Shown in pieces: positions 1 to 64,000 of a stretch of DNA of 64,000 nucleotides. The DNA is from Candidatus Nomurabacteria bacterium RIFCSPLOWO2_01_FULL_39_18 (GTDB taxonomy: Bacteria > Patescibacteriota > Minisyncoccia > Phycocordibacterales > UBA9973). The stretch is from positions 16,197 to 80,196 of the forward strand of contig MFUV01000006.1 in the NCBI GenBank assembly GCA_001787005.1, given 5' to 3'. Under the pieces are notes generated by a model. It saw only the letters and a program-made list of their open reading frames with translations. It was not told where the DNA came from and did not search any database. Positions within the stretch are counted from its first letter, which is position 1. The number at the start of each line of letters is the position of its first letter. The translations under genes and the position numbers were made by a program.

Positions 1-158
1 GAATGATGGTATCTTCTAGATCTTTTGCCTTTTTGCCGATGAAAAATCTTTTCAAACGTTTCTCTGTAGAGACAACCCAAACAACGAGAACCAAGATAAT
101 GATTCCAACCAAAACAAAAAAAGCCAATAAAAAAATGCTGTCGAGCTTTATATCCATG
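1..158 (-). CDS. Partial CDS running off the window start; the N-terminus (MDIKLDSIFLLAFFVLVGIIILVLVVW...) is a hydrophobic membrane anchor.
   Basis: The reverse complement of 156-158 is an ATG followed by an open frame to position 1. The ORF is short and truncated by the window edge. Confidence 0.3.
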
Positions 159-181
159 CAGAGATAATATATACTATTTTA

Positions 182-1492
182 ATGCTTAAATCAAATGATG
201 ATAACGACAAAAAGCGTAAAATTATATACCTTGATTACGCATCGAGCGCTTCCTATTTATCTGCGAATCCTGGAGCCATCCATGAATTGGGAGTAAAAGA
301 AAAAAAAAAATTAGAAAATGCAAGGGCAAAAATTGCTAAAATTTTAAACGCGCGCAGAGATGAAATAATTTTTACATCCGGAGCCACAGAGAGCAACAAT
401 TTGGCTATTTTAGGTGTTGTGAATGCTACAAAGGAGAAAGGTTTTTTCAGGTCCTCGGAAAAAATCCCCAGACCATTCAAAAACCTTTCTCCTTTTCCGC
501 ATATTGTGACAACAAATATCGAACATGCATCAGTCCTGGAAGTCTACAAACATCTAGAGAGAACAAAACAAGCGAGGGTGACTTATGTAGAAGTTGAATC
601 GAGTGGAATAGTGAATCCAAAAAAAATAAAAAAAGCTTTAACAAAAGATACAATACTTGTCTCTGTCATGTATGCAAACAACGAGATAGGCACGATTCAG
701 CCGATAGGGGAAATTGCAAAAGAGATTAGGCATTGGAAAAAAGGAAAAAATAGGTTTTTGGAGCACGGATATTTTTCTGCTGAAAAATTCCTCGTGCTCG
801 CGCCGTCGCGCTCCCAAGTCTCCAAAAACCTATTTTTTCCTTTTTTCCATACTGACGCTACCCAAGCAATAAATTATCTACCCATCAATGTTCAAAAATT
901 AGGCGTTGATTTGATGTCTTTTAACGGCGCTAAAATTTATGGACCAAAAGGGGTTGGCGCTTTGTATGTTAAAAAAAACACACCGATCAGTAAGATTATG
1001 TTTGGGGGAGACCAGGAGAAGGGGTTGCGGCCGGGAACAGAAAATGTTATAGGAGTAGCTAATCTGGCTCATTCTCTAGAAATTACAGAGAGAATAAAAG
1101 AAAAAGAAGTAAAACGTCTAAGCAGACTCCGGGATTATTTTTTTATAAGACTTCAAGAAATGTCAAAGACGGTCTTTGACACTCCATTGGTTATAAGTGG
1201 GGATTTAAAAAATAGATTACCAAACAATGTGAACATCACAATACCCGGCATCCCGAGCGATCTTTTAGTTATTGAGCTTTCCGGGAGGGGAATAATGGCT
1301 TCAGCAAAGAGCGCCTGTAAGGCAGGGGATGGCAAGGCTTCCCATGTAATACAAGCGATTCATCCAAAGACAAGCGAAACTGACGGTTCTCTGAGATTTT
1401 CTTTAGGGAGAGAGACAACAAAAAAAGATATTGATTATACGATTAAATCTCTTTCAAAAATCTTATTAAAATTAAAAAAATGGTACAATTAG
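182..1492 (+). CDS. Cysteine desulfurase, a class V aminotransferase (IscS/NifS-like).
   Basis: It has the SGATESNN and SFNGAKIYGPKGVGALYVKK PLP-lysine motifs and GLRPGTENV. It carries an in-frame ~25-aa insert (FLEHGYFSAEKFLVLAPSRSQVSKNLFF) that corresponds to a dispersed repeat element. Confidence 0.8.
   Translation: MLKSNDDNDKKRKIIYLDYASSASYLSANPGAIHELGVKEKKKLENARAKIAKILNARRDEIIFTSGATESNNLAILGVVNATKEKGFFRSSEKIPRPFKNLSPFPHIVTTNIEHASVLEVYKHLERTKQARVTYVEVESSGIVNPKKIKKALTKDTILVSVMYANNEIGTIQPIGEIAKEIRHWKKGKNRFLEHGYFSAEKFLVLAPSRSQVSKNLFFPFFHTDATQAINYLPINVQKLGVDLMSFNGAKIYGPKGVGALYVKKNTPISKIMFGGDQEKGLRPGTENVIGVANLAHSLEITERIKEKEVKRLSRLRDYFFIRLQEMSKTVFDTPLVISGDLKNRLPNNVNITIPGIPSDLLVIELSGRGIMASAKSACKAGDGKASHVIQAIHPKTSETDGSLRFSLGRETTKKDIDYTIKSLSKILLKLKKWYN
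763..838 (+). repeat. Intragenic, in-frame copy of the ~70-nt REP-like palindromic element (family copies at 14092, 15083 and 26558).
   Basis: It shares cgcgccgtcgcgctc and the ggatattttt...aaaaattcc hairpin with the other copies. Confidence 0.6.
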
Positions 1493-1495
1493 ATC

Positions 1496-1795
1496 ATGCT
1501 AGAATCAAATCCAGCTAACAAAAAATGGCAGCTTCGCGAAAAACCAAAACCGATCTCTTATATTTCAGAGAGTAGATTGAATTTTTTACGAGAAAGATTT
1601 AATAGAAGAACTTTTACTGTTAGTGATGCCTATGAAGCTTTATTGGAAATTGAAAAGAGCAGATCTTTTCTCGTTGATGAGCAAGCCATCCGCGCGTTTC
1701 TATCTCGGATGGTGGATATGGGTAGAATAAAGGTAATGACAAATCATGAAAGAAATTCTGAAAATCGTGCGCAAAAAATTTATCAGGTGATTTAA
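1496..1795 (+). CDS. Hypothetical protein.
   Basis: Called from the ORF only; no motif recognised. Confidence 0.35.
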   Translation: MLESNPANKKWQLREKPKPISYISESRLNFLRERFNRRTFTVSDAYEALLEIEKSRSFLVDEQAIRAFLSRMVDMGRIKVMTNHERNSENRAQKIYQVI

Positions 1796-1825
1796 TTTTC
1801 ATTCATGAATTGTTCCAAAAAAACT

Positions 1826-1852
1826 TTGACAAAAATAAAAAAGTGCTATAAT
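1826..1852 (+). promoter_or_regulatory. Sigma-70-like promoter, TTGACA-15nt-TATAAT, upstream of the 1859 ORF and clpB.
   Basis: ttgacaaaaataaaaaagtgctataat lies immediately 5' of the ATG at 1859. The spacer is short at 15 nt. Confidence 0.3.
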
Positions 1853-1858
1853 TAGGGC

Positions 1859-2413
1859 ATGGACATCAAGGATTTAAATAAATCACAACTTATATTGCTG
1901 GCTGTGCTCCTTTCCTTTGTAACTTCTATCGCGACTGGCATCACGACGGTAACACTGATGCAACAAGCGCCGGCGTCTGTAACCGTGCCAATTACTCGTA
2001 TTGTCAGGGAGACTGTTGAAAAAATTGTGCCAGCCAAAACTACTGACAATACTCCAGCTTTATCCAAAGATGAGAAAAAATTGCTTGAGGACCTAAAAGC
2101 CATCAAGCCACTTACGGTCACTTTGCTATTAAAAGGTTTACCTACGGAGACGGGAGAAACTGAAGATAAAATTTTAGGGACAGGATTATTTTTGGGCGAT
2201 AATAAAGTCGTGATAGCATCTATAATTACAGAACCCAAAGAAGGGGAAATTTATGTTGTCAAAAGTGTTTTAGGTGAACAAAAAGTTGCAAAGGTAACGG
2301 TAGAAAAAGATTTTACGATTATTGAATTAATTAAAACTGAAATAGAAACTCTTCCTAACCCAGACCCAAATACAAATACTATCCCAGAAGATAAAACTCC
2401 ACCAGTCCCATAA
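1859..2413 (+). CDS. Hypothetical protein with an N-terminal membrane anchor.
   Basis: There is a hydrophobic segment [24 protein letters not shown]. The overlapping antisense ORF 1852..2238 is judged spurious. Confidence 0.45.
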
Positions 2414-2447
2414 AACTTTCTACTTTTTAACTTTACACCCAACATAT

Positions 2448-5168
2448 ATGCCACCATTAAATAAATTTACAACTAAAGCCAAAGATGCCATCAAGAAAGC
2501 CCACGAGCTTGCGATAGAACGCGGGGTCAATCATGTTTCCTCCCTTCATTTACTGGCGGCATTACTTCTCCAGGAAGAGTCTATGGTCAATTCAATTTTA
2601 GATAAATTAGAAATTGACACGATGCTTCTGACTGATTCTGTTTTAGAATTGATTGAATTGCCAGAATCACATAATACTCTTTCTCCCTCATATCAGATTT
2701 ATCTCAATCCTGATTTAGCACAGGTGATAGAACAGTCTGCCAAGTTGGCAGAATCAATGAAAGACGACTTTGTTTCAACTGAGCATCTCTTTATTGCCAT
2801 ATTGGAAGTCACAAGCGAGGCGCGTGAGACCTTGGCGCGATTTAGAATTCAAAAAGATTCTGTTATAAAAGTCCTAGAAGAGCTACGTAGTCAGAATATT
2901 ACTGATGTGACAGAGCCCAAAAAATTTAAATTGCTTTTTAAATACACTCGCAATCTAACTAAGCTGGCAAAGGAAGACAAACTAGATCCTGTCATTGGTC
3001 GCGACAATGAAATAATGCGCATTATGCAAATACTTTCTCGCCGGACAAAAAACAACCCCATTTTGATAGGGGAGGCTGGCACTGGGAAAACAGCAGTAGT
3101 GGAGGGGCTGGCGCAAATGATCGTAAAAAGTAATGTTCCAGAATCCTTAAAAGATAAAGAACTCGTTTCCCTTGATTTAGGGATGCTTGTGGCTGGTACA
3201 AAATATCGCGGAGAATTTGAGGAGAGACTAAAAGGCATCATGAAAGAAATCGAGCGATCAGACGGCAGAATTATTCTTTTCATCGACGAAATTCACACGA
3301 TTGTTGGAGCGGGTGGCGCTGAAGGCACGATGGATGCTTCGAATATGTTAAAGCCGGCGCTTTCTCGCGGAGAACTGCGGGCTATCGGCGCAACGACATT
3401 GCGAGAATATCAAAAACATATTGAAAAAGATCCGGCTCTGGCGAGACGTTTCCAGCCAGTATATATCGATGAGCCTGGGATAGAAGATGCTATTGCGATA
3501 CTGCGGGGGTTAAAAGAAAAATATGAGCTTTTCCACGGTGTCCGTATTACTGATGATGCGATAGTTTCTGCGGTCAATCTGTCTGCTCGTTACATCACTA
3601 ATAGATTCTTGCCGGACAAGGCGGTGGATTTGATAGACGAAGCCTCTTCTTCTCTTAAAATAATGCTTGAAAATAAACCACCAGTTTTGGAGGATGCGCA
3701 TAGAAAAATAATGCGCTTAGAAATCGAAAAAGAAGCATTAAAAAAAGAGGTTAGTTCCTTTGCTCTAGAAAAAAACAAAGAAGAAAAGGAAAAAGAAAAA
3801 GAGATAAAAAATAGAATTAAAGAGGTAGATAAAGAAATAGGCAATTTATATGAAAAGACAAAAGAGCTTGAACTGAAGTGGAAGAATGAAAAATTAATCG
3901 TGGTTGAAATACGCTCGATTAAAAAGGAACTGGAAAGTATAAGACTGGAGGCAGAAGATGCGGAAATGAAATCAGATTTATCTCGCGCCGCGGAAATACG
4001 TTATGGTAAAATACCAGCGCTTAAAAAAGATCTTGAAGTCAAATTATTGCGTCTAAAGAAACTTCAGAAATCGCGCAGAATCCTAAAAGAAGAAATTACG
4101 ACCGAAGACATCGCGGAAGTGGTTGCTCGCTGGACAGGCATACCGCTTACCAAGATGCTTGAGGAAGAGCGTGTAAAGCTGGAGAAGATGGAAGTAGAAT
4201 TGAAGAAAAGGGTTATTGGTCAAGACGAGGCTATAATGCGCGTGGCGGATGTCATACGACGCAGTCGCGCTGGCATAGGAGACCCCAACAGGCCTATCGG
4301 ATCCTTCATCTTTCTGGGTCCGACGGGGGTTGGAAAAACCGAACTTACTAAAGCGCTCGGGCAGTTTATGTTCAACGATGATCGCGCGATTATCCGTGTG
4401 GACATGTCTGAATACATGGAAAGGCATTCAATGTCCAAACTCATCGGTTCTCCTCCGGGATACGTTGGTTATGATGAAGCGGGACAACTGACCGAATCCG
4501 TGCGGCACAGACCATATGCGGTGATACTCTTTGATGAAATTGAGAAAGCTCATCCGGAAGTTTTCAACGTGCTCCTCCAGGTTATTGATGAAGGAAGATT
4601 GACGGATGGAAAGGGGAGAGTAGTGAACTTCAAAAACACAATTATTATTCTTACTTCCAACATCGGCTCGCAATTCGTAGAAAAAATGGAATCAATCGGA
4701 TTTTCCAATAATTCCAATAAGCAAGACTACGGTAATATGAAAGAAAAAGTCATGGAAGCGCTGAAAGACAATTTCCGTCCGGAATTCCTAAATCGTCTTG
4801 ATGAAACTATTGTCTTCGACATCCTATCTCTGGAAGCCTTGAAAGAAATAGTAAACTTGAGGATAAAAGTGGTCAAAGATCGCTTAGCCGGGAAGGGCAT
4901 CAATTTTGAAATTACCGAAGAGGCCTTGTCTCATTTAGCAAAAGAGGGCTACGATCCGCATTTTGGCGCTAGGCCCTTGAATCGCTTGATTCAAAATAAA
5001 ATTTTGAATCCTGTTGCGTCATACATTATTGGGAATGGAGTGAAAAAAGGCGATACTGTCTCTGTCTCTGTAAAAAACGAAGAGCTTGTTATCGAGAAGA
5101 AAAAGAACCATTTAAGAGGAGGCAAAATAAAAAGTTCAATTAGCGTACGACCGAAGTCTGAGGTGTAA
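2448..5168 (+). CDS. clpB: ClpB, the AAA+ disaggregase chaperone.
   Basis: It has two NBDs ([16 protein letters not shown] and [16 protein letters not shown]), a long coiled-coil M-domain between them, and [19 protein letters not shown]. Confidence 0.9.
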
Positions 5169-5195
5169 AAAGTAAGAAAATAACAAAATTTAGAC

Positions 5196-5930
5196 ATGGA
5201 AAGCCCTCCCAAAATAATTCCATCTCTTTTGAAAAATTCTGTGGCTGAGTCCGGAGCGGTTCCAGAGCCGGCGCCAGAGCAACCAGCCGAGATTGCTTCT
5301 GAACAAGCAACTGCAACCACAAGAGACATGGTAAATGCAAAAGAAGCTCAAAAAGTTGCCAAAACATCTAGGGCTACTGAAGAAGATGTCGAACGATTGA
5401 GACAAAAAATAACTAGAATTTTCGAAGGTAGAAAAAATTATACAGAGAAAATTCATGAAATATTACAGAAACATGATGTTGCCACCCCATTTAACACTCT
5501 TAGAATTATATTGAATTCACGGGTGGAGCAAGGATTTAACCCGATTGTTAATCCAGATGCAATAAGTGCTTTGTCGACAGCAGTAGAAGGTTTAGAAAAA
5601 ATTATCCGACAATCTGAAATTACTATTGAGGATGTGAAAACAGAATTTTCAAGACATAGTGCTCTTTTAAGGTCTCTATTTGAAAATATACCAAGGATAA
5701 ATGTAATTAATGATAATACAGAAAGTCTACTATCAGTTGGTCAAGCCTTTGCGGGAATTCACAAGATGAATGAAGATCTCATTCGGGAATTTAGTGGGGC
5801 TGATGAGTCGGCCGAAAAAAAAGAAAGCGCGGAATTAAATGCAGTCTTACACGAAACAAACAATTATTTAGATAGAGCTGTCCGATATATAAACGAAAAG
5901 CTATCAGTGCTAGAAGATTACAGCAGATGA
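5196..5930 (+). CDS. Hypothetical protein.
   Basis: Called from the ORF only. Confidence 0.4.
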   Translation: MESPPKIIPSLLKNSVAESGAVPEPAPEQPAEIASEQATATTRDMVNAKEAQKVAKTSRATEEDVERLRQKITRIFEGRKNYTEKIHEILQKHDVATPFNTLRIILNSRVEQGFNPIVNPDAISALSTAVEGLEKIIRQSEITIEDVKTEFSRHSALLRSLFENIPRINVINDNTESLLSVGQAFAGIHKMNEDLIREFSGADESAEKKESAELNAVLHETNNYLDRAVRYINEKLSVLEDYSR

Positions 5931-5991
5931 AATTGCATAGGAATTTCCTGTGTAGTATTTCCTGTGTGGTGGGTGATAAGGATGCAAGAAA

Positions 5992-6708
5992 GTGTTTTTT
6001 GTGGATAACCCTATTGCAACAGGCGTAGGTATGATTTATAATGTGCATATGGCGCCCTTACCTGCTATATCAAAGAATAAATTGTCTCTGGTGCGAAATT
6101 TATATTTGAATAAAAAACTCTGCGTGAGAGAAATAGCAGAGCATTTGAAAGTTTCAGCAGATGCGGTTACTTCATTTTTTCGGAGACATAATATTCCGAA
6201 GAGATCATACAGCGAGGCTCAACAGGTGGAATTCAATAACAGGCCTTTATCATTTTCTAAACAGAAACTAAATTCGCATTATCTTAAAGAACTTTCACTT
6301 GTTGGCACCATGTTGTATTGGGCAGAGGGATATAAAGGAAAAATTTCCAACACAACAATAGATTTTGCAAACAGCGACCCCTTGATGATAAAACTTTTTC
6401 TTCAATTCTTTCGCCTTATATTTAAACCCGACGAGAAAAAGATAAGAATATATCTGTATTGCTATGCAAATCAAAATGTTAAAGAATTTACAAATTTTTG
6501 GAGCAAGCTCACCAGGGTTCCTAAAGCTCGATTTTTAAAACCCTATGTTCGATCTGATTTTAGGGAAGATGGTAGAAAAATGAAGCATGGTATGGTACAC
6601 GTACGTTATCATGATAAGAAACTTTTACTAGAGATAAAAAGTATGATAGAGTTATATGTGAAGAAATATATGCGCCGGTCGTATAGTGGCAATTACACGA
6701 CGCTGTAA
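5992..6708 (+). CDS. Hypothetical HTH-containing protein, possibly a degenerate LAGLIDADG-like domain. Its 3' end overlaps tRNA-Tyr.
   Basis: There is an HTH-like KKLCVREIAEHLKVSADAVTSFFRRHNIP and a segment LYWAEGYKG...IDFANSDPLMIKLFLQFF. The stop codon TAA falls inside the tRNA anticodon loop. Confidence 0.35.
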   Translation: MFFVDNPIATGVGMIYNVHMAPLPAISKNKLSLVRNLYLNKKLCVREIAEHLKVSADAVTSFFRRHNIPKRSYSEAQQVEFNNRPLSFSKQKLNSHYLKELSLVGTMLYWAEGYKGKISNTTIDFANSDPLMIKLFLQFFRLIFKPDEKKIRIYLYCYANQNVKEFTNFWSKLTRVPKARFLKPYVRSDFREDGRKMKHGMVHVRYHDKKLLLEIKSMIELYVKKYMRRSYSGNYTTL

Positions 6709-6758
6709 ACGTCGCGACCTTTTGGTCTTCGTTGGTTCGAGTCCAACCCGGCGCACCA
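6672..6758 (+). tRNA. tRNA-Tyr (GTA anticodon), type II with a long variable arm and encoded CCA.
   Basis: The acceptor stem GCGCCGG/CCGGCGC is 7 bp. The anticodon stem-loop is CGACG-CTGTAAA-CGTCG, the variable arm is GACC-TTTT-GGTC, and the T arm is GTTGG-TTCGAGT-CCAAC. Discriminator A plus CCA follow. Confidence 0.8.
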
Positions 6759-6764
6759 AAAAAT

Positions 6765-7070
6765 ATGGAACAAAACCCAGCACAGCAAGAAAAGAAAAAA
6801 AAGACTTATGAAGAAGCTCTTGCTTTGGCAAAAGCAGACAAAGAGTGGATAAAAACAAAGATCGTAGTTCTAGAAAATCATCTAGTAGAGACAGCCTCAA
6901 AAACTGTTGGTTTGGAAATGAGATCATTTGCCAGAAGAGTTCAGGGATTAAAAAGCCTAAAGAAGTTAACACAATTAGGTAACGACCATAGAATGCTCGA
7001 TGGCTTTGATTTAGAAAAGAAAGCAGTAATAGTTTTTTGTAGAAAAAATAACATAGAATTAATCGGCTAA
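6765..7070 (+). CDS. Hypothetical protein. The start was moved to the first ATG outside the tRNA.
   Basis: The tracked ORF starts at 6732, inside tRNA-Tyr. The in-frame ATG at 6765 gives MEQNPAQQEKKKK... Confidence 0.35.
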   Translation: MEQNPAQQEKKKKTYEEALALAKADKEWIKTKIVVLENHLVETASKTVGLEMRSFARRVQGLKSLKKLTQLGNDHRMLDGFDLEKKAVIVFCRKNNIELIG

Positions 7071-7178
7071 TAAGTTACGAGTCATTTGTTATTTCCCCAA
7101 ATCCATGTTATTATAAAGTAGATTTCAAAAGGGCCTTAGGGCTTTTTTGTTTCATCAACCCTATGGAAATACGAAACA

Positions 7179-7210
7179 TCGAACGAAAGCAAAGCTTCAT
7201 ACGGGGCAGG
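7179..7210 (+). promoter_or_regulatory. Conserved 32-nt motif tcgaacgaaagcaaRgcttcRtacggggcaRg upstream of typA; a second copy lies upstream of dnaJ.
   Basis: It is a near-identical copy of 46409-46440. Confidence 0.4.
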
Positions 7211-7245
7211 TATAGCAATCAATAAAGATATAATGAAAATTATTT

Positions 7246-9084
7246 ATGGAAATTAGAAATATCGCAATTATTGCGCACGTGGATCATGGCAAGACGACCC
7301 TGACCGATGCTCTGATGAAGCAAAATGGCGCTCTGCAAGATGAAGGAGTGTCAATGGATTCAAATGCTCTAGAAAAAGAGCGTGGTATTACTATCTACTC
7401 AAAAAACACCTCCATCTTTTATAAAGATACTAAGATAAACATTGTAGATACTCCCGGCCACGCGGACTTCGGCGGAGAAGTAGAACGTGTTTTGCGGGCT
7501 ATCGATTCTGTGCTTTTGCTTGTAGACGCAGTCGAGGGACCGATGCCTCAGACTAGATTTGTTTTGAAAAAGTCTTTAGAGCTTGGACTCAAACCCATCG
7601 TAGTTATAAATAAAATAGACAAGCCTGCTTCCGATCCACATCGAGTACATGATGAAATTTTGGGATTATTTTTTGAATTAGGCGCTTCCGAAGAGCAGGC
7701 CAATTTCGAAACGATTTACGCTATCTCGCGCGAGGGGAAAGCCTTCAAGAATCTTGGTGATGAATCCAAGGACCTTTCTCCATTGCTTGATTTAATATTA
7801 GAAAAAGTCGTACCAGCCTCAGGTCGAGAAGATGAAAAAATGTCGGCTCAGGTCTTCAACTTGGGTTATGATAATTTTTTAGGCAGGATGGCTGTTGCGC
7901 GAATTTACTCAGGAAAAATTTTGTCTGGAAGCACTATTTTTGTAAAAGGTCTGCCTGCGCAGGCAGGAGAAAACGGTACGCGAAAGGGGAAAATAACGAA
8001 ACTCTTCACATTCCTCGGAATAAATCGCAAAGAAGTAGAGACTGCTTCTTCAGGTGATATCGTGCTTTTAGCCGGGGTTCCAGACATATATATCGGAGAA
8101 ACTATATGCGAAGATGAAAATACAGAACCATTACCCGCTATCGCGATCGATGAGCCCACTTTATCTCTCAACTTTCTAGTGAACGATTCTCCATTTGCGG
8201 GTCGTGAAGGGAAGTTTGTTACCTCTAGGCAAATCAAAGAAAGATTAGAAAAAGAATTGGAGATAAATGTGGGTCTTAGAGTTGATTTTTCTCCGAACCA
8301 GGGAGATAAAAAATCAGGCCTGCCTGCGCAGACAGGACCGTCTTTTTTCAAAGTCTACGGTCGGGGAGAACTTCACGTAGCAATATTGCTCGAAAATATG
8401 CGCCGGGAAGGTTTTGAGATGCAGGTATCAGAGCCGGAAGTCATTATTAAAGAAAGTAACGGAATAAAAACAGAACCATATGAAGAATTAGTGATCGATG
8501 TTCCGATGGAATTCTCCGGTAGTGTCATAGAAAAGATCGGCAAACGAAGGGGGGTAATGAGGGATATGGTAGAAAAGCAAGGAATTGCAAGGATTATTTT
8601 CGATATACCAACCCGAGGCTTTCTGGGCTATCGTGGGGAATTTATCATAGACACAAAGGGGGAAGGAATAATGTCAGGAAGGGTTACCGGCTTTAAAGAA
8701 TATGCTGGAGAAATTAAAAAAAGAGAGTATGGATCTATGGTTTCTATGGTCTCCGGCAAAGCGGTAGCCTTTTCCCTTGCAAATCTTCAGGAACGTGGTA
8801 TATTGTATATTGAGCACGGAACTGAAGTGTACGAAGGGATGGTCATTGGCAATGTTTTAAAAGGAGATGACATGTCGGTGAATCCTACGAAAGGGAAACA
8901 GCTCACCAATATGCGGGCATCAGGCACTGACGAAGCTATTTCCTTGAATCCGGTTTTCATTTTAAGTATTGAACGAGGTCTTGAGGTTATGAGCGCAGAT
9001 GAGTATTTAGAAATCACTCCGAAATCCGTCAGGCTTCGCAAGAAGTATCTAACCGAAATTGACAGGAAAAAGTCCCGATTATAA
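7246..9084 (+). CDS. typA: TypA/BipA translational GTPase.
   Basis: It has [10 protein letters not shown] and [16 protein letters not shown], with EF-G-like domain order. Two in-frame 18-mer palindrome inserts encode GLPAQAG. Confidence 0.9.
7950..7967. repeat. 18-nt palindrome (t)CTGCCTGCGCAGGCAGG, in frame within typA (LPAQAG).
   Basis: Perfect palindrome; one of four copies. Confidence 0.8.
8319..8336. repeat. 18-nt palindrome copy CCTGCCTGCGCAGaCAGG, in frame within typA.
   Basis: One mismatch from the consensus; encodes LPAQTG. Confidence 0.75.
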
Positions 9085-9091
9085 TCGGGAC
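9072..9091. repeat. Hairpin GTCCCGA-ttataa-TCGGGAC overlapping the typA stop codon.
   Basis: The stem is 7 bp and the TAA lies in the loop. No 3' T-run follows, so a terminator role is uncertain. Confidence 0.35.
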
Positions 9092-9112
9092 AAAATAAAG
9101 AAAAAATTACCT

Positions 9113-9180
9113 GTCCCGTACTAAATTTTGATTACGGGGCATAAAGATAAAGGTTATTAGTAAAATTTTAGTACCGGGAT
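9113..9180 (+). repeat. Long hairpin element with ATCCCG...CGGGAT-like termini; the 3' arm ends in the start codon of the 9179 gene.
   Basis: gtcccgtactaaatttt ...35 nt... aaaattttagtaccgggATG. A near-identical element lies at 22352. Confidence 0.55.
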
Positions 9181-10207
9181 GCCAACAATATCTTTTAAAC
9201 CCAAAAAAGTCACGAAAAAAATAGTTTCCCATCTACAAAGTCGAGCCAGCGATGTTATTTTGAATCGTTTTGGTTTGACCTTGGATGGGACCAGGAAGAC
9301 TCTTGAAGAAATTGGCAAGAAATATAACATAACCAGAGAGCGAGTACGCCAAATTGAAAATGTAGCCATATCTTTGATTAAAAAGTCTCACGCATATAAA
9401 GGGGAGCAAGTGGCTTTCGACGAACTTAAACAATTGGTGCACAAATTAGGATCCATCGTAGCTGAACATGAGCTCTTGTCTCATATTTCGAAGGACAAAG
9501 CAATTCAAAATCATATCCATTTTTATTTAGTGTTGGGCGACGTGTTTAAAAAGCACCGAGAAGACGACCATTTCCATACTCGCTGGAGTGTGGATGATGA
9601 AATGGCAGAAAAAGTGCATGACTCTTTGAAAAAGCTTTATGCAAGTTTAAATGACGAAGATCTTATACCGGAAACGGAGATGATTAAAAAATTCTTTGAT
9701 CATATGAAGGATGTTGCCGAGCAATACAAGAATGAAGAGATGGCTCGAAGATGGCTTTCTATGTCAAAAACAGTTTCCAAAAATCCACTGGGCGAATGGG
9801 GCAAGACGACATCGCCCAACATTCGGACTCGCGGGGTGAAGGACTACGCGTTTCTCGTGATGAGACGCCACGGTTCGCCTATGCATTTTAAAGAAGTTGC
9901 AGATTCCATTTCCAAAACCTTTAATAAAAAAATCCATTATGCCACATGCCACAATGAACTTATTAAAGATTCTAGATTTGTTCTGGTCGGCAGGGGAATG
10001 TATGCTCTGGCTGAATGGGGCTACAAGAAAGGCATTGCCCGTGAAGTCATCCGCGATATTTTAAAAAGAGAAGGTCCGCTTCCTAAAGATGATATTGTTG
10101 CCAAGGTTAATAAAGAAAGGTATTTTAAAAAGAACACCATACTAGTCAATCTTGTTAACCCAAAATACTTCAAGAAAAATAAAAATGGGCTTTATACCGT
10201 GGTTTAA
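9179..10207 (+). CDS. Protein with an N-terminal sigma-70 region-4-like HTH and a C-terminal HARE-HTH/winged-helix-like domain.
   Basis: TLEEIGKKYNITRERVRQIENVAISLIKK matches the sigma r4 signature. The C-terminus reads FLVMRRHGSPMHFKEVADSISK...GRGMYALAEW. Regions 1-3 of a sigma factor are absent. Confidence 0.45.
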   Translation: MPTISFKPKKVTKKIVSHLQSRASDVILNRFGLTLDGTRKTLEEIGKKYNITRERVRQIENVAISLIKKSHAYKGEQVAFDELKQLVHKLGSIVAEHELLSHISKDKAIQNHIHFYLVLGDVFKKHREDDHFHTRWSVDDEMAEKVHDSLKKLYASLNDEDLIPETEMIKKFFDHMKDVAEQYKNEEMARRWLSMSKTVSKNPLGEWGKTTSPNIRTRGVKDYAFLVMRRHGSPMHFKEVADSISKTFNKKIHYATCHNELIKDSRFVLVGRGMYALAEWGYKKGIAREVIRDILKREGPLPKDDIVAKVNKERYFKKNTILVNLVNPKYFKKNKNGLYTVV

Positions 10208-10210
10208 CAC

Positions 10211-10235
10211 CAGATAGAGCTTTAGACTCTATCTG
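10211..10235. repeat. Palindrome CAGATAGAGCTTTAGACTCTATCTG (REP-like).
   Basis: One of four copies, at 10211, 10652, 11131 and 27288. Confidence 0.7.
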
Positions 10236-10246
10236 TAAAATAAATT

Positions 10247-10636
10247 ATGTCAAAACCAGATGAATTTCTAAAAGCTGACAACACAGAAAAAGGCAAAGAA
10301 GCTAGATTGGCAAAAGTATTAAAAAGCCAGAGAGAGAGAGAGTTATCTAGGGTCTTCGAAAAACTTTTTCCACTAAACCAAGAAAGGTACATGTTGGAGT
10401 TTTATGATTTTGAAGAATGGACTAATTTTTTCCGTAAGTTTGGCGAAACAATTAGGATTTTATTATCACTTGATCCATTTGTTGATAATTTGACGCTAAA
10501 AACTGAATGTCAGGAAGTCCTTGTTTTATTAGATGGTCAAGACAGGAATCAGGGTAAAAGATATTCAAGTTTAGTAGAAAAACTCTTTCAATTTTTTATT
10601 GACAATCAAATTTTTCCACCATCAAAGTTACCGTAG
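10247..10636 (+). CDS. Hypothetical protein bracketed by REP-like palindromes.
   Basis: Called from the ORF only; flanked by palindromes at 10211 and 10652. Confidence 0.35.
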   Translation: MSKPDEFLKADNTEKGKEARLAKVLKSQRERELSRVFEKLFPLNQERYMLEFYDFEEWTNFFRKFGETIRILLSLDPFVDNLTLKTECQEVLVLLDGQDRNQGKRYSSLVEKLFQFFIDNQIFPPSKLP

Positions 10637-10651
10637 AATAGAATTACATTA

Positions 10652-10676
10652 CAGATAGAGGTCTAGACTCTATCTG
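10652..10676. repeat. Palindrome CAGATAGAGgTCTAGACTCTATCTG.
   Basis: Member of the family; it closes the frame just upstream of the truncated RAYT. Confidence 0.7.
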
Positions 10677-10681
10677 AGCCC

Positions 10682-11146
10682 TTGGTTGCAATTATTGCTT
10701 ATTGTCTAAATCCAAACCATTTTCATTTTATCTTAAAACAATTAGTTGATGGTGGCATAGCTAAATTTATGCAAAAACTACAAGGAGGTTATACTTATTA
10801 TTTTAATGTAAAAAATTCCCGTACCGGATCGCTTTTTCAAGGAACTTTCAAGTCACATCTCATGAATAGTGAAAATTATTTTAATAAAATTCTTGGGTAT
10901 ACAAATAAAAACTATCAAGTTCACAATATTCCAAAAAATAAAATGGATCTTATTTTCGCTAGCGACTTCGAGTATGAAAATAATAATTTTAAGATTGTTT
11001 CCAAAAAAGAAGGAAAAAGAATTTTGGAAATTTTTAATGGTAGCAAAAATTTTAAGAAACACTGCGATGAGATTGTTTCAATTATTAGAAAAGAAAGAGG
11101 TAAAACTTCTCTTTTAGAAGAAGACAATCTCCCAGATAGAGTCTAA
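10682..11146 (+). pseudogene. N-terminally truncated IS200/IS605-like (RAYT/Y1 HUH) transposase fragment.
   Basis: AYCLNPNHFHFIL matches the HUH motif AYCLMPNHFHVL of the full RAYT at 51467-52105. The region is homologous through GxxxGxFKS, but the N-terminal YHLYNRG part is missing. It begins at a TTG right after a stop inside the palindrome. Confidence 0.6.
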
Positions 11147-11159
11147 AGCTCTATCTGGG
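11131..11159. repeat. Palindrome cCCAGATAGAGTCTAAAGCTCTATCTGGg.
   Basis: Member of the family; it supplies the last codons and the stop of the RAYT fragment. Confidence 0.7.
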
Positions 11160-11203
11160 TATTTTGCTTTGTTTTCTTTACTTTTTGTATTAAAATGTAG
11201 AGT

Positions 11204-12568
11204 ATGGTAGACACTGTGCTTTTCTTTATCTATAAAATTGCGATTGTATGGCTTTTGCCCTTGGCTGGCACAGGATTTGTCGGCTGGGTGGCATGGAAAA
11301 TCTGGGTTCATTACATACAGCAAGATTTTATTTCCGGCATAGATTTTGTTTTACTTGAGGTAATACCCCCGCGCGAAGTCTTGCGTAATCCAAAAGCAAT
11401 GGAACTTTTTATCTCGAACGCCCTATATCATTTCAGCTACAAAGGGGGAAAAGAAGAATATTGGCAAGGTGCTATTTGGTTCTGGTTTTCTTTGGAAATT
11501 GTCTCTCTTGAAGGACAAGTGCATTTTTATATTCGCACGCCGTCAAGAATCAAGGGTTTAATTGAGACGCAAATGTATGCTCAATATCCTCAATCTCAGG
11601 TCAAAGTAGTTGAGGATTATACTTTAGCAGTGGACGAAATAACGCCCGAGAGCGCTTGGAATGGCTGGGGATGCGAGTTTAGATTGCTGAAACCAGAAGC
11701 GTATCCGATTAAAACTTATATTGATTATGGATTAGACAAAGATCCGGATGAAGAATTAAAAGTTGACCCTATTTCTCCGATAATAGAATTTTTTGGCTCA
11801 CTTGGAAAAGGCGAGCAAGCCTGGGTGCAAATTGTGGTTACGCCTTCAAAGAAAATGTATCATACCAAGGGCACCTGGTTTGGAGAGCACGATTGGGTAG
11901 AAGAAGCCAAGCAACAGTTATTCAAATTATTATTACCCTATACTTCTAGAAGAGAAGATATGGGCGAAGGAGAAAAAGTTCTTAAGTTGGCTCGAATTGA
12001 AATTCGTACCCCATCTATTTTAGACAGAGCTACGAAAGCAATGAGCGCAAAAACTTCCAAGCTTGGTTTTGAGACTGGCATCAGGGTAATGTATATAGCC
12101 AAGAAAGAAGTTTATCCGCCCGGTTCGCGAACCAATAATTCTAGAGATATTCGTCTGATCTTTCGTCAATACACAGCTCCAGATGTTAACGGACTGGATC
12201 GAATAAATTCAGCTCAAGGGGACGCTCTTAATAGCAGCATACTTACTCTTTCTAAATATCAAATAATGATTCTGGCCAACCGGATGCTCCACGAATATCG
12301 AGAACGAGCATTTTTCCATCTTCCCCTAAGACATCATCTTTTTTCAATACATGTTTTTGAAAAAATATTCCCCAAACCTGTTATTCATGCAATATTCATG
12401 ACCGTAGTAAAGAAATTTTTCTTGCCTTATGTTCATCATCAGACTTATGTTTTAAACACTGAAGAGCTGGCGGCGCTGTGGCACTTCCCGGGCCAGATAT
12501 TAAAAGTTCCTACGCTTACTCGTATTGAATCTAAAGAAGCTTCTCCGCCTCCAAATTTGCCTATATAG
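11204..12568 (+). CDS. Hypothetical protein with an N-terminal transmembrane segment.
   Basis: Hydrophobic N-terminus IAIVWLLPLAGTGFVGWVAWKIWV. No recognised domain. Confidence 0.4.
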   Translation: MVDTVLFFIYKIAIVWLLPLAGTGFVGWVAWKIWVHYIQQDFISGIDFVLLEVIPPREVLRNPKAMELFISNALYHFSYKGGKEEYWQGAIWFWFSLEIVSLEGQVHFYIRTPSRIKGLIETQMYAQYPQSQVKVVEDYTLAVDEITPESAWNGWGCEFRLLKPEAYPIKTYIDYGLDKDPDEELKVDPISPIIEFFGSLGKGEQAWVQIVVTPSKKMYHTKGTWFGEHDWVEEAKQQLFKLLLPYTSRREDMGEGEKVLKLARIEIRTPSILDRATKAMSAKTSKLGFETGIRVMYIAKKEVYPPGSRTNNSRDIRLIFRQYTAPDVNGLDRINSAQGDALNSSILTLSKYQIMILANRMLHEYRERAFFHLPLRHHLFSIHVFEKIFPKPVIHAIFMTVVKKFFLPYVHHQTYVLNTEELAALWHFPGQILKVPTLTRIESKEASPPPNLPI

Positions 12569-12573
12569 GATGA

Positions 12574-12662
12574 ATCCCGTTAGAGATTACTATATGTTAA
12601 AAATTTTCATTAAAATAAATATGATTACGGAAATGCAAAGCATTTCATATCTCTAACGGGAT
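12574..12662 (+). repeat. Long hairpin element ATCCCGTTAGAGAT...ATCTCTAACGGGAT; its 3' arm abuts and overlaps the mltG start codon.
   Basis: The arms are 14 nt, perfect, with a 61-nt AT-rich spacer. It ends as ...cgggATGaat. Confidence 0.6.
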
Positions 12663-13527
12663 GAATAAATTCAAACTGGTTATTTTAATACTTTGCGCAG
12701 TTGGCTTTCTTTTTTTGTTAAATTCTCCCGTGGATTTTCCTGTTGAAACTATCATTAATATAGAAAAAGGGGAGAGTTTGCGGAGTGTGGCTTTAAAATT
12801 AAAAGAAAACAATGTCATACGTTCTCAAATAGCATTTGAAGCTTTTGTGATAATTTATGGCGGAGAAAAGCACCTAATGTCAGCTGACTATTTCTTTGAA
12901 AAAAAATTACCGGTTTATGAAGTTGCCAGACGTATATCAAAGGGAGAAAGGTATAAAGCGCCAGTAAAAGTAACCATCCCAGAAGGGTTTGATGCGTCCA
13001 TGATAGCAGAAGTTTTTTCCTCCAAGTTGTACGCTTTTGATAAAGAAAAATTCATTTTAGAAACAAAAGCACTGGAAGGTTATCTTTTTCCTGATACTTA
13101 TTTTTTCTTTTCTACTGACACCGAGGAAGAAGTAATCAAGTTGATGCGTGAGAATTTTGAAAATAAATTAGAGCCTCTTCGACCTCAAATTGTCTCAAGT
13201 GGCAGGAGTGAAAGAGAAATTATTGTTATGGCTTCCCTCGTTGAAGGAGAAGCAAAGGGTGACGATGATCGGGATACTATCTCTGGAATTTTATGGAAAA
13301 GGCTTGACATGAAAATGCCGCTTCAAGTGGACGTCGCGCCAGAGACCTATGACAAGGTTGGACTGCCCAAGAATCCAATTGGAAACCCAGGACTCGAAGC
13401 CATCAAAGCCGCGATAACTCCAGAAAAATCGCCTTATCTTTATTATTTGCACAACAAAGATGGCAATATCCACTATGCAAAAAACTTCGAAGAGCATAAA
13501 ATGAATAGACAAAAATATTTGAGATAA
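12661..13527 (+). CDS. mltG: MltG/YceG-like endolytic murein transglycosylase.
   Basis: There is an N-terminal TM segment and the PKNPIGNPGLEAIKAAITPEKSPYLYY region characteristic of the YceG family. Confidence 0.75.
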   Translation: MNKFKLVILILCAVGFLFLLNSPVDFPVETIINIEKGESLRSVALKLKENNVIRSQIAFEAFVIIYGGEKHLMSADYFFEKKLPVYEVARRISKGERYKAPVKVTIPEGFDASMIAEVFSSKLYAFDKEKFILETKALEGYLFPDTYFFFSTDTEEEVIKLMRENFENKLEPLRPQIVSSGRSEREIIVMASLVEGEAKGDDDRDTISGILWKRLDMKMPLQVDVAPETYDKVGLPKNPIGNPGLEAIKAAITPEKSPYLYYLHNKDGNIHYAKNFEEHKMNRQKYLR

Positions 13528-13534
13528 AACCCGG

Positions 13535-14062
13535 ATGAAGAAACACAAATTAGCTTTCATAGACATAGAGAGTACCGGACTCGATGTGATAAAACACGAG
13601 ATTGTTGAAATTGGGTGCGTCTTGACTACTCCCGACCTTAAGGTGATCGAAGAATTTGAATTAAAAATAAAACCGGAACACATAGAAAATTCCGACCCCG
13701 TTTCTTTGAAGATTAGTCATTACGATAAGGAAAGTTGGGAGAATGCTTTTACTTTAGAGAAAGCCATGAAAATTCTTTCTAAAAAAACGAAGGATGCCAT
13801 TATGGTCGGGCAAAATGTCGCTTTTGATTCTGGATTTCTAGAACATGCTTTTTCCAAAGTGGGGATTGCTAACAGCATGCATTACCACAAACTCGACACT
13901 ATCTCAATCGCTTGGGCAAAGTTGCACAAGGAGCCAGACTTAGAACATTTCTCCTTACGCGAAATGTGCGTGCGTTTCGGTATCAAAAATGAACATGCGC
14001 ATACAGCGCTCTCTGATGCTCGAGCGACTTTCGAGCTTTACAAAAAGCTGATGGAGCTGTAA
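13535..14062 (+). CDS. DEDDh 3'-5' exonuclease (DnaQ/epsilon-like).
   Basis: It has FIDIESTGLD (Exo I) and HTALSDARATFELY (Exo III). Confidence 0.7.
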   Translation: MKKHKLAFIDIESTGLDVIKHEIVEIGCVLTTPDLKVIEEFELKIKPEHIENSDPVSLKISHYDKESWENAFTLEKAMKILSKKTKDAIMVGQNVAFDSGFLEHAFSKVGIANSMHYHKLDTISIAWAKLHKEPDLEHFSLREMCVRFGIKNEHAHTALSDARATFELYKKLMEL

Positions 14063-14091
14063 AATCAAAAAACTATGAAATATACTTTTTA

Positions 14092-14162
14092 AGGGGTTTT
14101 GCGAGCGACGGCGAGCAAACTTCAGGATTTTTTAAGCTTCAAAAAATCCGTACCGGCAAAAA
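14092..14162 (-). repeat. Intergenic REP-like ~70-nt element, in inverted orientation relative to the copies at 763, 15083 and 26558.
   Basis: Its reverse complement matches ttccggtacggatttttcgaagcttaaaaaatcctgaagttttcgcgccgtcgcgctc. It contains an internal ggatttttt...aaaaaatcc hairpin. Confidence 0.65.
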
Positions 14163-14193
14163 GTTATATTTGATAGTTTTTTGAATATCATTT

Positions 14194-15393
14194 ATGAAAA
14201 AAAAAGTTGTTTTTGTCGGACTTTCGGGGGGCGTTGATTCTGCGGTTTCAGCAACCATACTAAAGAAGCAAGGTTTTGAAGTCGTGGGAGTTTTTATCAA
14301 AACCTGGCACCCAGATTTTTTAGAATGTAACGAAGAGGAAGAGCGTCGCGATGCCATGCGCGTGGCAGCATATTTGGATGTTCCTTTTTTAACATTTAAT
14401 TTAGAAAGTGTTTATAAAAAAGAAGTTGCAGATTACATGATTTCTGAATATAAAACTGGACGGACGCCGAATCCAGATGTGATGTGTAATAAAAAAGTGA
14501 AGTTTGGCGCGTTTCTCAAAAAAGCTATTTCCATGGGAGCTGATTTTGTGGCGACGGGGCACTATGCGCAAGTTGGCGAAGCTGGAAACTACTTTTTATC
14601 AGGTCCTCGGATTCCTGGGTCCCTCCCCCAGCCAGACCATGCTAAAAAGTATTTCCAGCTTCGCCAAGGTCCGGATAAGTCCAAAGACCAAAGCTATTTT
14701 CTTTGGACCCTTAAACAAGAGCAACTTTCGAAAATAATTTTTCCAGTTGGAGATTTAAAAAAGACAGAAGTGAGAAAATTGGCTAAAAAGTTTAGACTGC
14801 CTGTGGCAGAGAAGAAAGACAGTCAGGGAATATGTTTCCTGGGCGCGGTGGATTTAAAAGAGTTTTTAAAACATTATATAAAAGAAAAAAAGGGAAAAGT
14901 GCTGAATACCGAAGGTGAAATAATAGGGTGGCATAATGGCGCGGTTTTTAATACGCTTGGAGAGCGGCATGGTTTTACAATTACAAAAAAGGGTCCAAAT
15001 GACGGACGATATTATATTGTTGCTAAAGATGTTAAGAAAAATATTTTGATCGTGTCTCAAGAAAAAAATTATCTTACAAAGAGCACGGATATTTTTTTGC
15101 TAAAAAATTCCTCGTACTCGCGCCAGTCGCGCTCGCAAGTCTCTTTGCAAGACAATTTTTTTCTTTCGCTAGAAAATGTAAATTGGATTTCTAAAGTTCC
15201 AGATTCAAATAAAAATTATACCGCTCAAATTCGTTACCATGGAAAATTTTTATCATGCAAAGTAAAGGTCGTAGATCCCGAGCGGAAGCGAAGGGCTGAA
15301 ATAATTTTTAGAAAACCGATCATGGTTGCCTCCGGCCAGTCCTGCGTTGTTTATGATAAAGACGTCTGTCTGGGCGGAGGGGTGGTGAAATAA
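14194..15393 (+). CDS. mnmA: tRNA 2-thiouridylase MnmA.
   Basis: It has the PP-loop SGGVDSAVSA, GHYAQV and DQSYFLW. An in-frame REP-like insert sits at 15083-15150. Confidence 0.85.
   Translation: MKKKVVFVGLSGGVDSAVSATILKKQGFEVVGVFIKTWHPDFLECNEEEERRDAMRVAAYLDVPFLTFNLESVYKKEVADYMISEYKTGRTPNPDVMCNKKVKFGAFLKKAISMGADFVATGHYAQVGEAGNYFLSGPRIPGSLPQPDHAKKYFQLRQGPDKSKDQSYFLWTLKQEQLSKIIFPVGDLKKTEVRKLAKKFRLPVAEKKDSQGICFLGAVDLKEFLKHYIKEKKGKVLNTEGEIIGWHNGAVFNTLGERHGFTITKKGPNDGRYYIVAKDVKKNILIVSQEKNYLTKSTDIFLLKNSSYSRQSRSQVSLQDNFFLSLENVNWISKVPDSNKNYTAQIRYHGKFLSCKVKVVDPERKRRAEIIFRKPIMVASGQSCVVYDKDVCLGGGVVK
15083..15150 (+). repeat. Intragenic, in-frame REP-like element inside mnmA.
   Basis: gcacggatatttttttgctaaaaaattcctcgtactcgcgccagtcgcgctcgcaagtctc encodes ...SSYSRQSRSQVSLQ..., like the SRSQVS in the 763 copy. 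Confidence 0.6.
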
Positions 15394-15432
15394 AACCTTT
15401 TCTTTTACAGTCTTTTATAGTACAATTATTCC

Positions 15433-15903
15433 ATGTCTGAATTTTTAGCGCAAAATGGTGAAATTATTTTAAGATTAGTGGTGGCAGTAGGGCTGGGGAT
15501 GCTGATAGGAGCGGAGAGGCTCTTGGTGAGGGAAGCGGCGGGTATGAAAACTCACGCCCTGGTATCTCTTGGCTCGGCACTATTTATAATTGTTTCTGAA
15601 ATGCTTGCTATTAAATATGCGGGCGTTGGGGGTTTCGACCCGGCTAGAATTGCTTCACAGGTGATTGTCGGTATTGGATTTTTGGGCGCTGGTTCGATTA
15701 TCCTTCAGGGTTCTCGGCTGATTGGGCTGACAACTGCGGGCGGGTTATGGGTCACAGCTGGCATCGGCATGGCTGTTGGGTTCAGGCTTTTTTCTATGGC
15801 TATAATTGCGACGGTGCTTGTGCTTTTTATATTGGTTATTGGCAATCTCCTAGAGAAGCCTATTAGGAAAATTTCTGGGGAGATAGATCAGCCCAAAGGT
15901 TAA
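15433..15903 (+). CDS. MgtC/SapB family membrane protein.
   Basis: LRLVVAVGLGMLIGAERLLVREAAGMKTHALVSLGSALF matches the MgtC N-terminal domain. Confidence 0.65.
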   Translation: MSEFLAQNGEIILRLVVAVGLGMLIGAERLLVREAAGMKTHALVSLGSALFIIVSEMLAIKYAGVGGFDPARIASQVIVGIGFLGAGSIILQGSRLIGLTTAGGLWVTAGIGMAVGFRLFSMAIIATVLVLFILVIGNLLEKPIRKISGEIDQPKG

Positions 15904-15913
15904 ATAAAAAAAG

Positions 15914-17758
15914 ATGGATTCAAATGAGATTAGATCAAGATTTCTAAAATTTTTCGAAGCACGGGGGCATAAAATAATTCCTTCGGCTTCTCTCGTCCCA
16001 GAGAATGATCCATCGGTGCTTTTCAATACTGCTGGCATGCAGCCCTTGGTGCCATATTTGATGGGGCAGAAACACCCTGGGGGAACTCGCTTAGTAAATG
16101 TTCAGAAATGTGTACGAACCCAAGACATTGACGAAGTTGGGGATAAAACTCACGACACATTTTTCGAAATGATGGGCAACTGGTCTCTCGGGGATTATTT
16201 CAAAGAAGATGCCATAAAATGGAGCTATGAATTTCTAACCTCTAAGGAAGAAGGTTTGGGGCTTGATCCCAGGCGGCTGTATGTAACAGTCTTCGAAGGA
16301 GATGAAAACGCTCCAAGAGACGAAGAGTTGGCAGGTATTTGGCAAGAAATTTTTAAAAAAAATAATATTTCTGGCGAACGGATATATTTTCGCCCGGCAG
16401 ACAAGAATTGGTGGAGCGTGGGGGATAATGGTCCATGTGGCCCAGACACCGAAATGTTTTATGACCTGACAGGCAAACTGACTGAAGGCATGACTCTCGA
16501 AGAATACATGAAGGCCGACGACGAACAAAGAGTTGTGGAGATCTGGAACGATGTTTTCATGGAATATGAGAAAAAAGATGGAAAGGTGATCAGAAAATTA
16601 AAACAAAAAAACGTAGACACAGGGAGCGGGCTTGAGCGGGTGGTCATGGCGGTACAGGGGAAAGACAGTATTTTTGACACCGATTTATTCGCTCCAATTA
16701 TGGATTTAATAAAAGAAAAAAGTGTGAATTATGATCTACGTTCTGCTCGTATTATTGCCGATCATTTTCGTACGGCGGTATTTATGATTACTGATGGTGT
16801 TATCCCATCGAACACTGGCAGGGGATACATCTTGCGTCGGTTACTGCGCAGAATTTTTACCAAATCTTCTATTATTGAGCTCAGTAATTATACTTGTAAA
16901 GAGTTTGTTGATGTTCTGTATAAAATTTATAGTAAAAATTATCCCGAAATATATGAGAAACTCAACGACATCATTGCGATTTTTGGAGAAGAAGAAAAAA
17001 TATTTGAAAAGCCCCTTGATGGAGTTGAAACATACCGATTAGATCTTCTTGAGGCTATGAAATTTGGCGTGATTAAAAAAGTCGGTAACATTCCAATATT
17101 AAAAGATAAAAATACGGTTTCGGGCTTATATATACATGCATTATTTGCAATGCATGGAAACCCAATGGACCTAATGATTGGCGTTGCAAAAGAATTGGGA
17201 TTCAAAATAGACGAAAATGAGATTAATGAAGCTATTAAAAAACATCAAGAACTCTCTCGTAGCGCTTCTGCTGGAATGTTTAAAGGAGGACTTGCAAATC
17301 ATGACGAGAGAACAATAAAACTCCATACCGCACATCATTTACTTCTTGCGGCTCTAAAAGCTGTCGTAGGTGAAAATGTAAAGCAGAGGGGGAGTAACAT
17401 TACTGAAAGGCGTCTGAGAATTGATTTTCTTTGCGACCACAAGCTTACCGATGAGGAAAAGAAAAAAGTTGAAGACTGGGTAAATGATAAAATACAAAAA
17501 GGTTTGAGTGTTACGCGCCGGGAATTGCCGCTTCATCTTGCTAAAAAAATTGGAGCTGAAATGGAATTCGGAGCAAAATACCCCGATACAGTGTCAGTAT
17601 ACTTTATTGGTCCGGGCGAAGAAAAATATAGTGCTGTTAGTAAAGAATTCTGTGGCGGTCCACATGTTACGAATACTGGGGTACTGGGGACATTCAAAAT
17701 CCAAAAAGAAGAAGCTATAGCAGCTGGTATAAGACGCATAAAAGCTGTACTAGTTTAA
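15914..17758 (+). CDS. alaS: Alanyl-tRNA synthetase, a short form lacking the C-terminal C-Ala domain.
   Basis: The N-terminus reads FLKFFEARGHKIIPSASLVPENDPSVLFNTAGMQP. It has the editing-domain HxxxH (HTAHHLLLAAL) and CGGPHV motifs. It is 614 aa, against about 875 in E. coli. Confidence 0.85.
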   Translation: MDSNEIRSRFLKFFEARGHKIIPSASLVPENDPSVLFNTAGMQPLVPYLMGQKHPGGTRLVNVQKCVRTQDIDEVGDKTHDTFFEMMGNWSLGDYFKEDAIKWSYEFLTSKEEGLGLDPRRLYVTVFEGDENAPRDEELAGIWQEIFKKNNISGERIYFRPADKNWWSVGDNGPCGPDTEMFYDLTGKLTEGMTLEEYMKADDEQRVVEIWNDVFMEYEKKDGKVIRKLKQKNVDTGSGLERVVMAVQGKDSIFDTDLFAPIMDLIKEKSVNYDLRSARIIADHFRTAVFMITDGVIPSNTGRGYILRRLLRRIFTKSSIIELSNYTCKEFVDVLYKIYSKNYPEIYEKLNDIIAIFGEEEKIFEKPLDGVETYRLDLLEAMKFGVIKKVGNIPILKDKNTVSGLYIHALFAMHGNPMDLMIGVAKELGFKIDENEINEAIKKHQELSRSASAGMFKGGLANHDERTIKLHTAHHLLLAALKAVVGENVKQRGSNITERRLRIDFLCDHKLTDEEKKKVEDWVNDKIQKGLSVTRRELPLHLAKKIGAEMEFGAKYPDTVSVYFIGPGEEKYSAVSKEFCGGPHVTNTGVLGTFKIQKEEAIAAGIRRIKAVLV

Positions 17759-17763
17759 TAAAG

Positions 17764-18651
17764 TTGAATGATATCTCGTTCAGTATAAAAATTATGGATG
17801 ATAGAACATTTATACCAGGGAATAATCTAGAAGGTCGGGCGATAGAGGAAGAGCCGTCTTGGGAATTAATACCTAACCAAGAGTATTTGGATTTTCAAAA
17901 AATAGAAGTAACTGAGGTAGACGAAACTAAGCCCTATAGACCCGCTAAAAAAGTAAAAGTGACAAAAAAAGAAGGAGAAGTCCTAGAGGTTGATGCAGTA
18001 ACAATCTTTTTTGTTTTAAGAAATAAACATGGGAAAGAATTAACTGTTTCCGCAGCGGCAGCAGGGCATATCGATAATTTACACATAAAGGGCGCTGATG
18101 CTGGGAGTCTTTTTGATGAGCCATCATTTCAAGCACTTATGCAAGATGTAGCTAAAAAAATTCCCGAAGACGTTGCAACACAACCTGGTGTTTTAGTGAT
18201 TGAAGTAAAAATGGGGAAAAATATAGGACAAGAAGGTATAGCTGGTTTGGAAGAATTACAAGATTCGGGAATACTTACGAAAGATGATGTTCAAAAAGCA
18301 CTAGCTTTCAAAGAGGAGGTGATACGATTGAATCGCCTAGGAACAAAAGATGAGAAAGAAATTTTTGTTAAAAATCATTCAGATGGCAAAATCAAGTTTC
18401 AGTTAATTAGGGACGATGTGCTTGTGCCAGTCGTTGATACCCCCAGAAGACCGACTACAAAATTATACATGGTATTTGTCCCAACCGAACAAGGTGATAA
18501 AAAAACATTATATACAATGGCACCGGGTCGCAGTATGCCCATGCATCCCAATCCAAGAGAGCATATGAGCGCTGACGGCATGATTAACGAAAAAACTTTT
18601 CAAGATTCAGCAAATGCGTGGTTTTATACGGTAATGTTAGTTGGAAAATAA
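17764..18651 (+). CDS. Hypothetical protein.
   Basis: Called from the ORF only. Confidence 0.35.
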   Translation: MNDISFSIKIMDDRTFIPGNNLEGRAIEEEPSWELIPNQEYLDFQKIEVTEVDETKPYRPAKKVKVTKKEGEVLEVDAVTIFFVLRNKHGKELTVSAAAAGHIDNLHIKGADAGSLFDEPSFQALMQDVAKKIPEDVATQPGVLVIEVKMGKNIGQEGIAGLEELQDSGILTKDDVQKALAFKEEVIRLNRLGTKDEKEIFVKNHSDGKIKFQLIRDDVLVPVVDTPRRPTTKLYMVFVPTEQGDKKTLYTMAPGRSMPMHPNPREHMSADGMINEKTFQDSANAWFYTVMLVGK

Positions 18652-18684
18652 TCATTATAAATACATTATGTTATAATCAACCAG

Positions 18685-19878
18685 ATGGGTATTTTTACTA
18701 AAGCAGAAAAGGAAGGCGAGCTAGTAGCCTTATTTGACATCAGGTCTTCTTCTGTAGGAGGAGCGCTTTTTAGAGTGCAAAAATCTGGAATTCCCAAAAT
18801 AATTTTATCTTTCCGTGAGCCGATAATCTTTAAAAAGACAATAGATATCAATCGATTTGTGCTCTCAATTATAAAACCCCTTAATATTATCGCTGATAAA
18901 ATCTCAACTGCGGGTATTGGCGTGCCAGAGCGGATTTTTTGCATTCTTTCTTCTCCCTGGTTTGTCTCTCAAACACGAATAATAAATCTTAAAAAAAATA
19001 CGCCCTTTACTGTTACCACCAAGCTCATTGATGATTTAATTAAAAAGGAGATAAATATTTTTGAAGAAGAACATTTAGCAAAATATACAGAAAAAGGTAA
19101 TAAAATCAGATTAATTGAACTTAAAAACATTAAAACAATGTTGAATGGTTATGAAACAGCCAACCCCTTAGATCAAAAGTCAAAAGAACTTGAGATAACC
19201 GTGTTCATTTCCATGAGTCCCGAGCAAGTTTTGTCCAAAATAGAAGAAGCGGTCAAAAGATATTTTCACCGCGGGAACATCAAGTTTGTTTCTTTCGCCC
19301 TGTCTTCTTTTGCCGTAGTGCGCGACATGTTTATAAACCAGGAAAATTTCCTTTTAATTGATGTCGGAGGGGAGGTGACGGATATTTCCATGATAAAAAA
19401 GAATGTACTGCGTGAGTCAATTTCTTTTCCCCTGGGTCAGAATTTTATTATACGTGGAGTTGCCTCTGCCTTGGGCTCTACGCTTGGCGAAGCTGAATCT
19501 CTCATATCTTTGCTACAAGATGAGCATGGAGATGCATCTACGGAGAAAAAACTCAACCCAATTATAGATAAATTAAAAATGGAATGGTTAAAGAAGTTTC
19601 AAGAAGCTCTGGCTAATATTTCTAGGGATATTTCCATTCCCGCTACTATCTTTTTGTCTACAGAGATGGGTTTTGCAGATTTTTTTGGCAAAACAATCAA
19701 GACTGAACAATTCAACCAGTACACTCTGACGGAGTCCAAATTCGAGATTACTTTCTTAGATACGGAAACTCTGCATGGCATTGCCACATTTGATAAAAGT
19801 GCAATTCGAGACCCGTTTATTATTATTGATTCTGTTTATATTAATCGGTTTTTAATTCACTCTGCTTCACCACGCTGA
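18685..19878 (+). CDS. Actin-like ATPase, PilM/FtsA-like.
   Basis: FDIRSSSVGGALF and LIDVGGEVTDISMI resemble the phosphate-1 and phosphate-2 motifs of PilM/FtsA. A membrane protein follows downstream. Confidence 0.4.
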   Translation: MGIFTKAEKEGELVALFDIRSSSVGGALFRVQKSGIPKIILSFREPIIFKKTIDINRFVLSIIKPLNIIADKISTAGIGVPERIFCILSSPWFVSQTRIINLKKNTPFTVTTKLIDDLIKKEINIFEEEHLAKYTEKGNKIRLIELKNIKTMLNGYETANPLDQKSKELEITVFISMSPEQVLSKIEEAVKRYFHRGNIKFVSFALSSFAVVRDMFINQENFLLIDVGGEVTDISMIKKNVLRESISFPLGQNFIIRGVASALGSTLGEAESLISLLQDEHGDASTEKKLNPIIDKLKMEWLKKFQEALANISRDISIPATIFLSTEMGFADFFGKTIKTEQFNQYTLTESKFEITFLDTETLHGIATFDKSAIRDPFIIIDSVYINRFLIHSASPR

Positions 19879-19895
19879 GCGGGGAAAATAAAATT

Positions 19896-27339: not shown

Positions 27340-28995
27340 ATGAACCAAGAGACTAAAAACTGTATTGATTGCAAAAATGAATTTGAAATAGATTCCGGTG
27401 ATTTGGTTTTGTATGAAAAAATTGGCTTAAAAATTCCGGAGCAGTGCTTCTTTTGTCGGATAAAACAGTATTCTGCTTTTTGGGTTTTTGGAAAATTCAG
27501 GAAGGGGGTCTCAAATTTATCAGGAGAAAGTTTGATTACTGTTTTGCCCTCTAGTCCGAGATATCCTATTTACACATCACATGAATGGTGGGGAGATGCG
27601 TGGGACCCGATGACTTTTGGGCAAGATTATAATTCATCTAGACCCTTTTTTGACCAATTAAAAGAACTTCAAGAAAAAATTCCCCGACCACACCAAGTTA
27701 GTTCAAAGAGTACCAACTGCGACTGGTGTGACGATTCTTGGGATTCAAAGAATTGTTATCTTTGCAGGTCTATTTTAAAATGTGAAAATACAAGTTATGG
27801 TTATCGGATTATAGAAACGAAAGATTCTTTTGATATAGTTTATTCTTTTAATTTACAAAATTCTTACAATTGTTTATTGTGTTACAATTCTTTCAATTTA
27901 AATTTTTCAGAGAATTCCAAAGATTGCATAGACTCGTATTTTCTTTTCGATTGTCGAAATTGTCAGAATTGCTTTATGTGCTGGAATTTACGCAATAAAC
28001 AGTATTGTATTCGAAATAAGCAGTACACAAAAGAAGCATATGAACAAGAACTTAAAAATATTAAATTAGATTCTTATGAAAATGTTGAAAATCTAAAGAA
28101 TGAACTTGAAAATATGTTAAAAAACGAAGCTGTGCATCGCGAGAATTTTAATTTGAAAACTACCAATTCTATTGGGAATTACATGACTAATTGCGACAAG
28201 TGTGTAAATGTTTTTTCTTGGGAAAATTCACAAAATTCACGCAATTCATTAAGGGGTTTAAATACCAAAGATTGTATAGATCAATTAGGTTGTTGGAATA
28301 ATGAAATTTCAGGAGACAATAGCTGTGTCACGGGTGGTTACGAAATAAAGCATTCGTCTTGGTCTGACGGCCGATATTCAGAGTACATCGATCTGTGTAT
28401 TGAAGTTGAACATTGCTTTGGTTGTGTCGGTCTTCGTAAAAAGAAATATTGTATCCTGAATAAACAATATGAGAAAGAAGAATATGAAATTCTGAAAGAT
28501 AAAATTATAAAGGATATGGAAAAAAGGGGAGAATATGGAAAATACTTACCATATTCTATGGGTATATGTGATTATAATTTGTCTAATGGTTTTGTTTATT
28601 TTCCCCAAACTACTAAAGAAGAAATAATAAAAAAAGGTGGCTACTGGTCAGAAGAAAACTTGTCTTCTAAGGATGGGATTTCTTCCGCAAAGCTTCCGGA
28701 TAGTATTCTAGACACAAAACCAGAAATTACTTCACAAGCTCTTATCTGTCCGGAAACTCACTACAGATTTAACATCTCACAAGATGAGTATGAATTTCAC
28801 AAAAATAAAAATTTTGCTTTACCCCGAATACATTTTGATTTAAGAATATTAAAAAAAGTAAAGAAAATTACCGCACTTAGGGGTTATCCCTACCAATGTA
28901 TTTATTGCTCAAAAAACATCAATGCCTATTATCCGCCAGAATGGGGATACCAAAAAATCGCCTGCGAAGATTGTTATAAAAAAAATATCGCCTAA
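27340..28995 (+). CDS. Large cysteine-rich protein, paralog 1 of 5. It has an N-terminal CxxC-17-CxxC zinc ribbon, a central Cys-repeat region and two C-terminal zinc ribbons.
   Basis: The N-terminus reads KNCIDCKNEFEIDSGDLVLYEKIGLKIPEQCFFCR. Repeated NCxxC...CxNCxNCFxCxNLRNKQYCIxNKQYTKEAY units follow. The C-terminus contains two CxxC pairs (CIYCSKN...CEDCYKKNIA); the YAPERPEIVYCEKCYQQEVY tail of paralogs 2-5 is absent. Confidence 0.55.
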   Translation: MNQETKNCIDCKNEFEIDSGDLVLYEKIGLKIPEQCFFCRIKQYSAFWVFGKFRKGVSNLSGESLITVLPSSPRYPIYTSHEWWGDAWDPMTFGQDYNSSRPFFDQLKELQEKIPRPHQVSSKSTNCDWCDDSWDSKNCYLCRSILKCENTSYGYRIIETKDSFDIVYSFNLQNSYNCLLCYNSFNLNFSENSKDCIDSYFLFDCRNCQNCFMCWNLRNKQYCIRNKQYTKEAYEQELKNIKLDSYENVENLKNELENMLKNEAVHRENFNLKTTNSIGNYMTNCDKCVNVFSWENSQNSRNSLRGLNTKDCIDQLGCWNNEISGDNSCVTGGYEIKHSSWSDGRYSEYIDLCIEVEHCFGCVGLRKKKYCILNKQYEKEEYEILKDKIIKDMEKRGEYGKYLPYSMGICDYNLSNGFVYFPQTTKEEIIKKGGYWSEENLSSKDGISSAKLPDSILDTKPEITSQALICPETHYRFNISQDEYEFHKNKNFALPRIHFDLRILKKVKKITALRGYPYQCIYCSKNINAYYPPEWGYQKIACEDCYKKNIA

Positions 28996-29084
28996 AAATT
29001 AAAAAAGCATAATAGTACAATAAACGCTACCGCTACCATTGTACTATTATTGTTTTTTTTATTATAAAATGATAAAATATTTTC

Positions 29085-30794
29085 ATGAATAGAGAAACTC
29101 ATAAATGTCAAAACTGCAAAAAAGATTTCATCATCGAGCCGGACGATTTTTCTTTTTATGAAAAAATAAAAGTTCCTCCGCCGACTTTTTGCCCGGAGTG
29201 CCGCATGATCCGACGTTTGTACTGGCGTAATGAACATTCTCTCTTTCGTAGACCCAACAGCACCCCAGGGTTCTCAGGGGAACACATTTCTATCTATCAT
29301 CCAGATGCGAAAATTACTTCTTATGATAAAGAAATGTGGTGGAGTGACAAATGGGACCCTTGCGACTATGGCGCGGATTATGATTTCGACAGACCATTTT
29401 TTGAACAATTCAAGGAGCTTTTAGAGAGGGTTCCGCATGTATCGTTTTTTGAGGGTAAATCAATAAATGCAAAATTTTGTAACTATGTTGTTGAGTTGAA
29501 AAATTGTTATTTAGTGACTGCTACTTGGAGATGCGAGGATTCAATGTATGGCAATCGTCTTTTTGAATGTAAATTTACCCACGATTCCTACATTTGTTCT
29601 CATACTGAATTTTGTTATGAAAATGTATATTGTAGCGACTCAAACCGACTATTTTTCTCCAGAGAAAGCGAGAATTGTTTGGATTCTTACTTTTTATATG
29701 ACTGTCGCAATTGCTCTAATTGCATTTTGAGTACAAACTTAAGAAACAAAAGTTACTGCATAGAGAATGTACAATACTCAAAAGAAGAATATTTTAAAAA
29801 GAAAAAAGAATTAGAGTTGAATACTAGATCAGGCATTAAAAAAGCAAATAAAAAATTTGAAAAACTATGGCAGAATGCATTCCATAAACACCTCAAGCTC
29901 ATTAACACCAATAATGTGGTCGGAGATCATGTTTCTAATTCACGCAATGCATACTACATTTTTGATTTCAGAGACGATGCGGAAAATGTGAAATATGCGC
30001 ATTGGGGTAATGGAGGATTAAAAGATTCCTATGATACAGGTCCGGGCTGTGGATATAAATCAGAAATGGGTTATGAAGGTGTGAGTACTGGTGATAAAAA
30101 TTATAAAACTTACTTTTGTGTCACGGTGTGGTATTCGAGGGATATCTACTATAGCCTTATGCTGAGTGATTGCCATGATTGCTTCGGGTGTGCCGAAATG
30201 CACAACAAGCAGTATTGTATTTTGAATAAGCAGTATACTAAAGAAGAATATCAAAATTTGTTACCTAGAATAATCAAACACATGAAGGAAATGCCATATG
30301 TTGACAAGGTGGGCAGGTCATATGAATTTGGAGAATTTTTTCCGGGAGAATTATCCCCGTTCGCTTATAATGAAACTGTAGCTCAAGATTATTTTCCAAT
30401 TGGGAAAGAAGATGCAGAATCAAGAGGATATTTATGGCGTGAATATATTCCCAATACTTACAAGACTACCGTAAAAGGGAACGAACTCCCCCAAACGATT
30501 TCCGAAGTTGATGATTCCATTCTTCATCAAGTAATTGAATGCGAAATAACTAAAAAGCCTTTTAAAATTACAGAACAAGAGTTGAGTTTTTATAGGAGGT
30601 TGGATTTGCCATTACCCTCTACTCATCCTGATGAACGACATAATCAAAGATTGAAATTAAGAAATCCGATGACTCTAAGGAAAAGGATGTGTTATTTTGG
30701 CGATAAAGAAGTTGATACAACTTATTTATTGGAAGAAGAAGGTGGTCCTCAAAAAGTAGTTTGCACAGAACATTATAATAAAGAGGTATATTAA
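29085..30794 (+). CDS. Large cysteine-rich protein, paralog 2.
   Basis: The N-terminus is MNRETHKCQNCKKDFIIEPDDFSFYEKIKVPPPTFCPECR and it has the same Cys-repeat architecture. Confidence 0.55.
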   Translation: MNRETHKCQNCKKDFIIEPDDFSFYEKIKVPPPTFCPECRMIRRLYWRNEHSLFRRPNSTPGFSGEHISIYHPDAKITSYDKEMWWSDKWDPCDYGADYDFDRPFFEQFKELLERVPHVSFFEGKSINAKFCNYVVELKNCYLVTATWRCEDSMYGNRLFECKFTHDSYICSHTEFCYENVYCSDSNRLFFSRESENCLDSYFLYDCRNCSNCILSTNLRNKSYCIENVQYSKEEYFKKKKELELNTRSGIKKANKKFEKLWQNAFHKHLKLINTNNVVGDHVSNSRNAYYIFDFRDDAENVKYAHWGNGGLKDSYDTGPGCGYKSEMGYEGVSTGDKNYKTYFCVTVWYSRDIYYSLMLSDCHDCFGCAEMHNKQYCILNKQYTKEEYQNLLPRIIKHMKEMPYVDKVGRSYEFGEFFPGELSPFAYNETVAQDYFPIGKEDAESRGYLWREYIPNTYKTTVKGNELPQTISEVDDSILHQVIECEITKKPFKITEQELSFYRRLDLPLPSTHPDERHNQRLKLRNPMTLRKRMCYFGDKEVDTTYLLEEEGGPQKVVCTEHYNKEVY

Positions 30795-30821
30795 AAATGA
30801 CATTATGTCATTTTACAAAAT

Positions 30822-32553
30822 GTTAGAATGAATAATCAAAGCGAAAAAAGAATATGCCAGAATTGCAAAAAGGACTTCACCATCGAGCCGGATGATTTTG
30901 GATTTTATGGAAAATAAAAGTTCCACCACCGACGTTTTGTCCGGAATGCAGACTTCAGAGAAGATTTGCCTGGCGGAACGAGCGGGCGCTTTACAAGCGC
31001 AAATGTGACTTATGCAAGAAAGATATTATTGCCATGTACCATGATTCTGTTTCATTCCCAGTATATTGTAGGGAGTGTTGGTGGGGAGATGGATGGGATG
31101 CTTCTTCTTACGCACGAGATTACGATTTTAATAAAAGTTTTTTTGAACAATTTAGTGAACTCTTAAAAGTTGTTCCGCGGCTCGCCCTTTTTCAAAGAAA
31201 TATAGTTAATTCAGATTATAGCAATATGGTTGTGGAATCAAAGAATGTTTATCTTTCTCATTCAGTAACCCAAAAATCTGAAAATGTTTTTTATTCGAAA
31301 AGCGTTGATGCCTCTCGAGACATATTTGATTCTCTGAATATTATTAACGGGTCGGAAAATTTATATGAAAATGTCGAGGCGCAGGGGAATTATAATTCGC
31401 AATACCTTTTACTCTGTCGTGGTGTGCTTGACTCTTATTATTGTGTGGATTGCATCAATTGTAGCAGTTGTTTTATGTCTTACAATTTGCGTAATAAACA
31501 GTTTAATATTCGCAATAAGCAATATACACGAGAAGGATATTTAAAAGAGCTTGAAAAATTAAATTTTAAAAGTCACCAAGCAAGGGAGGCTCTGCAGGGG
31601 GAATTCGAGGAAATAAAGAAGAAAGCTATTTATCGTTTCGGCAACATTACAAAATGTGTAGATGTTACTGGTAATAATCTGCTTAATGTTAAGAACGCCA
31701 AGGATTGTTTCGAGATATATGAGGCAGAGAACTGTAAATTTTGTTACAGGGCTCTATATGTCAAAGACTGTATGGATTTTACTTTTGGTGGCTGGTCGGA
31801 ATTGTGTTATGAGTATGTTACCGGTTCCATAAACAATTACAATGTTAAATTTTCCTCCAATGCTTTTAGTGTTCGTGATGCAGACTATGCTGATTATTGC
31901 ATGGACTGCAACAGTATTTTCGGATGTATTGGTCTCAAAAAGAAAGAAAATGCAATTTTGAATTGAATAGAGTTTATTCTAAAGAAGAATTTATAAAGTT
32001 AAGAGAAGAAATTATCAAGCAGATGAAAAAAATACCTTATGTGGATAAAAAAGGAAATGTTTATGAATACGGAGAATTTTATCCAACAGAGCTATCTACC
32101 TGGGCTTACAATGAAACCCTAGCACAGGAAATTTTCCCCTTAAGTAAAGAAAAAGCGGAGAAAAATGGTTATTCGTGGTGCGAACCAGCCGTAAAAAATT
32201 TCGATATAACTATGCCAGCAGAGAAAATTCCTGATAATATAGATAATGCAGGGGAGGAGATTCTGAAAGAAATTTTGGGTTGTGCGCACAAAGGGGACTG
32301 CGATCATCAATGTAGCACGGCTTTTCGATTAACTGACTATGAATTAAAATTTTATAAAAAACACGACATACCGCTTCCTATTCTTTGTTCCAACTGCCGT
32401 TATTACGAAAGAGTCAAAGTCATGCCCGCATTGAAACTTTGGCATCGAAAATGTATGAAAAGCGGATGTCCAAATGAATTCGAAACAGCGTACGCGCCAG
32501 AACGTCCGGAAATAATTTACTGTGAGAAGTGCTATCAGCAGGAAGTATATTAA
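30822..32553 (+). pseudogene. Cysteine-rich family paralog 3, disrupted by at least two frameshifts.
   Basis: The N-terminal fragment MNNQSEKRICQNCKKDFTIEPDDFGFYGK* stops at an A-run near 30913 (ggaaaataaaag against gaaaaaataaaag in paralog 2). The sequence continues in another frame (31034..31966). A second break near 31960 precedes the C-terminal part (31897..32553), which ends YAPERPEIIYCEKCYQQEVY. Confidence 0.6.
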
Positions 32554-32618
32554 AAAACAAAAACCATGATAACACCATGATAACACAATAACAGCGGTAG
32601 CGTCCATTGTGTTATTAT

Positions 32619-33125
32619 CTAGTTCTTAAAACTTTCAAAAAATATTTTCTTCGATATTTCGTCAATGTTGTTTGTGGTAAAAATTACCATCTCTGTTGTG
32701 AGTCCGAGATCCCTTTTTATATTTGTGAAAAGATATTCGTAAGGGTAAGGAGAAATCCAAGCGGAATTTTTAAGACAAACAAAACCAGCTTTTTTCAGAA
32801 GATAGCGCAGAGACTCACGTTCACTTTTTCTCTCTTCTGGTAAGTCGAGCAGAATTATTCTCCAGAATCCGTCCCAAGCTTGGGGGACTAGCGCATCTTC
32901 GCTTCCAAGTGTCATTGTGTTTAATCTACTTTTTCCATGAGCTGTGATTTTGGCATAATTTTGCCTTTCCGTTTTGTGAATCTCGGCGTAGCCACCTTCT
33001 ACCAAGTTTTTGAGCGCGCGAGATATAGCATAGGAGGTTTTTATGTCCCCATCCTTTAATTCTTCGACAGAGATTGCAGGTTTTTCGGAAAGTTTTTTGA
33101 GTATTTTCCTCGAATGACTTGACAT
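32619..33125 (-). CDS. PaaX-like winged-helix transcriptional regulator.
   Basis: There is an N-terminal wHTH, and the C-terminal WDGFWRIILLDLPEERKSERESLRYLLKKAGFVCLKNSAWISP matches the PaaX_C WDGxW...LPE...G(F/W) pattern. Confidence 0.5.
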   Translation of the reverse strand: MSSHSRKILKKLSEKPAISVEELKDGDIKTSYAISRALKNLVEGGYAEIHKTERQNYAKITAHGKSRLNTMTLGSEDALVPQAWDGFWRIILLDLPEERKSERESLRYLLKKAGFVCLKNSAWISPYPYEYLFTNIKRDLGLTTEMVIFTTNNIDEISKKIFFESFKN

Positions 33126-33223
33126 ACTTATAGCCTATCATATATACTCTCATTATACAAGTTTTTAGCGGTCGCAAATTAAATGTTCAAAAAATTATTA
33201 GTATAAAATAACCATATAAAACA

Positions 33224-35161
33224 ATGTCAAAAATCATAGGTATAGATTTGGGTACAACAAATTCAGCAGTAGCCGTCATAGAAGGAGGCGCACCGAAGAT
33301 TATAGAAAATGCAGAGGGAAATCGTACGACCCCCTCTGTGGTTTCGGTCGCCAAGAATGGCGACAGGCTTGTCGGACTTCTTGCTAAAAGGCAGGCAGTT
33401 ACCAACCCGGAAAATACAATTTACGGGATCAAGCGTTTCATGGGTCATAATTTTGAAGACCCGGAGGTGCAGAAAGATTTGAAAAATGCGTCATTCAAAG
33501 TTCAGAAAGGAGCCACCGGCGGAGTGGAAGTAAAAATTGGTGATAAATGGATGCGCCCAGAAGAAATCTCCGCGATGATTCTGTCAAAAATAAAATCTGA
33601 TGTGGAAGCGAAATTGGGAGTGAAAATTACTGAAGCGGTCATAACTGTGCCGGCATACTTCAACGATGCGCAAAGAAAAGCAACCAAAGATGCGGGGCAA
33701 ATTGCCGGGCTTGATGTGAAGCGTATCATCAATGAGCCGACAGCCGCCGCTCTCGCCTATGGATTCAATAAAAAGAAAAATGAAAAGATCGTAGTGTTTG
33801 ATTTCGGCGGGGGAACATTTGATGTGTCTGTGCTCGAGATTGGTGATGATGTAGTTGAAGTTAAGTCCACTGATGGCGACAGCCACCTCGGAGGCCGCGA
33901 TATTGATCACAAGATAATCAACTGGATTGCAGAAGAATTTAAAAAAACTTCTGGCGTGGATGTGCGTTCTGACAAGCTTGCTCTACAACGTCTGGACGAA
34001 GCGGCAGAAAAAGCGAAAATCGAGCTCTCAACCGCCATTGAAACAGAAATTAATATTCCATTCATCACTTCTACGGCGCAAGGCCCGCAACACTTACTTC
34101 TTAAAATGACTCGAGCCCAGCTCGAATCTATCGCTGATGAATATATAGCTCGTTCGATAGAGATAACGAAGCGCGCGATGGCTTCTTCTGGTTTTAAGAT
34201 TGAAGATATGAATGAAATAGTGATGGTGGGTGGGCAGACCAGAATGCCGAAGATCGTTGAGGAAGTGAAAAAGGTTTTCAATAAGACCCCAAACTTAACT
34301 ATCAACCCGGATGAAGTCGTGGCTCTCGGCGCCGCTGTGCAGGCGGGGGTATTGCAAGGAGATGTGCGAGATGTTCTACTCCTTGACGTGATACCACTTT
34401 CGCTTGGCATTGAGACATTGGGCGGAGTGGCCACTAAATTAGTTGAAAGAAATACGACTATTCCTTCAAATAAGTCGCAAGTGTTTTCTACTGCGGCTGA
34501 CAACCAGACTTCCGTAGAAATTCACATTACTCAAGGCGAGCGTCCAATGGCGAGCGACAATAAATCTTTGGGACGATTTATACTAGATGGTGTACCACCA
34601 GCACCGAGGGGCATGCCCCAAATAGAAGTGTCCTTTGATGTGGATGCCAATGGAATTCTAAATGTTACGGCAAAAGACAAAGCCAGTGGCAAGACCCAGT
34701 CCATTAAAATTGAAGCAAGTTCAGGACTCAAAGAAGAAGATATTAAAAAGATGCAAGCCGACGCGGAGCTTCATGCTGAAGAAGACAAAAAGAAAAAAGA
34801 CGTTGTGGATACAAAAAATACCGCAGAGATGATTATTTACACTGCTGAGAAAGCGCTGAAGGACAACGAAGCGAAAATTCCGGCAGAATTAAAAGATAAC
34901 GTGAATGCTAAGATCACAGCACTGCGAACCGCAAAAGACCTGCCTGCGCAGGCAGGTGGCACGGATTCAGATGCAATCAAAAAAGCGACCGAGGAACTTT
35001 CAACCGAAATGTCTAAAATTGGAGAAGCGATTCAGAAAAATTCACCCGAATCCGCAGGAGGCGGGCAGGCCAAGGCTCCCGAAGAACAGCCGACAGAAGT
35101 CAAAGACGCAGAATTCAAAGAAAAAAAAGAAGGGGAAGAAGGTGAATCTCCAAAAGCGTAA
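33224..35161 (+). CDS. dnaK: Chaperone DnaK (Hsp70).
   Basis: [24 protein letters not shown] and [15 protein letters not shown] are present. There is an in-frame 18-mer palindrome insert (DLPAQAGGT) near the C-terminus. Confidence 0.95.
34939..34956. repeat. Perfect 18-nt palindrome CCTGCCTGCGCAGGCAGG, in frame within dnaK.
   Basis: Encodes LPAQAG. Confidence 0.8.
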
Positions 35162-35180
35162 TTAAAAATAAAAAAATATC

Positions 35181-35798
35181 ATGGACTACAACACACTAGC
35201 TACAAAAGAATCTATAGAAAAAGTTGTCGAGGCACTTAGTGCAAGGAATGTTGAAGCACTAGTGGTAGAGTCTGGCAGTGATGCGCTTCTTAAAATAAAA
35301 GAGCTTATCCCGCAGGGCGCATCGGTTATGAACGGAGCCTCGGTTACGCTCGAGCAGATTGGCTTCGTAGATTATCTTAAAGGGGGAGAGCATGGTTGGA
35401 ACAATCTACATGAGGGAATAATTGCAGAAAAAGATTCTGCTAAGCAAGCACAACTGAGGAAGCTTGGCGTGCTGTCTGATTATTATCTGGGCAGTGTACA
35501 TGCACTCGCAGAGACGGGTCAGTTCGTTATTGCGTCCAATACCGGCAGCCAATTGCCGCATGTAGTATATTCTTCCCGCAACCTTATTTTCGTAGTGAGC
35601 ACCAAGAAAATTGTCCCGACTTTGCCGGATGCTATGACTCGCCTCATGGAGCATGTGATACCGCTCGAAGAAAAACACATGCAAGAAAAATATGGCGTCG
35701 GCACGGCGCCGAACAAGATTGTTACTTGGAATGGCGAGAGCGCTTACAATGGCAGAAAAATAAAAATGATCTTAGTAAATGAAGATCTCGGGTTTTAG
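35181..35798 (+). CDS. LUD-domain protein (LutC/YkgG family).
   Basis: It is about 205 aa, with GASVTLEQIGF...VIASNTGSQL...KIVTWNGESAYNGRKIKMILVNEDLG typical of DUF162/LUD. Confidence 0.55.
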   Translation: MDYNTLATKESIEKVVEALSARNVEALVVESGSDALLKIKELIPQGASVMNGASVTLEQIGFVDYLKGGEHGWNNLHEGIIAEKDSAKQAQLRKLGVLSDYYLGSVHALAETGQFVIASNTGSQLPHVVYSSRNLIFVVSTKKIVPTLPDAMTRLMEHVIPLEEKHMQEKYGVGTAPNKIVTWNGESAYNGRKIKMILVNEDLGF

Positions 35799-35935
35799 AA
35801 TTTTTTTGTTATAAATCAGAAAACCACCAAAGAACGGGGTTCCATGGTGGTTGATTTTCTCACGAATTATTTTACTGTCCTCTGCGGACGAGACCCCGTG
35901 AGAATGGATCCCGCCCGCTTGCGTCGAGGTTTCTC

Positions 35936-36481
35936 CTACGCGACGACGCTCTGCTTCTGCATGATGCGCGATACGAGCGCAGGGGTCGGGAAGAACACGT
36001 CATCCTCTCCGTCTCGAACTTGCAGGAGCATCTCCCTCTCGACTAGTTCTTGGACGCCGACGAAGACATGCTGGGGTCCGAACATGAAGATCCCGCTGAA
36101 CGGGATCTCAGGGATCTCATGCATTTGCGCCACCGGTTTCGCAACGAAGAGCGCATAGATCCCGATCGTGAGAATGGAGAGGATGTAGTACTTCCACATC
36201 GCACGCTGGATGCGCTCGCGCTCGTTGAAGTTGTGCTCCTGCGCCTTTTCGGCGCGCTGACACAACTCGTAATCTCCCTGCATCATCTCGACAAGACGGT
36301 GCCAGCTCACGCCGACCCACTGGTCGAGTTGTAGAGAGAAAGAGAGGATGCGTGCCGCAGCCTCCTCCCGTTCTGCCTTTTCGAGCGTTGCTATCAGGCT
36401 GTACTTACCGACGCGAATTGCTCTGGGGGAGCAGGGCATCTCTCCCTCAACTTTAAATAATCCTCTTCCCACTAACTTCAT
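35936..36481 (-). CDS. Hypothetical protein encoded in a GC-rich (~55-60% GC) islet; it has one predicted TM segment.
   Basis: It is the longest ORF in a region whose base composition departs sharply from the flanks. It is preceded by a ggaaaag RBS. Confidence 0.4.
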   Translation of the reverse strand: MKLVGRGLFKVEGEMPCSPRAIRVGKYSLIATLEKAEREEAAARILSFSLQLDQWVGVSWHRLVEMMQGDYELCQRAEKAQEHNFNERERIQRAMWKYYILSILTIGIYALFVAKPVAQMHEIPEIPFSGIFMFGPQHVFVGVQELVEREMLLQVRDGEDDVFFPTPALVSRIMQKQSVVA

Positions 36482-36617
36482 TTTTCTTTTCCTTTCTTGT
36501 CAAGGCGCCGGGGCCATCTAGATGTGGGCGGCGCGAACTTGTTCCTTATAAATATAGCACATTTTGAGTAAAAAGTCAATAGAACATAGGTATTTAGTTT
36601 GAAAAATCGAGCTAGTA

Positions 36618-38771
36618 ATGTATAATCTAATAATGGATTCCCCGGAAATACCCTTTAATAAAGAACTTACTTATCTCGGTATTACTACTTATCGGGACAA
36701 AAATACTCTTTTTGGCATCAAGCGCAAAGACAGACGTCAGCATGTTTACATGCTCGGAAAGTCCGGTACTGGTAAATCGGTATTGATGTTTAATATGATT
36801 ATTCAGAACATCCAGAACGGCGAGGGGGTCTGTTTGGTTGATCCGCATGGAGAAAATGTCGAAGGAGTTTTGTCTGCCATTCCGCCGCACCGCATGAAGG
36901 ATGTGGTTTATTTCAATCCCGCTGATGCCGACTATCATATCGGTTTTAATGTTTTAGAGTTGGTTGACCCTCAATATAAGCACTTGGTGGCTTCTGGACT
37001 AATGGGAATATTTACGAAGATTTGGGCGAATGCCTGGAGCGCTCGAATGGAATATATTCTAAACAATTGTATTCTGGCGCTCCTCGATACTCCAGGGACG
37101 ACGCTTCTCGGAATTCCTCGAATGCTGGTGGACAAGGACTATCGTCAGAAAATAATTTCCAATTTAAAAGATCCGGTGATTAAGGCTTTCTGGGTGCACG
37201 AATACGAAGCTTGGCAGGACAAATTTAGAAATGAAGCGATTGCTCCGATTCAAAACAAAGTCGGGCAGTTTCTTTCTACTTCTATTATCCGAAATGTCGT
37301 TGGTCAATCCAAAAGTACGATCAATATTTTTGACATGATGAATAACGGCAAGATCTTTTTAGTAAATGTTTCCAAAGGGCGTATTGGCGAGGACAATTCC
37401 GCGCTTCTCGGGGGCATGATTATTACCAAGATTCAGCTTGCCGCCATGGAGCGTGTGCGCATTCCCGAAGAGTCGCGTAAAGACTTCTATCTCTATGTGG
37501 ACGAATTTCAAAACTTTGTGACGGACGCTTTCGCCGGCATTCTTTCAGAGGCTCGCAAATATCGATTAAATTTGACCGTAGCTCATCAATACACTGCCCA
37601 GCTTATTTCAGACAAAAGCTCGGCGGTGCGCGATGCCATATTTGGCAACGTCGGTACGATGATAATCTTTCGCGTGGGGGCGGACGATGCGGAATTTCTA
37701 GAAAAAGAATTTGAACCGGAGTTTACTCCGCAGGATATTGTGAATCTGCCGAATTATAAAATTTATTTGAAATTGATGATTGACGGCGTGACCTCTCGTC
37801 CTTTCTCCGCGAAAACAATGCCCCAGATGGTGAAATCGGGGAATAAAGAAGTTGAACAAGAAGTAATAAGATCTTCTCGCGAGCTTTATTGCCGGCCGAA
37901 AGATGTTGTGGAAAGAGAAATTAATAATTGGAGCGGAATGTCGCTTGGCAATGATAGCGATGGAGGCAGTAGTGCGCTAGAAAAATTCCCCGTCATCTGC
38001 TCGCTTTGCAAGAAGGAGACGACAGTGCCTTTCAAGCCAGAAAAGGGCAGGGCAGTATATTGCAAAGATTGTATTGCGAAAATAAAATCCGGAGAAGTCA
38101 AAGTGGAGAAAGGGTCAGAGAATCAGATCAAGCACGATGAAACAAAATTTTATAAACCGCTGGCTGACCTCGGAATAGAATTTGAGCGGAAAGACGCTGG
38201 ACACGTTGAAGAAGAAAACAGGCATCCCGAAAGGACTGATACGCATACTACCAAAACCACTCTTCCACCGCACAAATCAAGCGTTCTTGGAGCTATTAAA
38301 AAACCTGCCCGACCAGATGACCCTGGTCGTTCGAGCGGGGTTTTTCATCATGATGATGAAAGTAAAAAAACAAAAGACAATGTAGCCTTGAGAGAAGTTT
38401 TAAACAAAACGCTTACGGCGCCTACTCCGAAACCAGAGCCCCAGGCTAGTCAGCCCAGAGAGGAAGTTTCACTTGATGCTTTGAAAAATAAAGTTAAAGA
38501 TATTGCTGCTACTTCCAAACCTGCTCACAATGCTGCGGTAGGTACTACAGGCAAAGACCGTGCCGCAGGTCCAGAAGAAATGGGTAAATTGAAGGATTTA
38601 ATCGCGGCTAAATCCAGCGAAACTGTACCGCCCGAAGTTGAGAAAAAACCAGAACCTACTCCTATTCCAACTCCTCCACCTGCACCAGAAAAGAAAGTTG
38701 TAGAGCCCCCACTGACCAAGGGCAATATAAAAGAAGTGCCAGAAGATGTGTTAATGAAAATTCTAGAGTAA
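36618..38771 (+). CDS. FtsK/HerA/VirD4(TraG)-like P-loop ATPase with a C-terminal zinc ribbon and a low-complexity tail; no transmembrane anchor.
   Basis: Walker A is HVYMLGKSGTGKS and Walker B is FYLYVDEFQNF. EARKYRLNLTVAHQYTAQL is coupling-protein-like. The zinc ribbon is CSLCKKETTVPFKPEKGRAVYCKDCIAK. There is a paralog at 44842. Confidence 0.6.
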   Translation: MYNLIMDSPEIPFNKELTYLGITTYRDKNTLFGIKRKDRRQHVYMLGKSGTGKSVLMFNMIIQNIQNGEGVCLVDPHGENVEGVLSAIPPHRMKDVVYFNPADADYHIGFNVLELVDPQYKHLVASGLMGIFTKIWANAWSARMEYILNNCILALLDTPGTTLLGIPRMLVDKDYRQKIISNLKDPVIKAFWVHEYEAWQDKFRNEAIAPIQNKVGQFLSTSIIRNVVGQSKSTINIFDMMNNGKIFLVNVSKGRIGEDNSALLGGMIITKIQLAAMERVRIPEESRKDFYLYVDEFQNFVTDAFAGILSEARKYRLNLTVAHQYTAQLISDKSSAVRDAIFGNVGTMIIFRVGADDAEFLEKEFEPEFTPQDIVNLPNYKIYLKLMIDGVTSRPFSAKTMPQMVKSGNKEVEQEVIRSSRELYCRPKDVVEREINNWSGMSLGNDSDGGSSALEKFPVICSLCKKETTVPFKPEKGRAVYCKDCIAKIKSGEVKVEKGSENQIKHDETKFYKPLADLGIEFERKDAGHVEEENRHPERTDTHTTKTTLPPHKSSVLGAIKKPARPDDPGRSSGVFHHDDESKKTKDNVALREVLNKTLTAPTPKPEPQASQPREEVSLDALKNKVKDIAATSKPAHNAAVGTTGKDRAAGPEEMGKLKDLIAAKSSETVPPEVEKKPEPTPIPTPPPAPEKKVVEPPLTKGNIKEVPEDVLMKILE

Positions 38772-38894
38772 GGATGTCATTCTAACATTCTATAATTAGC
38801 AGTGAGAGAGAAATAATAAGTTTACTTAATTATTACGAACGAATGAACTAATTATATTGTATCCAGTTATATAGAACATTAGAATAAGAATAAA

Positions 38895-39239
38895 ATGAAT
38901 ATAAAAATTGTAAAAAGTAAAATGTCAGAAGAAGAACTTCGTGAAATTGCTAAGGATTTTTACAGCACTATGGTAAAAGGCGTTGTTGATGTTGAAAATG
39001 AAACTCTAGCTCTCGGTGGAGAATATCATATGGATGCGAATGCTGTGCTTCTGGAGAATGGCTCAGTCCAGCGAAATATCTGGGGTTTTAATTGGTATTT
39101 CGACAAGCCAAAAGAAGAACAGCTTGAATATGTCTCGCTTATAAATATTCGTCCGATGCAAGGTAATAGAATGATGGAAGTGCAAGATTCGATTTTACGC
39201 GACAAGATGAAAAAAATAATATTAAAATATCTGTCATGA
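38895..39239 (+). CDS. Hypothetical protein.
   Basis: Called from the ORF; it is translationally coupled (ATGA) to the next ORF. Confidence 0.35.
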   Translation: MNIKIVKSKMSEEELREIAKDFYSTMVKGVVDVENETLALGGEYHMDANAVLLENGSVQRNIWGFNWYFDKPKEEQLEYVSLINIRPMQGNRMMEVQDSILRDKMKKIILKYLS

Positions 39240-39526
39240 ATACTGCCCGTACCCCACTTTTTTATATGGCGAATCTTGGAAGCGAAATTTCTCGGGCTAT
39301 TTCAGAGTACCAAAAAGACGATTTTATAAACATGCATAATTCAATACTTCGTGCACAAAATATAATACAAAAAATCAAAGAATTTTCGGAGATGAAAGGG
39401 AGAACGAGCGAGCTTGAGATCTTAGAATCTATAATAGGAGATTTAGACCAAAAAAAACTTGAAGTGGATAAAAATCAACTTCTTGATTATTTTTCTCCAT
39501 TTGCAATTAGGTTAATGGCAATGTGA
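39236..39526 (+). CDS. Hypothetical protein.
   Basis: Called from the ORF; its stop overlaps the ABC transporter start. Confidence 0.35.
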   Translation: MNTARTPLFYMANLGSEISRAISEYQKDDFINMHNSILRAQNIIQKIKEFSEMKGRTSELEILESIIGDLDQKKLEVDKNQLLDYFSPFAIRLMAM

Positions 39527-41313
39527 TGCAAAGCGAAACAAAAACACAATCACAAACCTCTACGGCGAATTTTTCCTGGCTAGATATACCTAAGTCAATT
39601 TGGTATTTTTTGGATGAGGATAAGCCGAGATTTCTTTTTTATTCTATTTGTCTTTTATTAATTTTATTTTATGATCTTGTTCCACCATATCTCGTTGGTA
39701 AAATAATTGATTTTCTTTCTACTTATAATACAGGACAATCACTACACTCGTTTTACTTTTATATAATTTTTATTACTGTCAGTTTTCTCTTAGCTTCACT
39801 CGTTAGGCTAAAAAGTAGAAATGCTATAGCTATTATGGCAGTCAAGGCTCGAGCCAGAGCTAGGATCTGGGGTTTTGAAAGATTGACTGAATTTTCACTT
39901 GAATGGCATCGCAAAGAAAATACTGGTAATAAGTTAGAAAGAATTTTTACTGGAGCTGAGGCTATTTCAAGGTGGCTTAGGATGTTTCGATCAGATTTAT
40001 TAAAAATTTTTGTAAACACCATAGGTATGTCTATAGCTTTTGGTTTTACTGATTTCAAAATTGTTTCCTTGGTAATTATATACGTAGCATTTTTTTTGTT
40101 TATTGAATTTTATTTTGGTAAAAAAGTTTTTAGTTTAAGTAATCAATTTAACAGTCTAAATCAGAAAGCAGGAGGTACGTATGTTGAATCCGCAAGCAAC
40201 ATGCTTTCTATAAAAGCGCTAGGGAGTGAATCTGGGATGAATGAACGTGTTTTTGGCCGAGAAACATTATCGCGTAATATAGCTATTAAAAAACATAATA
40301 CTATTAATAAAAAATGGCGCTTACTTCATTTTTTAAATAGTGGGGCACTAGGTCTGTTTATTTATTTTTCGGGTATGTCAGTCATATCTCAGGCTATTAC
40401 CATAGGAACAGTTTTAGTATTTTTTACTTATTTTTATAAGCTACAGGGATATATGGCTGATATTAGTGAATTACATTTAGACCTTATTGATTCTAAATCC
40501 GATCTAGGGAACATGATGCCAATATTTAGAGAAACGGAATTTATTAAAACGGGCAACGATCCTTTTCCTAAGAATTGGCAGAACATTGAAATTAAAAATG
40601 CTTCCATGGACTATGGATCCGGGCAGATGGGACTGAATGATTTTAATTTAACTTTACAGAGGAATACGAAAACGGGAATTGCTGGGTTGTCAGGTTCGGG
40701 TAAATCTACTCTGGCAAAAATTATCTTAGGGTTATACGCGCTCCGGTCCGGAGAGTTTAAGATTGGCAATAAAAATTATTATTCTATTTCTCACAATGAA
40801 ACATTAAGCCATCTTACTGTGGTATTGCAAGAAACTGAACTTTTCAATCTTTCTTTGCGAGAAAATATCACGATGATGCGTGAAGAAAATAAAGAACTCA
40901 TGGATATGGCGGTAGAGATTTCTCAATTGGGAGAAGTAATTGATCGCTTACCCGAGAAGCTTGACTCATTGATAGGAGAAAAAGGATACATGCTCTCGGG
41001 CGGAGAGCGTCAGCGTCTCGGCATCGCTCGGGCAATTTACAAAAATGCGTCCATTGTGATATTGGATGAAGCTACTTCATCGCTTGATTCTGAAACAGAA
41101 GGAAAAATTATGGAGAAGCTTTTAGGAGAATACGGTAAAGATAAAACATTTTTAATAATTGCGCATCGTTTGGGAACTTTGAGGTATACCGACAATATTG
41201 CGGTAATGGAAAGGGGACAGGTTGTTGAAGAGGGCAGTTATGATAAATTAATGAATGATCCCAATTCGGTTTTCCATAGAATGAATAAAGAACAAAAGAA
41301 AAATGATAAATAG
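39523..41313 (+). CDS. ABC exporter with fused permease and ATPase (MsbA/MdlB-like half transporter).
   Basis: Six predicted TM helices precede the NBD. Walker A is GLSGSGKSTLAKII, the signature is LSGGERQRLGIARA and Walker B is IVILDEATSSLD. There is no C39 peptidase domain. Confidence 0.85.
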   Translation: MMQSETKTQSQTSTANFSWLDIPKSIWYFLDEDKPRFLFYSICLLLILFYDLVPPYLVGKIIDFLSTYNTGQSLHSFYFYIIFITVSFLLASLVRLKSRNAIAIMAVKARARARIWGFERLTEFSLEWHRKENTGNKLERIFTGAEAISRWLRMFRSDLLKIFVNTIGMSIAFGFTDFKIVSLVIIYVAFFLFIEFYFGKKVFSLSNQFNSLNQKAGGTYVESASNMLSIKALGSESGMNERVFGRETLSRNIAIKKHNTINKKWRLLHFLNSGALGLFIYFSGMSVISQAITIGTVLVFFTYFYKLQGYMADISELHLDLIDSKSDLGNMMPIFRETEFIKTGNDPFPKNWQNIEIKNASMDYGSGQMGLNDFNLTLQRNTKTGIAGLSGSGKSTLAKIILGLYALRSGEFKIGNKNYYSISHNETLSHLTVVLQETELFNLSLRENITMMREENKELMDMAVEISQLGEVIDRLPEKLDSLIGEKGYMLSGGERQRLGIARAIYKNASIVILDEATSSLDSETEGKIMEKLLGEYGKDKTFLIIAHRLGTLRYTDNIAVMERGQVVEEGSYDKLMNDPNSVFHRMNKEQKKNDK

Positions 41314-42979
41314 TGAAACCAAAACCTGTAAAAAATGCAAGCAAGAATTCATAATTGAACCGGACGATTTTTCTTTTTATGAGAAAATGAAAGTTCCGGT
41401 GCCGGAGATATGCCCTGACTGCCGTTTCAAGATGCGGGCAGTTTTTCGCAACGAGCGGACGCTTTACAAAAGGACTTGCGGTCTATGCAATCGCTCTATC
41501 ATCACAATGTACAGTCCGAATTCTCCCTATATTGTGTATTGTAATGACTGCTTTATTTCTGATAAATGGGATCCGTATTCTTATGCGATGGATTACGAGC
41601 CGTCTAAGTCATTTTTTGAGCAATTAAAAGAACTTACCATAAAAGTTCCAAAATCCGCCACCTACAGCAGCACGTCTACGGGTGTAAATATCAACAGCGA
41701 GTATTCTAACTTTGCCGGAGGCAATAAAGATGGTTATTTGATTTTTAATTCCGGTCCGGGAAATGAAAACTGCGCGTATTCTCGTGGCATCATTGGGGCT
41801 CGAGATGTTTTCGATGTTTATTATGGCGATGAAATTGAAAATACATATGAATGTGTGAATGTCCACAAGAACAACGGGGTGATTTATGGGCAAAACATAT
41901 CTGACTCTATAGATTCTCGTTTTGTCTCAAATTGCTTTGGTTGTACAAATTGTTTCGGATGCGTGAATCTTCGCCATAAATCCTATTATTTTTTTAATGA
42001 ACCGATGAAAAGAGATGAATGGCTCGAGCGTGTTAAAGAATTTTCTGGGAGTTACGCAAAAACAGAAGAGATGAAACGGAAATTTTCAGAATTTTCTCTG
42101 AAGTTCCCTCGTCGTGAGAATAATAATTTAAAAACTACAAATTGTTTCGGAGACTATATTTTTGAATCAAAAAATTGCCATCAATGCTTCGAGGTTTCCT
42201 TTTGTGAAGATATGCGATATTCCTTCTCTGTAAAACGGGGCAAAGATTGCGCTGATATGATCGGGCATTGTCGCAGTTCAGAGCTATTATACAACGGCGT
42301 CGGCGTCGGGGCTGGTGCAAGGAATGTTATTTGCTCGTGGTGGGTTGAAAGTTCCCAAGATGTTCTATATTCATTTGTGACTCGCCAAAGCAGTAATTGC
42401 ATCGGCTGCGATGGTGTTAAAGGCGGGAGTTTCGTTATTTTAAACAAGCGCTATAATGAAGACGAATACATAAAAATTAGATCTCAAATCACAGAAGAAT
42501 TGAAGGCGGAAGGTGTCTACGGAGACTTTTTTCCAGCCGAGCTTTCTTTTTTTGCTTATAATGAAACTATCGGGCAGGACAACAGACCCCTTACGCGCGA
42601 GGAAGCTCTTTCAGAAGGTTTCAGGTGGGAAGATGAAATTCAGAAAACAGAAGGGAAAGGAACCCTGAAGACTGAAGACATTCCAGACAAAATAAAAGAT
42701 GTGGAAGATAGTATTCTGGAAGAAGTGCTAACCTGCACCAAATGTTCCAGGAATTATCGTTTGATCAGACGTGAGTTGGAGTTTTACAGGAAAATGCTGA
42801 TTCCTATTCCTCGAGAATGTTGGAATTGTCGATTTACTGACCGCATCCTCCGCCGAGGTCCGTATAAATTCTGGGATCGCACTTGCGCAAAATGTAATAA
42901 AGAAATTATTACCAATTATGCCCCCGACAGACCGGAGATAGTGTACTGTGAAAAGTGTTACCAGCAGGAGGTGTATTGA
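41303..42979 (+). CDS. Large cysteine-rich protein, paralog 4.
   Basis: The N-terminus is KTCKKCKQEFIIEPDDFSFYEKMKVPVPEICPDCR and the C-terminus is YAPDRPEIVYCEKCYQQEVY. Confidence 0.55.
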   Translation: MINSETKTCKKCKQEFIIEPDDFSFYEKMKVPVPEICPDCRFKMRAVFRNERTLYKRTCGLCNRSIITMYSPNSPYIVYCNDCFISDKWDPYSYAMDYEPSKSFFEQLKELTIKVPKSATYSSTSTGVNINSEYSNFAGGNKDGYLIFNSGPGNENCAYSRGIIGARDVFDVYYGDEIENTYECVNVHKNNGVIYGQNISDSIDSRFVSNCFGCTNCFGCVNLRHKSYYFFNEPMKRDEWLERVKEFSGSYAKTEEMKRKFSEFSLKFPRRENNNLKTTNCFGDYIFESKNCHQCFEVSFCEDMRYSFSVKRGKDCADMIGHCRSSELLYNGVGVGAGARNVICSWWVESSQDVLYSFVTRQSSNCIGCDGVKGGSFVILNKRYNEDEYIKIRSQITEELKAEGVYGDFFPAELSFFAYNETIGQDNRPLTREEALSEGFRWEDEIQKTEGKGTLKTEDIPDKIKDVEDSILEEVLTCTKCSRNYRLIRRELEFYRKMLIPIPRECWNCRFTDRILRRGPYKFWDRTCAKCNKEIITNYAPDRPEIVYCEKCYQQEVY

Positions 42980-43015
42980 TTGTCTTATTCGTACGAATAG
43001 GTAAATAGAAAAAGT

Positions 43016-44758
43016 ATGAAAAGCGAAACTAAAAAATGTCAAAATTGCAAAAAAGATTTCACCATCGAACCGGAGGATTTTAATTTCTACCAAAAAATCA
43101 AAGTCCCACCACCGACTTTTTGCCCGGAGTGCCGGATGCAGAGGCGGATGGCTTGGCGTAATGAGCGCACACTTCATAGAAACAAATGCGCGAAGACAGG
43201 CAAGAGCCTGGTGAGCTGTTTTGCGGCTGATTCTCCTTTTACAATCTTTGAGCGGGACATTTGGTGGGGTGATGAATGGGATCCACGCGACTATGGACAG
43301 GACTATGATTTCAACAAACCGTTTTTTGCCCAATTTCGGGAGCTTATGGAGCGAACACCTCAACCCAACCTCTTTATAGGCAAATGCGTGAATACTTTTT
43401 ATGGTAATTATATTGGCGAGTTTAAGAATTCTTATCTTGTTTCTGCTTCCTGGGGCGGGGAGGATGTGTATTATTCTTCTCGAGTTCAAAATTCGAAAAA
43501 CTGTATGGATATGTTTACCTCAGGGGATTGTCAATTCTGCTACGACGACATCTCTTCCTCTAAGTGCTACGAAACATTTTTTTCCCAATATGCGGAGGCT
43601 TGCACGAGCTCCTATTTTCTTTACGATTGCAAAAATTGCATAAATTGTTTTGGCTGTACTAATTTACGCAACAAATCTAATTGTATGTGGAATGAACAAC
43701 TTACTAAAGAAGCATATGACAAGCAACTCAAAGAATTAAATTTGAATAGTTTCAAAAATTTAATGCTAGCCAAAGAAAAGTTTGAGAATTTAAAAATGAA
43801 AGCCATCAGACGATATGCCAACATAATTCGGTCTACAAATGTTTCTGGTGATAACATTATAAATTCAGACAATTGCCAGAATTGCTTTGATCTCTTCGGT
43901 GAAGTTAAGGACTGCAAATTTATCACCAACTGTGCGATTAAATTCTATACAAGTTATGATGGTTATGGCGTAGGAGCGAATTCTGAGCTCGTATATGAAG
44001 CCATGGATTCTGGAGTGGATGCCTCTCGGCTCCTTTTTACTCTGACTGCCTGGGAGTGTCTTAATACTGAATATTGTATAAATTGCCACGGCTCCAACAA
44101 TCTCTTTGGTTGTGTAGGTCTACGTAATAAAAGTTACTGTATTTTGAATAAACAATACACCAAGGAAGAATTTTTGAAACTGCGAGAGGAAATCATGAAG
44201 CACATGATGGAGATGCCATATTCCGACAAAAGGGGAAATGTGTACAGGTATGGAGAATATTTCCCGGCAGAGATTTCACCCTTCGGCTACAACGAGACTG
44301 TGGCACGGGATTATTTTCCAATAAATAAAAACGATATCATCAAAAATGGCTATAAATACATTGAGAAAGAGAAGCCAGAATACCAAGCCACTCGTATGGC
44401 AAAATATCTGCCTGACAATATCAAAGATACCGATGAACAGATTCTAAAGGAGGTTATTGAGTGTGAATCCTGTAGGAGACCTTTCAAGATTATCGAAAAT
44501 GAACTTATTTTCTTAAAAAGATTTAATCTTGCGTTGCCGAGGAAATGTTTTGAGTGTCGTCACCAAGAAAGATTTAAAAAAGTTAATCCTCCCAAACTCT
44601 ATCACCGGCAGTGCATGTGTGGCGGTGCAGAGTCACCAAGAACGACAGTGGAGCATAGCCACTCTGGTCAATGCACGAACGAATTCGAGACCTCTTATGC
44701 CCCCGAACGACCAGAAATAGTGTACTGCGAGAAATGCTTCCAGCAGGAAGTTTACTGA
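43016..44758 (+). CDS. Large cysteine-rich protein, paralog 5.
   Basis: The N-terminus is KKCQNCKKDFTIEPEDFNFYQKIKVPPPTFCPECR and the C-terminus is YAPERPEIVYCEKCFQQEVY. Confidence 0.55.
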   Translation: MKSETKKCQNCKKDFTIEPEDFNFYQKIKVPPPTFCPECRMQRRMAWRNERTLHRNKCAKTGKSLVSCFAADSPFTIFERDIWWGDEWDPRDYGQDYDFNKPFFAQFRELMERTPQPNLFIGKCVNTFYGNYIGEFKNSYLVSASWGGEDVYYSSRVQNSKNCMDMFTSGDCQFCYDDISSSKCYETFFSQYAEACTSSYFLYDCKNCINCFGCTNLRNKSNCMWNEQLTKEAYDKQLKELNLNSFKNLMLAKEKFENLKMKAIRRYANIIRSTNVSGDNIINSDNCQNCFDLFGEVKDCKFITNCAIKFYTSYDGYGVGANSELVYEAMDSGVDASRLLFTLTAWECLNTEYCINCHGSNNLFGCVGLRNKSYCILNKQYTKEEFLKLREEIMKHMMEMPYSDKRGNVYRYGEYFPAEISPFGYNETVARDYFPINKNDIIKNGYKYIEKEKPEYQATRMAKYLPDNIKDTDEQILKEVIECESCRRPFKIIENELIFLKRFNLALPRKCFECRHQERFKKVNPPKLYHRQCMCGGAESPRTTVEHSHSGQCTNEFETSYAPERPEIVYCEKCFQQEVY

Positions 44759-44841
44759 CCTCACCCCCAGCCCCTCTCCTTGCCAAGGAGAGGGTGGCCG
44801 AAGGTCGGGTGAGGTGAATTATGTTATAATACTAAGACATT

Positions 44842-46353
44842 ATGCCGAAACCCAATCGAGTTCAAATAATCAAATATGGTCCGCCACCGCCAGAGTTACC
44901 CGTCTTCGGAAAAGTTAAACCCGAGGATGTTTCTTTTATTGGACGGACGAATTATGTAGCGTCGCTCGAAGAAAAGAAATTTATTTTCGGCATTAAGAGG
45001 ATAGATAGGCGCAGGCATTTGTATATTATTGGAAAATCCGGCGTGGGTAAATCAAAGCTTCTAGAACTTATGGTCAGACAGGATATAAGCTATGGACATG
45101 GATTGTGTTTTATCGATCCTCACGGCGATGAGTTTAAGAACATACTGGATTTTGTTCCAAAGGAGCGGATAGAAGATGTATGCATTATTGACCCCACGGA
45201 TAAAGAATTTCCGGTGTCATTTAATCCTCTTGCTAATGTTGATCCTGCTTTTAAATTCATTTTGACCCAAGGATTGATTGAAGTTTTTCAGAAACAATTC
45301 GGAGCTAATTGGACACCACGCCTAGAGCACGTCTTTCGTTTTACCTGTCTTGCGTTGCTTGACTACCCGCATGCGACCATGCGTGGAATGATTTCAATGT
45401 TGACGGACAGAAATTATAGGCAAAAAGTGGTGGAGTACATCACGGACGACATGGTAAAAAGATTCTTCGCTATAGAATTCGCCGACTGGTCGGAGAAGTT
45501 TGATACTGACGCCATTATTCCGCTTGTCAACAAGCTCGGGCAGTTCCTTTCTGACCCGCTACTCCGTAATATTTTCGGCCAGAAAGAAAACAAGGTTGAT
45601 ATTAGCTCGCTCATGAATGAAAAGAAAATTGTACTTATAAACATTTCCAAAGGTCAGTTGGGGGAAGAAAATTCCTCATTTCTTGGCTCTATATTTCTGA
45701 CCAAAATAAAACAAGCCGGAATGGAGCGTGCCTCAATGGACGAGTCCGCGCGTACCGACTTTTATCTTTATGTAGACGAGTTTCAAAATGTGGTTACGCA
45801 AACATTTGAAAATATTCTCTCTGAAGCTCGCAAATACGGACTGAACCTGACCATTGCGCACCAATACGTTGGCCAGATTATCACCAAAGTTCATCAAGCA
45901 GTTTTGGGAAATGTCGGGTCCGTGATAACTTTCCGCGTGGGTGGTGAGGATGCGGTGAAATTAAAGCCGGAATTCGCGCCGCTGTTTGATGTGAAAGATA
46001 TGATCAACCTCGCAGTCACAGAATTTTATATCAAAATGACAATAGACGGGGAGTCTTATGATCCTTTTTCTGCCGAGACTCTTCGTGTCTTGCCTCCGAC
46101 GCATCCATCATATCGGGAAGAAATTACTGCCGCATCTCGGCAAAAATATTCTATTCCGAAAGATGCTGCTGCAAAATTAATTGCCGAAGAAGAAACAACA
46201 ATCATCCGAAGCGCGGAGGAAAAAGCAATTATTGAAGGAAAATCCAAGAAAAAAACAAAGGGCGGGAAAGTGGTGGGCGAAGAGGAAGCGGGTGAGACTG
46301 AGACAGAAAACCCAAAGGCGAAGGCTTCACAGGAAGCCGAGCCCATGATTTAA
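44842..46353 (+). CDS. FtsK/HerA/VirD4(TraG)-like P-loop ATPase, a paralog of 36618-38771 without the zinc-ribbon tail.
   Basis: HLYIIGKSGVGKS, FYLYVDEFQNV and EARKYGLNLTIAHQYVGQI are present; it is collinear with the 717-aa paralog. Confidence 0.6.
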   Translation: MPKPNRVQIIKYGPPPPELPVFGKVKPEDVSFIGRTNYVASLEEKKFIFGIKRIDRRRHLYIIGKSGVGKSKLLELMVRQDISYGHGLCFIDPHGDEFKNILDFVPKERIEDVCIIDPTDKEFPVSFNPLANVDPAFKFILTQGLIEVFQKQFGANWTPRLEHVFRFTCLALLDYPHATMRGMISMLTDRNYRQKVVEYITDDMVKRFFAIEFADWSEKFDTDAIIPLVNKLGQFLSDPLLRNIFGQKENKVDISSLMNEKKIVLINISKGQLGEENSSFLGSIFLTKIKQAGMERASMDESARTDFYLYVDEFQNVVTQTFENILSEARKYGLNLTIAHQYVGQIITKVHQAVLGNVGSVITFRVGGEDAVKLKPEFAPLFDVKDMINLAVTEFYIKMTIDGESYDPFSAETLRVLPPTHPSYREEITAASRQKYSIPKDAAAKLIAEEETTIIRSAEEKAIIEGKSKKKTKGGKVVGEEEAGETETENPKAKASQEAEPMI

Positions 46354-46408
46354 GGAAACGCTTGACCAAGAGTTGTTTGCGAGTATAATATCACTATGTC
46401 AAAAGACC

Positions 46409-46440
46409 CCGAACGAAAGCAAGGCTTCGTACGGGGCAAG
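46409..46440 (+). promoter_or_regulatory. Conserved 32-nt motif (second copy) 14 nt upstream of dnaJ; it can form a CCCCG...CGGGG hairpin.
   Basis: ccgaacgaaagcaaggcttcgtacggggcaag is near-identical to 7179-7210. Confidence 0.4.
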
Positions 46441-46454
46441 CTATTATTCAAGAT

Positions 46455-47552
46455 ATGAACAAAGATTATTACAATATATTGGGTATAAACAAAGATGCAA
46501 GTAAGGAAGAAATTAAAAAAGCTTTCTACAAGCTGGCGCATAAATACCATCCTGACAAAAAAGAAGGCAATGAAGCAAAATTCAAACAAGTAAACGAGGC
46601 GTATCAAGTGCTCTCTGATGACAGCAAGCGTTCAAAATATGATCAATTTGGCGCAGGATTTGAAAATATGGGGCAGGGATATGCGAGGGGTCAGGGAGGA
46701 TTTGGCGGTTTTGAAGGGTTTGATTTTGGAGGTTTTCAAAATGGCGGTACAGAATTTGATTTCGGCAATCTGAATGATATTTTCAGTGATTTCTTCACAG
46801 GAGGAATGGGCGGAGGAAGGGGGGAAGCGCGCAGAGGCCGGGACATTTCGACCGAAGTGCAGATTTCTTTCCAGGATTCTATTTTTGGCACGAGCAGAAA
46901 AATTTTAATTACGAAAACATCTTCATGTCTCACTTGCAATGGTTCCGGCGCGAAAGCTGGGTCGGGAATGATGACCTGTAAGAAATGTAACGGTCAAGGT
47001 AAGATACATGAAACTAAGAAATCTTTCCTCGGGACTATTTCTAGCACAAAGCTTTGCGAAGAATGCTTCGGTGCCGGCGAAGTGCCGAAAGAATTGTGTG
47101 AAAAGTGTAAAGGGAAAGGTGTCATGCGTCGCGAAGAAGAAATATCGATTTTAATCCCAGCTGGTATTCGCGACGGAGAGATGATTCGCATGACGGGCAT
47201 GGGAGAAGCGGTATCCAAAGGAACAACCGGGGACCTTTATATCAAAATAAACATCACGCCGCATCCCGTGTTTAAACGCGACGGACACGACTTGGTTATG
47301 AATTTAAATTTGAAACTCTCCGATGCGTTACTCGGTACCAAGTATCCAATAGAAACCCTTGATGGCGAGATTGAGGTTACCATCCCCGAAGGCGTCTCCA
47401 TAAATGAAGTTCTGCGAGTGCGCGGCAAGGGCGTGCCGATCGGGAAAAATAAGCGTGGAGATTTACTAATCAAACTCAACATAAAACTTCCTAATAAACT
47501 TTCTCGCAAAGAACGAGATCTCATAGAACAACTCAAAAAGGAGGGGATCTAA
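46455..47552 (+). CDS. dnaJ: Chaperone DnaJ.
   Basis: It has a J-domain with HPD (YHPDKK), a G/F region, four CxxCxGxG repeats and a C-terminal domain. Confidence 0.9.
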
Positions 47553-47556
47553 TTAA

Positions 47557-48135
47557 ATGTTGCCAGAAAACATTGTATTTGTTGGCCTCTTTCTACAGTT
47601 AACAGGACAGATATCTTACATAATGAGTATGTTTAGAGGGCATGCCAAACCCAACCTAGTGTCATGGTTTATTTGGATGTTGGCGCCACTTTTTGGTTTC
47701 TTTTTTCTAATCAAAGCTGGAGCAGGTTTTTCTGCCTTTCCGATATTTATGGCTGGCTTCGGACCTTTTCTTGTTATTCTTTTTTCAATTCTTATAAAAA
47801 ATGGGTATTGGAAAGTAAATGCTTTTGATTTATATTGCGGAGCGCTTGCTCTTCTTGCTTTAATATTTTACGTATTCACTCATAGTCTGGGCATATCAAT
47901 TATTTTCGCAGTATTAAGTGATAGTCTAGCGGCTGTCCCAACCATTATAAAATCATGGAAATTTCCTGAAACAGAAAGCGGCTTAATTTACTTTTTGGCG
48001 ATGGTATCTAATATTCTTGGACTGCTAACAATCAAAGTTTGGTCATTCTCAATTTCTTTATTTGGTATTTTGGTGATAATTCAATGTATTGTAATATTAT
48101 TTTGTATTTACAGAAAAAAGATTTTTAAATCATAG
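47557..48135 (+). CDS. Hypothetical polytopic membrane protein.
   Basis: It has five to six hydrophobic helices. Confidence 0.4.
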   Translation: MLPENIVFVGLFLQLTGQISYIMSMFRGHAKPNLVSWFIWMLAPLFGFFFLIKAGAGFSAFPIFMAGFGPFLVILFSILIKNGYWKVNAFDLYCGALALLALIFYVFTHSLGISIIFAVLSDSLAAVPTIIKSWKFPETESGLIYFLAMVSNILGLLTIKVWSFSISLFGILVIIQCIVILFCIYRKKIFKS

Positions 48136-48204
48136 AAATTTTATTTTGTCCACCATCTTTTACATATGTTCGAGATAGTAGAATAAAAAAATATTTTTGG
48201 AACA

Positions 48205-49620
48205 CTAAATTTTCGAGATTTTTTGTCCTTGATCAGTATCTTTAATTTCATAACCCAGGGAATTTATTTTTTTTCTTAAATCATCAGATTTTTTGAAATC
48301 CTTATCTTTTCGCGCTTGCTCGCGTTCTTCCGCTAGCTCGAGAATTTCTTCCGGAATTGCCTCAATTTTTAGATTTTCCAATCCCAATCCTAGCACTTTA
48401 TCAAAGTCCAAAACAGTAGTCTTTTTGTCCGCAAGGGAGATATTTTCGTCCTTTAAAATATCCCATAGCACTGTCAGTGCCCGAGGAGTGTCTAGGTCGT
48501 CTTCTAGGTAGCTTTTGAACTTTTTTTGGTATTTCGGGCTTATGGCTCCTAGTTCGCTGTCAGTCTTGCTTGTTGCTAGCTCATTGTAGAGTCCGTAGAG
48601 CCTTTTTAGGGCTATTTCTGCGCCTTCCAATGCTTCCCAATTGAAATTGACCTTAGTACGATAGCTAGACATTAGAAGCCAAAAACGGTAGGCTACCGCG
48701 CTTATTCCTTTTTCTGTGATGTTTCCTAACTTCAAAAAATCTCCCGACGACTTGGCCATTTTGGTGCCGCCAAAATCCACAAATTCATTATGCATCCAAA
48801 ATTTTACAAAAGGTTTTTTGCTAGTTGCGCATTCTGATTGAGCGATCTCATTGGTGTGGTGTGTGGGCATGAGGTCAATGCCTCCTGTATGAATATCAAA
48901 CTGCTCGCCAAGAAATTTCATGCTCATGGCTGAGCATTCTATATGCCAACCAGGAAACCCTACACCCCATGGGGATTCGAAGCCAAGAACATTTCCGCCA
49001 GAGGCGGATCCGCCTTTGGCGGAAAATTTCCACAGAGCAAAATCTTCTGGATTTTTCTTTTCTGGATTTTCAGTAATCCTAGCGTGGTCTTTATCTCGAG
49101 TTGTTTTTCCGCCCCAAAGTATTCCGTAGTCGGGCATTTTGGAAGTTTCAAAATAAATTCCATCACTCGTTTTGTACGTATAACCTTTTTCCTCCAGTTT
49201 CTTTACGAGCTCTATGTCTTCTTTTACAAAATCACTTGCAAAGTGGAGTTCTTCCGGTATTTCAATGTTAAGCGCTCGAAGATCGCTTTTAAATTTTTCC
49301 GTATAAAATTCTGCCAGCCCGCGCATATTTTTTAAGGTCAATTCTTTTCTTTCCCGCAGAAGCCCCTTGGTCATTTTATCCTCACCTGAATCCGCATCGC
49401 TCGACAAGTGTCCGATGTCGGTGATATTCATAACCCTTTTAACTTTGTATCCAGCGTATTCCAAAGTTTTTTGCAAAATATCCGCAAAAACAAAAGCTCT
49501 CAAATTGCCGATATGGGCATAATCATACACCGTCGGTCCGCATGAATATATTCTGACACGACCTTCTTCGATTGGCACAAATTCTTCTTTTTTCCGCGTT
49601 AGCGTGTTATACAATTGCAT
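48205..49620 (-). CDS. cysS: Cysteinyl-tRNA synthetase.
   Basis: RIYSCGPTVYDYAHIGNLR (HIGH) and KMAKSSGDF (KMSKS) are present. Confidence 0.9.
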   Translation of the reverse strand: MQLYNTLTRKKEEFVPIEEGRVRIYSCGPTVYDYAHIGNLRAFVFADILQKTLEYAGYKVKRVMNITDIGHLSSDADSGEDKMTKGLLRERKELTLKNMRGLAEFYTEKFKSDLRALNIEIPEELHFASDFVKEDIELVKKLEEKGYTYKTSDGIYFETSKMPDYGILWGGKTTRDKDHARITENPEKKNPEDFALWKFSAKGGSASGGNVLGFESPWGVGFPGWHIECSAMSMKFLGEQFDIHTGGIDLMPTHHTNEIAQSECATSKKPFVKFWMHNEFVDFGGTKMAKSSGDFLKLGNITEKGISAVAYRFWLLMSSYRTKVNFNWEALEGAEIALKRLYGLYNELATSKTDSELGAISPKYQKKFKSYLEDDLDTPRALTVLWDILKDENISLADKKTTVLDFDKVLGLGLENLKIEAIPEEILELAEEREQARKDKDFKKSDDLRKKINSLGYEIKDTDQGQKISKI

Positions 49621-49631
49621 TTTACCTGAAG

Positions 49632-50684
49632 TTATGTGGTTTGATTGAATTCATTTCGGTAAATTGAAATCAAAGTATAGAACAAACTTATTGCGAGCGG
49701 TCCGATTAGAATGCCGACTGGACCCAAGAATGAGATTCCGCCAAGCACTGAAAATAATATTAAAAGGGGAGAGATATTCGTTTGCTTGCTGATAATAAAT
49801 GGACTCAAGAAATTGTCAACCAATCCGACAATAATCACTGCCCAGATCAAAAGGCCGATAGCCGATGCATTATTACCGATAGCGAAGAGAAAAATAATTG
49901 CCGGTACAGAAACAAGCGCGGTTCCGACCGTCGGTAGAAGGGAAGTCACGGCGGCCACTACGCCCCAAAGAGCCGGATTGGGAACATTGAAAAGCCAGAG
50001 TCCGAAGCCCAAGAGCACCCCCTGTATAAGGGCGATAAAGAGGTATCCTTTTATTATGGCATTTACGGAGAGTGTCAATCTGTCCAGTATTTTTTCATCA
50101 TCTTTATCTTCAAGCGGACTTAAAGAAACCAAGGATCTTTTCCATCCTTCGCCGTCTTTCAAAAAATAAAAAATAATCAAAAGCATTAAGATAAATGAGA
50201 AAAAAGCGGAAACAGTAGTGCTGAATATATTTGCTATATTGTTCGATATATATGAAACAAGGTCTGTTAATTTATTTTTTACATCGAAAACAATGCTGTC
50301 AGGCAGTATTTTGTTCACGGTGCGATTTATCGAATTAAGCAAGGGCCCGATATTCCCGTTGTCTGTAACCACTTCATAAACATTCTGGCTCTGATTGAAG
50401 ACTATTGCGCCGATGCCTAGAAGCGGCCCGCAAAGAACCAAGGTAAAAAGGATTACAGTCAAAAAAGCGGAAAGCGAACTTGGCAAACGTCTTGCGTAGA
50501 GCCACTTATAAATGGGATATAAAACTATTGAAAAAGAAACTCCTAGAACAAGCACTACCCAGAAGGGTCGAAAGATCAGAAAACTAAAAATGAAGGTGGC
50601 TATCAAAAGTCCAAAGAAAAAATACCTTTCAATAATTTTTGTTTGCATATACAAGAGTATAACAAAAACCGTGCCATGCACCAA
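49632..50684 (-). CDS. AI-2E family transporter (PerM/UPF0118).
   Basis: It has eight TM helices, with KGYLFIALIQGVLLGFGLWLFNVPNPALWGVVAAVTSLLPTVG typical of the family. Confidence 0.6.
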   Translation of the reverse strand: MVHGTVFVILLYMQTKIIERYFFFGLLIATFIFSFLIFRPFWVVLVLGVSFSIVLYPIYKWLYARRLPSSLSAFLTVILFTLVLCGPLLGIGAIVFNQSQNVYEVVTDNGNIGPLLNSINRTVNKILPDSIVFDVKNKLTDLVSYISNNIANIFSTTVSAFFSFILMLLIIFYFLKDGEGWKRSLVSLSPLEDKDDEKILDRLTLSVNAIIKGYLFIALIQGVLLGFGLWLFNVPNPALWGVVAAVTSLLPTVGTALVSVPAIIFLFAIGNNASAIGLLIWAVIIVGLVDNFLSPFIISKQTNISPLLILFSVLGGISFLGPVGILIGPLAISLFYTLISIYRNEFNQTT

Positions 50685-50759
50685 GTGCCCTTTAGTTACC
50701 CTTCAAGGGTGACACTGTGGAGTTGCCTTTTTGTGGAATATCCTGTAATATAAACCCAT

Positions 50760-51098
50760 ATGGACAAAGGAGAATTTGCAGTAATACAAACAGGAGGGAA
50801 GCAGTACAAAGTCTCTAAGGGGGGCTTTCTTTCTGTTGAAAAGATCAAGGGGGGCAGTAAGGGGGAGTACAAAAAGGGGGACAAGCTTGTTTTTGATAAA
50901 GTTCTACTCCTAGATGATGGGAAAAATGCTACTATCGGCGCACCCTATATAACAGGCGCAAAAGTGGACGCGGAAATTACCGAAATCGGCAGAGCTCGCA
51001 AAATCCTAGTCGTAAAATATAAACAAAAATCCCGCTACCTCCGCAGAAACGGTCACCGCCAGCCATTTTTCAAAGTAAAAATAACTTCGATAAAATAA
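50760..51098 (+). CDS. rplU: Ribosomal protein L21.
   Basis: FAVIQTGGKQYKVSKG...RRNGHRQPFFKVKITSI. Confidence 0.85.
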   Translation: MDKGEFAVIQTGGKQYKVSKGGFLSVEKIKGGSKGEYKKGDKLVFDKVLLLDDGKNATIGAPYITGAKVDAEITEIGRARKILVVKYKQKSRYLRRNGHRQPFFKVKITSIK

Positions 51099-51126
51099 CA
51101 GAAAAATATCTATCTACAAAATCTAT

Positions 51127-51378
51127 ATGGAAGATGTACCAGAATCCAAAAATAAAGTAGAAGAAAAATTAGCTGCGATTCAAAAATTTAAGCATTCGCC
51201 AGAAGTTATTAGACAAATGATAGATGATTTAGATTTCTATCTTTCCCTTAGAATAGCAAAAACACAATTACCTTTTAATGTTAAGGTTTTTTTCAATGCA
51301 ATACATAAACAGTATAGTACATTTACTCCAGCAGAGATTAGACAATTGATAACACAACTACAGTCATATGTAAAATAA
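51127..51378 (+). CDS. Hypothetical protein.
   Basis: Called from the ORF only; it is not L27. Confidence 0.3.
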   Translation: MEDVPESKNKVEEKLAAIQKFKHSPEVIRQMIDDLDFYLSLRIAKTQLPFNVKVFFNAIHKQYSTFTPAEIRQLITQLQSYVK

Positions 51379-51433
51379 TTTGCTCACTGCTTTTTTTTTA
51401 AAGAGTGTTTTTTAGGGTGTCGTTGCCAGAATA

Positions 51434-52158
51434 TTAAGAAATACACAGGCGTTGCCTGTGTATTTCTTAAGAGCTATTGAAAAAACTAAGCCATTCGAAC
51501 AATTCATTCTGATGATCAATCAGTTTTTTGAAATAAGAAGGAAATCGCACAGGATTTAAAATTTTGAATTTTTCTTCAACATATTCTTTTGTACTTGAAT
51601 ATGGATAAGTAAAAACATATTTTAGTAAATTTTTAGTATTTCTACTTTTATTTTCCTTCCAATTTTTATCTATCAATTTTGCTGGATTCAGATGAATATA
51701 CGAATAAAGATATTTTAGATATGTGTCCTTATTCGCATGGATTGATTTAAATACACCCTCATATAATTTCCCAGTTCGTTTGTATTTTTTATTAAAATAC
51801 ATCGAATATCCAGTCATTAGTTTAAGCATATATTTAGAAATTCCATTTTTTACTTTTTCACGAACAAGGACATGAAAATGATTAGGCATTAAACAATATG
51901 CACCAATATCAATTATAGTTTCTTCGCGATCAAAAGTTTTGCCAATATCTCTTAATTTAATACTTTTCACCGTATTGCAAATATACATTAAAAACAAAAA
52001 ATAATCATAATCATTTTTATCCAAAAAGATCAGTCTTTTTTCTGTGCCACGATTATATAAATGATAATATTCATCCACAGCGAAAGATTGTTTTCTTAAA
52101 GCCATGTTTTTAAGTATAGCATAATTAAACAAATACACAGGCAACGCCTGTGTATTTG
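51434..52158 (-). mobile_element. IS200/IS605-like RAYT locus: a Y1 HUH transposase flanked by inverted copies of a ~30-37-nt palindrome.
   Basis: The palindromes TTAAGAAATACACAGGC-gtt-GCCTGTGTATTTCTTAA (51434-51470) and CAAATACACAGGC-aac-GCCTGTGTATTTG (52130-52158) bracket the transposase CDS. Confidence 0.7.
51467..52105 (-). CDS. REP-associated tyrosine transposase (RAYT, IS200-like Y1 HUH).
   Basis: It has YHLYNRG, the HUH motif AYCLMPNHFHVLV, and GKLYEGVFKS...YIHLNP. The start was moved to the internal ATG (the tracked ORF begins at a TTG at 52144). Confidence 0.75.
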   Translation of the reverse strand: MALRKQSFAVDEYYHLYNRGTEKRLIFLDKNDYDYFLFLMYICNTVKSIKLRDIGKTFDREETIIDIGAYCLMPNHFHVLVREKVKNGISKYMLKLMTGYSMYFNKKYKRTGKLYEGVFKSIHANKDTYLKYLYSYIHLNPAKLIDKNWKENKSRNTKNLLKYVFTYPYSSTKEYVEEKFKILNPVRFPSYFKKLIDHQNELFEWLSFFNSS

Positions 52159-52185
52159 TGATATCAGCTTTTATATATCATGTAT

Positions 52186-52575
52186 TTAAGATAAAAATAA
52201 CTTCGATTTCATAGAATTTCTTAAAATTGTTCCGATTCTAACAATTTTCTCACTATTTATTTTTCTTCTTGGTAAATGTCCAGCATCGTTTCTCCTATTG
52301 ATTGGTATAAGGTGTATATGAACATGTTTTATCTGACGTCCTTTTACAAAAAGGTAAATATGTTTAGATTTTAGAATCTTTCCAAGATGAAGAGCTATCT
52401 TTCTAGCAATTTTTAATAAAGATATATATTCTTTCTCATTTAAATTGAATAAAAAATCAGTATGCTTTTTGGGTACGACAAGAATGTGACCGTAATTTGT
52501 AGGATTTGTATCTAAAAATGCTATGTGATTTTTATCAACAAAAATAATTTCATTGGGGGTTGTTCTCTCTGACAA
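52186..52575 (-). CDS. HIT-family (histidine triad) protein.
   Basis: GHILVVPKKHTDFLFNL and the HVHIHLIP triad are present. Confidence 0.75.
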   Translation of the reverse strand: MSERTTPNEIIFVDKNHIAFLDTNPTNYGHILVVPKKHTDFLFNLNEKEYISLLKIARKIALHLGKILKSKHIYLFVKGRQIKHVHIHLIPINRRNDAGHLPRRKINSEKIVRIGTILRNSMKSKLFLS

Positions 52576-52614
52576 CTGAACAAAAAATACATTTTTTCAT
52601 AGAAATAAAAAATA

Positions 52615-53325
52615 TTACTGCCTATTTTTCAATGCGTTTTTGAGGGTGTCGTTGTCGGAATATTCTAGCTCAGTGCCAGTGGAGAGGCCCTTGCCCAGGG
52701 AGGAGATTTTAATATTTTGTTTATCCGCGACATTTTTAATCTGTTCTCTAACATAGGAATCTGTATGGTTACCCTGTGGGCTGACAGAAAAAGCAAGAAT
52801 TATTTCTTGAAGTGCGTTGCGTGAGGCAAGACCTAACGCGTTAGCGTTAGGTCTTGCCTCACGCATGATTTTTTCTTTTAATTCTTCAATTCGTATCTTG
52901 CTCTTGGTGTTTTTCTCAACTATCGGTACAAGCCCGCCTAGGATAAAATATTTACCATTATAAACCCGGCTTTTCTTAACAGATTCTAAATCGGAATCCT
53001 TTTCCACAACCATTAGAACAGAAGAGTCTGTACTTGTGTTGCCGCAGATGTCACACGTTTTATTTATCCCGCCATTGACGGGGTTTTTACCATTTTTCCC
53101 GCCTGCAGGAGCTATGCTTTCAGCATTGCGGGCGGGAACGATAAAAAATCGAAAACATTCTCCGCACTGCGCTACTTCTTTTTTTAGATCTGTTATCAAG
53201 AGAGCCAAATTTTCCGCATAACTTCCGTTTTTGGACATTAAAAAATAAACAAATCGTTTTGCCTGGCGCTCTCCAATGCCGGGAAATTCTTTAAAAATTT
53301 CTGTTAGTTTATCTACAATATCCAT
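52615..53325 (-). CDS. recR: Recombination protein RecR.
   Basis: It has the HhH FPGIGERQAKRFVYFL, the C4 zinc finger CGECFRFF and a Toprim domain. It also carries an in-frame 48-nt perfect palindrome insert and a C-terminal extension. Confidence 0.85.
   Translation of the reverse strand: MDIVDKLTEIFKEFPGIGERQAKRFVYFLMSKNGSYAENLALLITDLKKEVAQCGECFRFFIVPARNAESIAPAGGKNGKNPVNGGINKTCDICGNTSTDSSVLMVVEKDSDLESVKKSRVYNGKYFILGGLVPIVEKNTKSKIRIEELKEKIMREARPNANALGLASRNALQEIILAFSVSPQGNHTDSYVREQIKNVADKQNIKISSLGKGLSTGTELEYSDNDTLKNALKNRQ
52818..52865. repeat. Perfect 22-bp-stem hairpin (48 nt) inserted in frame in recR.
   Basis: TGCGTGAGGCAAGACCTAACGC-gtta-GCGTTAGGTCTTGCCTCACGCA encodes MREARPNANALGLASR. 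Confidence 0.8.
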
Positions 53326-53328
53326 AAT

Positions 53329-54756
53329 TTAAAATTCATCCAAATCTCCCTTAACTTTTGACGGGGCGAATTCGCTGATGTTGCTTTTTTCAAGGTTTAG
53401 AAATGTCGTGGTTTTTTCGTCAAAATAAAGTTCAACTTTTCCCACCGGGCCATTGCGGTGTTTTTCGATTAAAATTTCAGCGATATTTGTTTTTTCGGAT
53501 TCATCTTTCCCTTTATCGTCCCGGTGGATGAACATGACAACGTCTGCATCTTGTTCAATAGACCCAGAGTCGCGTAGGTCAGAGAGGCGAGGCTTGCCTC
53601 CGCGCGATTCTACTGCACGAGAGAGTTGAGAGAGCGCAAGTACAGGCACGTCCAGTTCTTTTGCCAAACTTTTTAATGATCTTGAAATTTCTGTCACTTG
53701 ATTAACCATTGAATCGTAATTTTTTGAAGTCGTCATTAACTGCAAATAATCCACCACGATAAGATCGAGCCCCTTTTCAGCTTTTAGCCTTCTGGAAAGC
53801 GCTTTCATTCTGACTATTGAATTACCCGGCTGGTCATCAATGTAAATTTTAGCCTTTGCCAGCTTATCCAGCGAATCTCTGAGCTTAGAAAACTCTCTAT
53901 CTGAAGACAGGCGACCCGTGCGCAAATTCCAAGCGTTGACTCGGCTTTCAGCAGAAAGCATTCTATCCACCAATTGCTGAGAAGACATTTCGAGAGAAAA
54001 AATTACCACCGATTTTTCGTGCACCACAGAAGTCATGCGCGCAATGTCTAAAGCCAAGGTGGTTTTGCCCATGGAAGGTCTAGCCGCAATAATAACCAAG
54101 TCAGACTTTTGCAAGCCCGAGAGCATAGTATCCAAATCTCGGAAACCGGTCGGAAGCCCGCGAAGCATTCCTTTGTGTTCGTGTAATTTCTCTAGGCGCT
54201 CATATGCTTCAGGCAAGGCATCTTTTAAATTTATGTATTTTTGATTTTTTGGAGACGAGACTACCGTAAAGATTTTCTTTTCTGCCATATCCAATATGTC
54301 ATCCATGTGGTCGTCACCCTCTTCAAAAGCAAGTTCAGAAACATAATCTGCTGCCTCGATTAAACTTCGGAGAACATATTTTTTCTGCACAATATCAGCA
54401 TAATGTTTAACATTGGTGCTGGAAGGGACGACGTTGACTATTTCTGCCAGATATTGGTTGCCCCCGATCGCTTCCAGTAATTTTTGTTCGGCAAGTTTTG
54501 TGGAAAGGGAAAGCATGTCTATCGGTTCATTCTTCACCGAGAGATTAAGCATTGCTCGAAAAATTATCTTATGTTTCTCGACATAAAAAGAATCAGGGCT
54601 TACCATATCTTCCACTTCGTGCATTGCGTCTTTGCGAAGCATTATTGAGCCCAATACTGCCTGTTCTGATTCTATGCTTTGTGGGGGAATACGGAGATTG
54701 CTCGATTTATTTTTTAGAACCTTAGGCATAAACTCATTCTCTACCATGCTAGCCAT
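53329..54756 (-). CDS. dnaB: Replicative DNA helicase DnaB.
   Basis: The N-terminal domain reads PQSIESEQAVLGSIM. Walker A is AARPSMGKTTLALDIA and the RecA-like motifs are present. Confidence 0.9.
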   Translation of the reverse strand: MASMVENEFMPKVLKNKSSNLRIPPQSIESEQAVLGSIMLRKDAMHEVEDMVSPDSFYVEKHKIIFRAMLNLSVKNEPIDMLSLSTKLAEQKLLEAIGGNQYLAEIVNVVPSSTNVKHYADIVQKKYVLRSLIEAADYVSELAFEEGDDHMDDILDMAEKKIFTVVSSPKNQKYINLKDALPEAYERLEKLHEHKGMLRGLPTGFRDLDTMLSGLQKSDLVIIAARPSMGKTTLALDIARMTSVVHEKSVVIFSLEMSSQQLVDRMLSAESRVNAWNLRTGRLSSDREFSKLRDSLDKLAKAKIYIDDQPGNSIVRMKALSRRLKAEKGLDLIVVDYLQLMTTSKNYDSMVNQVTEISRSLKSLAKELDVPVLALSQLSRAVESRGGKPRLSDLRDSGSIEQDADVVMFIHRDDKGKDESEKTNIAEILIEKHRNGPVGKVELYFDEKTTTFLNLEKSNISEFAPSKVKGDLDEF

Positions 54757-54810
54757 GTTGTCAAAGCTCCAAGTTGATAAGATTGTTATTAAAATGTTAA
54801 TATATAAAAC

Positions 54811-55770
54811 ATGGCTAAAAAGATATTATTATCGGGTATCCAGCCCTCCGGTAAGCCCCATATTGGAAACTACTTCGGACTTATGAAAAGAATCGTGGAG
54901 TATCAGGACGAGTACCAGGTTTATTTTTTTATTGCTGATTATCATGCGCTAAATTCATTCAAAGACAAGGAAACATTGAAAAGTAACATTATTAATATTG
55001 TTATTGATTATTTGGCAATTGGTTTAGATCCAAAAAAATCGACCATATTCAAGCAATCTGATGTTTCGGAACACGCAGAACTTGCGTGGATTTTTGATAC
55101 TATTACCACAATGCCATATCTCGAACGAGCGCATGCCTACAAAGATGCGCAGGCAAAAGGAAAAGAAATAAGTGTTGGCTTATTTAATTATCCTATGCTC
55201 ATGGCGGCAGATATTTTACTCTATGGCACAGAGCTTGTGCCGGTTGGCAAGGACCAAGAGCAACATGTGGAGATTGCGCGCGATACCGCCGAAAAATTTA
55301 ATAATAAATTTGGAGAAACTTTTACATTACCTAAGTCAAAAATTGCAGAAATTCCAGTTATACATGGGACAGATGGTCGGAAGATGTCTAAGAGCTACGA
55401 CAATACCATCCCGCTTTTTTCTGAATATGAGGATATAAAAAAGATAGTAATGAGCATAGTGACAGATTCAGGGGAGGGCAAAGGAGAAGGTAAGCCGAAA
55501 AATGTCTATGCGATACACAACTTAATTCGTCCATCTTCCGATCTCGATCCTATTTATGAGAGCAAGAAAGGTAAATATAAAGAGTTGAAGGAATTATTAA
55601 TAGAAGATTTGGAGAAATTTATTGCACCACTGCGTGAAAAGCGAAAAGAATTTGAGAAAGACATCCCTCGTGCCCTGGCTATTCTAAAAGAAGGTGGCGA
55701 TAAAGCCAAAAAAATTGCCTCTGCCAAAATGGACGAAGTACGAGAAAAAATCGGAGTGAAGGTTTACTAA
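54811..55770 (+). CDS. trpS: Tryptophanyl-tRNA synthetase.
   Basis: GIQPSGKPHIGNYFG (HIGH) and KMSKSYDN are present; it is 319 aa. Confidence 0.85.
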   Translation: MAKKILLSGIQPSGKPHIGNYFGLMKRIVEYQDEYQVYFFIADYHALNSFKDKETLKSNIINIVIDYLAIGLDPKKSTIFKQSDVSEHAELAWIFDTITTMPYLERAHAYKDAQAKGKEISVGLFNYPMLMAADILLYGTELVPVGKDQEQHVEIARDTAEKFNNKFGETFTLPKSKIAEIPVIHGTDGRKMSKSYDNTIPLFSEYEDIKKIVMSIVTDSGEGKGEGKPKNVYAIHNLIRPSSDLDPIYESKKGKYKELKELLIEDLEKFIAPLREKRKEFEKDIPRALAILKEGGDKAKKIASAKMDEVREKIGVKVY

Positions 55771-55803
55771 AAATATTTTAATTTTTATGTTAAAGTAAAA
55801 TAT

Positions 55804-57120
55804 ATGCAAAATCGGATATTATCAAGTGGAATAAAGAACCATATTGGGAAAGAAGTCTTAATGCAAGGGTGGCTTCATAAGAAGCGCCTGCTGGGCGGGC
55901 TTGTCTTTATTTTATTGCGTGATCGCGGGGGAGTCACGCAGGTTTTAATAGAAGACAAAGATGAAGCGCAAAAATTGGATGGACTTCAGCTAGGAACGGT
56001 CTTGGAAATTACGGGTACCGTGGTGGCCGAGGAGCGAGCCCCAGAAGGTACAGAAATTCACAGTCCAAAGATTACGATAATGCTGCCCGTAACGGAAACT
56101 TCTCCCATTGAGATTGATAAACCATTAAGTCATAAATCTGAAAATTTAGACACGCTTTTTGAATACAGAGTCGTAGGAGTGCGAAATATTAATGAGGGAA
56201 AAGTTTTTAAAATCAGAAGCGCTCTCAATCGTTACATCAGGGAATTCTTGCATAAAAACGAATTCGTGGAAATCCAAACGCCAAAAATTCTTGCGGGTGC
56301 CACAGAGGGCGGAGCAGAAGTTTTTAAGTTTGATTATTTTGGTAAAGAAGCAACTCTGGCGCAGAGTCCGCAATTTTATAAACAGATTATGGTCGGTGCT
56401 TTTGAGCGAGTCTTTGAAATAGGTCCAACATTCCGCGCAGAACCCAGCACCACCTCGAGGCATGTGAGCGAGATTACGATGCTTGATATTGAAATGGGTT
56501 TTATCGAGTCGCATGACGATGTTTTAAAAATGACGGAAAATTTGGTTTTTAATGTTTTGAATAGAGTTTATGAAGAACATGCCGAAGAGCTAAAAAGCCT
56601 GAATGCTCCAGAATTAGTGTTGAAGGCATCTTTTCCGAGATATACTCTCAAAACAATACATGAAATGTACACCAAGGCGACAGGCATTAACACCGTTGGC
56701 GAGAAGGATATGCGTCCAGAGGAAGAAAAATGGATTTGTGATTATTCAAAAAAAGAAAATGAATGCGAAGCAATTTTCGTTACCGAATTTCCGGTGGAGA
56801 GTATGAAATTCTATCACATGATTAATCCTAAAGATCCTACAACTGTTTGTTGGGCGGATCTTCTTTTCAGGGGACTCGAAATCGCTACATGTCCAATGCG
56901 AGAACATCATTATGATAAGCTTGTTGTTCAAATGAAGAAAGCAGGGATTGACCCAGAACATCCGGGATATAAATATTATTTGCAAGCCTTTAAATTTGGT
57001 TTGCCCCCGCATGGAGGATTTGGTTTCGGCATAGATCGTTTAGTGGAAAAGACGATTGGCCTTGAGAATGTAAAAGAAGCGATTCTTTTCCCGAGAGACA
57101 TGAATAGGCTTACTCCGTAG
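55804..57120 (+). CDS. aspS: Aspartyl-tRNA synthetase, archaeal/short type (possibly non-discriminating).
   Basis: There is an OB anticodon-binding domain. QSPQFYKQIMVGAFERVFEIGPTFRAE (motif 2 region) and GFGIDRLVEKTIG...FPRDMNRLTP (motif 3) are present. It is 438 aa. Confidence 0.6.
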   Translation: MQNRILSSGIKNHIGKEVLMQGWLHKKRLLGGLVFILLRDRGGVTQVLIEDKDEAQKLDGLQLGTVLEITGTVVAEERAPEGTEIHSPKITIMLPVTETSPIEIDKPLSHKSENLDTLFEYRVVGVRNINEGKVFKIRSALNRYIREFLHKNEFVEIQTPKILAGATEGGAEVFKFDYFGKEATLAQSPQFYKQIMVGAFERVFEIGPTFRAEPSTTSRHVSEITMLDIEMGFIESHDDVLKMTENLVFNVLNRVYEEHAEELKSLNAPELVLKASFPRYTLKTIHEMYTKATGINTVGEKDMRPEEEKWICDYSKKENECEAIFVTEFPVESMKFYHMINPKDPTTVCWADLLFRGLEIATCPMREHHYDKLVVQMKKAGIDPEHPGYKYYLQAFKFGLPPHGGFGFGIDRLVEKTIGLENVKEAILFPRDMNRLTP

Positions 57121-57128
57121 TTTTTAAA

Positions 57129-57467
57129 ATGAACTATAAAATTTCCGGCAAGGTAGTAAGAGGCGACGGATATGGAAAAAAGTTGGGGTTTCCTACTGTG
57201 AATTTAGAAACCAAGCAACAAAAGACAAAAGAATTTCCCAAAGATGGAGTGCATGCTGGAGTGGCAGTTTTGGATGGTAGGGAATATAGGGCGGGAATTG
57301 TTATTGGCCCCAAGGGTAAGGTTGAAGCGCATTTGATAGGGTACAGCGGAGATGCATACGGGAAAGAAGTAACTCTCCAAGTGGGTGAATTCATAAGAGA
57401 ATATAAAAAATTTAATACTGAAGAAGAATTGATTGAACAAATAGGGAAAGACCTAGAAAAGTGCTAG
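57129..57467 (+). CDS. Riboflavin kinase (monofunctional, RibF C-terminal-like).
   Basis: GKVVRGDGYGKKLGFPTVNLE...GVHAGVAV...EAHLIGYSGDAYGKEVTLQVGEFIREYKKFNTEEEL. Confidence 0.55.
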   Translation: MNYKISGKVVRGDGYGKKLGFPTVNLETKQQKTKEFPKDGVHAGVAVLDGREYRAGIVIGPKGKVEAHLIGYSGDAYGKEVTLQVGEFIREYKKFNTEEELIEQIGKDLEKC

Positions 57468-57477
57468 ACTTAAAAAT

Positions 57478-58401
57478 ATGCAAAATTCTACCGGTCCCAT
57501 TTTAATTATTATTGCGGCGTTTCTCTGGGCTTTCGACGGGCTGATTCGTCAGCACTTATACACGTTGCCGCCGATTACGATTATTTTCTTTGAACATTTA
57601 ATAGGGCTTATAATTTTATCTCCATTTATTTTTAAATATGTACGGGAGACAAAGCTAGAAAAAAGAGAATGGTGGCTTCTTGTCCTGGTGGCAGTTTTAA
57701 GCGGACTTCTGGGTACACTCTGGTTTACCACAGCGCTCGGTAAGGTGCACTTCATTTCTATTTCAGTTGTGTTTCTTTTGCAAAAGCTTCAGCCGATCTT
57801 TGCCATCACCACTGCACGTATTTTCTTGAAAGAAAAACTAGACAGTCGCTACATCAAATGGGCTCTGCTCGCTCTTGTTTCAGCTTATTTTGTGACTTTC
57901 CCCAACGGCGTGGTCAATTTTGAGACAGGCGAAGGCACAATCATCGCCGCCTTATATGCGCTTGGCGCCGCTTTTGCCTGGGGGTCATCCACCACATTTT
58001 CTAAAATGCTTTTGGGACGTGTTCGCGCAGAAGTTAGTACATTTTACAGATTTTTGTTTACCATAATAGTGTCCCTGCCAGTCCTTTTTATTTTTGGACG
58101 TGTGTATATTTCAGGGTTTGAAAAGGGTACTGCGCTTGCCATACCCACAATGCCTCAATTTGGATTCTTGGCGTTAATTGCTCTATCTACCGGGATGGTT
58201 GCGTTACTTATTTATTATAAAGGACTTGCCAGAACGCCAGTACACATTTCCACAATTTTGGAATTGACCTTTCCGTTTGTTGCTATTTTACTAGATTTTA
58301 TCGTTAACCATACAGTGCTAACTCCACTACAATGGATCTCTGCGCTGGCGCTTGTCTTTAGTATTTATCAGATTGCGAAGTTAAGAGAAAGTATTACATA
58401 A
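57478..58401 (+). CDS. DMT/EamA-family transporter.
   Basis: About 10 TM helices in two EamA-like repeats. Confidence 0.45.
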   Translation: MQNSTGPILIIIAAFLWAFDGLIRQHLYTLPPITIIFFEHLIGLIILSPFIFKYVRETKLEKREWWLLVLVAVLSGLLGTLWFTTALGKVHFISISVVFLLQKLQPIFAITTARIFLKEKLDSRYIKWALLALVSAYFVTFPNGVVNFETGEGTIIAALYALGAAFAWGSSTTFSKMLLGRVRAEVSTFYRFLFTIIVSLPVLFIFGRVYISGFEKGTALAIPTMPQFGFLALIALSTGMVALLIYYKGLARTPVHISTILELTFPFVAILLDFIVNHTVLTPLQWISALALVFSIYQIAKLRESIT

Positions 58402-58435
58402 TGTATTATATAATAAGTTATATAATAAAATTAAA

Positions 58436-58777
58436 ATGATATACAATGATTTATTAAAAAAAACTTGCATTTCGTGCGAAGGGAAGGGGATTAAGCCTTT
58501 CGATCGTAGGCAAGCAGAAGAATATATGGCCCAAGTCACGGGCTGGACTTTGAGCGAAGACATTAAAAAGATCTCTAGAGAGTATAAATTCAAAGATTTT
58601 ATCGGCGCAATGAATTTCGTCAACAACGTGGCTGACATCGCGGAGTCAGAAGGGCACCATCCAGACATACATGTGCACTACAATAAAGTTCTGCTCGAAC
58701 TCTGGACCCACGCCATCGGCGGACTCTCCGAGAACGACTTCATCGTTGCCGCTAAAATGGATGCGATGAAACAGTAA
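58436..58777 (+). CDS. Pterin-4a-carbinolamine dehydratase (PCD/DCoH).
   Basis: EGHHPDIHVHYNKVLLELWTHAIGGLSENDFIVAAKMD. Confidence 0.75.
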   Translation: MIYNDLLKKTCISCEGKGIKPFDRRQAEEYMAQVTGWTLSEDIKKISREYKFKDFIGAMNFVNNVADIAESEGHHPDIHVHYNKVLLELWTHAIGGLSENDFIVAAKMDAMKQ

Positions 58778-58782
58778 TTTGT

Positions 58783-59406
58783 ATGAAATTTTACCTGTCT
58801 TCTTATAAACTGGGGAATGAAACTGAGAAATTAAAAAACTTAATTCCAAATAAAAAAATTGGGTATATTCCCAATGCACGAGATTTTTCTGGAACAGATC
58901 CAGAGAAAAAGAGAGAAAGAACAGAAAGGGACGTTACCCTGTTAGCTGAATTAGGAATAAAAGCTGAGGTAATTGATCTAAAAAATTATTTTAATAAGAA
59001 AGATAAACTACAGAAAAAGCTCGAAGAGTTAGGAGCTATATTTATCAGCGGCGGGAATGTTTTTGTGTTGCGTCAAGCCATGAAGTTGAGCGGTCTCGAT
59101 GAAATTCTCACGGAATTCAGAAATAATAATCAAGATTTTCTTTACGCTGGTTATAGTGCCGGTGGTTGTGTTTTGTCGCCCAATCTTAGAGCATATGCAA
59201 TCGTAGATGATGCGACAGATATACCCTATGAAGAATTGAAAGAAGTTATCTGGGAAGGTTTGGGTTTTATTGATTTTGCTTTTATGCCCCACTTTAATTC
59301 TGACCACCCTGAATCTGCAAAAATTGGTGAAGAAATCGAATTTTGCCAGAAAAATAATATACCATACAAAGCCATCAAGGATGGGGGAGTGGTTATTATT
59401 GAATAG
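58783..59406 (+). CDS. Peptidase S51 (PepE-like) / class-I glutamine amidotransferase-like protein.
   Basis: IGYIPNA, FISGGNVFVL and YAGYSAGGCV are present. Confidence 0.55.
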   Translation: MKFYLSSYKLGNETEKLKNLIPNKKIGYIPNARDFSGTDPEKKRERTERDVTLLAELGIKAEVIDLKNYFNKKDKLQKKLEELGAIFISGGNVFVLRQAMKLSGLDEILTEFRNNNQDFLYAGYSAGGCVLSPNLRAYAIVDDATDIPYEELKEVIWEGLGFIDFAFMPHFNSDHPESAKIGEEIEFCQKNNIPYKAIKDGGVVIIE

Positions 59407-59429
59407 GGGAAACAAGCGAATTTTTCTTA

Positions 59430-60545
59430 TTAAATATTCCCTATAAATTTCTTAAACACTTGTTTTGTGTCTTTTATAGATTGAAGACTAACCCATTCAT
59501 CTGCTCCGTGATTACCTTCTCCGTAGGGACCAAAGTTAAAAAATGGTATACCTGTTTTTGCGCTTATCATTGCCACGTCATTGTAGCCACTAAGCCCAGG
59601 ATCCGATAATTCAATTTCAAACCCTACTTGTTTAGCAGATTCTAAAAATAGTTTCAAATCTTTTTCTCCGGTCATTACACTAGGAGATCTCAACTGTTGT
59701 ACATTTACAGAGAAGCTTAATTTATGTGTTTTTTTGATTTCGTTCTCAAATAAAGTTTTTAATTTCTGCCTTGATATATTTTTCGATAAACGAACAGAAA
59801 AAATAGCTTCCGTGTAATCTGGAACAGAATTATTTTGTGTTTGAATCTTACCATTAACCAATACACCAAGATTCATAGATACCAGAGTAGCCGAAGTTTT
59901 TCCTAATCTTGTTTCAATAGATTGCAAATTATCTTTTAATTTTTTGTACACATCAAAAAGCACCTCGCCTGCGTTTATGCCTTGCTGTGATCTGGAAGCA
60001 TGCGCTCTCTTTCCATAGATAATTACTTTTACTTTCGCACATCCGCGGCATCCGTAGCCAAGCTTAAAACTAGACTCTGGACTTACAAAATATCTGACAG
60101 ATTTTGGTATTCTACTGCTGTTTTTTACCATAACCTCCATTCCTTTTTGTCCATGCTCCTCATCACAGTAAAATAAAAAACCAACTTTATCTTGAAGCCT
60201 TTTCGGTAGCTCCAAAGCAGCAAAAATAGCAGACACAGTTCCACCTTTCATGTCTTTTGTACCTAGCCCATATAATTTATTTTCCTTTGTTATTATTTTT
60301 GTATGATTCTTTTTACTTGGCAAAACTGTATCTAAATGACAGCAGAAAATAATCTTTGGTTTCTTTGGAATTATCAATAAATTTTCTCTTCCACGTTCAA
60401 TTTGAATCTTTTTTATTTTATATTTTTTAAAATTCTTCCGAAAAAATTTCTGAATAAAATCACAATACCTCCGCTCTGAAGAACCCCTTTTCTTATCGAG
60501 GTAACTTGGAATTTCTATAAGTTTTTTTAATAATTCTTTTTCCAT
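59430..60545 (-). CDS. M20-family metallopeptidase (ArgE/DapE-like).
   Basis: LIEIPSY, CCHLDTV (HxDTV) and a dimerisation domain are present. Confidence 0.6.
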   Translation of the reverse strand: MEKELLKKLIEIPSYLDKKRGSSERRYCDFIQKFFRKNFKKYKIKKIQIERGRENLLIIPKKPKIIFCCHLDTVLPSKKNHTKIITKENKLYGLGTKDMKGGTVSAIFAALELPKRLQDKVGFLFYCDEEHGQKGMEVMVKNSSRIPKSVRYFVSPESSFKLGYGCRGCAKVKVIIYGKRAHASRSQQGINAGEVLFDVYKKLKDNLQSIETRLGKTSATLVSMNLGVLVNGKIQTQNNSVPDYTEAIFSVRLSKNISRQKLKTLFENEIKKTHKLSFSVNVQQLRSPSVMTGEKDLKLFLESAKQVGFEIELSDPGLSGYNDVAMISAKTGIPFFNFGPYGEGNHGADEWVSLQSIKDTKQVFKKFIGNI

Positions 60546-60616
60546 AATTTTTATATTATATATTAAAATTCCCCAGGCCGCCCATCATCGACAGACGGCC
60601 TCAGGAATTGATCACC

Positions 60617-61930
60617 CTACAGAACAAGGTAGGATATCTTGGCATGGGTTCCCCCATGCGAAAGGAGTTGCTCTGCCGGCACTCGGGTCACTTCGGACCC
60701 GTAGTGCTCGCCTTTGTTCGGGCCCAGGTAACTCGATACGCGAACCCGCTCTCCGTCGATGAGGCATGGCAGAGCGGGTTGGAGGAGGAAATAGGTGGGA
60801 AGGCTGAGTTTACTGTAAACAGCCTTGTAAACCTCCTTTTGCTTGAAGCCTGAGAAGGTAACCTGGCGGCAACCTGACGTCGCCAGGCACTTGAGGAAGA
60901 CCCTCTCCGAAGGAGATCCCCACCTAGAGGATATGAAATCCTCGAAGCTTACCCATTGGATCTGACCCCGACTAAAGCCAAGGCCGACCTCCAAGGAGCC
61001 CTCGTGCAACCTCACGAGATAGGTTGCCACGCAGTTTGCACGATGAAGGGCAACATCTGCGTTAAATCCGAAGAACTCTGGAAGGCCTGTGATGTTCAAC
61101 AGGGCATTCCAAACCTGGGATTCAAAAAGACGAATACCAGGAGCGCCAACGGTCGCCCTTCCTCCCCTGATCTCCTTCCTTGAGAGCCGAACAACGTTGT
61201 CGGCGCCCGAGAATTCGTCGGAGAAGGCGAAGCTTGCTCGCACTCGATCGGTGAGCCACCGGAGCGAATGGGCAGAGCCGTGAGCACGGTCGCTCACCCA
61301 AGTCGGAGAGAACTCGGTGAGTTTTTCCAAGTAAGGCTCTTGGGTTTTCAACCCGAGAAGCTCTTGGGCCGCAACCATTGGCGTAACGCCGTAGGGCATC
61401 ACATTCGGGTCGATGATAACCAGACGGTTTTCAGCAGTCAAGCCAAAATCGATCCTGGTGACATGCGGGCTAGGAAAATACTCTTGCCCTGCCGTAAACC
61501 ATTCAATCTCCGATCTTTTGCGGGTTCCCCATCCGCTAGTTTCCGGGGCAGAGTTTCCTGAAGCGAAGTATTCTTCTGGAAAAAACTGGGAGACGAAGGT
61601 TCTGCCTTCTGGCTTCGACATTATTCCATTCACAAACTTCTTCCACTGTTTCCAAGTAGAAGAAATTTGTCCCAGTGCCACCTTACTCAAGAAATACTTC
61701 GACCCTGGAAGGGTGGGGTTAACATCGTCCACCGGAAAAGGAAGAAATTCTTCTCCTTTTCGGAAACTTATCCTAAGCCGAAACAGCTCTTCAGAAATTC
61801 TCACCATCTTCTCCTTTTCAAGAACAATTCCACACCTCAATATTTCGAGGCTGGTGGATATGTTCTTTCTTAAAAAATAAAAAGCATAATCAACAACCCC
61901 CAAATATTTTCTGGATTGTAGTGATGCCAA
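60617..61930 (-). CDS. Hypothetical protein in a GC-rich (~50% GC) islet; a faint resemblance to a circularly permuted ATP-grasp, low confidence.
   Basis: It is a 437-aa ORF with composition unlike its neighbours. A GC-rich hairpin (ggccg...cggcc) sits 3' of it at 60560-60585. Confidence 0.4.
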   Translation of the reverse strand: MASLQSRKYLGVVDYAFYFLRKNISTSLEILRCGIVLEKEKMVRISEELFRLRISFRKGEEFLPFPVDDVNPTLPGSKYFLSKVALGQISSTWKQWKKFVNGIMSKPEGRTFVSQFFPEEYFASGNSAPETSGWGTRKRSEIEWFTAGQEYFPSPHVTRIDFGLTAENRLVIIDPNVMPYGVTPMVAAQELLGLKTQEPYLEKLTEFSPTWVSDRAHGSAHSLRWLTDRVRASFAFSDEFSGADNVVRLSRKEIRGGRATVGAPGIRLFESQVWNALLNITGLPEFFGFNADVALHRANCVATYLVRLHEGSLEVGLGFSRGQIQWVSFEDFISSRWGSPSERVFLKCLATSGCRQVTFSGFKQKEVYKAVYSKLSLPTYFLLQPALPCLIDGERVRVSSYLGPNKGEHYGSEVTRVPAEQLLSHGGTHAKISYLVL

Positions 61931-61998
61931 TAATAATTAAATTTTAATTTTTGGTTATTCATATAATTTTAAAATTTCCCTTAATTCTTATGAAATTT

Positions 61999-62544
61999 TC
62001 ATAATTTTTTGTAAATTAATTTCAGAGCTTTCTTCACAGCTTCTTTTGGCGTTTTTGCTTTCCCAATTTTAATTCTTTTTCTTTCATCAAGATATGTACC
62101 CGACAATTTTTTACTCCAACCACCTGTATTGTACAAAGAAATAATGGGTATATTTGCCTGATAAGCAATTGCCATTTCTGTCAGTGTTCCGGAACCTCCT
62201 CCTATAGTAATTATAGCGTCACAACTTAAAACGAGAGTAAGTTCTCTTCCGCCACCACGCTCAAGTCCGTTTGCAATAATCACATCAACATTTTTCTTTT
62301 CAAAAATGTTCAAACCCTTACCATAAGTTATGCCAACAGTAAGGCCCCCGGCTTTTTTGGCTCCGCGACAAGCGGCAGTTGAAAGGGAATCAAAATCTTT
62401 TTCTGCGCCGAAAATTAGGGTCGCTTGGTTTTCAGCAATCTGATATCCAAGTTCTTCCGCGATTTTCTTAATTTTTTTTGAGTATTTTAAATCAGCGGTA
62501 GAACCCATTACTCCTATTTGTATTTTTCTTGATAATTTTTTCAT
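61999..62544 (-). CDS. LOG-family / TIGR00725 Rossmann-fold protein (cytokinin-riboside-phosphohydrolase-like).
   Basis: IQIGVMGS...ITIGGGSGTLTEMAIAYQANIPIISL. Confidence 0.55.
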   Translation of the reverse strand: MKKLSRKIQIGVMGSTADLKYSKKIKKIAEELGYQIAENQATLIFGAEKDFDSLSTAACRGAKKAGGLTVGITYGKGLNIFEKKNVDVIIANGLERGGGRELTLVLSCDAIITIGGGSGTLTEMAIAYQANIPIISLYNTGGWSKKLSGTYLDERKRIKIGKAKTPKEAVKKALKLIYKKL

Positions 62545-62895
62545 ATTTTTATTAGATTAGGGGTAAAAAACAAAAAACCGTCCTTGTGGGGCGGCCGTTT
62601 GCTTAAATAGTGAAATTAATTAGCAAAAAGAAGACCGTCCCACTGGGCGGGTGTGATAGTTAACAGAAAATTTAATTAAAAAACCCATAGCTAGATAATA
62701 GCATAAAATATATATCTGTGTCAATCCGGTGTACAGTTACCCTTATGAGGTTACAGAAAAGGAAAATTGGGGTGACAAAGGGTAACCGTACACAGGGGTG
62801 TGCCAACACCTGACATATTACTTGTCGATGTACCTGAATTGTCTCCCTCATAACCTAAAAAGCTAATAATCGTAGGGACGTAATAGCTAAGGATT

Positions 62896-63840
62896 TTACC
62901 TCCACTCGAATCCTCTGCCGAAATGCCCATAGAGAGATGTGTCGGCAAATTTTACTTTGTCTAATTTTAAATATTCGCGGATTCCCTTCGGGCTTAAATC
63001 ATAGCCCGTAATTTCCTCTTCCCTGCCATCTACTACAGCCACAGCCATCACTGGCTCACTCTTGCCTATTGCATAGGCAAGCTTGGTGTGGACTTCCCTC
63101 GCACCTCGACTCCCTAAGAGCTCCACAGCAATTCGACGCGCCATATACGCCCCAGACCTGTCCACCTTGGTGCAGTCCTTGCCAGAAAATGAACCCCCGC
63201 CGATTGGTATTTCCGGTCCATAGTTGTCTATGACTAATTTTCTCCCCGACAAGCCCGTATCCGAATCAAATCCACCCACTGTCCATTCGCCAGCAGGATT
63301 TATCAAATATTCTTTTGCCTGTATCAAACTTTTTACCAATTTAAAAAGTTCATCATTTTTTGTATTTTGGAAGCTAGCAACGACTGTCGCTACTGCGCCA
63401 TCTTCTATCGTCACCTGCACCTTCCCGTCAAATGGATACACTGCATAAATATTTTTACAAAGGTCTCGCGCGAGAACATATTCAAGTGGTAAATATTCCG
63501 GAGTTTCGCTCGTCGCATATCCTTTCATAATTCCCTGATCTCCCGCGCCTCCAGCATCGACTCCCCTCGCAATTTCTGGACTTTGCGCCACAATATTAGA
63601 AATAATTTTAAAATTCCCATTCCCCTTGCCAACGATATTTTTAACCAGATTTTCTATATCAGGTTTAGCAAGAGATGTGACTTCGCCATTTATAGTAATT
63701 AAATTATGCCCGCCCATCACCTCGACTGCCACCCGGCTTTCAGGATCGCCCTCGAGATACGCATCTAAAATACTATCCGCAATAAAATCACAGATTTTAT
63801 CTGGATGTTTTGGACTCACGAATTCTGCTGTTTTTTTCAT
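62896..63840 (-). CDS. metK: S-adenosylmethionine synthetase, a short form.
   Basis: GHPDKICDFIADSILDA, GAGDQGIMKGYA and GGGSFSGKDCTKVDRSGAYMAR are present. It is 314 aa, against about 384 in E. coli. Confidence 0.85.
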   Translation of the reverse strand: MKKTAEFVSPKHPDKICDFIADSILDAYLEGDPESRVAVEVMGGHNLITINGEVTSLAKPDIENLVKNIVGKGNGNFKIISNIVAQSPEIARGVDAGGAGDQGIMKGYATSETPEYLPLEYVLARDLCKNIYAVYPFDGKVQVTIEDGAVATVVASFQNTKNDELFKLVKSLIQAKEYLINPAGEWTVGGFDSDTGLSGRKLVIDNYGPEIPIGGGSFSGKDCTKVDRSGAYMARRIAVELLGSRGAREVHTKLAYAIGKSEPVMAVAVVDGREEEITGYDLSPKGIREYLKLDKVKFADTSLYGHFGRGFEWR

Positions 63841-63879
63841 AAATTACTATTCGCCTATTCGCGCGAATTAGAGATATGT

Positions 63880-64000
63880 TTTATAAATAAAAAATCCTCA
63901 TAAAGAGGAAAGAGACGGACTATGTATCTTTCCCCAACTTAAACCAAGTTTGGGCTGGATTTGGCACCCGTTCGAGAATTTCTCAGGGTTGCCGGTGGGT
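63880..64000 (-). ncRNA. Partial SAM-I (S-box) riboswitch in the metK leader; the 5' part lies beyond the window end.
   Basis: The minus-strand RNA contains CACCGGCAACCC (SAM-I core CCCGGCAACC) and GGGUGCCAAAUCCAGC (core GGUGCYAAUUCCUGC). A CCUC-UUUAU-GAGG hairpin plus a U-run terminator (+63886-63908) follows, about 45 nt before the metK ATG. Confidence 0.5.

Follow-up and report, generated by a model that had tools for sequence, protein, structure and literature searches.

A perfect in-frame palindrome within recR of a Nomurabacteria genome, very probably a copy of a dispersed REP-like repeat family

A perfect 48-nt hairpin lies in frame inside the recR gene of this Nomurabacteria genome, and the locus raises the question of where such a structure came from and how an intact protein accommodates it. 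The features of the gene are given below; the window is the whole 64-kb stretch of DNA that was analysed.

52615..53325, minus strand: recR, the host gene, intact, 236 aa, with the Pfam domains RecR_HhH, Toprim_4 and RecR_C
52813..52866, minus strand: codons 154-171 of recR (MREARPNANALGLASRNA), the extra loop residues due to the hairpin element and its extensions
52818..52865, no strand assigned: perfect palindrome with 22-bp arms and a 4-nt loop, REPIN-like in that it joins two inverted REP-like units
53098..53136, minus strand: second in-frame insert, imperfectly palindromic, in the zinc-finger loop of RecR (PARNAESIAPAGG; CCCGCC...GGCGGG)

The left arm of the hairpin, TGCGTGAGGCAAGACCTAACGC (52818-52839), and the right arm, GCGTTAGGTCTTGCCTCACGCA (52844-52865), are complementary at 22/22 bases and enclose the loop GTTA (52840-52843), exactly as the original prediction had it, and a separate inverted-repeat listing of the window also picks up the structure (inverted repeat I6). 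The predicted DNA fold reaches -30.4 kcal/mol, against -7.0 +/- 2.1 in shuffled sequences (z = -10.9). The search for further copies of the 22-mer arm that had been suggested returned, at up to 3 mismatches, the two arms of the hairpin alone within the window, with 0 expected from 100 shuffles. Fold-back artefacts are generally known to yield perfect palindromes in some library types, but the chance that a chimeric fold-back or another error of assembly or sequencing explains the hairpin is negligible: the recR DNA, hairpin included, is byte-identical on all 8 of the contigs fetched from the 12 on record, which derive from different samples and assemblers. The same 12 contigs carry an identical RecR protein, the reading frame is intact and orthologous copies exist in other species.

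Concerning the position in the protein, the recR product aligns to solved RecR structures, and the alignment to one of them (3VDP) was used for placement instead of an AlphaFold2 model (built with 32 close homologs), which was too poor for this purpose (pLDDT 51.5). Solved RecR proteins such as 3VDP show a 13-residue gap at the position of the hairpin, in the Toprim domain, where a loop leads from a helix to the strand after it; all the conserved RecR residues are kept despite the insert. The alignment thus confirms the placement in the Toprim region that had been claimed, and the peptide read from the hairpin, MREARPNANALGLASR, is likewise correct. The claimed span of exactly 16 codons holds as regards the frame and fails as regards the boundaries, since the 48 nt are shifted by one base, beginning at the second base of codon 154 and ending at the first base of codon 170. 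Of the excess length of this RecR that had been pointed out (236 against about 200 aa), the hairpin explains only about 13 of the approximately 34 extra residues; the other 20 or so stem from the second insert, in the zinc-finger loop (53098-53136), whose type of peptide is also found in other RecRs and in another ORF of L025.

The two arms have an internal architecture of their own, made up of the following elements.

52819..52839, plus strand: left-arm unit, a mini-hairpin GCGTGAGG-CAAGA-CCTAACGC with an 8-bp stem, one G/A mismatch and the pentaloop CAAGA
52844..52864, plus strand: right-arm unit, an inverted copy of the left-arm unit, GCGTTAGG-TCTTG-CCTCACGC
52838..52849, plus strand: 6-nt tandem duplication GCGTTA.GCGTTA (TAACGC twice on the coding strand), which adds Asn-Ala
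52813..52822, plus strand: TGCGT.TGCGT, a tandem repeat on the outside of the left arm, attributed to slippage at the site or to extension of the arm

At about 20 nt, the basic unit is a stem-loop whose stem varies and whose pentaloop, CAAGR, closed by ..AGG/CCT.., is conserved, and the recR element consists of two such units, inverted and folding together into one long perfect hairpin. Compared with the orthologous copies, the 6-nt duplication gives the hairpin an 8-bp stem and a 4-nt loop at its centre, where the canonical form, CCTAACGCGTTAGG, has no loop; only this duplication (52838-52849) and the TGCGT/ACGCA extensions of the arms are private to this genome.

The same palindrome is widely dispersed. 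An exact-pattern scan of metagenomes gave 90 matches on 87 stretches (only 14 of them in recR), the uniformity of which is partly by construction, the search pattern having fixed the arm sequence. Beyond recR, the matches fall in about 60 other contexts, mostly within long ORFs and in all three reading frames; over the 72 distinct contexts, frame 1 is used 31 times, frame 2 18 times and frame 3 4 times, and 19 have a short ORF or none. Moreover, 0.66 Mb of sequence holds 125 hairpins with the CAAGR loop, where shuffling leaves 3, and 90 of the 125 are located inside ORFs of at least 100 aa. The doublets of the family are perfect palindromes of 32-48 nt with loops of 0-4 nt, whose centre varies with the reading frame so that stop codons are avoided. 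Flanking direct repeats were seen in none of the 72 contexts, and the viral contigs searched held no copy of the family. The hosts confirmed by Pfam are LigA, UvrB, RuvA, RecG, Fpg, TopA, a GyrB-type ATPase, enolase, TypA, PurD, Der, transketolase, TpiA, AtpG and an MTS methyltransferase; one frequent host ORF, PriA-like by eye, has no Pfam match and was left unnamed. The organisms that host the family are tiny groundwater bacteria, and the copies stand in frame in many essential genes.

From this distribution it follows that the factor common to the copies is the DNA and not the peptide, as the same palindrome occurs in some 60 unrelated contexts and in three frames; a selected peptide is ruled out as an explanation by the use of three frames. 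It also bears out the central claim of the original prediction, that a palindromic element was inserted in frame rather than produced by coding constraints. As for an origin within recR itself, by template switching or snap-back synthesis with no mobile source and a coincidental resemblance to the other copies, the tandem duplications (GCGTTA and TGCGT, each twice) do show slippage at the site and quasipalindrome correction is an established mutational process, but independent origins cannot account for identical sequences of 32-38 nt in dozens of unrelated genes and genomes. The left-arm unit, in addition, matches a singlet hairpin inside an aminopeptidase-like ORF (L073) at 21/22 bases. This origin is effectively refuted, and we regard it as extremely improbable. 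The recR hairpin is, with high confidence, a copy of a dispersed REP-like family.

The age of the insertion can be judged from the orthologs. In other Nomurabacteria species, the palindrome core is found at this very loop of a RecR that shares only about 70-80% protein identity, and its carriers comprise L010, L012, L013, L015, L019, 14 metagenomic recR genes and many proteins of alignment A1; the 'recent' insertion that had been proposed is not supported by this range. Conservation of the segment in a RecR alignment had been named as the observation that would speak against an insertion, and the segment is indeed conserved within Nomurabacteria; the idea of an insertion nevertheless stands, given a patchy distribution and a conservation that concerns the DNA palindrome. 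Some sister species are insert-free, and deletion remnants of the element are present in L032 and L044. The recR tree, computed by neighbor joining and carrying no support values, does not separate repeated gain from repeated loss. For an exact insert, the empty-site comparison relied on orthologs whose DNA identity is 83% at best and whose alignments contain gaps at the junction; at this identity neither a target site nor a target duplication could be resolved at the recR element. Several types of palindrome use this one loop, in roughly one species in five, and random insertion alone leaves this repeated use unexplained.

Some of these features would suit a structure selected for a function in recR, such as an RNA tuning translation or mRNA stability, an antisense terminator or a DNA cruciform site. 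The site is the same in several species, the nucleotides of the loop are free, and the stems of the orthologous copies are all perfect, with three compensated changes in the arms and zero uncompensated; conservation at synonymous sites is slightly higher within the element than around it, identical codons making up 5 of 9 columns of the element versus 23 of 123 in the flanks (Fisher p = 0.02). Read on the plus strand (the antisense one for recR), the hairpin precedes a T-run and obtains a terminator-like score; this T-run, however, is nothing more than the conserved codons KEKI read in reverse complement, and the pattern of an intrinsic terminator (GC-rich stem and U-run) is absent from the recR sense strand. 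The spread of one sequence over unrelated genes and frames also counts against a function in recR, as do its patchiness among the orthologs, the insert-free sister species and the remnants. Furthermore, the element matches no Rfam family, with only generic hairpins (miRNA precursors) found below threshold, and mismatches on the sense strand show no excess of G.U (2, versus 3 A.C and 7 of other types, all few cases). A functional structure is, on balance, an unlikely explanation, and a copy of the dispersed family remains the preferred one.

Work on REP and REPIN sequences and on RAYT enzymes is reportedly due to Nunvar in 2010, Bertels and Rainey in 2011 and Ton-Hoang in 2012. REP units are defined by a stem of 5-13 bp and a loop of 2-20 nt (Table 1 of PMC3733652), ranges within which the recR unit falls, being a short stem-loop with an 8-bp stem (one mismatch) and a 5-nt loop. 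As in REPINs, two units form an inverted dimer that folds into a larger hairpin (22-bp stem, 4 nt between units), and the copies are dispersed over about 72 contexts in many genomes; against the REP-like reading, the window holds only one of them. Intragenic, in-frame REPs, mostly dimers and many in genes of DNA replication and repair, have been reported in other phyla (Di Nocera et al., 2013, PMC3733652). On the other hand, the CAAGR family has neither the GTAG nor the CGTC tag, its pentaloop being conserved while the stems vary; REPs are typically extragenic, whereas the CAAGR copies sampled are mostly intragenic, the recR copy included; its doublets differ in being perfect palindromes with loops of 0-4 nt; and its hosts are Patescibacteria (CPR), the Y1 proteins associated with the family scoring under the NCBIfam cut-off for RAYTs. 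RPE-1 elements of Rickettsia have a length of about 100-150 bp. Rickettsia palindromic elements resemble the recR element in being palindromic and in frame, in adding a surface peptide to host proteins that look functional and in residing in small, reduced genomes (Ogata et al., 2000, via PMC3733652), and the recR element differs by its 32-48 nt, its perfect palindrome, its unrelated sequence, the lack of the CGTC tag and the association of its family with Y1 genes. GC-rich hairpins of mitochondria, namely the RHEs of sponges (PMC2800124) and the coding palindromes of Nematomorpha (PMC6649704), likewise invade coding regions of compact, AT-rich genomes with the frame preserved, and differ in their location in an organelle, their unrelated sequence and the lack of an associated transposase. 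A MITE (70-300 bp, terminal inverted repeats, a non-palindromic core and a target-site duplication) does not fit, the recR element being all palindrome and no longer than 48 nt, and no flanking direct repeats having been seen in the 72 contexts. The kind of element is therefore known from other bacteria, and the CAAGR family adds a new member to it; no description of such elements in CPR/Patescibacteria was found in the open-access literature searched.

The neighborhood of recR brings in a candidate enzyme.

51467..52144, minus strand: RAYT-like Y1 (HUH) transposase gene, two genes downstream of recR
51434..51470, no strand assigned: hairpin TTAAGAAATACACAGGC-GTT-GCCTGTGTATTTCTTAA flanking the Y1 gene on its 3' side
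52129..52159, no strand assigned: hairpin ACAAATACACAGGC-AAC-GCCTGTGTATTTGT flanking the Y1 gene on its 5' side
48987..49030, no strand assigned: another palindrome, a double hairpin of different sequence (TCCGCC-AGA-GGCGGA TCCGCC-TTT-GGCGGA), placed in frame in cysS and encoding AKGGSASGG

The defining signature of RAYT-REP systems is a RAYT gene flanked by the REP hairpins themselves (Bertels, 2017, PMC5581495). The gene at 51467..52144 has a Y1/HUH domain, the tyrosine and, on both sides, hairpins of a family other than that in recR. Its product matches Pfam Y1_Tnp (PF01797) at 33.3 bits, with a cut-off of 23, while its sole NCBIfam match, NF047646 (REP-associated tyrosine transposase), is below threshold at 32.5 bits versus 80; in its homologs NHxH (H89/H91) and Tyr149 in YIHLNP are invariant. 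A Foldseek search of the PDB placed first 4ER8_A, a RAYT bound to a REP hairpin (prob 0.98, E 0.015, TM 0.51), a match that is only suggestive at the pLDDT of the AlphaFold2 model (52.5), and sequence and profile searches of the PDB with the Y1 protein did not find the E. coli TnpA-REP and gave only the ISDra2 TnpA (E 0.2). The Y1_Tnp domain, HUH motif, tyrosine and flanking hairpins are also shared with the IS200/IS605 elements (ISHp608, ISDra2), from which the recR hairpin differs in that it carries no gene and is not a copy of an insertion sequence. Orthologs of the Y1 gene at 64-78% identity adjoin recR in at least 8 species, and from this fixed place in the sequence the gene looks like a domesticated RAYT, not a multi-copy IS. 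The window also encodes a second, truncated Y1 homolog; both homologs are flanked by other hairpin families, of the ACACAGGC type and the GATAGAG type, and therefore the recR copy is either an orphan or dependent on a gene located outside the window. The family of the cysS double hairpin also occupies the recR loop in other species.

In related genomes, Y1 homologs have CAAGR hairpins, single or double, directly beside them on one or both sides (L140, L107, L158/L135, L171, L130, L148, L149/L129 and L092). At the foot of the window copy and of the CAAGR singlets that flank RAYTs, GTAG/CTAC or CGTC/GACG is absent; a more distant Y1 homolog, in L104, has a classical GTAG-type hairpin. A dispersed palindromic family could also have spread by ectopic template switching, microhomology gene conversion or another enzyme, with no part for a RAYT-like transposase. 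The window lacks a Y1 gene flanked by CAAGR hairpins, no GTAG tag or clear target site came to light, the native loop sequence (GAA AAA GAA ...) appears loosely similar to the start of the arm, GAGGCAAGA, and a precedent is offered by the CGTC-type REPs and the Rickettsia RPEs, reported without a transposase of their own (PMC3733652). Against this, at least 8 distinct Y1 genes have CAAGR hairpins, far above the expectation for one gene among hundreds, and spread independent of a RAYT-like enzyme seems to us rather improbable. By analogy with the known systems, a RAYT-like enzyme may well mobilise the family of the recR hairpin, a reading towards which we incline slightly.

Taken as a whole, the locus is probably best explained by a REP/REPIN-type repeat family of Patescibacteria (Nomurabacteria/Paceibacteria), itself probably mobilised by a RAYT-like transposase, with the Toprim domain of RecR accommodating one copy in a surface loop. 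The CAAGR family would spread, or would formerly have spread, by means of a RAYT-like HUH transposase whose substrate is hairpin DNA in single-stranded form, an activity said to be shown in vitro for the E. coli TnpA-REP. Only those insertions that kept the frame and landed in tolerant surface loops would have survived. The perfect pairing of the arms may then be kept by self-templated correction (quasipalindrome or template switch) or by continued turnover, and not by the function of RecR, and local slippage may have produced the 6-nt central duplication and the TGCGT repeats.

A broader reading can be put forward only tentatively, namely a lineage-wide RAYT/REPIN-type system of Patescibacteria that is tagless and defined by CAAGR, resides mainly in essential genes, has a recurrent hot-spot of insertion in the RecR loop and actively keeps its palindromes perfect even across long divergence. 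The same reading includes, as a further speculative component, a preference for genes of DNA replication, repair and recombination, with self-templated correction or selection as the active process. If true, such a system would be a significant and overlooked source of variation in protein length in CPR genomes, as well as a tractable case of hairpin transposons coexisting with coding sequence.

This RecR, like many CPR proteins, is longer than its orthologs, and its extra residues come from selfish palindromic DNA and are not functional additions, which matters for annotation, alignment and structure prediction in these poorly known bacteria. The REP/RAYT system would be extended to the Candidate Phyla Radiation, in a mostly intragenic form, and the bias of intragenic REPs towards genes of DNA replication and repair, earlier left unexplained, would reappear in a distant phylum. 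The recR loop, with its apparent repeated gain, decay and upkeep of perfect stems across species, is a natural experiment on the creation, correction and deletion of palindromes.

The recR gene of Candidatus Nomurabacteria bacterium RIFCSPLOWO2_01_FULL_39_18 contains a perfect hairpin belonging to a dispersed family of palindromes with a doublet-of-hairpins architecture, in which two mini-hairpins in inverted orientation fold as one long hairpin. The features of the window considered here are the following.

10652-10676 and 11132-11158, CAGATAGAG-N7-CTCTATCTG hairpins flanking the truncated Y1 homolog
10682..11146, plus strand, second Y1 homolog, truncated, N-terminal part missing
51467..52144, minus strand, Y1 gene, Pfam Y1_Tnp (IS200-like), two genes downstream of recR
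52615..53325, minus strand, recR ORF, 236 aa, Pfam RecR_HhH, Toprim_4 and RecR_C
52818-52865, perfect hairpin TGCGTGAGGCAAGACCTAACGC-GTTA-GCGTTAGGTCTTGCCTCACGCA, 22-bp stem and 4-nt loop
53098-53136, minus strand, second RecR insert PARNAESIAPAGG in the zinc-finger loop, imperfectly palindromic DNA CCCGCC...GGCGGG

The 22-bp perfect stem and its 4-nt loop, first recognized from the sequence alone, are independently listed by a repeat finder (as I6). As single-stranded DNA the palindrome folds at -30.4 kcal/mol, versus -7.0 +/- 2.1 in shuffles (z = -10.9), and no further copy of its arm was found in the 64-kb window at up to 3 mismatches, where none is expected by chance. Twelve contigs, obtained from different samples and with different assemblers, encode the exact RecR protein, and the recR DNA, hairpin included, is identical in all eight contigs fetched; an assembly artefact is therefore refuted. 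The 48 nt encode the peptide MREARPNANALGLASR and, as originally predicted, the frame is kept, but the hairpin does not span exactly 16 codons, its ends being offset by one base from the codon boundaries.

The ORF can be aligned to solved RecR structures, and a 13-residue gap in one of them, 3VDP, falls exactly at the hairpin, which is thus placed between a Toprim helix and the next strand. Two sites are hypervariable in the RecR protein alignment, namely a loop in the zinc-finger region and the Toprim loop between ELKxKI and L(K/Q)EIILAFS. The protein is indeed longer than usual for RecR, as had been noticed (236 aa, versus 202-227 aa in its nearest homologs), but only ~13 of its ~34 extra residues come from the hairpin; the remainder derives from the zinc-finger-loop insert, with ~20 residues made up by PARNAESIAPAGG plus the adjoining KNGKNPVNGG stretch. 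Peptides of the PARNAESIAPAGG type are also found in three other RecR proteins (P0004, P0011 and P0016), and locus L025 has one in a 261-aa ORF unrelated to recR.

Unexpectedly, many RecR orthologs of only 70-80% identity carry SEARP(N/S)xLGLAS at the hairpin position, and others have a 7-residue loop, e.g., SSSKELK, or different inserts. The DNA behind the loop peptides was inspected in 80 species-level recR loci (the recR-anchored set), and the SEARP(N/S)xLGLAS peptides are palindromes at the DNA level, with perfect stems in all five of the following loci.

L010, 20-bp arms, no loop
L012, 18-bp arms, 2-nt loop
L013, 20-bp arms, no loop, with a partial arm duplication in addition
L015, 21-bp arms, 2-nt loop
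L019, 18-bp arms, 2-nt loop

The only three arm positions that vary change on both arms together (AGA/GGT-AGG/GGC, AAC/TTA-AGC/CTA and AGT/TCA-AGC/TCG), and free variation is confined to the central 2 nt. At invariant amino acids, the same codon is used by all six carriers in 5 of 9 columns of the element versus 23 of 123 flank columns (Fisher p = 0.02). The window copy departs from the canonical form by a 6-nt tandem duplication (GCGTTA x2, 52838-52849), from which the true 4-nt loop and an added Asn-Ala originate, and by arms extended with TGCGT/ACGCA, the TGCGT being repeated in tandem at 52813-52822. In L032 and L044, GAGGCAAGACCTCAG is retained, the remnant expected from a deletion by slippage between the two CCT repeats. 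When the insert is masked, an approximate NJ tree scatters the carriers, each beside an insert-free sister, which points to repeated gain and/or loss and not to a single recent event. The idea of an inserted palindrome was right, but a recent insertion is not supported. Further GC-rich palindromes, of the SPKQGLGE, GGSASGG and KPASTRGDSSTRGG types, occupy the same recR loop in other species, and roughly one species in five has some palindrome there.

A second kind of in-frame palindrome is located in cysS (48205..49620, minus strand) at 48987-49030, where the tandem small hairpins TCCGCC-AGA-GGCGGA and TCCGCC-TTT-GGCGGA encode AKGGSASGG; elsewhere, at least six different long ORFs contain FSAxGGSASGG elements of this type, the recR loop of L027 being one such site.

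Metagenome contigs were scanned for exact occurrences of GAGGCAAGRCCT-N(2-12)-AGGYCTTGCCTC, with 87 stretches and 90 matches as the result. Only 14 matches are in recR, and these dispersed copies refute a local de novo origin. Since the scan pattern itself fixed the arm sequence of the matches, the unbiased evidence for conservation is that of the recR-anchored set. The matches represent 72 distinct contexts.

Frame 1, 31 contexts, EARPNMLGLAS
Frame 2, 18 contexts, (S/P)RQ(D/G)L...GLASG
Frame 3, 4 contexts, GGKAS...EALPP
Short or no ORF, 19 contexts, no peptide

Stop codons are avoided by the palindrome centres in frames 2 and 3. As three reading frames are used, what the copies have in common is the DNA rather than the peptide, as expected of an inserted palindromic element. 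Besides RecR, the Pfam-confirmed hosts acting on DNA are LigA, UvrB, a GyrB-type ATPase, RuvA, RecG, Fpg and TopA, and the others are enolase, TypA/BipA, PurD, Der, transketolase, TpiA, the ATP synthase gamma subunit and an MTS methyltransferase; as a plain count over the pattern-anchored loci (L089-L175) plus recR, 8 of the 16 host families are DNA-acting, RecR included. In diverged species the insert occupies an orthologous site both in ligA (L112, L120, L138) and in an unnamed 650-aa protein (four loci), and one ORF of L091 harbors two copies. No copy was found in the viral contigs searched.

The outward extension of the palindrome often mirrors its own centre, so that each arm is itself a small hairpin, as in ACGGAGG-CAAGG-CCTCCGT (L094) and GTCGAGG-CAAGG-CCTCGAC (L113). 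The window arm reads GCGTGAGG-CAAGA-CCTAACGC, and a singlet, i.e., one such mini-hairpin, in an aminopeptidase-like ORF of L073 (TGCGTTAGG-CAAGA-CCTAACGCA) equals it at 21 of 22 positions. Hairpins with a CAAGR loop and a stem of 6 bp or more number 125 in 0.66 Mb of pattern-anchored loci, versus 3 in shuffled sequence, and 90 of these lie inside ORFs of 100 aa or longer; the count over 1.40 Mb of recR-anchored loci is 27, versus 5 in shuffled sequence, including the SPKQGLGE-type recR-loop inserts. From this census, the conserved feature is the pentaloop with its closing pairs, while the stems are variable. That the recR hairpin is kept for a selected function is very improbable, given the dispersal of the family, its patchy distribution and the presence of remnants; moreover, no Rfam family corresponds to the hairpin, the few mismatches show no G.U bias, and the terminator-like call concerns the antisense strand, the T-run being the complement of conserved codons.

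The recR-anchored census also includes CAAGR singlets directly 3' of the recR stop in L012 (10632-10672), L014 (10611-10651) and L048 (10621-10653); with the form ..ACGACTAGG-TCTTG-CCTAGTCGT.. and A/T-rich flanks, they look like terminators made from the CAAGR repeat family.

The recR hairpin occupies a loop without breaking the frame, and members of its family are found together with Y1 genes. The only NCBIfam match of the Y1 gene near recR is the REP-associated tyrosine transposase (RAYT), at 32.5 bits and thus below the cut-off of 80; in its protein the HUH motif is invariant and the Tyr conserved, and its relatives, at least 7947, are named 'transposase' only. The best PDB fold match of a low-confidence model (pLDDT 52.5) is 4ER8, the E. 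coli RAYT in complex with a REP hairpin (prob 0.98, E 0.015), followed by the IS608 and ISDra2 TnpA structures. Paired and mutually related perfect hairpins (..ATACACAGGC-GTT/AAC-GCCTGTGTAT..) bracket the gene (51434-52159). Orthologs with 64-78% identity adjoin recR, immediately downstream, in at least eight other species, and this conserved order fits vertical inheritance better than an insertion sequence. A contig of the same organism, L003, is identical to the window's genome (L001) through dnaB, recR, the HIT gene and the Y1 start; from ~60 nt into the Y1 gene L003 is mosaic, continuing with Maf, NTPase, NUDIX and SMC instead of L21, and the cause is either recombination at the transposase gene or an assembly chimera formed across a repeated gene.

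A Y1 gene flanked by the repeat that it presumably mobilises is the defining RAYT/REP signature (PMC5581495). CAAGR hairpins directly adjoin Y1 homologs of 46-53% identity in the pattern-anchored loci.

L140, upstream doublet, downstream singlet
L107, upstream singlet and doublet, downstream inverted singlet
L158/L135, upstream doublet, downstream singlet
L171, downstream doublet
L130, several CAAGR hairpins upstream
L148, singlet on each side
L149/L129, singlet on each side
L092, singlet on each side

More distant Y1 homologs are accompanied by other hairpins, including the classical GTAG type in L104. The CAGATAGAG-N7-CTCTATCTG family of the truncated homolog also forms a doublet with perfect 21-bp arms over the stop of a grpE-like ORF (27287-27333).

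By analogy with the established behaviour of E. coli TnpA-REP and of IS200/IS605 elements, we infer that a RAYT-like HUH enzyme would move the hairpins as single-stranded DNA; selection would then keep only stop-free, in-frame copies in tolerant loops, and the arms may stay perfect via self-templated quasipalindrome correction or turnover. Copying by a non-RAYT mechanism, compatible with the lack of a CAAGR-flanked Y1 gene in the 64-kb window and of a definable target site, is unlikely in view of the CAAGR hairpins beside Y1 homologs in related loci.

Elsewhere in the window, two A/T-rich inverted repeats have been observed, one perfect with 30-nt arms 56 nt apart (734-763 / 820-849) and one of 24 nt with 88% complementarity (423-446 / 479-502); G+C rises to ~0.46 at 34001-38000, versus ~0.38 elsewhere, which could reflect rRNA, another conserved RNA or a gene block.

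REP families have stems of 5-13 bp, are predominantly head-to-head dimers and are associated with RAYT genes, and their intragenic in-frame members, for the most part dimers, encode 20-30 aa, many of them residing in replication/repair genes (Di Nocera et al., 2013, PMC3733652). The behaviour of the recR element matches this description, but neither a GTAG nor a CGTC tag is present, the loop is the conserved part while the stems vary, most copies in the sampled sequence are intragenic and the hosts belong to the Patescibacteria. The element is not a MITE, and it lies outside the sequence families of the Rickettsia RPE, despite a similar behaviour. The open-access literature searched yielded no account of such elements from CPR bacteria. 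The apparent bias of the hosts towards DNA-acting proteins parallels an unexplained one reported for intragenic REPs of other phyla (PMC3733652), and the recR element is best read as a new member, in intragenic form, of the known kind of REP/REPIN system with RAYT-like genes.
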